Part shown: positions 1-64,000 of the stretch, piece by piece
Numbering within the stretch: position 1 is the first letter of the stretch
Layout of the letters: the number at the start of each line of letters is the position of its first letter
Virus record (IMG/VR): IMGVR_UViG_3300029922_000004
From: a virus
DNA: 64,000 nt
Direction: 5' to 3' (one strand)
Notes under the pieces: model-generated
What the model was told of the DNA's origin: nothing
Database searches by the model: none
What the model saw: only the letters and a program-made list of their open reading frames with translations
Made by a program: the position numbers and the translations under genes

Positions 1-38
1 TACAAAGGTCGGATTGGATAATCTTTATGCCTAAAAAA

Positions 39-1013
39 TTAGGAATTATAGAGTCCATTATATTTCTCCAATACCCTCTTAAGATATTCCATTTGATTTT
101 CTACATCCAATATAAGACCGGCAAAATTCTTCTGTTTCTCTATTAGTTCGGCGGCAGAAAATTCAAAATACATAGCCAATTCATCAAAATTATTAAAATG
201 TTGGATTATACTATCTTTACAAAGGGTAGGTAGGATTCTTTCTTTTAGGATAAATGGATGATACCAGCTTACTTGATTGCATAGGCTTGACTGTAAATGT
301 ATTAGTAGACTATTGGAGTTCATAGCCCAAGGGATTCGGTCGAAAGAATTTGTATTTCCGTCAATATTTAAAATGTATTTATATTTAAGTTGCTCTTGGA
401 TGCTGCAATAATGACTCCCAATTAAATCCATATCAATTCCGCGATTGCCTAACATTTCTTTGTTAAAGTGAACAAAATTTGTAACCTTGGCGTAGATTCG
501 GGGGTGAAGGTCTGGGGCGTGGCAAAAATCTATGCGTTGATTGGTTAGATTATCGTTAATAGCCCCCGTGTCAGAGCCTACAAAGATTAATTTATCTTGT
601 TTGTTTTTAAAGGACAAGGTATCAACAATTTCGGGGTTGTTAATATATCTAAAAATGTGAGGGTCAGGAATTTGTATGTGATTTGAATCGGGCGCGGCAG
701 AGAAGCAAAGGCGCGTATATTTTTCATCAGGAGCGACTCCATCCCCGGCGGAAATTATAATCTTGCAGTCCAGATTTAAATTATGTTTCTTAATGACTTC
801 GGTGAATAATCCCCAAACGAAGCCTACCCTTAATTTATCTTGAGAATTACTAGCCCCGATTATTTTCATCGTCTGACCCTTTATTTCCAAAGCAAATTCC
901 AAGTCGCGGAGAGGCCAATTTTCGCGGCAACGTAAATGCCGGATACAATTATGTTCGAAATTCTTTTCGAGGCAAAAATCTATGAGTTCTTTACTTGTGT
1001 ATGAAGTAGACAT
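39..1013 (-). CDS. Glycosyltransferase family 90 / CAP10-like protein
   Basis: KYKYILNIDGNTNSFDRIPWAMNSNSLLI resembles the GT90 'KYLLDIDGN..SGR' block; KQDKLIFVGSDTG resembles the 'K...WRG' block. Confidence 0.7.
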   Translation of the reverse strand: MSTSYTSKELIDFCLEKNFEHNCIRHLRCRENWPLRDLEFALEIKGQTMKIIGASNSQDKLRVGFVWGLFTEVIKKHNLNLDCKIIISAGDGVAPDEKYTRLCFSAAPDSNHIQIPDPHIFRYINNPEIVDTLSFKNKQDKLIFVGSDTGAINDNLTNQRIDFCHAPDLHPRIYAKVTNFVHFNKEMLGNRGIDMDLIGSHYCSIQEQLKYKYILNIDGNTNSFDRIPWAMNSNSLLIHLQSSLCNQVSWYHPFILKERILPTLCKDSIIQHFNNFDELAMYFEFSAAELIEKQKNFAGLILDVENQMEYLKRVLEKYNGLYNS

Positions 1014-1734
1014 CTTTCCTTTCTAGTTCGTAGTTTTTGAAGCGGCTCGTAAAAGGTTCCCCGATAAGCAGTTTTTTATCAGCTAGTAAATGGCGGAATG
1101 TATAATTACCCGTCCAAATGTCAGAATTAAACGTAGGTGTACCAATTTTGATACGTTCTCGACAGAGGGTATTAAGAAAAAGCATAGTATTTTCGTAATT
1201 ACCGCCGATTACGCCCATGTTTATCAACTCCCATTCGTATTGGTTGACGAAAAATGACATGTAATTCTCCCATCCGACCTTTTGATGGAATTGTAAATAT
1301 GGAAATTGGAAAAGTTTAATGCTGTCCTTGCAGATGAAGTAATCCATTTCGGGGAAATCTTGTAGGATTTGGGAGGGGTCTTTTACTACTGTAACGTCCG
1401 AGGAGTCCGTCATAAAGACTGAATCAAATTTATTGTTTTCGAGATAATTGCGGTAATAGAAAAAACGTCCGTCGTTATATGAGTAGGGCGAGTCTTCTAC
1501 ATAAATAAATTGAATACCGGGCGTGGTATATTTTACAACAAATTCAGGGGTAAGGTTGTCGTAGAAAATGCGAACTTGTAAATTGAGATTTTTAACTGAT
1601 TCGTAAAAACCGCCGATGTAAGAAATATCGTTTTGTTTTACGCGCCCATCTTCTGCCATTCCCTTCAAATCAGGGTCTCCCATTTGGGGGTGTTGGCGTT
1701 TGCTGAAATATGTGGTAAGAATAACTGATGACAT
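991..1734 (-). CDS. Putative GT-A glycosyltransferase
   Basis: VFMTDSSDV (DxxD) motif, NMGVIGG block, position within a glycosylation cluster. Confidence 0.5.
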   Translation of the reverse strand: MSSVILTTYFSKRQHPQMGDPDLKGMAEDGRVKQNDISYIGGFYESVKNLNLQVRIFYDNLTPEFVVKYTTPGIQFIYVEDSPYSYNDGRFFYYRNYLENNKFDSVFMTDSSDVTVVKDPSQILQDFPEMDYFICKDSIKLFQFPYLQFHQKVGWENYMSFFVNQYEWELINMGVIGGNYENTMLFLNTLCRERIKIGTPTFNSDIWTGNYTFRHLLADKKLLIGEPFTSRFKNYELERKDVYFIHK

Positions 1735-1736
1735 AA

Positions 1737-1931
1737 TTATTCTCCGAAAACATCATCTATTAATTCAAAGGGGCATTGATTATATTTCTTTTGAAATTTT
1801 TTGGTCAAGGTAAGAAGACCCATGGAATACTGGCCGCGAGATTTAATGGATTTTAATTTGTTTATTTTTTGAATAAGTTTGATTATCTCAAACAAATCCT
1901 GACCCTTTTGAGTTTTACTAAAGGCATACAT
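1737..1931 (-). CDS. Small hypothetical protein
   Basis: 64-aa ORF, co-oriented and tightly packed with neighbours. Confidence 0.55.
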   Translation of the reverse strand: MYAFSKTQKGQDLFEIIKLIQKINKLKSIKSRGQYSMGLLTLTKKFQKKYNQCPFELIDDVFGE

Positions 1932-1969
1932 AAGATAATATTAGCCTACATTTCGTAAAATGTCAAGGA

Positions 1970-2332
1970 TTAAATGAGGAATTTTTCTTGCTTCTTACGA
2001 TGGGGATGTTTCGCGCCCTTAGTTTTTTCAGAATACTTTTGTTCAGCCTTGACGCGGACTTCATCTACGCCGGACATTCCCTCTCGTTTCTCGGAACACT
2101 CCTGACTAAGTGACCAAAGTTCTCCTAAATTGTAATTTTTGCCGCGCGTTTTATCGACGAATGACTTTTTATCGTTTGGGTCTATGACGGAATTAATTGC
2201 TACTTGGGGGTTTACAAATTGTCTCTCCCATACAACTCCCTTTTCATCAGTAAAGATATGCTCTTCGCTCATCCTCTGAACGACTTCCTTTACCTCTTTG
2301 GTAACTGGGTGTTGGAACGTGTAGAGTGGGAT
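1970..2332 (-). CDS. FmdB-like small protein without the zinc-ribbon cysteines
   Basis: N-terminus (I)PLYTFQHP resembles the FmdB 'MPxYxY' start; codon at the expected start (2332-2330) is ATC; ORF track extends to a TTG at 2374. Confidence 0.45.
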   Translation of the reverse strand: MPLYTFQHPVTKEVKEVVQRMSEEHIFTDEKGVVWERQFVNPQVAINSVIDPNDKKSFVDKTRGKNYNLGELWSLSQECSEKREGMSGVDEVRVKAEQKYSEKTKGAKHPHRKKQEKFLI

Positions 2333-2585
2333 AATATTACTTGGAGTAACTAAAACGAATCTTGGCGGGGTCAAATGGAACCCACTTATTGTCCTTATTT
2401 AAAACTTCTGTTTTGATATCGGCGGGTGTCGCGGTGATGTTTTCTACCTTGAGGGCGGCGACGATAAGGTCGACGGTCTCTGTTCCTAGTTGTTCAGCAT
2501 TTATCTTGATTTGCATATATGTTTTGTTTTTGTGTCTTTTTTGATTTGAAAATACATTTTTTCTATCCTTGGCTCTCTAATATCA

Positions 2586-2804
2586 TCAAGGATTATTCAT
2601 GTCGGGAAATTCTTCGGGTTTAACGGTCTCAGGTTCTCCAGAGTTTACTTTAATATGGCATGAGCATAAATTACCAGAACCCGGTTTATCCCAAAGTCCG
2701 AGGTTATTTGCTAGAAAACGCTTAATAGATTTTGATATCTTCCTGAATAAAATTTTCTTTTTAGTCTTAATCTTCGCCCTTGGAATTACGTGAATGTTAC
2801 CCAT
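2586..2804 (-). CDS. Small basic hypothetical protein
   Basis: 72-aa ORF in operon orientation with AT-rich upstream region. Confidence 0.5.
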   Translation of the reverse strand: MGNIHVIPRAKIKTKKKILFRKISKSIKRFLANNLGLWDKPGSGNLCSCHIKVNSGEPETVKPEEFPDMNNP

Positions 2805-2817
2805 ACTTATTATACGT

Positions 2818-3546
2818 TTATTCTACAAAATTATCTGATAGACTCTTCTTTGAAGCCCAGAAAAGTACCCTGTCTTGGTTACTAGGAACGCTGCCGGGAA
2901 TGTCTTGATTCCAAACCTTGGTCGGCGGGGCTGATTTAAAATTCGAGAAACCTTTTAAACTCATTTGTTTCTTGAAATCCAATAATTGTTCGTCAGTCAC
3001 CGTAATCTCGCCGCAGCAAGCCTCCACGTTCGTTTCTAGCGACTTTGATGCTAAAAGTATCTCCCGCTCGGCATATCCAATCGCGAGCTTTAAAATGTCA
3101 ATCTGCTCGTTAAAACAGTAGTTTTGGAGGATTGTATCAAGGGTTTGGCATTGACAAGGATAAAAATTGCCGTCTTTAACAGTAGAAAGGCCAATATTCG
3201 CGTGGTCAAAATACAACCCGTCAAACAATTGCGGAGGGGCGAATTCTCCCAAAATTGAGTGAGTATAAACGCCGATTTGGTAAGGCGTGACTTTGCCCGC
3301 AAAATTCGGGGTATAGACGTTTTTGAGGAGAACGGCAAAGTTATCTATAAATGGCTCCAGACAATATACTTTTCTCGCCCCAAGAGAAAGCGCGGTAAAA
3401 ACGAAGTAGCCAGCATGGGAACCGATGTCTACAACTATGGGGTGGGTTTCTTTGTGGCCTTTGAGATTATAGCGATTATTGAAGAATACGTCTTCGAAGA
3501 CTTTGGAATCGTTAGAAAAACTTCTAGTTATGATTTCGGGGGTCAT
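2818..3546 (-). CDS. FkbM-family SAM-dependent methyltransferase
   Basis: VVDIGSHAGYF motif I, VYCLEP, IDILKLAI.YAE (FkbM 'LKIDxEG' region with the Asp replaced). Confidence 0.8.
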   Translation of the reverse strand: MTPEIITRSFSNDSKVFEDVFFNNRYNLKGHKETHPIVVDIGSHAGYFVFTALSLGARKVYCLEPFIDNFAVLLKNVYTPNFAGKVTPYQIGVYTHSILGEFAPPQLFDGLYFDHANIGLSTVKDGNFYPCQCQTLDTILQNYCFNEQIDILKLAIGYAEREILLASKSLETNVEACCGEITVTDEQLLDFKKQMSLKGFSNFKSAPPTKVWNQDIPGSVPSNQDRVLFWASKKSLSDNFVE

Positions 3547-3728
3547 ATATCATCAAGAGCGTCTCTGATTTCGTCTTTATCGTCAGACAACTCTTCAAAC
3601 TTACGCGAAGTATGACTGCGGTTTCCATCAATATAACCGCCTGCGCCCGGAATCGCATCCTTGACTAAGGAGATGGGTGAAGTTGCTATATCAAGGCCAG
3701 TTTTAAGTATTTTACCGAAGAGTCCCAT
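3543..3728 (-). CDS. Small amphipathic hypothetical protein (MGLFGKILKTGLDIATSP...)
   Basis: ATG at 3728 directly after the stop of the upstream glycosyltransferase; overlaps the FkbM start. Confidence 0.6.
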   Translation of the reverse strand: MGLFGKILKTGLDIATSPISLVKDAIPGAGGYIDGNRSHTSRKFEELSDDKDEIRDALDDI

Positions 3729-3729
3729 A

Positions 3730-4827
3730 TTAGTTAAACGTCGCCAATACTGCATCCACAAATTTTTCCTTTGAGAAGTCGGTTTGTAACTTTAATCCGG
3801 CGTGGTTGATACGGTCTTTTTGGACTCGTTGAATGGCTGATTCGCAACCAGCGATGAAGGCGTCTTCGGTGAACGAGAAAATATTACCAAGATTATAATT
3901 TCCAGTAGGCTGAAAAAACATACCATCAACCGCTGACTCCATACCAGAAGGTTCGACTAATACCGAATTTTCGGGGGTTGCCCATTCTTTGTGACCGTTG
4001 CAATTTAGAATAACTGCGTGTTTCCCCATGCCTACTGCATGGAAAGCTGGAAGGCTCCACGATTCCGTACCAAGGCTCACAATAATATTACAAGAATTTA
4101 AAAATTCATTATATAATTGATTCTGGGCGAGGGGAGGATAGAAGTTGACGTTGAAGGGCTTTGGTTGTCCTTGTAACATTTGACCAATTAACTGTTGGTT
4201 CTGCTGTTCGTTTAAAAAAGGGTTATATATCGCGCATTGCAGAGCATACTTAGGATTATTGCCGTATTTACGAATCCATGCCGGAATCGCCTTCGGAAAT
4301 CCCTTCCTTTTCTCCCATTTTCCCGCGAAACAGGTTACTATTCGGTCGTCATTGTGATACTTTTTATTAATGGTTTTATAAGAGTAGTTGTCGAAACCTA
4401 ACTGCAAAAATTGCGTATCTACTTCCACTGATTTAAAAACATCACAAGTATATTTTGAAGTAAAGTAAGTTTTGTTATTCCTAGCCGCGTTCCTCTCTGG
4501 AAGTGTGGGGCTATCCAATTCATAGAATGAAAGCAATGTCTGATTTTTAGAAAACGATTGAACACCGCCCGAAAGATGCCAGAGCTTTAGACATGGAATT
4601 TCGCGGGAATAATTCTCTAGTCCGTTTTGAATCTTGGATTGAATCCATTTATTAAATTCTTCGTTGGGAACTTGGTTGGATAGGTCAACGTTGCCGATGG
4701 GGAAAAAGAAGATATCGTATTTTTGACCATTTGCCTTTTCTTGCTCGAAAATAGTACGGAGAAGAAGATATCCAATATTGCCGAAGGATAAGTTATTTAG
4801 AGCTAGTTCAAATGCGATTTTTTGCAT
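3730..4827 (-). CDS. GT-B fold glycosyltransferase (GT4-like)
   Basis: FAGKWEKRKG, SLGTESWSLPAFHAVGMGK (E-x7-E-like region, second Glu replaced by His), VILNCNGHKEW. Confidence 0.8.
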   Translation of the reverse strand: MQKIAFELALNNLSFGNIGYLLLRTIFEQEKANGQKYDIFFFPIGNVDLSNQVPNEEFNKWIQSKIQNGLENYSREIPCLKLWHLSGGVQSFSKNQTLLSFYELDSPTLPERNAARNNKTYFTSKYTCDVFKSVEVDTQFLQLGFDNYSYKTINKKYHNDDRIVTCFAGKWEKRKGFPKAIPAWIRKYGNNPKYALQCAIYNPFLNEQQNQQLIGQMLQGQPKPFNVNFYPPLAQNQLYNEFLNSCNIIVSLGTESWSLPAFHAVGMGKHAVILNCNGHKEWATPENSVLVEPSGMESAVDGMFFQPTGNYNLGNIFSFTEDAFIAGCESAIQRVQKDRINHAGLKLQTDFSKEKFVDAVLATFN

Positions 4828-4828
4828 C

Positions 4829-5110
4829 TTATGTATTTTCTTTTATAAACTTTTGGACTGCGCTCATGTCCCAGAGTTGTCCCAAGCCGTAATTCTTCCC
4901 ACGGGTTTTATTAAAGTTCGCGTCAAAAACCGATTCGGCGGCGTTAGTCATATTCACCGCCAAATCCTCAGAAATCCAGCCATCCCAAAATCCCTCTTCC
5001 TCGGCGGCTTGTTCAAGAACTCCTACAATTGCTAATTCCAATCTTGCTTTTAATTCAGTTTTCATAAAAAGTTGCGGAGCGATTTCTCGCCCCGCTCTTG
5101 GTATTGTCAC
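4829..5110 (-). CDS. Hypothetical protein containing a segment homologous to the 1970-2332 gene
   Basis: ORF track; KTRGKNYGLGQLW versus KTRGKNYNLGELW. Confidence 0.55.
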   Translation of the reverse strand: MTIPRAGREIAPQLFMKTELKARLELAIVGVLEQAAEEEGFWDGWISEDLAVNMTNAAESVFDANFNKTRGKNYGLGQLWDMSAVQKFIKENT

Positions 5111-5124
5111 GTTTCAGCTAAAAA

Positions 5125-5436
5125 TTAGATGATTTCGTCATCTGCAACGATTTCTTGCTGGACTTCTGCAACTTTCGTTGGAGCGACCGGTTTTGTAGCT
5201 ACAACAGGTTCTTTAGGTTTAGAAAGATAAACGCGAAGGTCTGGATGATTCTCTGACTTCTTAAATTTATTCGTAAAAATTACGACGTTAATTTGCTTAT
5301 TAATGCCGAGCGGCACTAAATTTAGAACACCCGTTAGATATTTTTGGGTTGCACTTTTTTTCGACCATAAGGCTCCAATCTCAATTTGGTCTGACTTGGG
5401 CTTCGTGGTCGCGGGGGCGGTTGTGGTTTCACTCAT
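5125..5436 (-). CDS. DUF736-like OB-fold (possible ssDNA-binding) protein
   Basis: EIGALWSKKS..KYLTGVL...VIFTNKFKKSENHPDLRVY pattern plus acidic C-terminal tail (DDEII). Confidence 0.6.
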   Translation of the reverse strand: MSETTTAPATTKPKSDQIEIGALWSKKSATQKYLTGVLNLVPLGINKQINVVIFTNKFKKSENHPDLRVYLSKPKEPVVATKPVAPTKVAEVQQEIVADDEII

Positions 5437-5576
5437 AGTTTTTTGGTATTTTAGTTAATGTTTGTTCCAATTAAGGATATTCAATCATAACCTACTTTTC
5501 AAATTTTGTCAAGAACTATTTTTAGATTCCAATCCTAGATAGAAAATTAAGGATTTCTCCAATGAATAGCCTAATT

Positions 5577-6200
5577 TTAAACCAAATTTTCCAAATGTTC
5601 ACAACTTTTAAGCTCGTCTCTGAGAAGAGTAAGTCCCTTTTTATGTAAAAGCATTGCGGTTTGTGGTGTAGTTTTTAATTTGTCAGCCACGTCCTGCCAA
5701 ATCATCTTGCTTCGGCCACTATAGCGCAGTTTAAAAACCCTCTTAATTCTCTTATCGGGGATTTTAGATAATATATTAAAAATGTAGTCCTTGCTACCTT
5801 CCAGATTTCTGTGAGACTCAAAATAATTGTGGTGAGTTTGCTTGTCTTCGATGTGACCGTGGAGTTCTTCGCTTGAAGAGGGGACTATAAGTTTTCTGGC
5901 CGCAATGCTGTTAAGACAAAGATAACGCGCGTAATTCCCAATCCAAGAGGAAAGTTTGGTTTTCTTAGAGAGCTTAAAAGTATTAACACAATGTAAAATT
6001 AAAGTATCTCTCTCATCAAAAATGTCTTTCGGGCAAATACCCGCGTTAGTTAATCTTGATGTATATTTATGAATAGTGTGATAAAAAAGATTTTCATACT
6101 TCCGACAAATTTCGCTAAAAGCTTCACTGCTCCCTTCATTCTTTACCGCTGAAATAAGTTGTTTATCCGACCATTTTGTGATGTTAGAGTTATTATTCAT
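5577..6200 (-). CDS. Sigma-70-like RNA polymerase sigma factor (regions 2 and 4)
   Basis: KLSSWIGNYARYLCLN (region 2-like) and RVFKLRY...WQDVADKLKTTPQTAMLLHKKGLTLLR (region 4 HTH). Confidence 0.7.
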   Translation of the reverse strand: MNNNSNITKWSDKQLISAVKNEGSSEAFSEICRKYENLFYHTIHKYTSRLTNAGICPKDIFDERDTLILHCVNTFKLSKKTKLSSWIGNYARYLCLNSIAARKLIVPSSSEELHGHIEDKQTHHNYFESHRNLEGSKDYIFNILSKIPDKRIKRVFKLRYSGRSKMIWQDVADKLKTTPQTAMLLHKKGLTLLRDELKSCEHLENLV

Positions 6201-6781
6201 GGAATATTTTATTGCTTTTATTTATATTTCCAATTGTAGTCATATCACCATGCTCTTTGGCTATTTCCGTCGTAATCCATAGCGGCTGTTGGTTAGTATA
6301 AAAAGCGGCCTCTAAATTTTCTTCTATTTTTACTATATTCTGAATGCTGTTTACGATGGCTTTCTCTATATTTCTTCTGATTAATTCTTATTTTAATTTG
6401 GTTCTTAGAGGTATATTCTTTATTTCTAACTGCTATTGATTCAGTATTTTGACGGTAATAATCATTACTCTTCTTCTTAAGCCTTTCTTTATTATTAGAA
6501 TAAAACTGTTTACGGTAAGCAGATAATTTATCTTTGTTAGCCTCCTTGTAAATTTGATAATTGGCGTCTATTTTGATTTTATTTTTCTTTCTATAGTTTT
6601 TGTTATTTGTCAAAATCTTCTCTTTATTATTTAAAAAATACTGGCGGCTTTGGGGAATCCTACAAGTTTTACAACGACAAGAAAGACCGCTAGATTGCCG
6701 TTTGTCTTTATGATAATCTGTAAGAGACTTATCTTCTCCACATTTCGTACAAATTTTAGTATTCAATAATCCTTCGCCCAT
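6193..6781 (-). pseudogene. HNH homing endonuclease with internal deletion and frameshift
   Basis: N-terminal CTKC/CKTC and helical repeats in one frame; C-terminal ENLEAAFYTNQQPLWITTEIAKEHGDM in another frame at about 6320-6193; the IDH core is absent. Confidence 0.75.
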
Positions 6782-6904
6782 ATAGATTAGAGTAACTAGG
6801 CGGGAAAAAGTTCAAAATTACTTATAAAATTTATTAAAACTTCGTTTAGGACGCTCCGCGTCGTCCTTCGGACTACTGCTACTAGATATATTTTCAGGGA
6901 AAAA

Positions 6905-7265
6905 TAAGAAAAAGAACCCCCTAAAAACTAATTTCTTAGCTTTAGGGGTAACTAGAATCTTTTCGGAGGGGCATTTAGTTGTTTAATACTCGCAAGCCAC
7001 ACGAAGAAAAAATAGAGGCGAATCACACGCCTGACGACTACCATTGCTGGTGATGAGAGAGGTTCCTGAAACTCATTTACGCCGCCGAACACTAACGTCG
7101 GGTCAACTCGCATTTTATTGCAAACTCTTTTTATTTACAGCTATTACTGTAGCCCTTTTCCTTATTACTTGTTCCGTTCGGCATACGGAATCTCCCGCGA
7201 TGGGGTAACTTGGCGACCTTATTCGATTATTCTCGACAGGCTTAAGGCACTCCTACCTTTTGTAT
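6905..7265 (-). ncRNA. Candidate ~350-nt non-coding RNA
   Basis: TTGACA-18-TATAAT promoter (7301-7272), no credible ORF, several hairpins, hairpin plus T-run at 6948-6900. Confidence 0.35.
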
Positions 7266-7324
7266 TGTCCTATTATAACATCATTTTTCTTAATTTGTCA
7301 AGGTAAATTTTCATATAATAACCC

Positions 7325-7672
7325 ATGACATATCTTTTATTTGTTTTTTGGCTCATTTTGGCGTCCTACATCCTCTTTGAAACAACGGCTTTTATTGAGT
7401 ATATGCGACTTTTGCGGATAAAGTTTTTTAAGTATGAAGAATTTGACCGAAAGCAGGAAATTTTTGGAAATATTAATTATCCCACCTTCATTCGCGGGGA
7501 GTATCCGAATTTTCTGGGAAAGATGTTGACGTGTAAGGAGTGTTTAATCGTCTGGGCGAATATCGTGTTTTTTGCGGTAGTCGGCGGGTGGGGATGTTTT
7601 GGTCTGGTGGCAGTATTTTCTCTAATAGGGAGTGCGTTTTTGAAGTGGGTATTAAATAAATTTTATAATTAA
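7325..7672 (+). CDS. Hypothetical membrane protein
   Basis: Hydrophobic N- and C-terminal segments, CKEC motif. Confidence 0.6.
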   Translation: MTYLLFVFWLILASYILFETTAFIEYMRLLRIKFFKYEEFDRKQEIFGNINYPTFIRGEYPNFLGKMLTCKECLIVWANIVFFAVVGGWGCFGLVAVFSLIGSAFLKWVLNKFYN

Positions 7673-7689
7673 AGTTTGGCTAAACCCGT

Positions 7690-8166
7690 ATGAACTTCGT
7701 GGAACAGCGCATTTTAAAAGAAAACCAGCAAAGGATGTCTCATCCCCCAATCCCCGCGCCGATTTCTCAGCCCGTCATTGAATCGCCGGTAATCCCGCCA
7801 CATATTTTAAAAGAGAAACTCCTTGAAAAACTCAACCCCAAGCCGAAGATTATCCAAAATCCCAATTTAAAATCTGAAATTGAAGTAGTCCATTTTGCCA
7901 CACTTTTTGAATTCGCGCACTGGTATAGCGAAAACAAGGCTAAATTTTCAGAACTGCAACAAAAACCCCTCGACACTTTAATCGAGGCAAAAAACCTCAC
8001 AATCGGCGGCTGTAATTGTGACCGAGAGAAGCGAAGATTCATCGCCGAGGATTATTTCCGCAAATTTTGGAGTAATAACAAGGCAACCGACCTTCCTGCT
8101 ACACTTTTAAAAGTCCTCAATGCAAAAAAAGTTCTGTTTGGTGATTTTTTTAGTTTCCCCGCTTAA
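7690..8166 (+). CDS. Hypothetical protein
   Basis: 158-aa ORF with Pro-rich N-terminus and GGCNC motif. Confidence 0.6.
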   Translation: MNFVEQRILKENQQRMSHPPIPAPISQPVIESPVIPPHILKEKLLEKLNPKPKIIQNPNLKSEIEVVHFATLFEFAHWYSENKAKFSELQQKPLDTLIEAKNLTIGGCNCDREKRRFIAEDYFRKFWSNNKATDLPATLLKVLNAKKVLFGDFFSFPA

Positions 8167-8238
8167 TTAGTTGTAATTATACTTGTAGAATCTTCTTGCT
8201 ATTTTGGGAAAAATAGGGTAGAATTTAATTGAATAATT

Positions 8239-11175
8239 ATGGATAAAATGAAATTTAACGCCTTGGAAGAAATGGCGAACTTTACCTTTACCTCAAAATA
8301 TGCAAGATATGATGAAAAAAAACTCCGTCGGGAGACATGGGAAGAAACAATTAGCCGCGTTGAGAAGATGCACCTCAAGAAATTTAAGTTTTTATCAGAA
8401 CCAGACAAACAAGAAATAATTAAGGCTTTTGATTTTGTTAGAGAAAAAAAGGTAAGCCCCTCAATGCGTTCGGCCCAATTTGGTGGTAAAGCCATTGAGC
8501 AACATAACGCCAGAATCTACAATTGTGGGGTTAGACATATTGACTCTATACGTTCTTTTGCTGAATCATTTTATATTCTTCTATGTGGAACTGGAATTGG
8601 ATTTGGTTTGAATAAATATTTTCTTGGTCGTCTCCCCGACCTAGTAAATGAAAATGACAAAACTGGCTCTGTTCTTACTTATCCCGTCCAAGACTCAATA
8701 GAAGGATGGGCTGATTCTTTAGAGGCTTTATTAAATTGTTATTTTAAAAACACAGCCTATTCTGGAAGGAAAATCGTTTTTGATTATAGCAAAATCCGTC
8801 CGCGCGGCGCACCGCTTAAAACTGGCGGTGGGAAAGCCCCCGGATATAAGGGTTTGAAAAATGCTCACAAGAAAATCAAAATACTTTTGGACGCTATTAT
8901 AGAGGATAAACATCAAACCCGCCTTAAAACCATTGATGCTTATGATATTTTAATGCATATGAGTGATGCAGTTTTATCGGGCGGTATCAGACGTTCTGCT
9001 TGTTCTGTTATTTTTGATGCTGGAGATGAGGATATGATGAACGCCAAAACTGGTAATTGGTTTAAGGATAATCCTCAACGAGCCAGAAGTAATAACTCTG
9101 CAATTATCATTCGTGGCAAAACAACCCTTAAAGAATTTAAAACGCTTATAGGAAAAACAAAAGAATTTGGAGAACCGGGATTTATTTATGTGGAAAACGA
9201 GCAGCAATTATTAAATCCATGTCAGCCAAAATGGGCAAAACTTTTGACCCAAAATGGTATCAAAGAATTAAAAGATGTTAATATTGGAGATGAAATTTGG
9301 TCTTCTGAGGGTTGGACTAAAATTGTCAAAAAATGGTCAACTGGTGTTAAAAAGGTCTACGAGTATAGAACGACAGCGGGAGTTTTTTATGGAACCGAAA
9401 ATCATAAATTAATTTCTAATGGACAAAAGATTGAAGCCAAAGATTGCGAATCTATTGATATTTTAAGTGGAGAATATAAGTCAATCTGTGTTTTAGATAC
9501 TCAAGATATTATGGACGGACTGGTTTTTGGAGATGGGTCGGTGCATGAGGCAAGTAATAATTTAGTTCATTTGTGCTTGGGAGAAAATGACCACGACTAC
9601 TTTAAAAGTGAGGTGGCGGATTTTATCATAAAACACAGACCGGGATTACACGATTTTGCTTATCAAGTCAAAACTACCATTACTCACGATGAAATTCCAA
9701 AAACCTATAATCGTAGTATCCCAGATAGATTTTTTTATGGTAGTTATACCAAAAGGTGTTCATTTTTACGAGGGCTTTATTCTGCCAATGGGAGCATTTG
9801 TGGAAATAGAGTTACACTCAAGGCATCGTCTTTTAAAGTTATTGAACAGGTTCAAACAATGTTATCTTCTCTTGGAATCAAATCATATTATACGACTAAT
9901 AGACCAACCCAAGTTGAATTTTCAAATGGTATTTATGAGTGCAAACAGAGTTACGATTTAAATATTTCGACTGACCGAGCGAAGTTTCAACAAAATATAG
10001 GTTTTATACAGGGATATAAAAACGAAAAATTGTCGAAAATCATCAATTCGACTACTCTAAAAAATAAAGTAAAAAATAATTATGATGTTGTTTCTATTAA
10101 TTTGGTCTCGGAAGAGGAAGTTTTCGATATCACCGTAGATAATCCATCTCATACTTATTGGACGCAGGGTTGCAATGTATCAAACTGCTACGAAATTTCA
10201 TTCATTCCAGTAACATCAGACGGAAGAACTGGATACCAGTTTTGTAACCTGACTTCTATTAATGGAACTAAAATAACATCCCTACAAGATTTTAAAGACG
10301 CTTCTTGGGCGGCTTCTTTAATAGGAACTCTGCAAGCCGCTTATACTTCATTCCCATATCTAGGACACACCTCTGAAGAACTGTCTCGTGAAGAAAGCCT
10401 TTTGGGAGTGAGTATAACAGGAATGTTTGACTCGCCGGAAATACTTTTTAATGAAAAACATCAAAAAGAAGCCGCTAAAGTAGCGGTTGATACAAATAAA
10501 ACTTGGGCTAAAAAAATCGGCGTCAATCAAGCCGCTAGAGTAACGTGCGTTAAACCAGAGGGAACAAATAGCATAGTATTGTCGGCCTCTTCTGGAATTC
10601 ATGCCCATCACGCTAAGAAATATTTCCGCCGGATACAAGTTAATAAAGATGATAATATTTTTAAATTTTTTAAACTATACAATCCGCACGCTTGCGAAGA
10701 AAGTCAGTGGAGCGCAAATAAAACCGACGAAGTAATTACTTTTCCTATTGAAGTCCCCGCAACTTTTAAGGTCAAAAAAGATTTGACCGCCATCGAACAT
10801 CTCAAATTAATAAAACTTACCCAAGAAAACTGGGTTCAGACTGGGACGACAGAAGCGAATAAAAAACCACTTCATCATAGCGTATCTTGTACTGTAATGG
10901 TAAAAGATAATGAATGGGAAGAAGTAACCAAGTATCTTTTCGAAAACCAAAAAGACTTTACAGCCGTTTCATTATTACCTTATTCTGGCGATAAGATTTA
11001 TAAACAAGCACCAATGGAAGAAGTATCGACCCCAGAAGATGAAATTAAATTTAATGAATTAATCAAAAATTGGACTCGTGTGGATTATAAAAAATTGCAG
11101 GAGGAAGACGATGCGACATTACATTTGGCAGAGGCATCATGTCAAAATGGAGCGTGTGAATTAACCAAGATTTGA
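8239..11175 (+). CDS. nrdJ: Class II (adenosylcobalamin-dependent) ribonucleotide reductase containing an intein
   Basis: SPSMRSAQFGG, YNC, GGIRRSA, NP(intein)CYEI active-site motif, TCVKPEGT, C-terminal CQNGACE. Confidence 0.92.
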   Translation: MDKMKFNALEEMANFTFTSKYARYDEKKLRRETWEETISRVEKMHLKKFKFLSEPDKQEIIKAFDFVREKKVSPSMRSAQFGGKAIEQHNARIYNCGVRHIDSIRSFAESFYILLCGTGIGFGLNKYFLGRLPDLVNENDKTGSVLTYPVQDSIEGWADSLEALLNCYFKNTAYSGRKIVFDYSKIRPRGAPLKTGGGKAPGYKGLKNAHKKIKILLDAIIEDKHQTRLKTIDAYDILMHMSDAVLSGGIRRSACSVIFDAGDEDMMNAKTGNWFKDNPQRARSNNSAIIIRGKTTLKEFKTLIGKTKEFGEPGFIYVENEQQLLNPCQPKWAKLLTQNGIKELKDVNIGDEIWSSEGWTKIVKKWSTGVKKVYEYRTTAGVFYGTENHKLISNGQKIEAKDCESIDILSGEYKSICVLDTQDIMDGLVFGDGSVHEASNNLVHLCLGENDHDYFKSEVADFIIKHRPGLHDFAYQVKTTITHDEIPKTYNRSIPDRFFYGSYTKRCSFLRGLYSANGSICGNRVTLKASSFKVIEQVQTMLSSLGIKSYYTTNRPTQVEFSNGIYECKQSYDLNISTDRAKFQQNIGFIQGYKNEKLSKIINSTTLKNKVKNNYDVVSINLVSEEEVFDITVDNPSHTYWTQGCNVSNCYEISFIPVTSDGRTGYQFCNLTSINGTKITSLQDFKDASWAASLIGTLQAAYTSFPYLGHTSEELSREESLLGVSITGMFDSPEILFNEKHQKEAAKVAVDTNKTWAKKIGVNQAARVTCVKPEGTNSIVLSASSGIHAHHAKKYFRRIQVNKDDNIFKFFKLYNPHACEESQWSANKTDEVITFPIEVPATFKVKKDLTAIEHLKLIKLTQENWVQTGTTEANKKPLHHSVSCTVMVKDNEWEEVTKYLFENQKDFTAVSLLPYSGDKIYKQAPMEEVSTPEDEIKFNELIKNWTRVDYKKLQEEDDATLHLAEASCQNGACELTKI
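9220..10185 (+). mobile_element. Intein (322 aa) with LAGLIDADG homing endonuclease, inserted at the RNR active-site cysteine
   Basis: Starts CQPKWAKLLT after NP; block B GTENHKL; DIMDGLVFGDGS and FLRGLYSANGS; ends VFDITV...NVSN followed by +1 Cys. Confidence 0.9.
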
Positions 11176-11334
11176 TATGTATAAACAACTCCAATTTAAG
11201 TTCAAAGACGTTAATCAATTGGAATTTGAATGTTTGCATTTACCTTTGATTGAATGGTGTCGGCATCGGGATGATATTATGAAAGAATGGTTCTATGATA
11301 TGGTCGTTCGGACTTTCAGGGGAGAATTTGGGCT

Positions 11335-11363
11335 TGACAAATAGGGAAATTTAGTTTAATATA
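11335..11363 (+). promoter_or_regulatory. Sigma-70 type promoter of the tmRNA
   Basis: TTGACA at 11335, 17-nt spacer, TAATAT. Confidence 0.6.
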
Positions 11364-11379
11364 GTGTAATAGAATTTAT

Positions 11380-11751
11380 GGGGCCGAAAGGTTTCGACAT
11401 TCGTTATTTGAAATATGGAGCAAGTCTGAGTGTTGGTGGCTCAGTAAAAACCAACAAAAAACTTAATTGCCAACGCAATCAAGAGTCTGGCCTTCGTCGC
11501 TTGTATGAGCTTCGACCGGCAAGAAGTCATGGCGTAAACTACGCCGTCCGTTCTACTCTGGAAGTCTGATAAAGAAATAGAGCGTAATCATTGGACAAAA
11601 AACATTATTATCCGTTGAAATGTTAAAAAATAATGGATTATGGGTGGTGAATTTTTCAATTAGTATATCCATCCGAAATAAAAAGTTGATAAACTTGTAG
11701 TTGCCGTATTTAGGATAAGGTCTGCACCCCGCTTCGATGCGGGCGGCTCCA
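11380..11751 (+). ncRNA. ssrA: tmRNA
   Basis: 5' GGGGCCGAAAGGTTTCGAC pairs with 3' CGGCTCC-A (G3:U70); pseudoknot 1 CTGAG/CTCAG plus TGTTGG/CCAACA; GCAAGT/ACTTGT helix; TAATT-GCC resume context; T-arm CCCGC-TTCGAT-GCGGG; CCA not encoded. Confidence 0.93.
11469..11537 (+). other. tmRNA tag reading frame ANAIKSLAFVACMSFDRQEVMA*
   Basis: In-frame translation from resume codon GCC at 11469 to TAA at 11535-11537. Confidence 0.75.
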
Positions 11752-11798
11752 TCATCTTTTCTTTTGAACTTTATCGTTGCTGGCGACTCTAATGTATA

Positions 11799-12894
11799 AT
11801 GACTAAAACTACTCAAGACGCCGACCTAAAAAATCAAATGGTAGAGGAGGCTTTACTAATTCTAAATTCTGTCGGTTTCCTAGAGAAACAAATCAATGAC
11901 AAATTCAGTCTTCTTGATGAGGCAATTAATAATAAATTATATAAAGAAGCCGAAATCCTCGAACGTCAAATCCGCGCCCTAGTGAAGAAAATCGGGCGGG
12001 AAAACATTAATATGGACATCTTTATGCTAAAATACACTACTATAGTGCATGAAAAAGAAAAATTGGTATATCATAGTGAACGCGCATAATTCATTTTTGT
12101 ATGGCTCATTCCCCCGCACCAAGGACGGTAAAACGGCGGCAGTAGCGTATAAGGACGAACTTAAGAAGAAAAATAAAAGTTTAAAACTCGTAATAAAATG
12201 AACCACAACGTCAAAGCCCGTGCCCGGATACAAATTACCGTGGAGATAGATTCAGAGTCCCCTTGGGGAGCGACATCGGTTATAGGTCAATTGTATGACC
12301 AAGCGAGTAAGGAAGCGGTAGAGAAACTGATGGGTGTAATACGAAAACAAATTCCTACCGCCAAAATCATTGGAGACCCGAAGGTTATTAGCGTTATCAC
12401 AGACCCAGTATGAGTTGCTCCTGTAACCCCGAAAACCCCCAAAAGAAAGCAGCCTTGGAGTTGATTAACCAAATTATCATCCTTGCCCAGATTGAAGACA
12501 AAGCCTTCCGCGACTTAAAGAGGCAGGGAAACAATAATAATGTATTACCCGCCGGAATCTCGCCGGTGGAGTTTCATTTAAAGAGTTTGAAGGAGTTAGT
12601 GGAGAAAATATGATTAACGTTTCCTATATAAAATCCTTATTTTTTATTCATCAGTCGCTTAAAGTCCCTATTACAGCGTCCATTCATTGCTCCCTTTTTA
12701 AATACAAAATCGACACAGAAATCAAGGATGGCGTCTTAGAAATTTTTTATAACGATTATAAAATCTGGCGGGAGTCACTCGTCGCGGAGCCAAACTTTTT
12801 TGGCGTTGAAACTTGCAGCGAAATCGCGAGGATTGTATCGATGATAGACGCGGGGGATATGCAATGGAAGTCTCGGTGTAGATTTGAGGTTTAG
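11799..12894 (+). CDS. Run of short hypothetical ORFs (11799-12089, about 12046-12201, 12198-12413, 12410-12613, 12610-12894)
   Basis: Co-oriented ORFs, mostly with ATGA-type overlaps; no recognisable motifs. Confidence 0.55.
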
Positions 12895-12936
12895 TTTTTG
12901 CTTGACATTTTAAGAAGAATCTCTTATACTGGTTAT

Positions 12937-13455
12937 GTGGAAAATACGGAATTTACGATAAAAATAGAAGGGGCTTCGCAAAAAGCCCGCGCCTACCTCG
13001 TCTCCCACTTCAAAATCAATGATAATGACCTTGACGATATTATCCAGCAATCCACAATGAACGCCCTTAAAAATCTCCCCGCGTTTTCGGGGAAAAGCCA
13101 TTTTGATACATGGTTCCTCTCCATCTGCAAGCACGAAACCTCAAAAATGTTGAGGAATAATGCCCGATTTTCGGGGATGGAAAACGTGGATTTCGGCGGA
13201 CATGAACCAGAAGTATTTCAAAAAATACATACCGACGACTGCGTTAAACTCATTCATAACGCGATGAAATCCCTGAGCGAGAAGCATCACGCTATTATCA
13301 AAATCGTCTTGGAGAATTCATCCTCCTATAAAGAAATCGCCGACGTTCTTCATATTCCAATTAACTCCGCAAAAACCCGCCTTTTTTACGCCAAAAAACA
13401 CTTGCGAAATATTATTGAGCGCGAGAACAACATTCCTGATTATGTATATTATTAA
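12937..13455 (+). CDS. ECF-type sigma factor
   Basis: DDIIQQ.TMNALKNLPAFSGKSHFDTWFLSI (region 2) and LSEKHHAII...SYKEIADVLHIPINSAKTRLFYAKKHL (region 4); GTG start 6 nt after TATACT. Confidence 0.85.
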   Translation: MENTEFTIKIEGASQKARAYLVSHFKINDNDLDDIIQQSTMNALKNLPAFSGKSHFDTWFLSICKHETSKMLRNNARFSGMENVDFGGHEPEVFQKIHTDDCVKLIHNAMKSLSEKHHAIIKIVLENSSSYKEIADVLHIPINSAKTRLFYAKKHLRNIIERENNIPDYVYY

Positions 13456-14125
13456 AAATAAAGGAGGAATTTTTTCACAAGAGCAGTCGGCATTTATAGA
13501 AGAGCATTATACTCATAAGGGTTCTCTTTTTTGTGCTACACAATTAGGTTTTACTCCACAACAAATCTGTACGAGGGCGCATCTTCTTGGGTTAAAAAAG
13601 ATTTGGTTTGACGAAAAGGGTAGGAAGATTTGCGGACATTGCAAGAAATATAAAAAACCTAAAGATTTTCCAATGAGGGATTCTAAAAAAGGTAAAATAT
13701 CTGCTCGTTGCCGTAAGTGTTGTACAGAATGTACGAGAGAATATCTAAAAATTCCAGCAAATAGAGAAAGGTTAAATCGCAATCGGCGTGATGCACTGAG
13801 AAAAAATCCCAGTTTTCGTATGGGAATGTTAATTTCTTGTAAAATTAGAGAAGCTATTAAGGGGCAGACTGGGGAGAAAAACAAGAATTATGCAGAAGCT
13901 CTTTTAGGTATTCCTATTATGGAATACAGAGAGTATATTAAAGATAAGTTTATAAAGGGGATGGCTTGGGAAAATTATGGTGAATGGGACATCGACCACA
14001 TAAAGCCCTTATCATCGTTTGATTTAACAGACCCAGAACAACAAAAAATCTGTTTTTATCATACTAATACACAACCGCTATGGGAAGAGGATAATCAAAA
14101 GAAAGGGGCAAAAATTGTTCTCTAA
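13442..14125 (+). CDS. HNH homing endonuclease
   Basis: CGHC/CRKC zinc motif; WDIDHIKPLSSFDL...CFYHTNTQPLWEEDNQKKG. Confidence 0.85.
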   Translation: MYIIKNKGGIFSQEQSAFIEEHYTHKGSLFCATQLGFTPQQICTRAHLLGLKKIWFDEKGRKICGHCKKYKKPKDFPMRDSKKGKISARCRKCCTECTREYLKIPANRERLNRNRRDALRKNPSFRMGMLISCKIREAIKGQTGEKNKNYAEALLGIPIMEYREYIKDKFIKGMAWENYGEWDIDHIKPLSSFDLTDPEQQKICFYHTNTQPLWEEDNQKKGAKIVL

Positions 14126-14845
14126 CGACACATATAACTTCCTACGAATAGAAAACGTAGATAAGATTCCATTCCCCTCACAGATAAAAGACAATCTCGC
14201 GGGATATGACTGGTCTAATCATACTTGGAATACTTTTGGACTTCCGGCATTTCATAGTACCTTTACTATCACCGGCGACCAATTATATTTTGAAAAAGAC
14301 GCCGACGATAACATGGCTCTGCGGAAAGAAGATTGGAGTGGTCAAATTTTAGCCAGTTGCGTAATCCCGAATCCCAACAACTGCGGGGAGGTTTATTTTT
14401 TAACATTTGAACTTACATTTTGCCACGGAACTTTAAGTGCGGCGACCCTCAAAGAATTCAAGACTCAACCCAAAGTAGATTACGATACGGGTCTGGTAAA
14501 GTTCCAAACCAAACTCGCCAAGAGCATAAAACTCCGCAATTCGTGGTATTTTAAGTGGTTATATCTGCCGTACTTTTACCTTCTGAAATGGATATCTGTG
14601 GGGGTTGTTTTTGTTGTGGAATTTATATTGAGGGTATTTTGTTGGATTGTAGATTTGTTGTTGCCGATAAAGATATGAATGAAGAATTTGAGCGTTGTTG
14701 TCTACAGTGGAATCCCAATATAGAAGCAATACATTGGGGTTTAAAAATGGCAGCAATGAATGGAACTCCTACTAAATTTGATAAATTTGTTTACTGTCCT
14801 TGGTGTGGCAAGAAATTGAGTGAAAGAAAGCCCTTTAAACCATGA
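14115..14845 (+). CDS. Two hypothetical ORFs (14115-14678 with C-terminal hydrophobic segment; 14675-14845 small CPWC zinc-ribbon protein)
   Basis: ORF track; ATGA overlap; FVYCPWCGKKL. Confidence 0.55.
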
Positions 14846-15192
14846 AATTAGCAATCATAGGCTCTCGGACTTTTAATGACTATTATGCCGCCGAACAAGT
14901 TTTTCTTAAAGAATTTCAAGGTCAAGACATAACAGAAATAGTCAGCGGCGGGGCTGTTGGAGCAGATTTAATAGGCAAAGATATAGCAGTTAATTTTAAA
15001 TTAAAATATAAAGAATTTATCCCCGACTGGCAAAAATATGGTAGAAGCGCGGGTTTTAGACGTAATCAACTTATTATTGACTACGCTGATATAGTGCTGG
15101 CATTTTGGGATGGGAAATCCAAGGGGACTTCAAACTCAATAGACATAGCAACGAAACAGGGAAAGAAAGTAATAACTCATTTATTTAGTTGA
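14842..15192 (+). CDS. SLOG-superfamily protein (DUF2493/YspA-like)
   Basis: KLAIIGSRTF, IVSGGAVGAD, AGFRRNQLII, AFWDGKSKGT. Confidence 0.85.
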   Translation: MKLAIIGSRTFNDYYAAEQVFLKEFQGQDITEIVSGGAVGADLIGKDIAVNFKLKYKEFIPDWQKYGRSAGFRRNQLIIDYADIVLAFWDGKSKGTSNSIDIATKQGKKVITHLFS

Positions 15193-15219
15193 ATTTTCTT
15201 AATTTTAATATAATACTCT

Positions 15220-15729
15220 ATGTCACCAGCACCACTAAATTACGGAGATGGGTCTACAGCTACCTATTTATGGGACGCTCCCGAACCCGAAGATTCAAAA
15301 CATATTGACATGGGTATAGTCAGGAATATACAGTTAAAAGTTGATATTACTGATGCTTGCAATAAAGCCTGTCGAGAAAATGTATCTAATACCCCAGATT
15401 TTATCCTAGCGGAATACATAATGGCCGCACTTGACGCTTTTGAAAAAGCCAGTATCGCGCGGGAAAAGTGGTATGGTAAATCTTTAAGTATCGGCGGAAA
15501 TTAATTTATGCAAACAGAAAACCAACAAGCCCTAATCAATAAAATCATCGCAGAATCGCCCAATAAGAAATGCGCGGGATGTGGGCATGAATACTTTATC
15601 CGAGCCACGATTCAAAAGGAAGTCTCTGCCGTTTTGAGCGGTACAGGCAAGCCAGAAGTTCTCCTAGCGGAAATATTACTTTGCCAAAAATGCGGGGAAA
15701 AGTCAGAACAGAATAAGATTATTTCCTAA
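15220..15729 (+). CDS. Two small hypothetical ORFs (15220-15504; 15508-15729 zinc ribbon)
   Basis: ORF track; CAGC...CQKC in the second. Confidence 0.55.
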
Positions 15730-15899
15730 TATGCAAGCTAAGACGAAAAAACAATCCCGCCGAGACGCGAAAATCAATAAAATAGTTGTTCAAGCTCTCC
15801 AAGATTTATGGAGAAGGGATTTAATAGAGATTGAGCGGCAAATGAAAACTCATCTTGACTGCGTTGCGGGAGAAGGTTGTAAGTCCTCGTCCGAAACAC

Positions 15900-16403
15900 T
15901 TAGTCGGTAGTTTTCTTCTGCTCCGCTAGAGGCTCGGAGTTCGGCTTGACGCTAGAAGCCTCGTTCGCGGTTTTATTCAGGGGAAGATTATGTTGGAAAG
16001 CGGGCGGGACATTTTTCAGTTCTGGCCAATTTTTAAGAATTTCCTCTTCGCTAAACCAGCCTTTGCCGTCCCATTCATCAAGTGATGTGTCGCGGTTTTC
16101 TGGAGCCACATTATCATTCAGATAAAAATCGGAAAGTGTGTTTAGTTTTAGAAGCGGGGTTTCGTCGTGACCATCAGTGTTGGCTTTTGAAACTTTAGAC
16201 GCCCAGTGGTTAGGCAAATATTTTGGGCCGGGATTGTTTAAGTCGGTGGCGTTGCTATCAAAATCAACTCTCACCACGCTGCCGTCCGCAGCCTCCGCGT
16301 AGACTGCAAAGGCTTTCGGCCCCTTGGATTTAAACGGGCGGTGAAGAAATTTATCCTTCTTGGCTTTAGCGATACTCTGTGAAAAGTCGACGGTGATATT
16401 CAT
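15900..16403 (-). CDS. Hypothetical protein with DUF6321-like 'KPF..GPKKFAVY' segment
   Basis: HRPFKSKGPKAFAVYAEAADGSVVRVDF resembles a motif common in environmental large phages (recalled, not searched). Confidence 0.45.
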   Translation of the reverse strand: MNITVDFSQSIAKAKKDKFLHRPFKSKGPKAFAVYAEAADGSVVRVDFDSNATDLNNPGPKYLPNHWASKVSKANTDGHDETPLLKLNTLSDFYLNDNVAPENRDTSLDEWDGKGWFSEEEILKNWPELKNVPPAFQHNLPLNKTANEASSVKPNSEPLAEQKKTTD

Positions 16404-16420
16404 AATATGGATAATTACAC

Positions 16421-17143
16421 CTATTTTTGCGACTTGGAGGCTTTTTCTTCCAAATGCTTCTGGAGCAAGTCGCCGAGATTATTCAGGGGTTTCTTCGCGC
16501 CAAGTCCGGGTTGCATCCCGCCATCATCGTAGCGTTGACCGTCCCATGCCGAAAGTTGGAAGGGGGGCGGCGTAAAACCGGAATCGAAGCTTTCCTTTGA
16601 TAAGTAATTGTCCCCGACAGGATTAATTTTTGCTCCAGCCTTCTCTTCTAATTGTAGAGAGTCAACAACCCCGCCGTCATAACGAAAACCGCCTTTGTGG
16701 TCGCCGGATAAAATAGAGGTAGGGTTTTGTGCCATTGAAATCGGGCTGCTACGTCCACTCGGAAATTCTATGAGGAACGCACTATTGGGGTCGACTGCCA
16801 TTTTCTCCGAAGCAAAATCTGCGTTTCGGTGGTAACTTTGGTCGAAAATATCGACTCGAATCCTGTCATTGTCAACTGTAGCCCCACTTTGAGCAAGTGT
16901 CTCTTTCGGTAGAAAATCGCGCGTCATATCCTGTGTTGCTTTAAAAAAATCTTTACTTTCTTCGTGTAAATCGCGGGGTTTGAGAATCGTTTTAACAGAA
17001 CCACTTACACTCGCGGAGTTGATTTCTTGTGAAATTTTGTCAACAACGTCGGGGTTGGCTAAACGCTGTTTCCAATATTGACGGGTAAAATCACCGGGTT
17101 GCCCGTCTGCAAAAAGGTCAAGTGGCTCTCGTGAAAATCCCAT
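16421..17143 (-). CDS. Hypothetical protein (240 aa)
   Basis: Long uninterrupted ORF co-oriented with 15900-16403. Confidence 0.6.
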   Translation of the reverse strand: MGFSREPLDLFADGQPGDFTRQYWKQRLANPDVVDKISQEINSASVSGSVKTILKPRDLHEESKDFFKATQDMTRDFLPKETLAQSGATVDNDRIRVDIFDQSYHRNADFASEKMAVDPNSAFLIEFPSGRSSPISMAQNPTSILSGDHKGGFRYDGGVVDSLQLEEKAGAKINPVGDNYLSKESFDSGFTPPPFQLSAWDGQRYDDGGMQPGLGAKKPLNNLGDLLQKHLEEKASKSQK

Positions 17144-17202
17144 ATTGTTATATTACACAAAATTGTCCTTTATACTTTCTCTTATTTCTACTATAATACT
17201 CA

Positions 17203-17529
17203 ATGAAAAAAATCCTAATCTTGTCTGCTATCGTTTTGTCAGTTTTCGCGGTATCTGCGATTGCCCAGACCAATACCGTCCCCGCAGGAACAAACGCGCC
17301 TGTAGTGACGCATAACGTCGAATCTGACGCCATCCAGTTGGTCTCTGATATCGCGCCGAATGTTGGCTGGAAGAATCTTGCGGCTCTAATTTTGAGCGTC
17401 AATCTTTTGGCTCAAGGTATTAACAACTACTATCTCAAACGCAATCCGAAGGCTCAAAACAGCACTTTAGGCAAGTTAGTGGCTCATGTCGCGGTTGACC
17501 CGATTACAGTTCCCGCAAATAAAGTGTAA
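17203..17529 (+). CDS. Exported/membrane protein with signal peptide
   Basis: MKKILILSAIVLSVFAVSAIA signal; internal hydrophobic segment NLAALILSVNLLA. Confidence 0.7.
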   Translation: MKKILILSAIVLSVFAVSAIAQTNTVPAGTNAPVVTHNVESDAIQLVSDIAPNVGWKNLAALILSVNLLAQGINNYYLKRNPKAQNSTLGKLVAHVAVDPITVPANKV

Positions 17530-17581
17530 TTTTAGAAAATAATACTTGACATTTTCCGAAAAGTATGCAATAATTAGTTAT

Positions 17582-18022
17582 ATGAAAAAAATCCTCATTT
17601 CTCTCTCGTTTGCCCTGATGCTGGCGGCTGTTGGTTTTGGAATCGCGGGGTGTGCGACGAATGCTAATTTGGCTCCTAACGGCGCTTATTCGAATGACGC
17701 CTTCCTCTACAACGTAGATTCTGTAGTAATTTCCTCATATTCGTCCATCGATGCGTTTTTGGTTTTTGAGACTGCGAATGAAAATTATTTCAAAACGAAT
17801 TCTCCCGCAACATTTGCTTTGGCCAATACGATTCGTGCTAAGACTCCAAAAATCCTCTCTGATATTAATATTGCCAGAACCGCTTATGTCAAATACTTTT
17901 CAGAAACGAATGCATCGTTTGCAGATTTGCAGTCAGCTAGTAACACGCTATCTTCCGCTTTAACAGAGATTACATCTGAGGCGACTAGCACATCAACCGT
18001 TTCAACAAACATTACCCAATAA
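17582..18022 (+). CDS. Lipoprotein
   Basis: MKKILISLSFALMLAAVGFGIAG-C lipobox; helical mature part. Confidence 0.7.
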   Translation: MKKILISLSFALMLAAVGFGIAGCATNANLAPNGAYSNDAFLYNVDSVVISSYSSIDAFLVFETANENYFKTNSPATFALANTIRAKTPKILSDINIARTAYVKYFSETNASFADLQSASNTLSSALTEITSEATSTSTVSTNITQ

Positions 18023-18026
18023 ATTT

Positions 18027-18314
18027 ATGGCAACAACTACACAAACAACAATCGCGGTCGGAGCTAATGACCTCAGTGCAGCAGTCAACGCGCTGCTACC
18101 CGTTTTATCCGCATATATTCCGGCGGTTGCTTCGAATGCCCAATTAGTTACGTTAGGTACATCTGCACTAACGAGTTTGGCTACACTGATTGCTAATTTG
18201 CCAATTTCTACTGGGACTATTAGTGTGGCCCAACAGAGCGCTTTGCTCGCTCAGATTTATACGATTCTTTCCGGCTCGGAATTGGCTGGAAAAGAGTGGG
18301 TCGTTCAAACATAA
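18027..18314 (+). CDS. Small Ala/Leu-rich amphipathic protein
   Basis: 95-aa ORF 4 nt after the lipoprotein stop. Confidence 0.6.
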   Translation: MATTTQTTIAVGANDLSAAVNALLPVLSAYIPAVASNAQLVTLGTSALTSLATLIANLPISTGTISVAQQSALLAQIYTILSGSELAGKEWVVQT

Positions 18315-18327
18315 TTTAAACTTTAGT

Positions 18328-18367
18328 GTTCATAGAGACTCCAAGTATTAATTTATTTGGAGTTTTT
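18328..18367 (+). terminator. Intrinsic terminator
   Basis: ACTCCAAGTA-ttaatt-TATTTGGAGT hairpin followed by T-run. Confidence 0.55.
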
Positions 18368-18381
18368 TCGTATAATAAACA

Positions 18382-18873
18382 ATGAAACTCTTTAATTTGA
18401 TTATTTTAATTCTATTGATGGGTTTTTCCTGCTTTGCTCAAACCAACGCCTTTTCTAATCTCGAACTCAAATTAGAGCAGCCCTTTACGAATCGTGAATA
18501 TACAGTGGAAGTCGGGGGTCTGTATGGTTTCTCCACTAGACAAGTCGGCGGTTTTGTAGATTTATATACACCTATTGGTGCGACAAATTCCGCGTTTGGA
18601 ATCGGTACTTCTATAGCCTACATGGGTAGTTTTTACAACGCCAATATCAACGGCAAAATCGGTGTAGAGATTCCGCGAACGAGCCTTTATGCTTATGTTG
18701 AATCAGGCGGGGGCTTGGATTTAAAAACTTCTACACTTATTAACCAAGACTTCGCTGGACTTATATATAAAAAACAATTCACCAAAAGAATACTCACGGG
18801 GGGCGTGGCTATTGGGAAAATTTCTAATTATAATGGATGGATTTTGGCATTTGGCGCGAGTTGGACTTTTTAG
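18382..18873 (+). CDS. Putative small outer-membrane beta-barrel protein
   Basis: Signal peptide, alternating hydrophobic/Gly strands, C-terminal GASWTF (terminal Phe). Confidence 0.6.
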   Translation: MKLFNLIILILLMGFSCFAQTNAFSNLELKLEQPFTNREYTVEVGGLYGFSTRQVGGFVDLYTPIGATNSAFGIGTSIAYMGSFYNANINGKIGVEIPRTSLYAYVESGGGLDLKTSTLINQDFAGLIYKKQFTKRILTGGVAIGKISNYNGWILAFGASWTF

Positions 18874-18890
18874 TTAGTGTAATTAGTTGG

Positions 18891-19778
18891 GTGAAGAAGT
18901 CGAAAACTAAATACATTCTAATAATTTCGGGAGGTGGCTGCAATGGCGAGTTACCAACACACCTAATCAAAGAAATTGAACGGGTTAGCGGTAAAAAATG
19001 TTGTGATATATTTTCGATGATTAGCGGCACTAGCATCGGGGCGATTGTCGGAGGGCTTTTATCTATTGGAATTCCTAGTCAAGACTGCCTCCAATTCTTT
19101 TCTGATAATGCTCCTGTAATTTTTCATAGAGAATGGTATGATTTCGGCTTGTTTTCTCCAAAGTATAAAGCTGGTATTATAGAAGGAATTCTTAAAGGAA
19201 AATTCGGGAACAAAACCCTCAAAGATTGCAAAACAAAATTACTTATCCCGACTTTTGACCTCGTTTCAGAAGACCCTTTCTTTTTTAAGAGTTTTGACGG
19301 CAAAGATTATCCTCTTTGGGTAGCGACTCGTGCCAGCAGCAGCGCCCCACTATATTTTCCTGCGTTCAAACACGACGGTCATGTATTTTTTGATGGTGGA
19401 TTGTTCGCGAACAACCCTGAAGTTTGCGCTTTGGCCGAAGCTGTTAAGTTGGGTTGGGATTTAAAAGACATTAAAATTCTTTCTCTAGGATGCGGCGATG
19501 TCCCCGCAAAAGATAATCCAGAGCAGTATATCAACTGCGGTGCTTTAAAAAATTTAATTAAAGTATTCTCAATTCTCTTTACGGGCGGAACAGAAGATTC
19601 AGATTATCAATGCAAACAAATCCTCGGAGACAACTATCTTTCCATTAACCCAAAAGTAAAAAATCCTCTGGGACTTGATGACACTTCTCCTAAAGCACTT
19701 CAACAACGCGACGAACTTGGCCGCGAATGGGTCAAAAACCACTTCTGGCAGATAGAAGAGTTTCTCAATTTAAAATAA
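18891..19778 (+). CDS. Patatin-like phospholipase
   Basis: ISGGGCNG Gly-loop, GTSIG nucleophile, RASSSAPLYF, FDGGLFANNP; GTG start at 18891 inferred. Confidence 0.9.
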   Translation: MKKSKTKYILIISGGGCNGELPTHLIKEIERVSGKKCCDIFSMISGTSIGAIVGGLLSIGIPSQDCLQFFSDNAPVIFHREWYDFGLFSPKYKAGIIEGILKGKFGNKTLKDCKTKLLIPTFDLVSEDPFFFKSFDGKDYPLWVATRASSSAPLYFPAFKHDGHVFFDGGLFANNPEVCALAEAVKLGWDLKDIKILSLGCGDVPAKDNPEQYINCGALKNLIKVFSILFTGGTEDSDYQCKQILGDNYLSINPKVKNPLGLDDTSPKALQQRDELGREWVKNHFWQIEEFLNLK

Positions 19779-19845
19779 TCCCCGTACTTCTACTAATAGT
19801 ACAACACCTAATCAGGTCTTAACCTAATTTTTGTGTAAATAAAGG

Positions 19846-20661
19846 ATGATTATACCTATATCGTCCGCCGAGCCAGTGTATTACATCGTGGGGATTATTA
19901 CCGCCGCCGTGACATTTATACCACTTGTATTTCATAAATTTATGAAACTTATACGGGCTATCAAATCTAAATTCCTCTATTACGAAGAAATGCAATCTAA
20001 AATTGAAAAAATCTTCCTCGAAGTCACTCCAAATCACGGAACTTCAATCAAGGACAAAATCAACAAATCTTTTGAACAGTTAGCCAAGAATACAGAATTG
20101 ACAGAAAAAATCTTCTACCGCCAAAGATGGATGTTAGATAACCAAGATGTCGCCATTTTCGAGAGTGACGCCGAAGGAAAATGTGTTTGGGCTAATACCG
20201 CGTATCTTGCCTTGGTTAAGAGGGATTTGGCATTTGTGTTGGGAGATGGATGGAAAAATATTGTAGAAAGCAATGATAGGGAGCGCGTGATACATAATTG
20301 GATTGCTTCGGTAAAAGACGGAATTAACGCCGAAGACACTTATAATATCGTAGATGGAGAGGGGAAGATAATAAAAGTATTTTGCGCGGCCTGTAAAACC
20401 GAAAAAACAGGGTACATTGCTTCTATTAGGTTGATTAACTCAACTGACGCGATTAAATACGCGATTAAAGACGCGGCTCAATTAATTACTACTGCCAGCG
20501 AAAAGGCTTCTAAAGATATTGAGATAGCGGCAGATACCGCTTCGAAAATACTTACGAAACACGCCAACGAAGCAATAGAAACACTTTCTAAACGCGCCCA
20601 GATTGCTGCTGAATTGTTGAAAACGAACGCCGAATCGTTAAAAAAAGCAAATAATTCTTGA
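19846..20661 (+). CDS. Membrane-anchored PAS-domain protein
   Basis: N-terminal TM; AIFESDAEGKCVWANTAY...LGDGWKNIVESNDRERV PAS pattern; Ala-rich helical tail. Confidence 0.8.
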   Translation: MIIPISSAEPVYYIVGIITAAVTFIPLVFHKFMKLIRAIKSKFLYYEEMQSKIEKIFLEVTPNHGTSIKDKINKSFEQLAKNTELTEKIFYRQRWMLDNQDVAIFESDAEGKCVWANTAYLALVKRDLAFVLGDGWKNIVESNDRERVIHNWIASVKDGINAEDTYNIVDGEGKIIKVFCAACKTEKTGYIASIRLINSTDAIKYAIKDAAQLITTASEKASKDIEIAADTASKILTKHANEAIETLSKRAQIAAELLKTNAESLKKANNS

Positions 20662-20686
20662 CTTTTCCCGAAAAATACCCTACTAT
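20658..20686 (+). promoter_or_regulatory. Promoter with CGAAA spacer box; ATG 5 nt downstream
   Basis: TTGACT-TTTCC-CGAAAAATACCC-TACTAT-tgggt-ATG. Confidence 0.7.
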
Positions 20687-20960
20687 TGGGTATGCCAAAG
20701 TCGTTTTTTACCCAGTTTTCAGAGTGTCGCGCCAAGTGTCTAAATAAAAAGACCAAATTTTTCTCTTTTAAAAAGAACCCCGATTTACTCCCTGCGATTC
20801 CTTCTCCCAAAATGTTCCAACTGATAAAATCAAACAAATGGCAGGGCGTGACTTTATTGAGATGTTTTAAATTCGGCGGGATTTGTTCGGGCGGGAACGT
20901 AAAGTGTCGAGCAATGCGTGGTCTTCCCGCAAGAGAAGTCGATAAAAGGTTTCAATAATT

Positions 20961-21221
20961 ATGGACAAATACAATCCCGGTCGAGCAGCGAAACGCGCGG
21001 AACTAAAACGCCGCCTAGTGGAATTCCACGGCGGGGCCTGTCAAGAGTGTGGCTACAAAAAATATTTGGGAGCTTTACAATTCCACCACAAAGACCCCGC
21101 GAAAAAGAAATTCGGCCTAGGCGAATGGCTGTGTCATAATTTTGAGATTCTGAAAGAGGAGTTTAAAAAATGTAATTTACTCTGTGCAAATTGCCACGCG
21201 GAAGAAGAGGCTGGAATATGA
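20961..21221 (+). CDS. Small HNH endonuclease
   Basis: GGACQECGY...LQFHHKDP...CNLLCANCHAE. Confidence 0.85.
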   Translation: MDKYNPGRAAKRAELKRRLVEFHGGACQECGYKKYLGALQFHHKDPAKKKFGLGEWLCHNFEILKEEFKKCNLLCANCHAEEEAGI

Positions 21222-21475
21222 GTGATAAAGAATACGCCGTCGAATACGCGAAAGATAACGTCAAAAACGCGGAATCACGCCTTCGCGAAGCTAAGAAAAA
21301 TTTGGAAGAGGGGTATAAAAAGTCCCAAGCACAAGTTGAACAGGCTAAGTCCGATGCAGAACGCGAATATACGCGACTCAAGGAAGAAGTCACCCGCGCC
21401 CAAAATTCAGTTGATATTAATAACAAATATTTACAATCCCGCGAGGCTGACTTAGAGAATGGTTTTGACAAATAA
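21218..21475 (+). CDS. Small coiled-coil hypothetical protein
   Basis: ATGA overlap with HNH stop; heptad-like composition. Confidence 0.6.
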   Translation: MSDKEYAVEYAKDNVKNAESRLREAKKNLEEGYKKSQAQVEQAKSDAEREYTRLKEEVTRAQNSVDINNKYLQSREADLENGFDK

Positions 21476-22002
21476 TTTATGAGAACCCAACAAGACGAAC
21501 AAATTTCGGAAATTCTCGATGATATCCGCGACGAACTTGAAAACGCCAATAGCCACAACCAAGTAAATTTACCTTGGGATTTTTATAATGCAGTCCGGCA
21601 TTTGGTAAAAGAGGAGGACAGGGTGGAACTTATGGCAAAGAAGTGATTTTTACAAATACTCAATGTAAATTAATTTATTTAAATAATTTTAAAATAGAAG
21701 AGCAATAGTATCGTGTAAATATGAGAAATGTCCCTCTCATTTACCCTCAACCAAATAGAATATTTTATTGAGTTTCTAGAAAATGGCAAGATACAATTTT
21801 ACTCCTTTACCCTCCAAAAAGTGGTTGCGTGTTATCCCATCAACATCGCTCGCGAGGATTTCGCACAATGGCCGGAGGAGATAAGAGAAGGAATAAAGGG
21901 ATTTTTGTGGTTGAAATGATTGAATTTGTTAAGGAAAATGAGAAAATTGAAATATTTGAATTATTTGCTTGTTATTTTGTGAAGTTCAGTGTAAGATATA
22001 AC

Positions 22003-22520
22003 AGTTAAATGAAATTTAGTACGACAATTAGTATGCAGCGCGAACCCCTCATAAAGGGTTATTCGCCGTCATTACAACATAATTGTTGGGCGGGGGATAG
22101 AAAATAAATGGGTGACTAGGATTTAGAGAAAATAAGTAATAGTCGCCCTCGAAAAGAAGTTTTCGGGGATTTTTAGTTTTTGGGTAGTTTTTTCTGATAA
22201 AAGCTGCAAGATGGAATAAAATCCGTGAAATTCGGACGTAGAGGCAGAGTGTCAAATCACAGAGCCGGTAGCAGTCGGACTCTCGAAGCAGCACTGACTA
22301 TCACCAACGAGAGGTCATTATGATGGGTTGAAAGACTTGTTGTTTTTGAATTTAATTTTTAATTTTGCGGAGATGATGTAAATGGGTAAACATAGAAAAT
22401 TCCAAACTTTCCTATCAGGACTCCCAAGCCTGTCTCCGCGCCATTTTATATCTGAAAAATAAGGGTAAGTTATCATTGTTAATGAGTGAAGAGAAATTCC
22501 GCTTATCAAACTTTTTCTTG
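22003..22520 (+). ncRNA. Candidate large structured RNA upstream of the tRNA array
   Basis: TTGTTA-17-TAAGAT promoter ending near 21996; multiple stems; no credible plus-strand ORF. Confidence 0.3.
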
Positions 22521-22525
22521 AATTT

Positions 22526-22604
22526 GGGGAATGGGATTGCCTTGGCGTGGTCGCCGCACTTGCAATGCGAATACAGACGAGTTCGACGCTCGTATTCTCC
22601 ACCA
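22526..22604 (+). tRNA. tRNA-Ala (TGC)
   Basis: GGGGAAT/ATTCTCC acceptor with G3:U70, A73, CCA; anticodon loop CT-TGC-AA; T-arm ACGAG-TTCGACG-CTCGT. Confidence 0.88.
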
Positions 22605-22605
22605 T

Positions 22606-22690
22606 CGTAGTTTGAGATAGCGGCAATTCTAGTACGCTGTAAACGTACCGCCTTCGGGCTTCACTCGTTCGAGTCGAGTAACTACGACCA
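22606..22690 (+). tRNA. tRNA-Tyr (GTA) with C1:G72 and long variable arm
   Basis: CGTAGTT/AACTACG-A-CCA; GTACG-CT-GTA-AA-CGTAC; GCC-TTCG-GGC variable arm; ACTCG-TTCGAGT-CGAGT. Confidence 0.9.
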
Positions 22691-22747
22691 CTTTTCGCAA
22701 GAGGATAGAATCGCTTGCCCGACGCAAGGAATTGCGTCTCTCTTTTA

Positions 22748-22824
22748 TCAGGTGCGTATAATAACGGCTAATTTCTCAGTTTGTGAAACTGACTAACCGA
22801 GGTCGGCACTCGGCCACCTGACCA
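22748..22824 (+). tRNA. tRNA-His (GTG), atypical
   Basis: TCAGGTG/CACCTGA-CCA; TCAGT-TT-GTG-AA-ACTGA; T-loop GTCGGCA; U-1:A73 instead of G-1:C73. Confidence 0.8.
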
Positions 22825-22939
22825 TTTAAAATTTGTCGCATGGTTGCGGTACGACAAAGCGGAGAAGTAAGTTAGTCGCGGTGAGAGGTTTACTGGTTTA
22901 GTCCCAGAAAAATCAGCGATTTCCGGTGTAATTCTTCCT

Positions 22940-23080
22940 ATGGAATATACGCCCAATACCCCCGAACAAAACGCGGAATATTTTGAAAGCCAAGACCATA
23001 AGACATGGCAGAAATTGGCCGGATTAAACGACTACTCCCCCGATGGGATTCAGGAAACTGAACCACACTACGCAGAATGA
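22940..23080 (+). pseudogene. N-terminal fragment of a 2H phosphoesterase (Acb1/T4 57B-like)
   Basis: MEYTP...DYSPDGIQETEPHYAE*; ETEPH resembles the first 2H motif; stop overlaps the ATG of 23077. Confidence 0.55.
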
Positions 23081-23514
23081 GGGCTGAGAAAACTCGGCTG
23101 ATACATGCTGGCTCCGATGACGATTGGAAATGGGGTGATTTAGTTTACGGGTTTTTAATGGCCGACTTTAAAACACAACCGCTCGAAAGTTTTTTAGAGA
23201 ATCAGGAGAGTTTAAACTTCACGCTGGGAGTAGTTAGCCGTTTTGAATGTCCTGATTACGACGTTTTGAAAATCGAGTCAAATTGTGACGCCGCGCAGCA
23301 GTTACATTATAATTTAAAAAATAATTTCCGCGATTCGATAGCGACCAGTTTTCCGATTTATCACCCACATTGTACGCTTGGTTACGTTAAAAAAGGCGCA
23401 CACCCAGAATTAGATGGGCATTCGGCCTTCGCGGGGAAGAAGTTTTCTGTAAGCTCTCTTCTCTACTCCCCGCCGGATAGGGCTGGAAGAAAATATTTGA
23501 AATTAAGAAAATAA
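23077..23514 (+). CDS. C-terminal part of a 2H phosphoesterase (Acb1/T4 57B-like)
   Basis: LVYGF...FTLGVVSRFECPDYDVLKI...IYHPHCTLGYVKKG (second HxT motif). Confidence 0.7.
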   Translation: MRAEKTRLIHAGSDDDWKWGDLVYGFLMADFKTQPLESFLENQESLNFTLGVVSRFECPDYDVLKIESNCDAAQQLHYNLKNNFRDSIATSFPIYHPHCTLGYVKKGAHPELDGHSAFAGKKFSVSSLLYSPPDRAGRKYLKLRK

Positions 23515-23529
23515 GTGTAATATAATCGT

Positions 23530-23919
23530 ATGGAAATCTCAACCGCGAAAATAATCTGTCAGTGTGATTCATGTAAGGCGACTTTGAAAAAAGACGACGG
23601 CGACCAAGATAAGTTTATCAAAGCCACTCTCGAAAATGGTCGCGGAAAGAATCAGGATTATTTCTACTGTGATGAGGAATGTTTACGGACTCATCTTAAT
23701 GCTCGCGCGAAAAGAAATCGTTCCCGCGCCTCTATTATTGAAATAGAGTTCGATATTCCCGCAAAATTAAAAGCTACAGCCTCACTCGCAAAATGTTCCA
23801 GATGTGGAACTATTGCCAACATCGCCACCCAACCAGAAATTTGCATGGGCGCGGTCAAGTGCGAAAAATGCGGCAATCCCGTAACGCAAGCAACGGCATT
23901 GGAAACTAATCCTCGATAA
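23530..23919 (+). CDS. Double zinc-finger hypothetical protein
   Basis: CQCDSC...CDEEC and CSRC...CEKC. Confidence 0.65.
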   Translation: MEISTAKIICQCDSCKATLKKDDGDQDKFIKATLENGRGKNQDYFYCDEECLRTHLNARAKRNRSRASIIEIEFDIPAKLKATASLAKCSRCGTIANIATQPEICMGAVKCEKCGNPVTQATALETNPR

Positions 23920-23926
23920 TTTTTAT

Positions 23927-24002
23927 AGATGCTTGATGTAGCGGCTCTGCATGGTTCTCTTTGAAAGAACACGTTTTGGCTCGACCCCAAAAGCATCTTC
24001 CA
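23927..24002 (+). tRNA. tRNA-Gln (TTG)
   Basis: AGATGCT/AGCATCT-T-CCA; GTTCT-CT-TTG-AA-AGAAC; TTTGG-CTCGACC-CCAAA. Confidence 0.82.
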
Positions 24003-24006
24003 TTTC

Positions 24007-24082
24007 GGACTTATGGTGAAAATGAATATCGCGCTAGGTTTCTACCCTTGAGTTTCTGGTTTAATTCCAGATAGGTCCACCA
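24007..24082 (+). tRNA. tRNA-Arg (TCT)
   Basis: GGACTTA/TAGGTCC-A-CCA; CTAGG-TT-TCT-AC-CCTTG; TCTGG-TTTAATT-CCAGA. Confidence 0.85.
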
Positions 24083-24134
24083 TTTGCACCAATTTCTCCT
24101 TGACAAATCCCGAAAACTCCTTTACTATTGAATT

Positions 24135-24281
24135 ATGAAAGAAACAGCAACAGAACTTGAATATTTGTCGTGGTTCCGCTGTAACGCCGATTTCGGCCCC
24201 GCCGACCAAGATGTAATTGATGACATGAATCGCCAGTTCAAAGAGGAAACTGGCAAGGAACTCCCAGAAGGATGGGAATGA
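24135..24281 (+). CDS. 48-aa hypothetical protein (MKETATELEYLSWFRCNADFGPAD...) under a leaderless-type promoter
   Basis: Translated by hand; TTGACA 24100, TACTAT 24123, ATG 6 nt downstream. Confidence 0.55.
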   Translation: MKETATELEYLSWFRCNADFGPADQDVIDDMNRQFKEETGKELPEGWE

Positions 24282-24285
24282 TTTA

Positions 24286-24366
24286 CAACGAGTGACCTTA
24301 TTGCGAACGGCACAGCATACGGATTTAAACCCCGTGGTTTTGGGAGTCCGAGTCTCCTCTCGTTGA
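24286..24366 (+). tRNA. tRNA-like element, anticodon TAA (Leu), atypical or pseudo
   Basis: Perfect CAACGAG/CTCGTTG acceptor plus A73; ACGGA-TT-TAA-AC-CCCGT; GGGAG-TCCGAGT-CTCCT; over-long linker before the D arm, no long variable arm, no CCA. Confidence 0.5.
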
Positions 24367-24371
24367 CTTTT

Positions 24372-24460
24372 GGAAAATGAACCAAGCAGGGTCTTGGAAC
24401 GCATTGCTAATGCGATTGCTCCTTAACTGGGGTTGCCTTCGAGTGGTACTTTTTCCGCCA
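24372..24460 (+). tRNA. tRNA-Ser (GCT)
   Basis: GGAAAAT/TTTTTCC-G-CCA; CGCA-TT-GCT-AA-TGCG; long variable arm GCTCC/GGGGT; TTCGAGT loop closed by C:G. Confidence 0.8.
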
Positions 24461-24503
24461 TCTTTTTTCTTGACATTCCACGAAACTTCTGGTAAAGTTG
24501 GGT

Positions 24504-24689
24504 ATGGAATATCTCAAACACTCCGACCTCCACTTGGTTAAACCGCGCTTTCGTCACCTCGTCGAAGATTCTTGGCGGGCGGGGCATGAAGTTCCCTACG
24601 GCGTCATCTATTTGAGTGACAAGCCCCTTTGCCAAAAAGAGATAAAACACGCAAAGAAAATTATTAAAAAATATAAAATTTCGGACTAA
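24504..24689 (+). CDS. Small hypothetical protein
   Basis: ATG 5 nt after TAAAGT -10 box of a TTGACA promoter. Confidence 0.5.
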   Translation: MEYLKHSDLHLVKPRFRHLVEDSWRAGHEVPYGVIYLSDKPLCQKEIKHAKKIIKKYKISD

Positions 24690-24690
24690 T

Positions 24691-24767
24691 GGTGCTGTCG
24701 CCTAATTGGAATGGCTCTCCCGTCCTAAGGGAATACAATGCAAATTCGATTTTTGCCTGCACCACCA
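24691..24767 (+). tRNA. tRNA-Arg (CCT)
   Basis: GGTGCTG/CTGCACC-A-CCA; TCCC-GT-CCT-AA-GGGA; GCAAA-TTCGATT-TTTGC. Confidence 0.8.
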
Positions 24768-24771
24768 ATTT

Positions 24772-24865
24772 GGATAAGTTAGCCATCCGGCGATGGCCTC
24801 TGTCTTGAAAACAGGTGATTCGTGCTAATACCACGGATAGAGGTCGGCACTTTACTTATCCGCCA
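24772..24865 (+). tRNA. tRNA-Ser (TGA)
   Basis: GGATAAG/CTTATCC-G-CCA; TCTGT-CT-TGA-AA-ACAGG; long variable arm; T-loop GTCGGCA. Confidence 0.82.
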
Positions 24866-24870
24866 TTGTT

Positions 24871-24959
24871 GATTCGATAGTTCAAAAATAAAAGGGTCAT
24901 TCCCTAGAATATCTGGTCGTTATCCAGAAGATATTGGTTTAAATCCATAAGAATCGCCA
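24871..24959 (+). tRNA. tRNA-Asn (GTT)-like, degenerate, expanded D-loop
   Basis: GATTC/GAATC-G-CCA; TCTGG-TC-GTT-AT-CCAGA; D stem GTTC/GAAT enclosing an extra AGGG-TCATT-CCCT hairpin; weak T-stem. Confidence 0.5.
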
Positions 24960-24962
24960 TTT

Positions 24963-24998
24963 AATCCCACCGAATACCCTTTGGTGGGATTTTTTATC
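24963..24998 (+). terminator. Intrinsic terminator ending the tRNA array
   Basis: AATCCCACC-gaatacccttt-GGTGGGATT followed by TTTT. Confidence 0.75.
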
Positions 24999-25042
24999 TT
25001 TTTTTTGTAAAAGGTGGCTTTTTTGCGTGTAATAGATATTAC

Positions 25043-25496
25043 TATGGCAAACTCAACAACCGCATTTACGACAGGCACATCTTTTACGTTCAATCCGAAC
25101 GGGCAAATCGGCATTAATAACACCAATCCGCAATATACGCTTGACGTTTCCGGCGTGTTAAACTTGAATACTGGCGGCGGCATTAACAATTTGGGGACTT
25201 ACATCAATCCGCCCCTTATCCTTGCTTCGGGCGGGAATTTGACGGGTCTAGCTAGTAATTATTCTTACGTCGTGAGTAGTGGTTCTTTAGCTACTACTGG
25301 TTATCTACCTCCAGTTTCTCCTAGCAATCTAGGACAGGAGATTTCATTTACAAGTAAGGGCGCTGGTTTGACAATCACTGGTACCGCTGCTGGCGTTATA
25401 TTTTTCAATACTGGCGCTTTGGTCTCTGGATTTAGTATCCCCTCTGGAACAACTAGATTCGGGTTCGGGGACGGTACGCATTGGAACTTTCAATAA
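25043..25496 (+). CDS. Short Gly/Ser/Thr-rich tail-fibre-like protein
   Basis: NGQIGINNTNPQYTLDVSG repeat typical of fibre/adhesin proteins; start MANSTT inferred. Confidence 0.55.
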
Positions 25497-25519
25497 AATC
25501 CAATTAATTTCAACAAATT

Positions 25520-25556
25520 CAACCCTGCAATTCATTTTGCGGGGTTTTTGCTTTAT
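25520..25556 (+). terminator. Intrinsic terminator
   Basis: CCCTGCAA-ttcatt-TTGCGGGG followed by TTTTT. Confidence 0.6.
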
Positions 25557-25606
25557 ACGTAGAACACCCCATTTACTTCTTCCTAAGTTTGTGTTAATAT
25601 TAAACT

Positions 25607-25720
25607 ATGAAAATCAATATAACTCAACTTCTTCTCGTTCTTATCCTCGTCCTTACGGCATTGTCTCTCACTGGATGCTTCGTCGGTTTTGGTCACGGAC
25701 ACGGTGGGTTCCACCACTAG
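25607..25720 (+). CDS. 37-aa micro-lipoprotein MKINITQLLLVLILVLTALSLTG-CFVGFGHGHGGFHH
   Basis: Hand translation (below ORF-track cutoff); signal peptide with LTG-C lipobox. Confidence 0.65.
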   Translation: MKINITQLLLVLILVLTALSLTGCFVGFGHGHGGFHH

Positions 25721-25777
25721 CCGACCTGATAGTATAACACCCCACAATATTTCCTTGACAAAATCCTTACAATAAGA

Positions 25778-26083
25778 ATGATTCACCACTTAAATAAAAT
25801 TCGACTTTTCAACCCAACCAGCAATTTATATCGCTACCCCGACCAAACGGGTCATTTTTACGTTCATCACGTTGGAAAACTTTTGGTTTGGGATAATGTG
25901 GATGTTTGGAGGTATCCATACGAGTTCAAATACGTCACAGCTACGATACAGCATTTCTTGGGGAAAATAGACGGAAAAGGTCAGGAGGTGTGGGAGGGCA
26001 ATATTTCAATTTTAGAGATTTCAAATTTATCTTTAGAACGGACTCTTTGGTTGAGAATGTCATTATTGTGTGACAGTGATTAA
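25778..26083 (+). CDS. Divergent YopX-like protein
   Basis: QHFLGKIDGKGQEVWEGNI resembles YopX 'QFTGLKDKNGKEIYEGDI'. Confidence 0.45.
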   Translation: MIHHLNKIRLFNPTSNLYRYPDQTGHFYVHHVGKLLVWDNVDVWRYPYEFKYVTATIQHFLGKIDGKGQEVWEGNISILEISNLSLERTLWLRMSLLCDSD

Positions 26084-26101
26084 GGTTTGTGAATTTTTAA
26101 C

Positions 26102-26130
26102 TTGACTTTCCCCGAAAAATGCTTTAATAT
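26102..26130 (+). promoter_or_regulatory. Promoter with CGAAA box; ATG 6 nt downstream
   Basis: TTGACT-TTCCC-CGAAAAATGCTT-TAATAT-tggtgg-ATG. Confidence 0.75.
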
Positions 26131-26136
26131 TGGTGG

Positions 26137-28041
26137 ATGGATTTCAAAGACATTCAAGCCAAGCGTCAAAAACTTGCTGACGCCAAGGTTTATCTTAAAT
26201 CATTATTTATTGGTCTCGACGACATAATTGACCAGATTATTGACAATATGGAGGCGTGGTATTTAATGCCTGACATGATTAACCGTCCCATTATCATAAA
26301 TCTTTGGGGCCTGACTGGCGTGGGTAAAACCGATTTGGTTCGCAAACTCGTTAAATTCTTCAAATTCACGGATAAGTATCTCGAAATTCAAATGGATACA
26401 AAATCTACCTACCACAAGTCAATCAAGTCAATTCTTTTAGACAGCAATATCGAAGAAGGAGAGGCGGGGGTTATTCTATTGGACGAAATTCAGCGTTTTC
26501 GCTCTATTGACGACACTGGCAAAGAAATTTTTGATAAAGATTTCCAAGATGTCTGGATGCTTCTCTCCGACGGAAAGTTTAGCGGCACCAGCGCAAAATC
26601 AGAACTCATTGAAGAAGTAATGAATATGATGTATTCTAAAGAACTTAAATTAAATGGCAATAACGACGAAGAGGATGAATTGACTGGTATTAAGAAACAG
26701 AATACCGGCAAAAAACTCAAACCCCACAAATTGAAATTCAAAATGGGGATTTACCGCGCGAAACATTTAAAGAAACTTGCTCGCCTAAAGGAAAGCGTCG
26801 AAGAGATTATGGGCTGGAATGAAGACATTGTTTTAGACAAACTCACCGACTTAATCAAGAATGGTTCAAATTCAGACTTTGAAGTGGACTATAGCAAGTG
26901 TCTTATTTTTGTCAGCGGGAATATTGACGAAGCCTATGCGATGTCAAATATGGTCGAAGACGCGGATATTGACGCGAATACTCTTCACGCCCATTCTAAA
27001 AAAATCAACGTCATTAACATCAAAAAAGCCCTTCAAAAACGCTTCAAACCCGAACAAATTGCCCGCTTCGGCAATACTCATATTCTATATCCCTCCCTTA
27101 GTTCGGAGAATTATCGGACTCTTATCAATAAATGCCTCAAGGAAACACTCGTTTTTGCTAGTAACTATTTGAAAATTAGCAAGGTTGAATATGAGGATAG
27201 TATTGTTGATTTCATTTACAGGAACGGCGTCTATCCCGCGCAGGGAGTTAGGCCAGTTTTTAGCACAGTGAATAGCATATTTAATAATACGATACCCAAG
27301 ATTATCCTTTATAGTAAAGAAAATAATCTCCGCGCGGTGAAACTTGCGATTATTGATAAAACCATTCTCGTTATTGAGGGAACGAACTTTAGACTTTCGC
27401 TCAATGGAGTCTTGGATAATATTAAACGGGACATTAATGATGACAAGAAAACGTTAATCAGTGTTCACGAATGCGGCCACGCGATTGTTTATGCGTATTT
27501 ATTTGGCGTCGTCCCGCAAGAAATAAAAAGCTCAATATCTTCATTTGAGGGCGGTTATACACTTAGCAATAAACTAATCGGTTCCAAGCAGCAAATATTA
27601 AATAATACTGTTGTTCGTTTGGCTGGTCAAGCGGCGGAAGAAATCGTTTTCGGGGAATCCTACAAAAGCAACGGAGTGGGAAGCGACATTAACAAGGCCA
27701 CGTCTGATATAATGACGATGTTGCGTAGGCATGGATTGGGGAAAAATATATCCCTTACTGTTTCTGCCAACCACGAGGAATCGTCAACAGCAAATGTAAA
27801 TGCCGCAACATCAGAACGCGAATGCGAAAAACTCTTAATCAAGGCTCGGACACAGGCCATCAAGATTCTCCGCTCATTCGGACGATTACTCAAAGAGACC
27901 TCTACCGAACTTTTCGATAAAGGAAGCATTGAACCAAACAAATTTCAATCACAACTCGCCAAGCACGGAATTAATGCAAAAATTGTAAGCCCCGAAGTGG
28001 AATTGACCGTGGATTATAAAGGCTTATTGAAGAGATTTTAA
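26137..28041 (+). CDS. Soluble AAA+ ATPase fused to an M41 (FtsH-type) zinc peptidase domain
   Basis: Walker A GLTGVGKT, Walker B ILLDE, HECGH zinc motif, LAGQAAEEIVFG and GVGSDINKAT as in the FtsH protease domain; no TM segment. Confidence 0.85.
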   Translation: MDFKDIQAKRQKLADAKVYLKSLFIGLDDIIDQIIDNMEAWYLMPDMINRPIIINLWGLTGVGKTDLVRKLVKFFKFTDKYLEIQMDTKSTYHKSIKSILLDSNIEEGEAGVILLDEIQRFRSIDDTGKEIFDKDFQDVWMLLSDGKFSGTSAKSELIEEVMNMMYSKELKLNGNNDEEDELTGIKKQNTGKKLKPHKLKFKMGIYRAKHLKKLARLKESVEEIMGWNEDIVLDKLTDLIKNGSNSDFEVDYSKCLIFVSGNIDEAYAMSNMVEDADIDANTLHAHSKKINVINIKKALQKRFKPEQIARFGNTHILYPSLSSENYRTLINKCLKETLVFASNYLKISKVEYEDSIVDFIYRNGVYPAQGVRPVFSTVNSIFNNTIPKIILYSKENNLRAVKLAIIDKTILVIEGTNFRLSLNGVLDNIKRDINDDKKTLISVHECGHAIVYAYLFGVVPQEIKSSISSFEGGYTLSNKLIGSKQQILNNTVVRLAGQAAEEIVFGESYKSNGVGSDINKATSDIMTMLRRHGLGKNISLTVSANHEESSTANVNAATSERECEKLLIKARTQAIKILRSFGRLLKETSTELFDKGSIEPNKFQSQLAKHGINAKIVSPEVELTVDYKGLLKRF

Positions 28042-28110
28042 TTCTTGGCAAATCCCGAAAATCCAATTAAAATAGGTAGTGATTACTCCCCAGAATAAAT
28101 TCTGGGGCTT

Positions 28111-29187
28111 CTAGGCTTGCACCAAAGACGCTAATCCACGTCTTAAAATATTACGAGCCGCGTTAATGTCACGGTCGATTTTGTTTCCACATCCACAATT
28201 CATCATTCTATCGTCCAGCGACAGATTGTGGATTTTTCCACACGAATTGCACGTCTTGGAAGTATTGCTTGGATTCACGCGGATGAGTTTCCTACCGGCA
28301 CTTGCAGCCTTGTAGGACAGCATCTGCGCGAATTGCGCCCAAGATACGTCGTTATACGTTCTATTGATATTCCGAATGTCACCACTGGAAAGTTTTTTAA
28401 TGTCCAAATCCTCGATTACAACTATGCCATTTTCGGCGATGAGACGGTTGGAAAGTTTGTGGTTGAAGTCGAGACGTTGGTTAGTGATTTTGCGAAAAAT
28501 ATTACCGACGACGCGGCTGCGTTTTTTTCTGGCAAGACTGCCCTTTTCTTCTTTATCGCGCCTAGACGCGGCTTTCTTTATTCGTTTTAGGTTAAGGCGT
28601 AGAAATTTCGGAGACTCAAACTTTTCTCCTGCGGAAGTTGTAACGAAAGTTTTCAGCCCGAAATCCAATCCGATTGCGTCTTTACTGGGCGTATAAATCT
28701 TCATAGGTGCGTCAACCGTAAAACTTGCGAAGAATTGCCCGCTTTGATATTTTACAGTGACGCGGGAATATTTTGTCAGAGTTCGGTGAGAAATCATTGG
28801 GATATTACCGACGTGCTGGATGTAAAGTTTGGAGCCTATCGCCTTTGCCCCGTCACCCGCCGCAAATTCTATTGACGAAAGCATTTTTTTGAAGCGCGGG
28901 AATCCGGGTTTCTGTCCCAATTTTACGCGGCGGAAGAAATTTTGGAAGGCTTTATCCAAGCGTCTTACCGTTTGTTGCAATGACGAGACATTGGTCTTGT
29001 CTTTAAATTTCGGAACGTTGGCTTTAATCTGGTCTATCGCTGACGGTGAAGATTTGGTTTTCTCATAAACGTCAATTCGTTCTTGTCGGCAAAAATTGTA
29101 GAGTTCACAATGCTTTGCCATTTGCCGGAAGAGTTCACGTTTCTGATGCTTCGACGGATAAATACGAAATTTTATTACGGACTTCAT
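28111..29187 (-). CDS. tnpB: TnpB RNA-guided endonuclease
   Basis: KFRIYP start; RuvC D (IGLDFG), E (VIEDL), D (DRDINAARNI); zinc ribbon TSKTCNSCG...CGCG. Confidence 0.93.
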   Translation of the reverse strand: MKSVIKFRIYPSKHQKRELFRQMAKHCELYNFCRQERIDVYEKTKSSPSAIDQIKANVPKFKDKTNVSSLQQTVRRLDKAFQNFFRRVKLGQKPGFPRFKKMLSSIEFAAGDGAKAIGSKLYIQHVGNIPMISHRTLTKYSRVTVKYQSGQFFASFTVDAPMKIYTPSKDAIGLDFGLKTFVTTSAGEKFESPKFLRLNLKRIKKAASRRDKEEKGSLARKKRSRVVGNIFRKITNQRLDFNHKLSNRLIAENGIVVIEDLDIKKLSSGDIRNINRTYNDVSWAQFAQMLSYKAASAGRKLIRVNPSNTSKTCNSCGKIHNLSLDDRMMNCGCGNKIDRDINAARNILRRGLASLVQA

Positions 29188-29573
29188 CGGCTCTTCTGAT
29201 TTTCGATATACATTTTTACGACGGAATCAGAGACACTTCCAACCGTTCCTACATAATAAGACGCCGCCCATAGGTGAGGTAGTCGCGTAAGCTGCGGATA
29301 TTTTTCACGCAGGAAACGAGCGGTTGCTCCTTTAAGCCTTTTGACGATAATATGCGGACTTAACTTCGGCGGGGAACTTACGAAAGCGTGAACGTGGTCT
29401 GGCATTATTGCCAACGACAAAACTTCAATTTGGCTATTCGCAGCGGTCGTTCTTATGATAGATTCGCAGTCGGTGGCGATTGCATCTACCAATACAGCTT
29501 TGCGTCTTTTCGGACAAAAGACGATGTGATAATTGATATTATACGCGCAATGACTACGAATTTTCGCTTCCAT
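29184..29573 (-). CDS. tnpA: IS200-type Y1 HUH transposase
   Basis: YHIVFCPKRRK, MPDHVH (HUH), KRLKGATAR, LWAASYYVGTVG...YIENQ. Confidence 0.95.
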   Translation of the reverse strand: MEAKIRSHCAYNINYHIVFCPKRRKAVLVDAIATDCESIIRTTAANSQIEVLSLAIMPDHVHAFVSSPPKLSPHIIVKRLKGATARFLREKYPQLTRLPHLWAASYYVGTVGSVSDSVVKMYIENQKSR

Positions 29574-29613
29574 GACTATATTTACACTAAAAACGCGGCT
29601 TGTGAAAATAAAT

Positions 29614-29704
29614 CTTGACTTTTTATGAAAAACCTGCTAACCTCGTTTCAGGTCGGATTCCCCACGGGAATAAATTCCCGTGTCCCCTCCTCGAAATTTA
29701 TGGA
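29614..29704 (+). repeat. 91-bp direct repeat copy 1 (IS left end with outward promoter and target)
   Basis: Identical to 30946-31036 by direct comparison. Confidence 0.9.
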
Positions 29705-30344
29705 TATTAAAGAATTCAATATAATCAAATTCCCCGCCGTCATCTTTAGTGACAGCCACACGAATTTATCTAATATCCGCCGGTTAAAGGAGTTATACCC
29801 TGATAGTCAATTTTTCTCTCTGGGAGATATTTGTCAACTTTTTGCGAAAAAGGGAGATAAAAGTAACGAACTATCCATTCAATACTTCATTGATAATAAA
29901 ATTCCCTCTTTGGACTCAAACCATGAATCACATATTTGCGGGGTGGAAGACGGAAATCATTTGTTAGTCTTGGATAAAAGCCACACGATAGATTCTGGAT
30001 ATGATTTGCCGAAACATCAAGTAGAGTGGTTAACGAGTCTTCCGCGCGGATTTAAACTTATCCTTCCAAATGGGAAAAACTACTACTGTTTCCATAATCA
30101 ACCTCTAGACCTTTGGACTCACCCTGATAAAATTACCGAAATTGAATTTCGGGAAAAGTATATTTTTGATGACAACACGCTGGCGGTAATCTGCGGCCAT
30201 TGTCATACTAATAAAATAGATGAATTTACCCCAAAGAGAATCCTTATCGGTCAACTCGCGGGCGACGACCACCACACTAAATCCCAAAACGGCGGGAATT
30301 ATCTTCTATTGACTGAGAAGGGGTTAGAATTTAAAAAACTTTAA
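29700..30344 (+). CDS. Calcineurin-like metallophosphoesterase
   Basis: FSDSH, LGD, SNHE, FHNQP, CGHCH motifs; true start inferred at ATG 29700 (MDIKEF), since the ORF-track extension lies within the IS end. Confidence 0.85.
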   Translation: MDIKEFNIIKFPAVIFSDSHTNLSNIRRLKELYPDSQFFSLGDICQLFAKKGDKSNELSIQYFIDNKIPSLDSNHESHICGVEDGNHLLVLDKSHTIDSGYDLPKHQVEWLTSLPRGFKLILPNGKNYYCFHNQPLDLWTHPDKITEIEFREKYIFDDNTLAVICGHCHTNKIDEFTPKRILIGQLAGDDHHTKSQNGGNYLLLTEKGLEFKKL

Positions 30345-30924
30345 ATATAAAGTATCGGCGTGAATCGCCCCGAAGTCAGCTTAGAAGTAGGTAATCCGGT
30401 TTTCGTAATCTCATACCACTTAGCGGCGAACTCTTTGTTCCATTGGTATAGCAATCCAGAACTGACACCCGTATAACCCGTCGCCTCATAATAGAAATTT
30501 CCAGTCCCCGCGCCGCTCAATTCCGAAAGTCCCGTGGGTAATTGGTGAAGGCGGGTTTGAAAATCCCAAGAGTGTCCAGTGATGTATGCCATAATTAATT
30601 CGGGGAAAGAAAAATTCCCTTGTCCGTTTCTGGTTCTGCATTAGTTAAAACTTCCATAAATAAATCTAATTCTTCCCCTTGAAGTTCCACCTTACTTTGG
30701 AGGTTTGTAAAATCGGTTTTGAGTTGGGTTATGTTTTCGGTTTTATCGCCGAGGTTGTGGCCGACCCACTGGTTGACATTTTTAATATCGGACGTGTTTT
30801 GGTGAACCTGCCAATATGTTGTAAAAATTCCCGCGATTATACCCAAAATTGTGATGATTTGACCGCCGGTAATGACAAAATGGCGGTGTTTTTTCCAAGT
30901 TTTCTTGAATTTTTTGAGTTTCAC
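30341..30924 (-). CDS. Two small ORFs (30341-30592; 30595-30924 single-TM plus coiled coil)
   Basis: ORF track; basic N-terminus, hydrophobic segment, heptads in the second. Confidence 0.55.
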
Positions 30925-30945
30925 AAGGGTAATTACACATTTTGA

Positions 30946-31036
30946 CTTGACTTTTTATGAAAAACCTGCTAACCTCGTTTCAGGTCGGATTCCCCACGGG
31001 AATAAATTCCCGTGTCCCCTCCTCGAAATTTATGGA
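30946..31036 (+). repeat. 91-bp direct repeat copy 2 (solo IS left end)
   Basis: Identical to 29614-29704; no transposase or right-end hairpin adjacent. Confidence 0.9.
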
Positions 31037-31048
31037 ATATAATAGAGT

Positions 31049-31678
31049 ATGAATCTACTGAAACCCCATGTTCTAGTTTTGAATAATGGCTGGTTGCCAA
31101 TCGGGGTGACAACATTTAAGAAGGCGTTGGTATGTCTTTGCTCTGAGGGTAATGGGTCGCTTGTCGCCAAGGCTCTTGATATTTGCTACAAAGAAATCAG
31201 TGATGGGGTCTGGGACTTTGACTCCCCTACGGCCATCAACGCGGTCCCATTTGAGGAATGGGTGAACTTGCCGGTGAGACCATTCGACCTAGCCGTAAAT
31301 ACGCCTAATAAACAAATTAGATTACCTTCAATTATTGTAACTCTGCAATTTTCTAAAATGCCTATGCGGAAAGTTCGCGCCACGAGTAAGAATATCATGG
31401 AGAGGGATAATTATACCTGTCAATACACTGGGGTAAAACTGCCTAAGTCTAAACTTTCATTGGACCATATTCATCCCCGCGCTCTTGGCGGGAAAGAGAC
31501 TTTCACAAATTTAGTGACATGCTCCAAAGAAATTAATTCAAAAAAGGGTCACAAAACTAACGAAGAAGCTGGCTTAAAATTAATTCGCCGCCCCTCAGAG
31601 CCTCTACCTATGCCAGCTTCGGCTTTAATAAAAGAAATCCGCAGCCGTGATTGGGCAATCTTTATCAACAAAAGATAA
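31049..31678 (+). CDS. HNH endonuclease (McrA-like bacterial-type family)
   Basis: VLVLNNGWLPI; RDNYTCQYTG...LSLDHIHPRALGGKETFTNLVTCSKEINSKKG. Confidence 0.88.
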   Translation: MNLLKPHVLVLNNGWLPIGVTTFKKALVCLCSEGNGSLVAKALDICYKEISDGVWDFDSPTAINAVPFEEWVNLPVRPFDLAVNTPNKQIRLPSIIVTLQFSKMPMRKVRATSKNIMERDNYTCQYTGVKLPKSKLSLDHIHPRALGGKETFTNLVTCSKEINSKKGHKTNEEAGLKLIRRPSEPLPMPASALIKEIRSRDWAIFINKR

Positions 31679-31718
31679 AGTTCTTGACTTTTCCCGAAAA
31701 CCCTGCTATCATTTCTCA

Positions 31719-34700
31719 ATGAGTAAATCAAAGAAAACCGGCCAAGACTGGAGCGAACTCCTTGAAATTCGCATCCTCTCTCCTGATGGATGGTCTAATC
31801 ACAAACAATTTGCGAGCGAACTAATTACAAAATTGGAATTCCTCAACCGCGCGGCGGTCAGCACAGTGGAAAAACGCGCCGATATTAGTCGGCGGGCGGT
31901 TGCGAAGATTTTGAAAGAAATATGACCTACGGCATCTTTAACATCACCAAAAATAAATGGCTCCTTGACGAAAATTTCCAAGTTGTCGTATTCGATTCTC
32001 TATCCAAGGCCAAGCGGGGACTTGATGAAGTCAACCAAATTAAAACCCTCAGCCGCCGGACGAAAGATTACGAATACGAGATAAGGGAAGACCCCGATTT
32101 AAGTGAGTCGTTTGATTTAAACAAGTATGAGCCTCTTAGCTGATATTAACAACGCCATTTACCACTACGTCGAAAAGAACGGCAGACAACCGACCGCTAT
32201 TTCGATAGGGTCTAATGCTAGGCAGGATTTATTGGACATTTTAGACGTAAGATTGTCTAAATCCAACAATGACAAATCTTATTATCAAGAGGTAATTTAT
32301 GGCTGTAAAATCAAATGGGTTAAAAGGAAAAACTACCTAGAATGTCTCCCGCGTCCTAAACGGATAAAACAATGGAAGCGCGAATATGACTGTGTTTTTA
32401 CATGAAAAAATCCAAACTAACTAAATTCCAAAAATGGTGGGAAAACAAAGGCTGCTTCATGCGTCAAGGAGCCGCTGGGGACGCAATTGAAACCTCCAAA
32501 GAGTCTTGGAATGCCGCCGTTAAACACATTTTAAAATCTCTCCAATATCGCAATCGTCAATTTGAGGGTAATTGGCAACACGAAGACATTGATTATTTAA
32601 TCGAAGACTTAAAGGGGATGATTGAAAAATGAAATACGGCATCTTTACTCAATACCAATACTGGTGGGATTTTTACTGTAAACAGATTATTAATGCTGGC
32701 CGGTATAAGGGTTACAAAACTCTGCCTATGATAGAGTGGACGCGAGACCGAATTCTTTTACAGGACGGGACTGATATTAGATGGATTAATACAAGATGGG
32801 ATTTTCATAATAAAATCTGCGGACTGAGATTGGATAGAATTTTTGTGGCGGATAAACTATCGGCAGAGGATATGATATATGTGAAGATGGCGTGGAACGG
32901 ATATTTTAATAAATAATTTATGCAATGTGGGGATATCAAACGGTTTGTAAAGCATGTGGGAATTTATTAGGCTCCACGTCTGGAATTGACTCTATTAATT
33001 ATACAATTTGCAAAAACTGTAAAACAACTATGAAAATCAACGAACTAAAAATAGGTGACAAAATCAAATTCAAACTCGACCAAGACGTTCACGTTACTAC
33101 TATAGTAGAAATTACTGAATCTAAAATCCTCACCACACATTTAGGAAGATGGCTTCGGGGTGGCGAATTCTGGATTCGTCACGACCAAGTAATTTGCAAA
33201 CTTGAATCCGTGCCAGATAAGGAAATACCAATCGAATTTCCCGCACCGCCATTTGAATTTATGTTTCAGCCTCAAGAAGCGAGCGTTCGTAATAATATTG
33301 ATGAATATGGTAATTATTACTATCCGTTAAAGCCTCGTATTATCAACACTTTTACAGAAGTAAAGGGCATTAATAATAAAAGCGAACCAGTTAGTCTTTT
33401 AATTCCGTATTCGCTGATATTCAAGTCTAATACGAATTATAAAGTTACCATCGAAGAAATTCCTTGACCCCCGCCGAAAACTCTGCTAGGATTGCTTATG
33501 GACGAAATTGAAAAGCCGGAAATTAATAAAAAGTTTGACCCGATTATCGCCGCGCTCAAGAAGATTGGGTTGAAGCCGTTATTTTCTACAACTCATCCCC
33601 GCGATTACATATATGCCGTCGAATGCCTATCCCCGCAATGCAGGGAATTCTGGCCTCCAAATTACAAACCTACACACGAAAAGACCTGTACAAATCCACA
33701 CCGCAAATTAGACGAGAAAGAAATCCAAAAGATAATGGCGAAAAATTTATGAAAAGTTCTAAAAATCCCTACCCCGCGATTACTGCTTTAGGCGTCAAAA
33801 TTTATGATGAGCCTATCGCGCACGTTTTTCCAGAAGATATTAAAGTCGTCCTGACGAAAAAACAACAAAAATTATTTAATACTTACTTCGGAAGTCAGAC
33901 GTGTCCCCTAATTGGCGATAAACAGGCTTTATATCCGTGGGATTGTGAATCGGTTATAGTTAGAATGACTAGTGGAAAATTACAAGGAAGCCAACTTTTC
34001 TGGGATTAGATGAAACCCGCACCACAACCTAGTCAGGGCAAAGGCTCAAAGAGTCGTATTCAGAACTTAAAATCCTACCGCGAAAACTACGATGAAATAT
34101 TTAATAAGCAGCCTTTAACGACACCCAAAGAATCTGAGGACGAAGATTTAAATTCCTGCGCGGCGTGTGGAGAATATGCGTGGGATGGTTATATTTGTCA
34201 TAATTGCGGATTTAAAAAATTTTAGCCTTGACAAAAGAGGAAAATCAAGTTAATATTAGTTATGGCCAGTAAAGAATTCAACATCAAAATCACCAAAGAG
34301 GGCCTTGAGACTATCATCGCGGCTCTGGAAGTCTACTCAAGAGTGGGTCTCAAACAGTGGAATTACGTTTTTGACGTTTTGCCGGAATGGTGGGATTTAG
34401 AAGTTGACCAGCGGGAATATTTATTGAACCATTTGAGAGTTGACTTGAAAGATAATAATTACGGTATCTACCACGAAAAAGTAGCCAAATTCAACAAGGC
34501 TTTCCAGATTAAAAAACAAATTGAAAAATATGTCGCCCTAGACGAAACCGACGGAGTGATTGAACATTTATCTACCAGAACTGACGGAGCATTGAAAGAT
34601 TACGATTATCTCCCGCGATTTGTTGATGAAAAAGGCGCGGCGGTGGTTCACGAAAAACGTTTTAAAATCCCCAAAGTAATGCAACACAATCTCCGCACTT

Positions 34701-34852
34701 TGGCGGAACAGAAAAATTGGGAGTTAATTTGGAAACTAATTGACAAAAACGTTAAATTTGGCAATCTCCGTGCTAACTCCACCCGAATTAGTGATGATTT
34801 TACAGAAGTAATTTTAAGCAAGCCCTATCTTTTAAGAAAAACACAATTATGA
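31719..34852 (+). CDS. Array of short hypothetical ORFs (31719-31925, 31922-32143, 32127-32405, 32402-32632, 32629-32916, about 32925-33467, 33498-33752, about 33749-34009, 34010-34225, 34262-34852)
   Basis: Co-oriented with overlapping stop/start codons and interspersed leaderless-type promoters at 31684, 33464 and 34228. Confidence 0.6.
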
Positions 34853-35000
34853 ACCACGACCACGAAATACAAGACAAATGGCAAAAAGCCCATAATCATC
34901 TCCAAGAAGAAGAAAAACAAAACGCGGCTAACGCCAAATTCCTATTTCGACTGTTCTTTTGGGGGATTGTCGGACTGTTGATATTCTGCTATTTCGCGCG

Positions 35001-35384
35001 ATGAAAGATTTAATTAAAAGGCTTCGCAGGTTTAACGCTTGGCGGCGCGGTGATGACCCGCGAACTTTTCCAGATTTGAATATCTCCCCCAAGCAAATCG
35101 GGCTGGATATTGACGCCGCTATTCGCGTCATAGAAAATTCACAATGTCTGGCAGATATTAGAAAGGATGCCATACTGGTTAATGAGAATTATCTCTACGA
35201 ATTGTGTGACGCCGTTACTCAACTTGAACGTCGCGGGTATAAGTTTTGTGTTGATTTTGGCTATGATAACGCGATTGAGAAATTCAATAGTTTAACGAAA
35301 AAAGCTGAGCCACCGCCGACTCGCGACGTGAACCGCGATAGCGGAACTGACAGCGCCAACAGCGGTTGGCTCGGCGACTTGTGA
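35001..35384 (+). CDS. Hypothetical protein reading through attC-like site 1
   Basis: MKDLIKRLRRFNAWRRGDD...; last ~30 codons are the repeat itself. Confidence 0.55.
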   Translation: MKDLIKRLRRFNAWRRGDDPRTFPDLNISPKQIGLDIDAAIRVIENSQCLADIRKDAILVNENYLYELCDAVTQLERRGYKFCVDFGYDNAIEKFNSLTKKAEPPPTRDVNRDSGTDSANSGWLGDL

Positions 35385-35387
35385 GGC
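35290..35387 (+). repeat. attC-like site 1 (98 bp)
   Basis: GTTTAAC ... GTGAGGC ends; internal inverted boxes GCTGAGCCACCG / CGGTTGGCTCGGC; 90 bp identical to copy 2. Confidence 0.7.
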
Positions 35388-35413
35388 GGATGGCTCACAA
35401 CTGACATAAAAAT

Positions 35414-35557
35414 ATGAATATGATAACTGAAATAGCGGTAACTATCTACGAACACCATCCAATCCTATTCTGGCCTTGGCTGGCTTTAGTCGTGGCTTGG
35501 CTTGTGGTGCTAATCTTATGGCTCATAACTGCAATCCAAATACTCACACGCCGATGA
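35414..35557 (+). CDS. 47-aa single-TM Trp-rich protein (cassette ORF)
   Basis: Hand translation MNMITEIAVTIYEHHPILFWPWLALVVAWLVVLILWLITAIQILTRR*; lies exactly between the two attC-like sites. Confidence 0.6.
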   Translation: MNMITEIAVTIYEHHPILFWPWLALVVAWLVVLILWLITAIQILTRR

Positions 35558-35567
35558 AACTCAATCC

Positions 35568-35665
35568 GCCTAACGAAAAAAGCTGAGCCACCGCCGACTC
35601 GCGACGTGAACCGCGATAGCGGAACTGACAGCGCCAACAGCGGTTGGCTCGGCGACTTGTTAGGC
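35568..35665 (+). repeat. attC-like site 2 (98 bp)
   Basis: Canonical RYYYAAC (GCCTAAC) and GTTRRRY (GTTAGGC) ends, extended complementarity ATCCGCCTAAC/GTTAGGCGGAT. Confidence 0.8.
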
Positions 35666-35688
35666 GGATGGACTACTTACATAAATTT

Positions 35689-35904
35689 ATGAAAAACCAA
35701 TGGCAACCAATCGAAACCGCTCCGAATGATGACACCATCATAGACATCTGGACTCCATCTGACGGGCGGCTAACAAACTATCAGCGCGAACAATTAAGTC
35801 CGACAAATATATTCTACTCACCAGTCAAATCCGGCGTCTGCTGCGTCCGTAACGCAACCCATTGGATGCCTATACCGAATCCGCCTAACAATAGGAGAAT
35901 ATGA
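35689..35904 (+). CDS. DUF551-like protein (third cassette)
   Basis: WQPIETAP...THWMPIPNPP; ends at an ATCCGCCTAAC half-site (35879-35889). Confidence 0.75.
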   Translation: MKNQWQPIETAPNDDTIIDIWTPSDGRLTNYQREQLSPTNIFYSPVKSGVCCVRNATHWMPIPNPPNNRRI

Positions 35905-36311
35905 CTAACCGCGAGATTGATTTTCGAGTTTGGGCGCGGGGATGGAAACCGCCGCGATACGTTGACCACAAGTTCTTTCAAAGTTCGTATAACATTATTT
36001 TTAATAGTCCGATGTATATTGCCCAACAATTTACGGGGCTAAAAGATAAAAATGATAAAAAAGTCTACGAGGGAGACATCATAAATTTTACCGTTCGCGG
36101 GGTTACTCATGGCCCTGAAGCAGACGAAGTTAAAAACGCCGAAGTGTGGTATTCAGAGGAGGATTTGCAGTTTGTATTCGGACGATACAAGGGAAAACTA
36201 CATTCCGGCGATGAATATACTTATTGGTATTCAATGGCGGATAGGATTGACCGAAAAAGCATTGAGGTAGTGGGGAATATATTTGAAAATAAAGATTTAA
36301 TTAAACAATAA
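35901..36311 (+). CDS. YopX-family protein
   Basis: REIDFRVW...QQFTGLKDKNDKKVYEGDI...IEVVGNIFENKDL. Confidence 0.85.
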   Translation: MTNREIDFRVWARGWKPPRYVDHKFFQSSYNIIFNSPMYIAQQFTGLKDKNDKKVYEGDIINFTVRGVTHGPEADEVKNAEVWYSEEDLQFVFGRYKGKLHSGDEYTYWYSMADRIDRKSIEVVGNIFENKDLIKQ

Positions 36312-36317
36312 AATAAT

Positions 36318-37211
36318 ATGCCTATAACATCATCTATTATCGCCGACAGTATTAACCCAAAAGGTAATCGTTTAACCTCATTCGTGTTGGAATACCCACG
36401 TTACATCCATAGCGAAATTTTAACTCACCGCGTTTTCTCCAAGAACGCGGCCAGTTCCCGCGCTATACCTATAGAAAAGATGATTCAACAGGTTATTGAT
36501 AATCCTGCCATGCCGACACATTGGGGGAAAAATCAGTCGGGGATGCAAGCGAATGAGGAATTAAGTGGTATAGATTTATACGAATGCAAGAAATTGTGGT
36601 TGCTCGCTAGGGATGAAATGGTGGAGTATGTAAAGCAACTTTCCGCCAGTAATCTACACAAACAAATAGCCAATCGCATCCTTGAGCCTTGGTTTCATAT
36701 TAAAATTATCCTTTCGGGGACTGAATTTGAGAACTTCTTTTCTTTACGCGCTCACCCCGCCGCCCATCCAGACCTTCAAAAACTTGCATATTTAATGCTT
36801 GAACAATATAATGAATCTGCTCCAAAACAACTTAACGAGGGAGACTGGCATATTCCGTTTGGAGATAAAATTACCGATGAAGGTTTAAATAAATTATTTA
36901 ATGAATTCGGATTAGGATGTAATTGGGTTAAAGATAGGCAAGATGAATTTAAAATTAAGATAGCGATTGCGAGATGTGCGCGAATTTCGTATCTTAACTA
37001 CGAAGGAAAAGATGATTATGCCGCTGACATTAAACTCTGTGATAGGCTTTTTGGGAATACTCCAAAACACCTTTCCCCGACCGAACACGTTGCTCAAGCA
37101 CAGAACAATTCTGATTGGAGCGGAAACTATAAGGGTTTTAAACAGTATCGTAAGTTCTTCCAAGACGAAAACCTTTCTGACCCGCGAGTAATCAAAAAGT
37201 TTATTTCTTGA
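36318..37211 (+). CDS. thyX: Flavin-dependent thymidylate synthase
   Basis: RYIHSEILTHRVFSKNAASSRAIP signature; ARCARISY; HLSPTEH. Confidence 0.9.
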   Translation: MPITSSIIADSINPKGNRLTSFVLEYPRYIHSEILTHRVFSKNAASSRAIPIEKMIQQVIDNPAMPTHWGKNQSGMQANEELSGIDLYECKKLWLLARDEMVEYVKQLSASNLHKQIANRILEPWFHIKIILSGTEFENFFSLRAHPAAHPDLQKLAYLMLEQYNESAPKQLNEGDWHIPFGDKITDEGLNKLFNEFGLGCNWVKDRQDEFKIKIAIARCARISYLNYEGKDDYAADIKLCDRLFGNTPKHLSPTEHVAQAQNNSDWSGNYKGFKQYRKFFQDENLSDPRVIKKFIS

Positions 37212-37242
37212 CTTTCCCCGAAACCTCTGCTATTATTGGAGT

Positions 37243-38751
37243 ATGAACAGTATTTCCATAGCCAAATACGACAAACCCGATTGGATTGTCCGCAAAGAAA
37301 AATTCAACCGTTATAAGGTCTGCAATGTCAAAAAATTTGGTTTCGGGAATAAAAATCCTCGCGGCGGGAAAGTCCTGTTCGTGTATGACTACGGCAACTC
37401 CCTTCATTTTATAAATCTCTCCTACGGAACCCCCGTAATCGGCGCGGACAGAAAAGCCACGTTCAAGGGTAGTCAATCCAACAAATATATCCTCAAGGTT
37501 AAAAACGGGTGTTTAAATCTTTGGCGGGCGGCGATTGTAGCCGATAACCAAGGACAACACACCAAAAAAGTTATCCGAAATTTCTCCAATAGAATCAATA
37601 GTATGGATAGAGAGCTTCTTTCGTTTGGTACTAAAATGACCTATGGGAAAACGATTCCCAAAACAACTGCCCCGTCGCCAGTAGAAAATCTGTACGAAAT
37701 ATCCTCAATTATAGATTGTTTCGAGTGCGAAGATGGGACAAAAAAAGAAATTCTTAAAACCGAAACCCGCGCATTCAAAATCATTAACATTCGTCTTAAT
37801 AAAATCCTCAGGGAATTTTTTAAGAGAAATAATATCAGCGTCAAACTTACCCCAAAGCCCTTCGATAATATCCGCGCGGGGATTTACAAAGGAACGGCGG
37901 GTTTTGCTCTTTCGGAAAATATTCTTAACTCCACCTATTCAAGACACTTTCGCCACGGCGACATTAAATATGTCATTAAAAAATGTTTCGGACATGATAG
38001 CGGGAAACTGGTAAAATTAGTGTGCGAGCGCATTGAGAAGGATAAGAAGTTCGACATACTCATTCTTGGAAAACTCTTAAAAGGGCTGATTCCAGTGGAT
38101 TATTTCTATCAGTTGATTGATACAGATTTGAGTGAGATACAAAAGATTAGTCCGATGGCTATTAGTATTAAACTAAATCATTGCCGCGAATTACTCAAGC
38201 ATTACAAAGCCCCGCGCCTTTTTAAATTATTTAAAGATGAGGGTATTGGCATGTATAATTTCCGCGATAGCGTTACGATTTATCAGAACCGAAAACTGGA
38301 AGACGGGTATCATTTGCCCGAAAAGCCAAAAACGTGGCAGGAATTGCATAACCATCTTTCCCCGCCGCGAGTGGCCGGTGGTGGACTGAATTATTTAGAA
38401 CCAGTTCAGTTAGATTATCCACTTCCTATTGCTGAAAAGATTAAGGATTTTGATGGCTACGTCTTGGACGACCTAAAGTTTGAAGTCCCAAAGCGGAATC
38501 ACGATTTGACGAAGTATTCTAACTTGATGAATAATTGCATCCGTCATTACGGCCAGCAAGTCAAAGACGGCGGGTGTAGTGTTATGGCCGTCTATCGCGG
38601 GGAAGAATTACTCTATAACATTTCCATTCGCGGGAATAATTTAGACCAGTTTTTGGGCAAGGGAAATTCCGCCCCGAAATCAGAGGACAAGGAAAAAGTT
38701 CATAAATTCTTGAGCCAAAAGGGTTTCGCGGTTCCCGCCGAATGGGATTAG
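37243..38751 (+). CDS. PcfJ-like domain protein
   Basis: C-terminal DL.KYSNLMNNCIRHY...SVMAVY...QFLGKGN resembles the PcfJ 'MxHCVxxY' domain. Confidence 0.65.
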   Translation: MNSISIAKYDKPDWIVRKEKFNRYKVCNVKKFGFGNKNPRGGKVLFVYDYGNSLHFINLSYGTPVIGADRKATFKGSQSNKYILKVKNGCLNLWRAAIVADNQGQHTKKVIRNFSNRINSMDRELLSFGTKMTYGKTIPKTTAPSPVENLYEISSIIDCFECEDGTKKEILKTETRAFKIINIRLNKILREFFKRNNISVKLTPKPFDNIRAGIYKGTAGFALSENILNSTYSRHFRHGDIKYVIKKCFGHDSGKLVKLVCERIEKDKKFDILILGKLLKGLIPVDYFYQLIDTDLSEIQKISPMAISIKLNHCRELLKHYKAPRLFKLFKDEGIGMYNFRDSVTIYQNRKLEDGYHLPEKPKTWQELHNHLSPPRVAGGGLNYLEPVQLDYPLPIAEKIKDFDGYVLDDLKFEVPKRNHDLTKYSNLMNNCIRHYGQQVKDGGCSVMAVYRGEELLYNISIRGNNLDQFLGKGNSAPKSEDKEKVHKFLSQKGFAVPAEWD

Positions 38752-39035
38752 GCCGGTTGAATTAATAGCATAAAATTATGACAATACTAGAACGACTCAA
38801 TAAATATCTCACGGAAAACGTCGGAGAATACCCTCCAGAAATCAGGTATTTTGACGGACTCGCGGAGAACAATCCATTTTGCACTTTAGCGGGAGAATTT
38901 AAGTCGGACAGTATCGAGGGGTCGATTAGTTTGTTTTTAAAATCGAAAGGTTACTAAAACTCCTTGACAAATCCCGAAAATTACGTTAATATTAGATTAT
39001 GAATGAATCCCACAAATTACGCCGTAAGGTAAATC

Positions 39036-39620
39036 GTGTCAAGAGGCTTGCTCGTCGCATCCTTGATGTTCCCGCCGACGAACAAAAAGTCCAGCGTAAA
39101 AACGCCCTTACTTACGAACTCTCAAAAGCGGGGATTAAGATTTAAATTTATGGGACTCATTAAATTCATTAAGCGTTGTAGGCGCGAGGGTTTTGTATGT
39201 GGCTTTGGATGGAAGCCCTCTCCCGAAAAGGAAGAGTTCAAACCTGCACGGAAAGTCAATATTGAGAATCTACTAGAAAAGCCTCAACCTGACCCAGAAC
39301 CGCAAATTGGCTGTATCGCAAAGTCTATCTTGAAGGATTTGGAGAACCCCCAAAATTGGGTTAATGAATATAAATATAACCGAGTGTATTTTACATTCAA
39401 GACGGACAGCAAATCCTATACCATATCCACAAAAGAATATAAATTCTTTAATTTTGATGGTTTGAAGGAGTTTGCCTTTACCAATGATGAAAATAAGGCT
39501 TTAAGCGGTGCTTTTGAGAAATTGTCGGGGATTTTAAACGATAATGAAAGAAAGTCAAATCTGGCAGTTGAATACCAGATTTTGGAAAAGCTCTTTCCTG
39601 AATGCGCGGGAAAGATTTAA
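39036..39620 (+). CDS. Hypothetical protein
   Basis: ORF track; start uncertain (ATG near 39149 is likely). Confidence 0.5.
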   Translation: MSRGLLVASLMFPPTNKKSSVKTPLLTNSQKRGLRFKFMGLIKFIKRCRREGFVCGFGWKPSPEKEEFKPARKVNIENLLEKPQPDPEPQIGCIAKSILKDLENPQNWVNEYKYNRVYFTFKTDSKSYTISTKEYKFFNFDGLKEFAFTNDENKALSGAFEKLSGILNDNERKSNLAVEYQILEKLFPECAGKI

Positions 39621-39622
39621 TC

Positions 39623-40006
39623 ATGCAAGAAATAGAACTAAAGCCAGCCAAACAAAATTCAGAAGTCCACATTGCTCTCGACATGGACTCAACCCTTTCG
39701 TATTATGAAGGATGGGATAAACAAGGACACAAATTAGGAAAGCCTATTAAAAAGATGGTCGAAAATGTAAAATCTTGGCTTAAAAAGGGCTATCTCGTAA
39801 CAATATTTACAGCGAGATTAAGTCACGGAGCAGTCGAATCGGAGCGTCAAATTGCCTTGATACAAAAATTTTTACGAGAAAATGATTTGCCGGATACTTT
39901 GCCCATTTCTTGCGTTAAGGCTCATTGGTTTACAATTTTCATAGATGATAAAGCTTATCATGTAATTCCCAATACGGGAGTTATTGAAGGAAACACTGGA
40001 TTATAA
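39623..40006 (+). CDS. HAD-superfamily phosphatase
   Basis: IALDMDSTL (DxD), IFTAR, FIDDKA. Confidence 0.8.
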   Translation: MQEIELKPAKQNSEVHIALDMDSTLSYYEGWDKQGHKLGKPIKKMVENVKSWLKKGYLVTIFTARLSHGAVESERQIALIQKFLRENDLPDTLPISCVKAHWFTIFIDDKAYHVIPNTGVIEGNTGL

Positions 40007-40007
40007 T

Positions 40008-40256
40008 ATGTCCGTTTACGTTGATAAAATGAAGTCGCGGTATGGACGAATGATTATGTCGCATATGATAGCTCATACCGTAGGCGAGCTGCACGAGATG
40101 GCTATTAAGATAGGCGTCAAAGCTAAATGGTTTCAGGATAAGAAAATCCCGCACTACGATATTTGCCAGTCTAAAAAGAAACTCGCAATAGAAAACGGCG
40201 CGATTGAACTGGACAGGAAAGATTTTGTAACGGTAATGAGATTGATTAAAAAATAA
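40008..40256 (+). CDS. DUF4031-like protein
   Basis: MSVYVD...MSHMIA...ELHEMA.KIG....WFQ....PHYDI. Confidence 0.8.
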   Translation: MSVYVDKMKSRYGRMIMSHMIAHTVGELHEMAIKIGVKAKWFQDKKIPHYDICQSKKKLAIENGAIELDRKDFVTVMRLIKK

Positions 40257-40258
40257 TT

Positions 40259-40756
40259 ATGGTAGCCGATAACCCTCACTGTCCACCCCCGCCGATGTCA
40301 CAAAAGGAAAAACCTTTAGAAAAAGAATCTAAACATTCCAATCCTAAAGATATTATAGGTTCGGATAAAATTCCCCTCCATCTTTGGCCTGAATCTGCAT
40401 CCATATTGGGATGTCTAGGACTCGCTGAGGGGATGTTAAAATACGGAAGGTCTAACTTTCGGGCGGTTGGTGTTCGTGCATCAATTTATTATGATGCTCT
40501 ACGCCGCCATACAATTAAATGGTTTGAAGGGGAAGACGTTGATGAGGAGTCGGGATTACCCCACTTGGCTCATGCGTTGGCTTGTCTCGCTATTCTTGTG
40601 GACGCACAATGCGCGGGGAAACTCAATGATGATAGAGTAATTAAGGGTGGGACTCTTGAACTATTAAAAGAAATGACCCCGCACGTTAAACGCCTCAAAG
40701 AAAAGTATAAGGATAAAAATCCGCGCCATTATACAATAAACGACAATATAAAATAA
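40259..40756 (+). CDS. dATP/dGTP diphosphohydrolase-like protein (DUF5664)
   Basis: NPKDIIGSDKIPLHL...G.LKYG.SN.R...DAL.RH...W.EGED.DEESGLPHLAHA. Confidence 0.85.
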   Translation: MVADNPHCPPPPMSQKEKPLEKESKHSNPKDIIGSDKIPLHLWPESASILGCLGLAEGMLKYGRSNFRAVGVRASIYYDALRRHTIKWFEGEDVDEESGLPHLAHALACLAILVDAQCAGKLNDDRVIKGGTLELLKEMTPHVKRLKEKYKDKNPRHYTINDNIK

Positions 40757-40757
40757 T

Positions 40758-41445
40758 ATGAACGTAACAGCCCTTAAAATGGAAATCCTAGTTCTTGACT
40801 TTGAAGGGTCTCAATTAAATGATATTATTTCCTCTATTGAAGATAACAAGTATTACGTTGTCAAAACAAAAACCATAAATCAAAGGACTATTTCAGATTG
40901 GACTGACGAACATCCGCTAAATAAACGCGCAACTTGTGAACAGGCTTATCTGGAACTTTTTAAATAATAATTTATGACAACCGAACAAGCATTAGAGGAA
41001 ATTGAAAAACACGTCCAATGGTGTCGTGAAGAGGGCGAAACCGATTTGCGGGGAATACTCTGGACAATAAAAACCCTCCGCGAAATAAGCGGAGAGTTTG
41101 GAGGGAGAAAAATCTCTAAAAGTCCTTGACAAAAACCGAAAATTAATATACAATTTAACCATGAACAAAATCAACTATTACAATCACCGCAACAATAAGG
41201 GGCAATTCGCTCGACGCATTTCAATTCCTCGTGCGAAGGACGGAAAATTTACTTCGGCTACAAAACCCCGCCGAATTGTTAATGGCCGACTTTATGGTTA
41301 TAAGGGCATTCAAGTTCGTCTTCGTGGGCAGGAAAGAGGTAAGGCGTTAATTTCCGTGCATAACCAACTTTTTGGATTCGTTGACCCTAGCGAACTCCAA
41401 CTAATTGGTAAGGCTAAAGTAAAGAGTTATCTCGCCAATTCGTAA
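40758..41445 (+). CDS. Small hypothetical ORFs (40758-40967; 41161-41445 with two RxxxGxF repeats)
   Basis: ORF track; HRNNKGQFA and RAKDGKFTS. Confidence 0.55.
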
Positions 41446-41885
41446 TGAGCCGCGCTAGAACTCCTTTAGATTTGACATATCTAAAGATGGCATTTCTTAT
41501 TGCCAATGATAGGAGTGTTGATTCTTTTACCCAAGTCGGGTGTGTCGCAGCGAATGACAAAGGGGAATTAATCGGGGCTTCCTACAATGGTTTCCCCCCG
41601 AAATACGAACCGAACTTTGATATTTCTTTAGAAGAAAATCGTGATAAGAAAAATAAATTAATCTATCACGCCGAACAAAATATTCTCCTGCGTCATCCTA
41701 AAAATTCAATTCACACTCTTTATTTAACCGTGTCACCCTGTAATAACTGTTCAAAGTGGATAGCGGGTCATGGAGTAAAGAGGGTTATCTACGCTAAGGA
41801 ATATCATCGAGAAACAGACTTTAAGGAGATTTTTAAGGAATATGGTGTAGAGTACAAAGAAATGTGTCCGCTTGGATATTTATAA
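41445..41885 (+). CDS. dCMP deaminase
   Basis: YHAEQN and SPCNNC zinc motifs; GASYNG. Confidence 0.9.
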   Translation: MSRARTPLDLTYLKMAFLIANDRSVDSFTQVGCVAANDKGELIGASYNGFPPKYEPNFDISLEENRDKKNKLIYHAEQNILLRHPKNSIHTLYLTVSPCNNCSKWIAGHGVKRVIYAKEYHRETDFKEIFKEYGVEYKEMCPLGYL

Positions 41886-42201
41886 TTTAATTAAATAATA
41901 TGACTAAAAAGTTCATCCCTAATACCCTCAAGCATTGGAAAGTATTTATTCTTCCAAACAATCAACCCGACATCTTTGTGGGAAATTATTACGCCAAAAC
42001 CCGCGAATTGGCAATCGAGATAGCCGCCACCGACAACCAAGTTAATTCTGATGAAAATTGGGACGCGGCAGAAATTAAACCTTGACATTCCACGAAACTT
42101 CTGCTAGTATATTATCCTATGGCTACAAAGAAAACAACCAAAAAGACAGTTAAGAAGTCCCCCGCAAAAGTTGGGGAATCCGCCGAAAATCCTAAACAAA
42201 C

Positions 42202-42726
42202 TTGCGCGGGCAAGTTGCCACAGTATTCTCGGTAAAATCAAATTCCCCGAATAATATCGGGGAACCAATTTTTATGCACGTCGGAAACTACCACGACTAC
42301 AAAAACTTTGACGCTCTCCGCGTTGAAAAGTTTCCTATTACCTTGTGGGACAGGATAAAATACAGCCAAGCGGGTTGTGGAGCAAATGTTTTATCAAATA
42401 TTTTGGGGGAATCACCCTTAAAGTTTAAAAAATCTAACAATCATTACCCCGATTCCTACATGGTCAAACAACTCCGCAAGCATGGAGTTTCGTGCCATAA
42501 AATAACTCAATCCAATCTAACCAACACAAAAGAGGCTTATCTAAAATTGGATGATAGAAATGTTTTAATGTTTTGTCTCCTATTAAAGCGCGGCGAGGGG
42601 TCTTGGGGACTTTTATATAATCAAACATTTTACCACAACCAAGAGTCAAGCCAGTTGCATGTATGGAATTTAATTAACTCTCCTATAAAATCCCTTTTCT
42701 GCCTTCACAAAAAGGAGTGGGCTTAA
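42202..42726 (+). CDS. Hypothetical protein, possibly papain-like fold
   Basis: QAGCGANVLSNIL and later YHN; start uncertain. Confidence 0.35.
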   Translation: MRGQVATVFSVKSNSPNNIGEPIFMHVGNYHDYKNFDALRVEKFPITLWDRIKYSQAGCGANVLSNILGESPLKFKKSNNHYPDSYMVKQLRKHGVSCHKITQSNLTNTKEAYLKLDDRNVLMFCLLLKRGEGSWGLLYNQTFYHNQESSQLHVWNLINSPIKSLFCLHKKEWA

Positions 42727-42969
42727 TATGGTTACTGACCTCAAAAATAATATCCTTAGAGTCCTACAAGTAGGTCAAGAAGTTAAAGTAGAGACCTGTT
42801 TTGGGGTGGTTAAGATGGCAGTTATTAAATGTGATGTGGAAACAGCGACGGCAGAAACTCAAAATGGAAAAATGGCTGCGACGTTATTTATGAATGAAGA
42901 TAATCTTTGGGACTCAAATGTATCCTATGATACAAAAGCCATTTGTAGAGTAATGGTTGGGGATTAAAT

Positions 42970-43413
42970 ATGCCTCGCGAAACAAAATTCAGAATTTGGG
43001 ATACCACAAATCATTGTTTTGTTTATTCCGATGAAAAAGAGGGTAATTGTTTCTTGATTAAGCTGAACGGTGAAGTCACCGATGGAAACGGCAGACATTA
43101 TGACGAAACTTATCCCATCCAGCAATTCGCGGGGATTAAGGATAATGTTGGCGCAGATATTTACGAAGGGGATATAGTAAAAGTCTACGATTCTCGAAAC
43201 CTCTTTCAAATAAAATTTGGTAAAGTAACCCGCTCGGTTGAAGCCCATACCCGTAAAGAAAATTATTTGTTGGAGCTTAATACTTTCTTCTTTGAGTCGC
43301 TAGAAAACAAGCTGCCATTCTTTTCTATTATCAACAATGAGCGCGGGGAACATGATTTGAAGGGAACAAGGATAGTAGGAAATATATTTGAAAATCCTGA
43401 ATTATTGAAATAA
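42970..43413 (+). CDS. YopX-family protein
   Basis: RETKFRIWD...QQFAGIKDNVGADIYEGDI...IVGNIFENPELL. Confidence 0.85.
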   Translation: MPRETKFRIWDTTNHCFVYSDEKEGNCFLIKLNGEVTDGNGRHYDETYPIQQFAGIKDNVGADIYEGDIVKVYDSRNLFQIKFGKVTRSVEAHTRKENYLLELNTFFFESLENKLPFFSIINNERGEHDLKGTRIVGNIFENPELLK

Positions 43414-43414
43414 T

Positions 43415-43816
43415 ATGCCAGCCGTCGAGGATAATAAACAGCGAGTGACAATCCTTTCTCAAAAGGATTTGGAAGTCTCCTACTTTTGCGGCTCTGGTGC
43501 TGGCGGTCAAGCAAGAAATAAAGTCGCGTCTGGTGTCCAATTGCGTCATTTAGAGTCCGGCGCGAGCGGTAGGGCTTGCGATAGCCGTTCGCAACACGAT
43601 AATAAGGTTTCAGCATTTAAACGTCTCTGCGCCGACCCACGGATGAAATTCTGGCTTGCTAAAAAGGTTCACGAGGTCAGACTGGGCGAAACAATAGAAA
43701 AGACAATAGAAGCGGAAACTACACCAGAATTTCTAAAATACGAGGTAAAAGATGCCGATGGAAAATGGATAGAAGTTCCCGCCGATTACTTTGACAGCGA
43801 AAAAGCCACAAAATAA
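43415..43816 (+). CDS. Stand-alone GGQ release-factor-domain protein (peptidyl-tRNA hydrolase domain)
   Basis: DLEVSYFCGSGAGGQARNKVASGVQLRHLESG...RSQHDNK..AFKRL. Confidence 0.88.
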   Translation: MPAVEDNKQRVTILSQKDLEVSYFCGSGAGGQARNKVASGVQLRHLESGASGRACDSRSQHDNKVSAFKRLCADPRMKFWLAKKVHEVRLGETIEKTIEAETTPEFLKYEVKDADGKWIEVPADYFDSEKATK

Positions 43817-43817
43817 T

Positions 43818-44230
43818 ATGTTTAAAATAGACAAAAACAACCTTCCTAAAACCTTATTTGAGGCTATCGAGTTAATCGTCCGAGGGCTTAACGCCGAAGA
43901 GATAGAGTTTATTAAAAGTCAGAAAGACGCGGGGCTGATTCATCATACCGTCGGGATGTAACTCCGCAATGGTCTAGGGCTATGGGGAAAGAATAGTCCA
44001 ATAATCGAAGATGTTAAAAAGAAATATAAAATTTTTGGCCACCCAGACGATGTAAGCGGATTAATTTTTGCTGGCGTATTTTCTGCTGTAAAAGGAAAAG
44101 ACGTGGACAAGGCGTTGGAAAAAGAAGTTGAGAGTTATATCTCGCATTGGAAAAGACATGGGACAAATCCCGAAACCGGCGAAAAGATTAAAGGTTTTAA
44201 AGAGCCAAAATCTATGACTTTTACTATTGA
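43818..44230 (+). pseudogene. DUF6794-like gene with in-frame TAA
   Basis: Hand translation ...HHTVGM*LRNGLGLW...GHPDDVSGLI...; TAA at 43959-43961; frame open on both sides. Confidence 0.65.
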
Positions 44231-44261
44231 CAAAGAGGGAGAAATCAAGTATCTTTAGTGG

Positions 44262-45344
44262 GTGCAAATTGACCTCTCAACCATAGACCGCGACTCCTTC
44301 AATCTTAAAGAGGGGGTCGTCAATGGCCGCGAGGTTATCCTCATTAATCCAAAGGACTTTGCTTGTGTATGGTCTCGCCAAAACCTTAACCAGCGTTCAC
44401 TCATTGTAGATAAAAGCGGGAATATTTTATCACACGGACTGTTCAAATTCTTCAACTATGGTGAAAAACCTGACCTCTATCCTAACCCCGATAACGCTAA
44501 AGACGGAACATTGGTTGAAAAAATTGACGGAAGTTGTGTCCTTTTTGATTGGATTGACGGACTTAACGCGAGAACGCGCGGGACTTTATCGTATAAAACT
44601 TTAGTCAACGCCCCCGACTTTGACTTCGTTCTAAAAAAGTATCCTAATTTAGAAAATATAGTCCGTGCGAACCCTGACTATACTTACATCGCAGAAATTA
44701 CCACGCCCAATCAGAAAATCGTTTTGGATTACGGCCAAGAGCCAGAATTATATTACCTCGGCTGCATCCACAAAGAAACTGGACTCTATACCCCGTTTTT
44801 TGCTGATACCGATTACACGATAGATAAAATCGGCTGCAAAGTCCCCGCGATTTACGACCTCAAAGGCAGTCTCGCGGAAATCTACGAGCAGATTAAGATT
44901 TGGGAAAAGAAAGAGGGCGCGGTATTGGTTTATAATGACAATCAAAGCATGGTGAAATTGAAATGTCTTTCCTATCTTAAACTTCATTATTTTAAATCTA
45001 CTTGTAATTTAAATTCTTTATTGGATTTGTATTTTGAATGGTCATGTCCGCATATCCCCGATTTTCGTGATAAATTAGCGGCGAATTTCGATTTTGAATG
45101 CCTTACCCAAGCTTCTCCTTTGATAGGGAATATTCAAGATGCTATTGACGTGGCAGAGGATAAGATTATCGAATTTTGCATCATTAAGGATGCTAATCGG
45201 GATTTAAACCAAAAAGACTACGCCCTAAAGGTATTGGCGGAATATAAGGAAAATTCGTCTTATTTGTTTGAACTGCGGGCAAAGGGTATGCTATCCCCGA
45301 AGAGTCTGAGAAAACTGCTGGAAAAGGAGTTAGAATTAGTTTAA
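44262..45344 (+). CDS. T4 Rnl1-like RNA ligase
   Basis: FKFFNYGE, EKIDGS (motif I), TRGT, AEI, EGAV (motif IV), MVKLKCLSY (motif V). Confidence 0.85.
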   Translation: MQIDLSTIDRDSFNLKEGVVNGREVILINPKDFACVWSRQNLNQRSLIVDKSGNILSHGLFKFFNYGEKPDLYPNPDNAKDGTLVEKIDGSCVLFDWIDGLNARTRGTLSYKTLVNAPDFDFVLKKYPNLENIVRANPDYTYIAEITTPNQKIVLDYGQEPELYYLGCIHKETGLYTPFFADTDYTIDKIGCKVPAIYDLKGSLAEIYEQIKIWEKKEGAVLVYNDNQSMVKLKCLSYLKLHYFKSTCNLNSLLDLYFEWSCPHIPDFRDKLAANFDFECLTQASPLIGNIQDAIDVAEDKIIEFCIIKDANRDLNQKDYALKVLAEYKENSSYLFELRAKGMLSPKSLRKLLEKELELV

Positions 45345-45383
45345 TTGCTTGACAATCGCCGCAAATTCTGGTAATATTGTTAA

Positions 45384-45821
45384 GTGAAAATCAAGAAACT
45401 AATCCTTATCCGCCATTGTTCGGGCGCGGGGTCTTCGACTTTGGCTAAGTTTTTGTCAACTTATTTGGATTTTGGGATAGATGCTGGCGGTAAAGTGTGC
45501 CATTATGAGGCAGACCAATGGATGATGGACGCCGATGGGAATTATAAATTCGATGCTGTAAAATTGGGGTATTGTCACGCTCAATGCAGACACTCGACGG
45601 CCAAAGCAATGTTGAACGAAGTTCCGGCGATTATAGTTTCTAATACCTTTTCCCGCGAAAGCGAGATTGCGCCTTATATTGAGTTGGCGGAAATAAACGA
45701 TTATGAGGTTACTGTAATGATTTTGGAAAATCGTCATGGCAATAAGAGCGTCCATAATGTGCCAGAGGAGACTTTGCAACGCCAAGAGACAAATATTAAA
45801 AATAGTTTAAAATTAAGATAA
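45384..45821 (+). CDS. Polynucleotide-kinase-like P-loop protein (AAA_33-like) with degenerate Walker A
   Basis: LILIRHCSGAGSST; EADQW; IIVSNTF; HGNKSVHNVPEETLQRQ. Confidence 0.75.
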   Translation: MKIKKLILIRHCSGAGSSTLAKFLSTYLDFGIDAGGKVCHYEADQWMMDADGNYKFDAVKLGYCHAQCRHSTAKAMLNEVPAIIVSNTFSRESEIAPYIELAEINDYEVTVMILENRHGNKSVHNVPEETLQRQETNIKNSLKLR

Positions 45822-46474
45822 TGCTTAAAACCCTAAAATTTAACCACGACAGTAATCAGAAAGTTTATTTTTCCTCTGATTATCACGCCAATCATTTGCA
45901 GCCGTTTGTTTGGCAGACTCGCGGCTATAACTCGCCGGAAGAACACACCAACGCCCTCATTGAGATTACAAATAACATCGTCAAAGAGAACGACATTTTC
46001 TTCCACCTTGGAGACCTTACCCTAAATACAAGCGAAGAACAGTTTGAAGATTTCATCAACAAAATTAACTGTAAGAACCTGTATAGCGTCTGGGGCAATC
46101 ACCCGAATCCGTCCGCGAAAATCTACAAGCGCGAAGTGGAATTGCAATTCAAACTAGACTCCACAAAATATGAAATTTATCCATTGAGATACAAGAATGT
46201 CATTTTCTTGCCTAACTATGCTGAATTGAGTATTAATGGTTTTTCTGTAATAATTTCCCATTACCCATTGCGGATTTGGAATTTCATGGCGCAGACTAAC
46301 TGTTTCTGCCTCAGCGGTCATAGTCATGGTAAAGACAAGGAAAGGCTAATTAGCAGCAATTCTGGACGCTGTTTGGATGTTGGATTTGATGTATTTAAAA
46401 AGCCCCTGTCTTTTGATGAATTAAAAGACATTATGGCCGCGAAATCCATCGTGAAACTGGACAATACACACTAA
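45821..46474 (+). CDS. Calcineurin-like metallophosphoesterase
   Basis: FSSDYHANH, HLGDL, WGNH, SHYP, GHSH, LDVG. Confidence 0.88.
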   Translation: MLKTLKFNHDSNQKVYFSSDYHANHLQPFVWQTRGYNSPEEHTNALIEITNNIVKENDIFFHLGDLTLNTSEEQFEDFINKINCKNLYSVWGNHPNPSAKIYKREVELQFKLDSTKYEIYPLRYKNVIFLPNYAELSINGFSVIISHYPLRIWNFMAQTNCFCLSGHSHGKDKERLISSNSGRCLDVGFDVFKKPLSFDELKDIMAAKSIVKLDNTH

Positions 46475-46517
46475 TTTAGGACTTGACAAACACCGAAAAC
46501 TCTGTTATCTTTAATGT

Positions 46518-47041
46518 ATGTCATACAATTATTTCGTCAGTTATAAATTTGCGTCTGGACACGGTAGAACCTCTATTTTGCGTGAAAAGCCAATTTCTAG
46601 CATCACAGATATTGTCGAAATCGAAGATTCTATCAAAGCCTCCAGAATTAAGGATGGCTCTTATTCGGTTGAAGATGGGCAAATAATCATCATTTCTTGG
46701 AAACAGTTTGACAAAGCCGAGTAAATAATATGTCCAAAAATAAAACATCACCCAAGACTATTTCAGAATACCACGCCAAACCCGCGCCGAAGAAAGAGAC
46801 TTTCGCGGACAAGGTGAGGTATGCCATCGCCAATTACGCCGAATTACAGAAGACGATAAGAGAATTTAAACAATTAAAATATATCGCCAAAAATAGTTAT
46901 CCCACGAAACGCCTACGCTACAATAGTAGAGGACTTCTTTTTGACCTAGTGCTTGAACAAAGGACATCGCCCGAAAATTGGGTCATAGTTCACACTTTAC
47001 AGCGTCATGGCAGAAATACAATAGGAGATTGGATTAAGTAA
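46518..47041 (+). CDS. Two small hypothetical ORFs (46518-46724; 46730-47041)
   Basis: ORF track; first under a leaderless-type promoter at 46483. Confidence 0.55.
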
Positions 47042-47081
47042 TCCCGCCAAATAAATAATTTAAAATAATAACAAAAAAACT

Positions 47082-47633
47082 ATGAAAATTTTTATCAAGA
47101 AGGTCGCCGGAATTGAAATACCAAAACAAGGAACGCCCGATTCGGTCGGGTTTGACCTCGTAGCCAATCAAGAGCCAATAATTGAAGGGGAGTTCGTAGA
47201 TTTCCCAATGGACAACCTGAAACTTTACAAAAGCATTTCTTACATACAATACCACACTGGAGTTTTTATCAGCCCGCAAGAAGAAAAGAAGGGTAAGTCA
47301 ACAAACCAATATTTTAGCATCATTACCCCGCGTAGTTCTATCTCCAAGAAGAATCTAATGTTAAAAAACGGAATCGGAACCCTCGACCGAGACTACACGG
47401 GTGAAATTATCGTTAGGATGCAATATGTCGCTCAACCCGAAGATTTATTTCAAATTCCCGAAGGCGGCTGGACGCGAACCTACATTAGAATCAATTGGGA
47501 TAAAATTTATATCAAGGGAAATTCCATCGCCCAATTAATCATTCTCCCACAAATTCCCGTCGAATGGGAGTTGGTAGATAAACTTCCTGAAACAAAACGT
47601 TCATCTGGTGGATTCGGAAGCACAGATAAGTAA
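47082..47633 (+). CDS. dut: Trimeric dUTPase
   Basis: GFDL, PRSSISK, GTLDRDYTGEI, IAQLII, RSSGGFGSTD. Confidence 0.92.
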   Translation: MKIFIKKVAGIEIPKQGTPDSVGFDLVANQEPIIEGEFVDFPMDNLKLYKSISYIQYHTGVFISPQEEKKGKSTNQYFSIITPRSSISKKNLMLKNGIGTLDRDYTGEIIVRMQYVAQPEDLFQIPEGGWTRTYIRINWDKIYIKGNSIAQLIILPQIPVEWELVDKLPETKRSSGGFGSTDK

Positions 47634-48497
47634 TTTATCACTCTTTTCTGAATTACCAACAGAAATCATATCACCATGCTCTCTTGCTATTCTGGTGGTT
47701 TTCCACAAGGGTTGTTGATTGGTATAATGACAAGCCTTTAATAGTTCGTCTCGATTAGATAAATTAAAATGAGAAAGAGAAATAATATGGTCGATTTCCC
47801 AAATTTTTCCCCAATTATCCCAACTCATCGGCGATTTAAAACGGTCTTCGATATACTGTAAGAAAAACTCTATTGAGCATCCCAAATCCCTTACCGCTGA
47901 ACCGCCTTTAAATTTTCCTTTAATAGCAAGATATAATCTATGCCTTAGTATTCCTTTCATTCTGTAATTCAAATCTTTTTTCCGCCTTTGGACATTATAT
48001 TTGTTTATTTTTAGTCTATTATTTTGTTTATATTTTTTTCTTTTCGCATAGTGTTTTGTTTTATTTTTATGGTAACTTTTGTAACTAATCTCTTTGTAGC
48101 GTTCTGGATTATTTTTAGCCCACGCCCTTGAATGTTGATGCGAAGCCTCTTTATGATTTTGATAATATATTTTAGCGCGTGCAGCGCGTTTTTCTTTATT
48201 ATTAATATAATCTATAGCATGTCTCGCCTTTTCGCACGGCTTGCAACGACAAGCTCTAGCTCCAGTTTTTTTATTACATATTAAAAATTCTTCTACTTTT
48301 TGTAGTTTTTGACATGCCCTACATACTTTAAAATTAGGGTCAACGTAAGGGATAAAACGCTTTAGTTTTAGATGTAGAGCCTTTGCTTGGATAGAACTCT
48401 TGGAACGGTTCAAATCAGAGGCGCATTTCTCATCTCCGCCAATTGTATAATGCTGTTTTAAATATTCAACTTCTTCTTTAGTCCAATGTCTTTTCAT
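47601..48497 (-). CDS. HNH homing endonuclease with N-terminal 'WT.EE..YL' repeat
   Basis: CRAC/CKPC; WEIDHIISLSHF...HYTNQQPLW; convergent 33-nt overlap with dut. Confidence 0.85.
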   Translation of the reverse strand: MKRHWTKEEVEYLKQHYTIGGDEKCASDLNRSKSSIQAKALHLKLKRFIPYVDPNFKVCRACQKLQKVEEFLICNKKTGARACRCKPCEKARHAIDYINNKEKRAARAKIYYQNHKEASHQHSRAWAKNNPERYKEISYKSYHKNKTKHYAKRKKYKQNNRLKINKYNVQRRKKDLNYRMKGILRHRLYLAIKGKFKGGSAVRDLGCSIEFFLQYIEDRFKSPMSWDNWGKIWEIDHIISLSHFNLSNRDELLKACHYTNQQPLWKTTRIAREHGDMISVGNSEKSDKLLICASESTR

Positions 48498-48692
48498 AAT
48501 TTTAAATAAAAATCCGTTCTATGGTGAATCCAATCTGTGAACAGAATAGACGCTTCTTAGGCGCACATAAAACGGACAAGATATTATACTGACCACACAT
48601 CGGATTCACATTATATTACACATAATTTCCAATTTTATACGAAAAATCTTGACATTTAATGAAAAATAAGTTAATATATCCAAGTATAATCT

Positions 48693-50772
48693 ATGAACCT
48701 CACAAAAATATCAAGTAATATTGAAAAACTCGTCGAAAAAGCCGAATCCCTCAACCTCAAAACCACCGACTCCGTGCGGGAGAATGATTTTCACAGCCTA
48801 AAGAACGACGTAATTGGAATGTTGGAGGAGATGCTTGAAATCGTCCACGCCGAAATTGAGGACGAGGAAGATAGTGAAGAAATTTCTTGACGCCTATCGA
48901 AATAAGACTTATAATTATTCTATGATTAAAAACACCGCCTATCAAAACGCTCAAACCATTCGCCGCATAATTGTCAATCGCACCGCCGAAATAATGAATT
49001 ACTCTTGGGATGATGGTTTTAATACCAAACGGATTAAAAGTATCTACGAAGATTGCAAAGAAAAAATCCCGACCATCAATGTCGCCGAATTAACTGCGGA
49101 ACAAATGGATGAATTAGGTTTTAGCAAGTGGAATGAAGGTAGTCAAATGCGTCTCATCCCTTTGTGGTTGTATAAATGGTTGCCGGAAGTAATTGAAACC
49201 GAATGTATTAACGGAACGAAATCAATTCTAAAAAAATCCGAAATTGACACCGATAACCGTGGTGGATGTTTGGCCTATGGAATCTATCCCGCGAAATCCT
49301 AAACTATTCCTTGACACGCCGTAAAATAACTGCTAATATTTAATTATGAATAAAACACAAAAAAATCAAACCGCCGAAACAATCGAAATCATCCGCAACG
49401 CCCTCGACATTCTCGAAACGCTCGCGGGAAGCATCAAGTCCAAAACCAAACTCGCCGATGTTCGTTATGAACTTAATTCCGCCGCGATTAGCATTGACGA
49501 AGTGGAAAATATCTTAGGCTAATGGAAACGCAAGGTTTAATAGGGCGGGTCGGTCACGGACACTATCCTGTTTCCCGCGATTGGAAGCATGTAGATTGTC
49601 AGGCGGTTGGATGCAAGTATAACTCCCTTAAAAGCTGCTCTGTTCCTAGCCGGTGCGAAATAAACGAAACCGGCGGGTGCAAGGGATTTGAAGCGAGACC
49701 TCTTCCCGCAAAAATAGACGGAGATTAATATGAACGAGATGCCTCAAAATGAATGGGCGACTGACGAAGGTTATCCTTATACGTTTGCCACTTACGGCTT
49801 GACCGCGTTAGAGTCTTCTTTCCCCGCGATTCCTCAAGAGCAAAGGTGCATTGTAGTTGGGCGGCTCGTTACCAGTTTCTATCATAACAATAATGGAATA
49901 TTTTCACGCCGCGAATTTAAGTTTCTTCACCGCAAATGTCAAAATGAAAATTTCTTAAAAGAGGACGCTGATATGATTGGCGCGGACGAAGCTTGGCGGC
50001 GGATTATAAATATTGATGAATGTAAGGATGGAATCTATCAAGTAGTAACTTGTAACGAATCCCGCGATTGGGAAACTGGTGACATTGATGATTACGATTT
50101 CAAACTAATCCCTTATGAAGACAAAAAAGGTTAGCAGACATTATTGCGATTACTGCAATAAAGGGATGTTTAAGAAACCGAGCATGATTAGGCATGAGGG
50201 GGTTTGCTTTTACAACCCACATAGAGGATGCCCTGTATGCGGTGAAAATAACACGGACGTTTTAGAAAACGCCAAATTCCTAGTTGCAAATAATTTCGAG
50301 GCTTTGTCTCAAAAAGTTAGTGGTTGTCCGGCGTGTATTGTCTCCGCGACTATTCGCTTGAACGAAGAAAAGTTGGATTCTGAATATTGGCATTTCGACT
50401 ATAAAGAAGCTAAGGAAAATTGGGAACAAGAAAAGCGCGATTTAGAGCGGCAGGAGCAAGAGTTTTCGACTTATTGATATGGAAATATCAGATTTTACCT
50501 TCACCAATTCTTCAAAAGTAAAAGGTTTTTTTGAAACCATTATGACCGCCAAAAACGGCGTTCGTATGGGAGTGATTTATCAAGCGGGTCGTCAAGCACC
50601 CGACAATGCAATCTTTCAGGAGTTTTTAAATAATAAAAACAATTTCTTTATAGAGGTTGATTCAGAAATCGTTGTTGACAAACCCGTTGTAGAAGTTCTT
50701 CCAGAGAAACCCGCCGAAATTCCCGAAAAAGTCTTGACGCCGCCAGAAGAAGCTGTTAAAGTGGGAGTATGA
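48693..50772 (+). CDS. Array of short hypothetical ORFs (48693-48890, 48922-49302, about 49347-49522, 49522-49728, 49730-50134, 50115-50477, 50479-50772)
   Basis: Co-oriented, with promoters at about 48650, 48887 and 49311; two are Cys-rich. Confidence 0.6.
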
Positions 50773-50986
50773 GCGAAGAACAAGAATTAATTTTGGACGG
50801 CGTTTGGGACAATCTCCATCGGCTGCTTGGTGGGTGTAAAGCCTCCGAACTCAACTCAAACAAGGTTCGCACAGACACCGTGGACTATCTTATGCAGGGA
50901 ATTACAGACCCGAAGGAAATTGCGGAGTATATTTTAATGATAAATTAACCCTTGACTTACCGCGAGAAATACGATAATATTAAAAT

Positions 50987-52147
50987 ATGAATAAAACCTT
51001 CCCAACCATCTATAAAAGGACTTCTAAAGGCCAAATCCAACAGTGGGCGATTATTGTCATCAAGGACGAATATCACACAGAAGAGGGGATTGTTGACGGA
51101 AAAATTAGCGTAAATAAACCCACTAAGTGTCTTCCCAAAAATATTGGCAAGTCCAACGAAACAACTGGTAATGCACAGGCTCTTTTGGAGGCTGAATCCA
51201 AGTGGGACAAAAAACTCAAATCGGGGTATGCAAAAAGTATTTCGGAGATTGACAGCGTGACTTTTCAAAAAGCCATGAAGGGAGATAAATGGATTGAGCG
51301 AGCCGAAGAGGTAGTCTTTCCTGTTATTGTTCAGGATAAACTTAATGGTGTAAGAGCGCAAAATGACAAGGACGCCACAAAATCAACTGGCGGGGAAATA
51401 TTTCATACTATTCCCCATATCCGTAAAGCCCTTGAGCCAATTTTCAAAAAATATCCAAATATCTTTCTTGATTCGGAAGCATACAATGAATCATTAAGGA
51501 AAAATCTTAACCGCCTTATCCATTTAGTTAGTGTAGTATATCAACCTAAAGACCTTACTCCCGAATTACTCGCCGAATCAGAAAAAACAGTTCAATTGCA
51601 TTTATTTGATGCGTTTGGATTTGAGGGGATTACCAAAGAAACTCCTTATATCCAGCGTCATGCCGCGCTTAAAAAACTACTTGAAGAATTTAAACCTAAA
51701 TATTGTTATTTGGTTGAATATGAAGTGGTTCCCAATATAAAGGTTTTATTGGAAAAACTTGAATTAACCCGCATAAATGGCCGCGAAGGACAAATGGTAA
51801 GGTGGGGAGACTGCCCCTATAAAAACGGGCGTAGTAAATACATGGTCAAGATGAAAAATTTTGAGGACGAGGAATTTGAAATTTTGGATATGGAAGAAGG
51901 GAATGGGAATTGGGCGGGCTGTGTGAAAACTGTAATCTGCAAACTAAACAAAATCAGTCCGCGCGGAGATACAACTTTTCGTTCAAATATCGAAGGTGAC
52001 GAGGCTTGGCTTCGAGAACTTTTAATAAATAAAAATAAATATATCGGCGAGCCAGCGACGATAGAATTTCAGGGTTACAGCGAATATCTTATCCCGCAAA
52101 TTCCTTACGTCCGAGTCATACGCAACTACGAAAGCACTAAGAAATAA
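50987..52147 (+). CDS. ATP-dependent DNA ligase
   Basis: QDKLNGVRA (motif I), LDSEAY, LFD, EGQMVR, MVKMK, OB-fold C-terminus. Confidence 0.9.
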   Translation: MNKTFPTIYKRTSKGQIQQWAIIVIKDEYHTEEGIVDGKISVNKPTKCLPKNIGKSNETTGNAQALLEAESKWDKKLKSGYAKSISEIDSVTFQKAMKGDKWIERAEEVVFPVIVQDKLNGVRAQNDKDATKSTGGEIFHTIPHIRKALEPIFKKYPNIFLDSEAYNESLRKNLNRLIHLVSVVYQPKDLTPELLAESEKTVQLHLFDAFGFEGITKETPYIQRHAALKKLLEEFKPKYCYLVEYEVVPNIKVLLEKLELTRINGREGQMVRWGDCPYKNGRSKYMVKMKNFEDEEFEILDMEEGNGNWAGCVKTVICKLNKISPRGDTTFRSNIEGDEAWLRELLINKNKYIGEPATIEFQGYSEYLIPQIPYVRVIRNYESTKK

Positions 52148-52360
52148 TTATGCGCGTCTATCTCAAGAAAAATCTCACCGCCGACAAGGTTAAATTATCG
52201 AAGGGCGACGTAGGGACAATCTGGTGCTGCCTGCTTCACGGAGACTCATTTTTGGTTGACTTCAAAGACATTCGGGTAGAAGTTGGCCGGACTGACGTGG
52301 GCTTTGAAAAATTGGAAGAAAAATCTTGACAACCCGCGAAATAAGAGCTAATATTAAAAT

Positions 52361-52954
52361 ATGACTGATACCCAACTCATTATTGAGCTTACGAAAGAAA
52401 ATCGCAAATTTCGAGACGCTCTCAAATTTATTGCGAATTGGAAACTTCCGCAATCAACCTATCAAGATTGGACTCTCGTAAATGCTGGTAGGGCGAAAGA
52501 GCCAACCCAAGTTACTTGCACTTATGAAGTGGCGCATGGTTCAAACGGTGTGCGGGATTATATCAAGGCGAGCCGCGAAATAAAATTTAAGGTTTGGCAA
52601 GGTAAGAGAAAGTCATTCTTTTTTCTACGATTACTAGAGTGGCTTCTTTATCGCCCCGAAAATTCATTGGGAGAATTGCCGGAAATTTCAGGGGATAGCG
52701 ATATTCAACAATCTACTGGTCTTAAAGATTCTAATGGTAAGGAAATCTATGAAGGCGATATTCTAACCTATGACCGCAAAAGGAACGATAGGGATTGGAA
52801 CTGGGATGGCTGTTACTACTTTATAGTAAAATTGGAAAATGGAATGTTTGTAGTAGATACAATCGAAAGGCCGCTATATGAGGTTATCAATCACGAAGAT
52901 ATTTTCTTCAAAGTCGCCGGAAATATCTTTGAAAACCCCGAATTATTAAAATGA
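52361..52954 (+). CDS. Fusion of an unknown N-terminal domain with a YopX domain
   Basis: ...RDYIK-ASREIKFKVW...QQSTGLKDSNGKEIYEGDI...AGNIFENPELL. Confidence 0.75.
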   Translation: MTDTQLIIELTKENRKFRDALKFIANWKLPQSTYQDWTLVNAGRAKEPTQVTCTYEVAHGSNGVRDYIKASREIKFKVWQGKRKSFFFLRLLEWLLYRPENSLGELPEISGDSDIQQSTGLKDSNGKEIYEGDILTYDRKRNDRDWNWDGCYYFIVKLENGMFVVDTIERPLYEVINHEDIFFKVAGNIFENPELLK

Positions 52955-53977
52955 AAAACTACATTGTAAATATTCAATTCTCACACGAATCATTTGGTGG
53001 CTACGACCACATTGACGGAGTATCTGGTTATACAGTTTGGTCACGAAACGAAGAGTCAGCGAAAAAGAAGGCCATGAAGATTGCTAAAAGCGAGGGCGGC
53101 GGGTATCATCGAGAAGTTAAATCGGTTTTTGAACATCCCGCGCCGGAATTAAGAATTACCGCACCCTAATAATTTATGAAACTCAAATCCTACATAGCTG
53201 AATTACAAGTGTTTGCTGACAAATATCCCGACTTAGAAGTGGTATATTTTTCCCACGACGAAATGAATCCTTTTTGTGAGGTAAGAGAAGAGCCTACGAT
53301 TGGGAATTATCTCATGGGGAGTTTCGATGAAGATTGCGAGAAGGTAAATGCGGTTTGTTTGAACTAAATATGAAAACCAAAAATCTATGGGCGGAATTTT
53401 GTATAGTAGCGTACAAAACGAACTATCCTCTTCGATTATTGAAAGAAGATAAACGTGCTGCCACCGCTTTAGAAAAACGCGGACTGATTGAAATTATCCA
53501 ACAGCCGGACAAAGAGGGGACTTTTCTTGCTAAACTCACCGTCAAAGGATTAGAGAAAGCTCAATTGCCGTTTTGATTTTAAATAATTTAAAAATATTAT
53601 GCGTTGGAGACTAATAAAAACCGCCCCAAAAGATGGGACACTTGTTTTGCTCTATGGTAAAGGCGACCACTATTCATACATCAAGACTGGATATTATGAT
53701 GAATCTCTGCGCCCTTACGGTTATTCACAGTGGCGATGGGGAATCACCTTCAACCCCACTCATTGGATGTCAATGCCGAATCCGCCGGAATAATATGCAC
53801 CTCCAAGTAACCAACGACTACCTTATTATCAAGGCTGAAAGCGTCACGGACGGAGTAAGATTGGGAATAGTCACAAAGACACTGGATTTGAATGGATTTG
53901 ATTATACTTTGATGGGTGAAACGACACTGGAACTGCCCTTAAACAAGAGAGAAAAGAAAAGTTCAAAAAAGAATTAA
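52951..53977 (+). CDS. Short ORFs including a DUF551-like protein (53599-53793)
   Basis: WRLIKTAPKDGT...PTHWMSMPNPP; the others lack motifs. Confidence 0.6.
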
Positions 53978-54052
53978 AATTGTCTTGACTTTGGGTGAAT
54001 TGAATGGTATTATATTTGAGTAGTTAAACAACAAAACAAAAAATTAAAAATT

Positions 54053-55084
54053 ATGAAAAACGCCCCCGCATACATTATTAGCCAAGATTCCATTACGATT
54101 GTGTCGAATGGAAAACCATATACAACCAGTTCGGCCAATGCGAACTTCGCAACCATAAAGCAGCGTATCGCAGATGAACAGTTTGATGGAATTGAAGAAC
54201 TTTTTGACACAGGTGCGGCAGTTGGTGTCTATACGAAGGGTAATATCGTCGTTAAGGACGGCGAAGTGTTGTATAAGGGTGAGCCTGTTCATAATTTGGT
54301 AGTCGAGCGCATTTTAACCTTTATGCGCGAGGGGCTTCCGACTTCCCCCCTGATTAACTTTTTGGAAAAGCTGCTGCAAAATCCATCCCGCCGGTCAGTT
54401 CAAGAACTCTACAAATTTCTTGAAAATAAGGGTCTCCCATTAACGCCCGAAGGTTGCTTCCTAGGTTACAAATCTTTGCGTCCAAATTGGACAGACCATC
54501 ATACCGGCACTATCTTGAATAAGGTGGGGACAGTTGTGGAAATGGTGCGAAATCAGGTGGACGACGACGCGGCTAAAGGATGTAGCTTCGGCTACCATAT
54601 AGCGAACCTAAATTACGCCCAAAATTTTGGGGGTGCAGATAAAATTCTGGTTATTGTTGAAGTCAATCCTGCCGACGTGGTTTCCGTACCACTAGAAAGC
54701 TGCGAGAAATTGAGGACGTGTCGCTACCGAGTGGTTGGGACTTTCGAGCGTGAGTTTAACGAACCTTTGGTGACGCAGTATTCTACACCAGAAGAAATTG
54801 AGGCCTCCGAAGATTTGGAAGAACAGCTCATTGACGATTCTTACCACGCTGGTTATGCCGAGGGCGCGGAGGACGCTTGTTGTGGTTTGAACTACGATGA
54901 AGATTTGGCGTATGATAACGCCGACTTGGACTATGACGCGACCGCGTTCTTGGATGGCTACTACGACGGGTTTGAAGAAAACAAGATTATCAAACCTGTT
55001 GCGAAAATCAAACCTTCTACCCGCGCCAAACTGTCAAAGGCGGCGAAGAAACAAAAGCGTAATTCGTCAGGGCGTTTCGCGTAA
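54053..55084 (+). CDS. rIIB: rIIB-like protein
   Basis: QNPSRRSVQELYKFL...LPLTPEGCFLGYK...D.HTG...VEM.RNQVDDD...GCS.GYH...V.VNPADVVSVP. Confidence 0.88.
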   Translation: MKNAPAYIISQDSITIVSNGKPYTTSSANANFATIKQRIADEQFDGIEELFDTGAAVGVYTKGNIVVKDGEVLYKGEPVHNLVVERILTFMREGLPTSPLINFLEKLLQNPSRRSVQELYKFLENKGLPLTPEGCFLGYKSLRPNWTDHHTGTILNKVGTVVEMVRNQVDDDAAKGCSFGYHIANLNYAQNFGGADKILVIVEVNPADVVSVPLESCEKLRTCRYRVVGTFEREFNEPLVTQYSTPEEIEASEDLEEQLIDDSYHAGYAEGAEDACCGLNYDEDLAYDNADLDYDATAFLDGYYDGFEENKIIKPVAKIKPSTRAKLSKAAKKQKRNSSGRFA

Positions 55085-55098
55085 AATTAGTGGGGAAA

Positions 55099-55136
55099 TC
55101 AAAGCCGCCGATTCTTCAATGGGTCGGCGGTTTTAT
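55099..55136. terminator. Probable bidirectional intrinsic terminator between rIIB and the GIY-YIG gene
   Basis: AAAGCCGCCGA-loop-TCGGCGGTTTT. Confidence 0.65.
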
Positions 55137-55972
55137 CTTATCTTTATCCACCCTTTATGAGTAGAGCATTTACCATTTATTAATCTACACGCAGACATAG
55201 CAGCTATCCCGAATTTCTTACAGAAGTCTTGCTGACAATACCCCTCGTATTCCCCATGAATAGGATGTAATAATGTAAAATATCTTTGACTTCTAGCTGG
55301 AATTATTTTATTTTTATTTTCAGTTAGGATGTATCCTTTTGCAATTCTTGCTTTACCAAGATAAAGGTTAGACAAATATGCCTGTTTAATTTTCAATATT
55401 TTCGATGCCTCTGACTGTGAAGAAAAAATGAAATCTTCTCCAGTTTTTTTATTAGTAATACATATTCTCTTTTTAGTTTTATCTGATGGAATACGAGGCT
55501 TATATTTTATGGTATGTCCTTTCAATTTCCACCCTTTTACAGTCTGGTCATCCCCTCGTTCTAAATGATACGCAGCACTAACCGAACAACCAATAAGTTT
55601 AGCAAAATTTTTAGCTGTTATATTATTTATAATTTCACCAGTTTTTATATTCTCGAAACAGAATGTTTTAGAAGAATATTCTCTTAAATTTCCTCCTTCT
55701 GTCTGGTTGAATCCCTCACCAAACGAATGAAATTTATCAATCCAATAAACTTCTCTTTTGGATAGATTTTTTTCGGGACAAAATTCAATCACATCAAACA
55801 TTAAATCTTCTTCTCCATATTTATTGAAATGAGCCTGTAAATGATTATTAAAGTGTCTCTGCCCTCTTAATTGTTCTAAATGCTTCCTTCTCCTGTAATA
55901 GACATCATTAGAGAAACCAATATACATTTTTCCATTGAAATTGCTTTTAAAACTGTAAATACCACTTTTCAT
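55133..55972 (-). CDS. GIY-YIG homing endonuclease with C-terminal DNA-binding repeats
   Basis: KSGIYSF...GKMYIGFS...RRRKHL...REVYWI...GFN. Confidence 0.88.
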   Translation of the reverse strand: MKSGIYSFKSNFNGKMYIGFSNDVYYRRRKHLEQLRGQRHFNNHLQAHFNKYGEEDLMFDVIEFCPEKNLSKREVYWIDKFHSFGEGFNQTEGGNLREYSSKTFCFENIKTGEIINNITAKNFAKLIGCSVSAAYHLERGDDQTVKGWKLKGHTIKYKPRIPSDKTKKRICITNKKTGEDFIFSSQSEASKILKIKQAYLSNLYLGKARIAKGYILTENKNKIIPARSQRYFTLLHPIHGEYEGYCQQDFCKKFGIAAMSACRLINGKCSTHKGWIKIR

Positions 55973-56282
55973 ACTATATTATACACTTACATATACCTTT
56001 TAACTGTAAAAAAGTAGAAAATCTTTCTTTTTATTATTTTATTTATAATTTCCTCTTGACATACTTTGAAAAGTGGTCTATAATTTATTATGAAAAAATT
56101 TATGAAACCCAAATACTTAGTCACCTACCAATACTATTCCGAGTATAACCAATTCGAGGGTAGTTGGGATTGGTGTGTGGATTCCTATAATGACATTAAG
56201 AAGGCTGAGCGTGGATAAAAGGGAGTAAGGGAAACAGTGACATTACTAATATACATTTGAGTAGTGTATGAGTTAATTTATT

Positions 56283-56543
56283 ATGAACAAACTAAAATCA
56301 ATGCCCGTAGAGTATATTGAAAAGGGGACATTTCAAGGCGGCGACGAGGATGCCTTTAGCTGCGGCTTTAAGTCGTGGCAAGAGTGTATTGTGATTAACT
56401 CCGCGCATTTTAACGCGATGAAAAACGCCCTTGAAAAATTCGCCTCGTTTGAGGAAGAGCCTATATGGTCAGATGATAGAGACGATGCCGCCGATTCTAT
56501 GGTGTCAATTGCTCAAAATGCGCTTGAGGGAAAATACGAATAG
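56283..56543 (+). CDS. Small hypothetical protein
   Basis: ORF track. Confidence 0.5.
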   Translation: MNKLKSMPVEYIEKGTFQGGDEDAFSCGFKSWQECIVINSAHFNAMKNALEKFASFEEEPIWSDDRDDAADSMVSIAQNALEGKYE

Positions 56544-56580
56544 TCCTTGACAAAGTTTGAAGAGTTTGATAGTATAGATT

Positions 56581-56714
56581 TGTTGGTGGCGCATTGAGGG
56601 GTTTCGAGATACGTTTGGATGTTGTCTATGTATTCAGCAGATGGCAACTTTATCGCTTCGTGAATCGTTAGCGACCACGTTCAGCACGAGATAACAACCT
56701 GAACGCCACCAATA
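56581..56714 (+). ncRNA. Candidate ~134-nt structured RNA (leader or sRNA) A
   Basis: Starts 5 nt after a TTGACA-17-TAGTAT promoter; 11-bp closing stem TGTTGGTGGCG/CGCCACCAATA. Confidence 0.4.
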
Positions 56715-56736
56715 TTATTTATTAATATAAAATATC

Positions 56737-57150
56737 ATGCAGACCTTTTTGCCCTTCCCCGATTACTATGAATCCATGAAGTCATTGGATAAGTCAAGAC
56801 TAGGCAATCAAGTCTGGCGCGAGGGGATTACTCTCATTCGCGGGGGTTGGCCGAATCATCCCGCCTCGAAAATGTGGAGCAAGAATTTTTATCATCTAGG
56901 GCTTTACCTTCTCGAAGGTATTAAGGTTTTGGCCGAGCGCGGGAAATACTACGCCGAAATCGAGGCGAAAATTCGTGTAGAAATGGAAAAACATCCTAAT
57001 CAAAATCCGCCAGCGTGGTTGGGTAATGAAAAACTTCACTCTAGTCACAAATCGAATTTGCTCCGCAAGGACATTATTTGGTATGGTAAATTTGGCTGGA
57101 ATGAATCGCCCGATATGCCTTATTGGTGGCCGACTAAAGAGGGGTTTTAA
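56737..57150 (+). CDS. Pyrimidine-dimer DNA glycosylase-like protein (MSMEG_6728-like)
   Basis: MQTFLP...LDK.RLGNQ...GGWPNHPA.KMW...PAWLG...H.SH.SNLLRKD...Y.WP. Confidence 0.85.
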   Translation: MQTFLPFPDYYESMKSLDKSRLGNQVWREGITLIRGGWPNHPASKMWSKNFYHLGLYLLEGIKVLAERGKYYAEIEAKIRVEMEKHPNQNPPAWLGNEKLHSSHKSNLLRKDIIWYGKFGWNESPDMPYWWPTKEGF

Positions 57151-57198
57151 GTATGCTAGAGAGGGAGATTAATTAGAGTGGGAAAGTATTTTTAAATT

Positions 57199-58437
57199 TT
57201 ATAAAACTTCATCATCCACTACTGGGTTATACTGCCAGCCCTTATTCAAATTACCAACGCCCGTTTTATCTCCTTTGGCGCGGGCGATTTCCGTTGTAGC
57301 CCATAAAGGTTGAGTGTTAGTATAGTGAAAAGCCTTCTTCTGTTCTTCGGGTTTATCAAAGTCGAAACTATCTAGTGGGATAACGTGGTCGACGTGCCAA
57401 GTCATTTTCCCGCCGTAGTAGTAACGTCCATAATTTTCCCAACTCATTCCGTTGGTAAATTTAGACTCTAGGTGAGCCATGAATTGCTCTCTAGTGCATC
57501 CTATAAGCTCCATAGAGTGAGCGGCTTTGCGTTTGCCTTCTAATACAAATGCCATACGCCGCCTCATGCTGCTTATAATTCTATTGTATGGATTAGATAG
57601 GAACTTTTTGCGGGCGTTCCTGCGTGTTTTTTGTAAGGCTTTTTTGTTTTTTGGATTACGGCGATATTCTTGGGTTGATTTGATTTTGGACTTACGAAAT
57701 CTTTCGTCGGTTTTATATCTTTCACGGATTAGTTTCCTATATCTTGGGCGGTGAAGTTTTTGATATGCTTTTACTTTATCAAGGTTTTTATTATACCATT
57801 TTTTATGTTTAATGCGGCAATCGTCTTTGTGTTGGTCGTAATATTTTCTGGCTTTAGCCGCATCACAGGTGCGGCATATTGAGCGGGTTTTAATCTTTCT
57901 TTCTTTAGAAAAATGTTTAAGTGATTTTATTTTATTACAAACTGGACAGAGCCGTTTTCCATTGGGGAGTTTTAAGCAACTTTTTTTATTTTTTATTCCT
58001 AACGTTCCCGCTTTATGGATTACGCTAACAGTATCGCGCCCAATAAGTTTGGAGCAATATTTCGCTCCATGTTCGTAATAATTTAATTTTAAAATATTAA
58101 TTTGTTCCTCTGTCCAAAATGCTGGATTAACAATTTTTAATCTCCTAGCTTTGTCATTAATAGAGGCGTAACTTTTATTGATATATTTTTTACATTCGAC
58201 GCCGCCGCCTATTGGATAATATTTTCTCAATAAATCAGTCTCTTCTTGTGTCCATGTTCGTGAGTCAATCTTGCTCAATTTTAATTTTCTGCAACGATTA
58301 GTAATATCATGTTCTAAGACCCCCAAATGTTTAGCACAAAGTTTCCTGCCTAAAATCGAATAATTTTCTGTTAGCCATCTTTCTTCTTCAAAAGTCCATT
58401 TTTTATAGATTTTTCTAATGTGTTGATTTGTATTCAT
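57199..58437 (-). CDS. HNH homing endonuclease with three N-terminal 'WT.EE..(W/L)L' Myb-like repeats
   Basis: KWTFEEERWL, TWTQEETDLL, FWTEEQINIL; CPVC/CRTC; WHVDHVIPL...HYTNTQPLW. Confidence 0.85.
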   Translation of the reverse strand: MNTNQHIRKIYKKWTFEEERWLTENYSILGRKLCAKHLGVLEHDITNRCRKLKLSKIDSRTWTQEETDLLRKYYPIGGGVECKKYINKSYASINDKARRLKIVNPAFWTEEQINILKLNYYEHGAKYCSKLIGRDTVSVIHKAGTLGIKNKKSCLKLPNGKRLCPVCNKIKSLKHFSKERKIKTRSICRTCDAAKARKYYDQHKDDCRIKHKKWYNKNLDKVKAYQKLHRPRYRKLIRERYKTDERFRKSKIKSTQEYRRNPKNKKALQKTRRNARKKFLSNPYNRIISSMRRRMAFVLEGKRKAAHSMELIGCTREQFMAHLESKFTNGMSWENYGRYYYGGKMTWHVDHVIPLDSFDFDKPEEQKKAFHYTNTQPLWATTEIARAKGDKTGVGNLNKGWQYNPVVDDEVL

Positions 58438-58556
58438 ATCATTATATTACACTTAAACGAGAAATTTAGATGAATTATTTTCAAAAATCTTCTTGACCGT
58501 AACCGAAGAATCAGGTATCTTGTTTATGCAGTTAAACAAAAAACCTATAAAAACCT

Positions 58557-60638
58557 ATGATAGTTGATAAATGCGAAAACACGGTGAAATCTCATGGAAT
58601 CTCCATGACCAAAGGATTCGGTATTCGTGAAGAGGGTATGGCCTTCATTCAAAACATTCTTCGTTCACAGATATACGAAAATCCAATCCGCTGTTTGGTG
58701 ACTGAACTGGCCGTAAATTCTTTGGACTCGCACGTTGAAGCTGGAAAAGGTCACATACCCATCGTTGTCACCCTCCCGTCGCGCATGAATTGTGTGATAA
58801 AAATTTCAGATGAGGGAGTGGGTATGAGCGAAGATTTAATCCTTAATTTATACACCTACTTGGGGTCTTCCAATAAAAGAAATTCTAATTTAGTAACCGG
58901 ATTTCTTGGGATAGGCAAGCTGGCCGCTTTGAGTTATCAGACATCTTTTATCCTTGTCTCCCGCCATGATGGAACTAAAAATACCTATAACATTTATGTT
59001 GATAGTCAGGGGCTTACTCAAATTGCCCGCCTCTCTAGCGAAAAAACGGATGAAGGAAATGGCGTAGAGGTTACTGTCGCAGTAAAAGACTCCGACATTC
59101 AAAATTTTCACGATGCCGCGAAGCAAGTTTTTCGCTTCTTCAAAGTCAAGCCCATTGTTCACGGTGCTACTTTTACCTATGATACAGAGAAGCCGATTAT
59201 TGAAGGCAAAGGCTGGCGTATTCTCGGTAAGGGAAAACAGGCTGTGGCGACTATGGGAAACATGGGATATGAACTGAACAGTCATGCTCTAGCTTTGAAC
59301 GACGCAAATATCTCTGCTTGCTTTTCGTGCGGATTGGAAATTGATTTTGAATTGGGTTCGCTTGACGTGACAGCAAGCCGAGAAGCACTTAATGGCTCGC
59401 CGAAAACGAAAAAGGCTATTAATGACAGAATGGTTTCAATCATCGAAGAAGTTACAAAAGAACTCTCCACTCGCTTCAATGGCTGCAAAACTTTGTTTGA
59501 GGCTCACAAACTCTATTCTGAAATTTTTAACTTCAATTCTAATCTTTATGAACTGCGCGGCTTAGTTAAGGCCGGAATCATGTTCAATGGCGTCCCCGTC
59601 ACCAGCGACAATCTCAGTTTCGACAATGCTAAAAATGGAGAATACTCTGTTAGAAACTTTGCTAAATCATCTCGCGGGAATAAGATTCGTTCGTCGGAAG
59701 CGTCATACATAGACTGCGATTCGGCCACAATTTTGGTGGACAACGATTTGGGAATCTCCAATGGCATCACTAACCGAGTCTATACTTTGGTGAACGCCGA
59801 TAAACGAGTCTATGTAATTTCTTACAGAACTCCGGCGGATAAGAAAGCCTTCCTCAAGTCCAGCGGACTTCTCGAAAGCGAAATGGTTCTACTCTCTACT
59901 CTGCCCAAAGTTAGTCTAGGCAATGGTTCAACCTATACGAAAAACACGAAACACACCAGCGCGGTATTCGTATATGACGAAGCCTTTGCCAAGACGCAAA
60001 CTAGCTCATGGCGTAATCATTGTAAGAAGTCTGATTATTGGAGTCAGGACACTTTGGACTTGAAAAACGATTCGGGCGTCTATGTAATTATTGACGGCTT
60101 TGAATACGCGGACAAGAGCGGTAACATGACTTTCCCGAAAAGTCTCAACACCACTCTCGAATCCCTGAAAGCATTTGGAATCACGCCAAAGGTTTATGGT
60201 ATTAAGGTTAAGCATGAAGATACCGTGAAGGATAATCCGAAGCTCGTCAACCTATGGGACTACATAGCCGCCGAATTGACGGCCTACTTCGACAAGCATA
60301 ACATCGCGCAAAAGGTTAGTAACTCCATTGAGTTCAATAGTTGCAGCGATGATAGCTTGCAGTTCATCCTAAAGAATGGTGACAAGGCTAATGCGAAAAC
60401 TCTCTGTCATAAGACGGCGACGATTCTGAATCACCTAAAGGGCAACAAAGCTGACGAAAAGATTCTTGAGTCCGCGAGACAATGGAGTTCGTATTTTAAA
60501 CCTGTAAAAGCCGAGGCTGATATGCAGGATTTGTTGGCGGCAACCAACAGGGCTTATCCCCTGTTTGAAATGATAAGTTTTTACGGAACTACAAAACCGC
60601 AAGCCGCGATAGATTATGTGAATTTAATTGACGGGTAG
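58557..60638 (+). CDS. rIIA: rIIA-like protein with GHKL/HSP90-type ATPase N-terminus
   Basis: IYENPIR.LVTELAVNSLDSH, ISDEGVGM, YLGSSNKRNSN..TGFLGIGK. Confidence 0.88.
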   Translation: MIVDKCENTVKSHGISMTKGFGIREEGMAFIQNILRSQIYENPIRCLVTELAVNSLDSHVEAGKGHIPIVVTLPSRMNCVIKISDEGVGMSEDLILNLYTYLGSSNKRNSNLVTGFLGIGKLAALSYQTSFILVSRHDGTKNTYNIYVDSQGLTQIARLSSEKTDEGNGVEVTVAVKDSDIQNFHDAAKQVFRFFKVKPIVHGATFTYDTEKPIIEGKGWRILGKGKQAVATMGNMGYELNSHALALNDANISACFSCGLEIDFELGSLDVTASREALNGSPKTKKAINDRMVSIIEEVTKELSTRFNGCKTLFEAHKLYSEIFNFNSNLYELRGLVKAGIMFNGVPVTSDNLSFDNAKNGEYSVRNFAKSSRGNKIRSSEASYIDCDSATILVDNDLGISNGITNRVYTLVNADKRVYVISYRTPADKKAFLKSSGLLESEMVLLSTLPKVSLGNGSTYTKNTKHTSAVFVYDEAFAKTQTSSWRNHCKKSDYWSQDTLDLKNDSGVYVIIDGFEYADKSGNMTFPKSLNTTLESLKAFGITPKVYGIKVKHEDTVKDNPKLVNLWDYIAAELTAYFDKHNIAQKVSNSIEFNSCSDDSLQFILKNGDKANAKTLCHKTATILNHLKGNKADEKILESARQWSSYFKPVKAEADMQDLLAATNRAYPLFEMISFYGTTKPQAAIDYVNLIDG

Positions 60639-60678
60639 GAAAAGTTTCAAAATAGGTTTCTTTTTCAGTGTCAATTGG

Positions 60679-60722
60679 AGCGGCGGATAAGCAATTGTCC
60701 GTCGCTTTTTTTTATTATTTTT
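60679..60722 (+). terminator. Intrinsic terminator after rIIA
   Basis: AGCGGCGGATA-agcaat-TGTCCGTCGCT followed by T-run. Confidence 0.75.
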
Positions 60723-60780
60723 ATTTAAAATTCCCGCAGATATTCCTTGACACCGCTGGAAAACTCTGCTAGTATTGATT

Positions 60781-60910
60781 TGTCGGTTAGTCAGCGAGAG
60801 ATTTGCCACCCCAAAAGGGTTATCGGACACGACGCGACATTGAGGGTATGGGTAATTCCCAAAGAGTATAAGTCGCTCGCAACCACTGTGCAAGAGCATT
60901 TAGACCGACA
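60781..60910 (+). ncRNA. Candidate ~130-nt structured RNA (leader or sRNA) B
   Basis: Starts 5 nt after a TTGACA-17-TAGTAT promoter; closing stem TGTCGGT/ACCGACA; internal hairpins. Confidence 0.4.
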
Positions 60911-60920
60911 TTAAAATTTT

Positions 60921-62754
60921 ATGACAACCTATTCAACCAGAGTCCAATCCTATTATGATTTTGGAAGTTCTCTTCTTCAAACTTTGACGGCTGGCTCTCT
61001 CGCGGAACTCAAGGCTAAAATGCAGCGCGTGATTAAAGCGGAGGCCGTTGACCGGACGATTGGAAAAACCGAACTTATTACATTTTCTCCTATCACAAAA
61101 ACCGTGTCAAAGCCCATCGCGGAAAAAGGCTACTTTGTCCAATTCGGTAAAATCACCAATAGATATTGGGGCAAGGACGCTCCGACAAAGTGGTTTAAAC
61201 CCCTTGACATTGGTTAAAGATTCTGATAGGATTGATATATAAACAAAAACCTATTTATGAGTCCTTTGACAAAATTTCTTTTGTATTGTCTCCACGAAAA
61301 TTATACACCTAACGTCATCGAAGATGCCGAGCGTGGATTTATTAACGTCGGCAGGGACGAAGATGGGCGGAAAGTGGGATGCTGCACTATTTGTAGTCGT
61401 AATGGTGTCCTCCTAAACGAACACATTTGCTAATATGACCAAACCCCTTCTCCAAAAATTCCACGACGGCATTGCCCTGACAGACGCCGAATGTAAGGAA
61501 CTCTACAAGTTTTTCACCGAACTCGAATACTCGCTGACTCTCATGGGCGAGGAATACAAGCTGGCGCGGTTGCCTGTAATGTTTGATAAAATGGCCGTTG
61601 AAGGCTACCTAATGGCGCGGGAAATTAAAATTTAATATAAAAAATTATGAAAAAACAACCCTTTTCTTCTCTGGTATATGCTGATTGTGTTCACGTTAGC
61701 TGTCCTTGTGGGTTTTCTATCGGCGGGGAGGGAGAAGATATTAGTAAGTTCATAAAATTGCATAAGAAGCATACCAATGGCAAAATCACAGAAACTCTTA
61801 CGAGTGATGGGGCTAGATTCATTAGGTTTGACAACGGTTCAACGCAACAGACGCGAAAATTATGAAAAAACAACCCTATTATGAAGTTATTGATTGGGCC
61901 TCTACCCGTCCTAAGCTCATTAAGAAAACTTCCAAGCTGTCTGTGGCGCGCAAGGCTCTGGCTGTTTATCGCTCTCAAGGAAATCCCAATAGCGAGATTG
62001 TAAAAAACTCGTGGGAAAAATGCGTTGGGTTTTGGTGGTGTTGTTCTTTGCGTTATTAATTATGAAAATTTCCGCCGAACTTGACGGTTTTGAAACCGAA
62101 GCCCTGTTTGATATTTTGCAACATGAAATCATCAAGCATCGTGAGGAGTCAAAGCTCTCATTTTTATTGAAGGAAATTGACTTGCCGCGCCACAAATGGA
62201 ATCTAGGACATGCTGCCTTTCTCGAAGGAATTAAAACAAAACTCTTGACACACCACGAAAAAACTGCTAATCTCTGATTATGAAATTTACCGCAAATATT
62301 GACAAGAAATTTACCATCTGGCAAAATCTCACCATTGAGTTTGAGGCCAAGAATCAAGCCGAGGCTAACAAACTTTTGAAAAAGTGGGACGGTGTTCCAT
62401 GTGATAGGGAAGTGGAATATCTTAACACAGAGACGCTTTTTGACACAGAAGAGTCTATGACCCCGAAAGATAACGGCGGTCAGGCGGTTTGGGAGTTACA
62501 CGATATTGAACCATCATAAAATTATGAAAAATCTAGGCATTATAAACTGCGCGGTCTTTGAACTTGACGCAGACGAAACAACAAACTACTTTGAGCAGTT
62601 CAGCGAAGAGGGTTTGTCAGGGGCGGCAGGAACAGACGGCTCGACCATCGTCCGAGCCATTAGTGAAATGAAGCCCGCTGCACTAAAGGCGTTTGAAAGT
62701 TTCTTTGAAACCAAGTTGAGCGGGGCGCAGTTTTTAATTGTATCTTTGGAATAA
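60921..62754 (+). CDS. Array of short hypothetical ORFs (60921-61217, 61435-61635, 61647-61865, 61862-62059, about 62062-62277, 62280-62519, about 62524-62754)
   Basis: Co-oriented and tightly packed; promoters at about 61204 and 62246. Confidence 0.6.
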
Positions 62755-62921
62755 TGTCAACTACATCTAGGCTAAAGCCATAGATGCTTGTAACACTTCC
62801 GAAGAACCAGAAGGCGGCACTTCTCCTTTTGAGGATTATGCCGTGAATCTGAATGGGATAAGTCCGATGGAAGATGATAATGGAAGATTAGGAAGAGTTG
62901 TATTTTTATTTTAAATTTTAT

Positions 62922-63338
62922 ATGGAATACACGCCAGAAAACATTACGAGTCTTGGGAAGAATGAAATCTTTACGTTTGGCGCGAATGAAAATGGGACGC
63001 ATGGTTTAGGCGCGGCCAAGTTAGCCCACGAAAAGTTTGGGGCGCGGTGGGGTCAGGGTTTTGGTTTGTCGGGGAAAACTTTTGCCTTGCCAACGAAGTC
63101 GTGGCGGATTGAAACACTTCCCTTACCTATTATAAAATTTTATATTGACAGATACTTGGTATTCGCCGCCCTACATCCAGCATGGAAATTTTGGACGACA
63201 AAAGTTGGCTGCGGTCTCGGCGGGCTTACGCCAGAGCAGATTGCTCCGCTATTTTTGCATAATCGTTGTTTGTTCCCCGCGAATGTCATTTTGCCGAAGG
63301 AATTTTACGACGCTTATTACTTGACAATCCCCGAATAA
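62922..63338 (+). CDS. Conserved phage protein of the 'FVFGSN..G.HG.GAA' family (A1S_2505-like)
   Basis: NEIFTFGANENGTHGLGAAKLA...FGA..G.G.G..G.TFALPT...TKVGCGLGG. Confidence 0.75.
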   Translation: MEYTPENITSLGKNEIFTFGANENGTHGLGAAKLAHEKFGARWGQGFGLSGKTFALPTKSWRIETLPLPIIKFYIDRYLVFAALHPAWKFWTTKVGCGLGGLTPEQIAPLFLHNRCLFPANVILPKEFYDAYYLTIPE

Positions 63339-63355
63339 CCTGTTATTATCGGAGT

Positions 63356-63700
63356 ATGAAAGAACCTATTGCACAATCTAAACTGGCGTTGGAATCATTC
63401 TATAACGATTTGGACGCGGTTCAATCGAAGTATTGTGGCTTCTGGCAAAATCTTTTTCAGGCTTACGGATTTAAAATCACTCCCGACGCGCATTATCCGT
63501 CAAGGCTTTTTGAAGCTACATTCGGCGGAAAAAGTTTTACTGGTTATTGCAAGCCGAATGATTTTCAAGGCGTTAAAATTACTATCCCCGCGCCCGTAAA
63601 TTCTTCAAACGTTTTCTATAACAGTGAAAAGAAAGTCATGTCCGAGTCGGGGTTTGTAAAATTCTGTAAAGAACAGGGAGTGGGGAGACCGCCAGTATAA
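63356..63700 (+). CDS. Hypothetical protein
   Basis: ATG 6 nt after TATTAT of the promoter at 63321. Confidence 0.6.
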   Translation: MKEPIAQSKLALESFYNDLDAVQSKYCGFWQNLFQAYGFKITPDAHYPSRLFEATFGGKSFTGYCKPNDFQGVKITIPAPVNSSNVFYNSEKKVMSESGFVKFCKEQGVGRPPV

Positions 63701-63737
63701 TCTTGACACCAGCCGAAATTTCACCTATATTACCACT

Positions 63738-64000
63738 ATGAACGAAATCAAAATTTCCACACAGGCCGAATTTGACGCTCTTGTTGCGTCGAAAGACTTT
63801 ACCATTATTTTTATTGTCGGGGCGTTGAGTCGAATCAATCGAGCGATTGACAATTCGGTTATTTATGTCTCTGACTCGGCGAAGATTGGTTCTGTCTCTG
63901 ACTCGGCGAAGATTGGTTCTGTCTATGGCTCGGCGAAGATTGGTTCTGTCTCTGGCTCGGCGAAGATTGATTATGTCTCTGGCTCGGCGAAGATTGATTA
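63738..64000 (+). CDS. Nonapeptide-repeat protein (truncated by window end)
   Basis: MNEIKISTQAEF...(V-S/Y-D/G-S-A-K-I-G/D-S/Y)x5; promoter at 63703. Confidence 0.7.
   Translation, partial: MNEIKISTQAEFDALVASKDFTIIFIVGALSRINRAIDNSVIYVSDSAKIGSVSDSAKIGSVYGSAKIGSVSGSAKIDYVSGSAKID
63867..64000 (+). repeat. 27-bp coding tandem repeat, at least 5 units
   Basis: Unit GTCT(C/A)TG(A/G)CTCGGCGAAGATTG(G/A)TT(C/A)T. Confidence 0.9.

Follow-up and report, generated by a model that had tools for sequence, protein, structure and literature searches.

The question raised by this locus is whether a release-factor-like protein and a set of RNA-repair enzymes encoded side by side in a viral genome act as one system. 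Defenses in which the host cleaves tRNA or rRNA are widespread, and phages respond with spare tRNAs and with RNA repair; a phage factor that also cleared jammed ribosomes would complete this picture of counter-defense. Such a coupled system is not seen in the window, by which we mean the whole stretch of 64,000 nucleotides analyzed here (IMG/VR record IMGVR_UViG_3300029922_000004), which points to minimal release factors, a large family accompanying tRNA arrays and tmRNA. The plus strand encodes a stand-alone GGQ (RF-1 domain) protein of 133 amino acids (43415..43816; PF00472, E 1.7e-14; phrog_3122, E 1.1e-18), then a DUF6794 gene (43818..44258), a T4 Rnl1-type ATP-dependent RNA ligase (44262..45344), a small Pnk-like P-loop protein (45384..45821) and a calcineurin-like metallophosphoesterase (45821..46474), and a megablast comparison of the region with phage isolates gave zero matches. 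The identities and coordinates that the initial annotation had given for the GGQ, Rnl1, P-loop and metallophosphoesterase genes are borne out by profile and motif evidence. That annotation had gone on to propose that the GGQ protein and the ligase belong to a module analogous to bacterial PrfH-RtcB2, a single rescue-plus-repair system in which the GGQ protein would release the peptide on a ribosome that cut rRNA or tRNA has jammed, leaving the RNA to be healed by the repair enzymes.

No residue of the catalytic loop of release-factor domain 3 is lost from the GGQ protein, which has GGQ at residues 30-32 and RSQxxN at 58-63, and 60 diverse relatives show no variation at G30, G31 or N63 and almost none at Q32. 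Residues 8-120 align to positions 21-129 of the 136 in the phrog_3122 profile, and in fold comparison (VIA) residues 8-102 match domain 3 of RF1, RF2, mtRF1 and PrfH with Z 8-9. When the family profile was compared with solved structures, its core matched both PrfH and RF1/RF2, the best being PrfH at 44.7 bits, with RF1/RF2 at about 40, and this ranking counts in favor of a coupled system of the PrfH kind. The RF1/RF2 models match the protein only at release-factor positions of about 201-283 (49 bits compared with cut-offs of 370-423), and by profile search domains 1, 2, and 4 and the codon-reading loop of class I RF1/RF2 are absent from its 133 residues. The C-terminus is acidic and has neither a basic tail nor a codon-reading domain, as first described, with a net charge of -2 over residues 75-133 (family mean -3). 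In the family the C-terminal subdomain carries four near-invariant residues (W80, E110, G116, and W118), and that of the window protein, folded alone, reaches a pLDDT of 88.5. The idea that it is what remains of release-factor domain 4 was found to be unsupported, because the best structural match among 48,161 chains has a Z of only 2.5, which leaves topology as its sole basis. Any sensor-less GGQ factor that works as a hydrolase also meets the difficulty that it must spare healthy ribosomes.

In the window the GGQ and repair genes are adjacent and co-directional, with no terminator-like site intervening, as would suit a single system. This arrangement was sought at 20 distinct loci that bear GGQ and span 6 kb or more of sequence, and an HMM census of the flanks in those records, in which all positive controls matched, found Rnl1 at none, a kinase at none and a phosphoesterase at one. 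Likewise, PF09511 was found in 0 of 7 whole records that bear a GGQ gene, with matches in three control phages, and PF00472 in 0 of 4 Rnl1 phages. Adjacency of GGQ and ligase is no more than chance and recurs in none of the relatives examined, and of the loci examined only this one has the GGQ gene beside an RNA-repair cassette. The initial annotation had named a lack of conserved GGQ-ligase linkage across phages as the outcome that would speak against its proposal, and this was the outcome of the gene-neighborhood comparison, which extends to the closest syntenic relative, L018, where no GGQ gene is present. A looser common theme, in which both the GGQ protein and the cassette maintain translation under attack, is plausible.

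Comparison with L018, whose flanking proteins are 79-93% identical to those of the window and which keeps the Rnl1-kinase-phosphoesterase cassette, suggests how the two came to be neighbors. Junction alignment places a 1.09-kb block in the window that is missing in L018, with the breakpoint at a TAATATG gene junction. The block starts with orf79 (42728..42967, plus strand, from the ORF list), which has no tblastn match in L018, continues with a YopX-family gene (42970..43413, plus strand; PF09643, E 2.2e-13) that is missing at the L018 position, and ends with the GGQ gene; in L018, by tblastn, orf174 (85% identical) is directly followed by DUF6794 and Rnl1. A search for direct or inverted repeats flanking the block gave nothing notable besides the short TAATATG-type junction. 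From this alignment, the GGQ gene appears to have come in with the orf79-YopX-GGQ block and to lie beside the cassette by local insertion. The same variable site in L018 holds an RlaP RNA-repair nucleotidyltransferase, and with GGQ gained in one genome and RlaP in the other, the site may therefore non-randomly attract accessories of translation and RNA repair; the gain of a repair accessory at the same site also lends something to the coupled system. The initial annotation had placed one gene between GGQ and ligase, and there is indeed a single gene, DUF6794, but its translation is interrupted by an in-frame TAA (43959-43961), across which PF20594 matches with E 7.6e-10. The L018 ortholog is intact (142 aa, 46% identity to the window copy, and Ser at the stop position), and because it has no in-frame stop the TAA resembles a point mutation. 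A consensus scan found promoter-like sites, as pattern matches only, on the plus strand ahead of DUF6794 (TTGACA-N17-TAATAT, 43791..43819), the ligase (TTGACA-N17-TATCTT, 44227..44255) and the kinase-like gene (TTGACA-N17-TAATAT, 45349..45377).

The ligase is a distant member of the T4 Rnl1 family, exceeding the PF09511 cut-off (42.3 bits compared with 28.3) and matching phrog_562 with E 7e-38, while residues 54-338 reach 70 of the 242 bits that the T4 Rnl1 equivalog model TIGR02308 requires. It has motif I as KIDG at 87, motif IV as EGAV at 218 and motif V as KLK at 232 (K87-IDG, E218-G, and K232-x-K234). The next protein was initially described as Pnk-like with a P-loop; its family is confirmed by phrog_2071 (E 4e-35), together with a weak AAA_33 match and PF13671 in its homologs, but the Walker A lysine is missing from the P-loop RHCSGAGSST, which is non-canonical at His11 and Ser17. 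Lysine is found there in 90 of 94 aligned homologs, and the His/Ser variant is common to the window protein and two proteins only 47% identical. The window protein keeps D44 after the P-loop, as do all 94 aligned homologs, and has an ENRHGN lid-like motif, which occurs in 70 of 96. With the lysine absent, 5'-phosphorylation may therefore not proceed as in T4. In the case of the metallophosphoesterase, the motifs DxH, GD, GNH, and GHxH are intact at positions 20, 64, 92, and 166, and it matches phrog_547 and PF00149 (28.3 bits compared with a cut-off of 21.5); it is likely to be an end-healing enzyme for 2',3'-cyclic or 3'-phosphate. Comparison of the ligase, the kinase-like protein and the phosphoesterase, each as a single sequence, with solved structures yielded no useful match.

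These three genes recur together. The metallophosphoesterase adjoins the kinase and ligase in L014, L015, L017, and L018, all three genes are present in Aeromonas phiA009, L017 and L018, and Vibrio phage VF16 has ligase, kinase and phosphoesterase in the same order as the window. In the annotations of Escherichia, Klebsiella, and Pseudomonas phages, the kinase adjoins an "RNA ligase" or a "phosphoesterase." By profile and gene order, the Rnl1, Pnk-like and metallophosphoesterase genes constitute a predicted RNA end-healing and sealing cassette that is conserved across distant phages, and which is ordinary except for the kinase P-loop.

The relatives of the GGQ protein have other surroundings. 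The family has 477 representatives at E <= 1e-10, and the best 150 of them are 67-193 aa long and include no fusions. The window protein falls in a separate, mostly metagenomic clade whose members are 58-78% identical to one another; a single-protein query of IMG/VR gave no matches, and an alignment-based query gave seven loci. The GGQ gene of cluster C mycobacteriophages is flanked by DNA polymerase III and RecA, and among 28 locus groups no conserved protein partner beside GGQ is common to more than three. The family is found repeatedly within tRNA arrays or near tmRNA, an association that is confounded by large genome size. For example, a tRNA-Cys ends 8-10 nt upstream of the GGQ gene in L029, L032, and L054, 10 tRNAs lie within 10 kb in the GGQ-bearing locus L030, and the distance from GGQ to tmRNA is 1 kb in L008, where the tmRNA is upstream, and 7 kb in L064/L065; mycobacterial tRNA arrays likewise contain RF-1-domain genes (PMC5966550). 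In the G003/G004 genome and in the window, tmRNA is present elsewhere than at the GGQ gene. The tmRNA noted initially is confirmed by a full-length Rfam RF00023 match of 98.5 bits (11380..11754, plus strand), 32 kb from the GGQ gene, but "about 10 tRNAs" was an overcount; ARAGORN gives five (Ala, Tyr, Gln, Arg, and Arg; 22526..24767, plus strand), 19 kb from it, of which only two have Rfam tRNA model matches at E < 0.1. That family members recur beside tRNA arrays and tmRNA suggests a role in supporting translation.

We therefore consider it probable that the locus holds two separate neighbors, a conserved RNA-repair cassette and an independent mini release factor, the latter probably a codon-independent hydrolase of the accessory translation toolkit; overall, it is an ordinary repair cassette beside an accessory rescue-factor candidate. 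In the cassette, the phosphoesterase would strip the 2',3'-cyclic or 3'-phosphate, the kinase-like protein would phosphorylate the 5'-OH, and Rnl1 would seal the nick, with broken RNA, most likely tRNA, as the presumed target, so that the cassette as a whole would follow T4 Pnkp/Rnl1 logic with phosphatase chemistry of the bacterial Pnkp type. The GGQ protein, predicted to consist of release-factor domain 3 and a conserved C-terminal subdomain without a codon-reading domain or mRNA-channel tail, would most likely hydrolyze peptidyl-tRNA independently of the codon and so release ribosomes that stall in the course of infection. Its action would not depend on the ligase cassette, and it would belong to an accessory translation toolkit with phage tRNA arrays and tmRNA, where its relatives recur. 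A more ambitious proposal, which we offer only tentatively and regard as possible, is that mini release factors are a widespread phage class whose C-terminal subdomain targets stalled ribosomes in a new way, so that with phage tRNA arrays and tmRNA they would sustain translation when host defenses deplete or cut tRNAs.

Other activities can be proposed for the GGQ protein. One is that it acts not on the 70S ribosome but on split large subunits that carry peptidyl-tRNA, in the manner of mtRF-R/C12orf65 with MTRES1, which would explain the missing decoding-centre sensor and would suit a protein with neither basic tail nor codon-reading domain. Indeed, C12orf65/mtRF-R is matched in fold (Z 7.5) and in sequence (E 4e-8), but the RF1/RF2 match is at least equally good, and mtRF-R requires a partner protein, whereas the phage family has no conserved neighbor, so that we regard this model as unlikely. 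An offensive or regulatory role, with premature peptide release directed against host translation or a tuned termination of certain phage genes, might be read from the lack of an evident specificity domain, from the location of the gene among early-type promoter-like sites and from the in-frame TAA of the adjoining DUF6794 gene. We judge it improbable, as indiscriminate release would be equally damaging to phage translation, the tRNA arrays and tmRNA with which the family is associated suggest support of translation instead, and the in-frame stop has the look of a point mutation that the L018 ortholog does not share. Finally, although it has been proposed that phages couple RNA repair to the hydrolysis of peptidyl-tRNA by Pth2 (PMC7824862), a proposal that may be counted for the rescue-plus-repair system initially envisaged, we hold that system to be very improbable here, given the absence of linkage in loci, records, Rnl1 phages and the syntenic relative, the separate promoter-like sites of ligase and kinase, the lack of a PrfH N-terminal domain, a ligase that is Rnl1 and not RtcB, and the lost Walker A lysine.

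The two separate neighbors that we favor have different counterparts among known systems. The PrfH-RtcB2 system (PMC9304027) shares with the locus an RF1/RF2/PrfH-type GGQ domain and, in this single genome, a nearby RNA ligase; it differs in having the PrfH N-terminal domain, RtcB and a conserved linkage, and the PrfH model TIGR03072 matches the GGQ protein at positions 104-162 only, scoring 38 bits where 166.65 are required. ArfB/YaeJ and ICT1 are codon-independent GGQ proteins of similar size, an activity that is predicted for the window protein, though the latter lacks their basic C-terminal helix and the ArfB-type insertion. Its fold match to ArfB is Z 6.4, compared with 8-9 for RF1/RF2, and NF006718 covers residues 12-45 only, its 29 bits falling short of the cut-off, 100. 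The cassette resembles T4 Rnl1 with Pnkp, and bacterial Pnkp, in joining an Rnl1-family ligase, a 5'-kinase-like P-loop protein and a 3'-end phosphoesterase. Bacterial Pnkp is composed of kinase, metallophosphoesterase and ligase domains, and its phosphatase module matches the chemistry of the window metallophosphoesterase (PMC3675462, PMC1920235). In contrast with these systems, the window encodes its kinase and its phosphatase as two small proteins and not as one polypeptide, the phosphatase is not of the T4 DxDxT type, and the window lineage has replaced the Walker A lysine with serine. For the GGQ protein, the counterpart is PHROG 3122, which includes the "RF-1 domain peptide chain release factor" of cluster C mycobacteriophages; these proteins are 36-40% identical to it and, like it, are small and unfused, keep the GGQ motif, and come from genomes that also encode tmRNA and numerous tRNAs.

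The stretch belongs to a phage contig of 185,976 bp, has a GC content of about 40%, and in a nucleotide search has no near relatives among sequenced phage isolates. Between 42.7 and 46.5 kb it carries seven tightly packed genes, all on the + strand: orf79 (42728-42967), a YopX gene (42970-43413), the gene for a 133-aa RF-1-domain (GGQ) protein (43415-43816), a DUF6794 gene (43818-44258), an Rnl1-type RNA ligase gene (44262-45344), a gene for a 145-aa kinase-like P-loop protein (45384-45821), and a metallophosphoesterase gene (45821-46474). Promoter-like sites of the form TTGACA-N17-TAnnnT, which are consensus matches only, lie one each ahead of the DUF6794, ligase, and kinase-like genes, and a consensus scan found no terminator-like site separating the GGQ gene from the ligase. 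The identities that the initial annotation assigned to the GGQ, ligase, kinase-like, and phosphoesterase genes are correct, and the tmRNA that it reported is borne out, being full-length at 11380-11754. It had also counted about ten tRNAs, in place of which ARAGORN gives five, at 22526-24767, with only two of the five reaching E < 0.1 against the Rfam tRNA model.

The same annotation had proposed that the GGQ protein and the ligase form a coupled rescue-and-repair module analogous to PrfH-RtcB2, with conserved linkage as its criterion, and on that criterion the comparative evidence contradicts it, since the GGQ loci surveyed are ligase-free and the Rnl1 phages checked are GGQ-free. The GGQ loci, gathered from IMG/VR, metagenome contigs, and exact-protein look-up, collapse to 47 distinct groups, of which 20 have at least 6 kb of sequence. 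HMMs made from relatives of the ligase, kinase, and phosphoesterase, which matched every positive control, detected no ligase and no kinase in these loci and a phosphoesterase in one. PF09511 was found in three control phages and is absent from seven GGQ-bearing records searched whole, one of them a complete 72.6-kb phage, and PF00472 is absent from four whole Rnl1-bearing phage genomes. Among 28 locus groups, no protein-coding neighbor of GGQ recurs in more than 3. Cluster C mycobacteriophages, with 205 records, have DNA polymerase III and RecA as the genes flanking GGQ. A coupled system of GGQ protein and repair genes in the window is not supported.

The GGQ gene in the window is instead a local insertion. 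The comparator is L018, the closest syntenic relative, in which seven flanking proteins are 79-93% identical to those of the window. In L018, orf174 is followed by DUF6794 and Rnl1 within 25 bp, whereas in the window a 1.09-kb block of orf79, YopX, and GGQ separates orf174 from DUF6794-Rnl1. DNA alignment of the two places the breakpoint exactly at a TAATATG stop/start junction 3' of orf174, and the same motif stands at the end of the block, suggesting that the block was gained or lost via recombination at gene junctions. This overlapping stop/start is reused at junctions at 42722-42730 and 43812-43820 of the window and at about 9540-9570 of L018. The same variable zone of L018 contains an RlaP-type (RNA ligase-associated) nucleotidyltransferase (11364-12473) between Rnl1 and the kinase, which is not found between the ligase and kinase-like gene of the window. 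DUF6794 and Rnl1 (the latter at 44262-45344 in the window and 10001-11089 in L018) share only 46-49% identity between the two phages, compared with 85-93% for flanking genes, and this divergence, together with the RlaP gene, marks the zone as a mosaic hot spot, in which DUF6794 and Rnl1 seem to have been exchanged as one unit.

The GGQ protein itself retains an intact GGQ loop and RSQxxN motif. Residues 8-102 of its AlphaFold model (mean pLDDT 86.8) match domain 3 of RF1, RF2, mtRF1, and PrfH with Z 8-9, and the match to ArfB has Z 6.4. The NCBIfam scores (RF1 49, RF2 48, PrfH 38, and ArfB 29 bits) all fall far short of the respective family cut-offs, and the matches are confined to the catalytic core. 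The C-terminal 62 residues, folded alone, give a confident prediction that matches no solved chain (best Z 2.5). Across the family, the mean net charge is +4 in the N-terminal part and -3 in the C-terminal part, and W80, E110, G116, and W118 are near-invariant in 60 diverse relatives. Metagenomic relatives number in the hundreds at 58-78% identity. At E <= 1e-10 the family comprises 477 representatives, and the 150 best of these are all between 67 and 193 aa long. It is annotated but uncharacterized, and we consider the protein a putative codon-independent peptidyl-tRNA hydrolase.

There is a qualitative association of GGQ genes with tRNA arrays and tmRNA. In three relative loci (L029 7681-8164, L032 9907-10390, and L054 839-1177) the 3' end of a tRNA-Cys lies 8-10 nt upstream of the GGQ ORF, within arrays of up to 12 tRNAs; L030 has 10 tRNAs within 10 kb, and tRNAs also occur on the small contigs L039, L057, and L062. 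Mycobacterial tRNA arrays that contain RF-1-domain genes have been reported before (PMC5966550). A tmRNA lies 1 kb upstream of GGQ in L008 (3127-4860) and at 7 kb in L064/L065, and it is located elsewhere in the genome in the large phage behind L002-L004, and likewise present in the window phage and the cluster C phages.

The DUF6794 gene, which directly follows the release factor-like GGQ gene, contains one in-frame TAA, at 43959-43961, that interrupts it. The Pfam match extends across this codon, and in the L018 ortholog, which is intact, the position is occupied by Ser. The TAA may be a nonsense mutation, a site of readthrough, or an assembly error.

Elsewhere in the window, a 145-aa ORF within the tRNA cluster (23077-23514) has a weak likeness to 2H (LigT-like) 2',3'-cyclic phosphodiesterases (PF13563, E 2.1e-5, 25 bits with the cut-off at 27; TIGR02258, E 0.007) and is a possible additional enzyme of RNA end healing. 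A gene at 40259-40756, 93% identical in L018, encodes a dATP/dGTP diphosphohydrolase N-terminal domain of the MazZ/DatZ type (PF18909, E 5.5e-23), which hints at dNTP-pool manipulation or base modification. Just upstream of the tmRNA gene is a B12-dependent ribonucleotide reductase gene (8239-11175) with an intein bearing a LAGLIDADG homing endonuclease, and an FtsH-like gene (AAA and M41 protease, 26137-28041) adjoins an IS605-type TnpB (OrfB_IS605 and Cas12f-like TNB domain, 28111-29187) on the opposite strand.

The ligase, kinase-like, and phosphoesterase genes form a cassette of a known kind. The ligase has the motifs K87-IDG, E218-G, and K232-x-K234, and the phosphoesterase has DxH, GD, GNH, and GHxH. 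The P-loop of the kinase-like protein (RHCSGAGSST) is non-canonical, with His replacing the first Gly and Ser replacing the Walker lysine, which is present in 90 of 94 aligned homologs; because two homologs only 47% identical have this His/Ser pair in common, the variant is one that has been maintained and not a product of decay. Relatives of the kinase-like protein occur in 622 phage records and those of the phosphoesterase in 1,108. Vibrio phage VF16 has the three genes in the order of the window, Aeromonas phage phiA009 has them as phosphoesterase, ligase, and kinase, and in Klebsiella, Pseudomonas, and Escherichia phages the kinase adjoins genes annotated as 'RNA ligase' or 'phosphoesterase'. 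All three are kept in the metagenomic relatives L017 (ligase 59% identical to that of the window) and L018 (ligase 49%, kinase 86%, phosphoesterase 93%), and none of these cassette neighborhoods contains a GGQ gene. Phage RNA-repair systems in which RNA ligases accompany polynucleotide kinases and phosphoesterases, the latter occasionally calcineurin-like, have already been described (PMC7824862), and the same three chemistries are found combined in bacterial Pnkp (PMC3675462).
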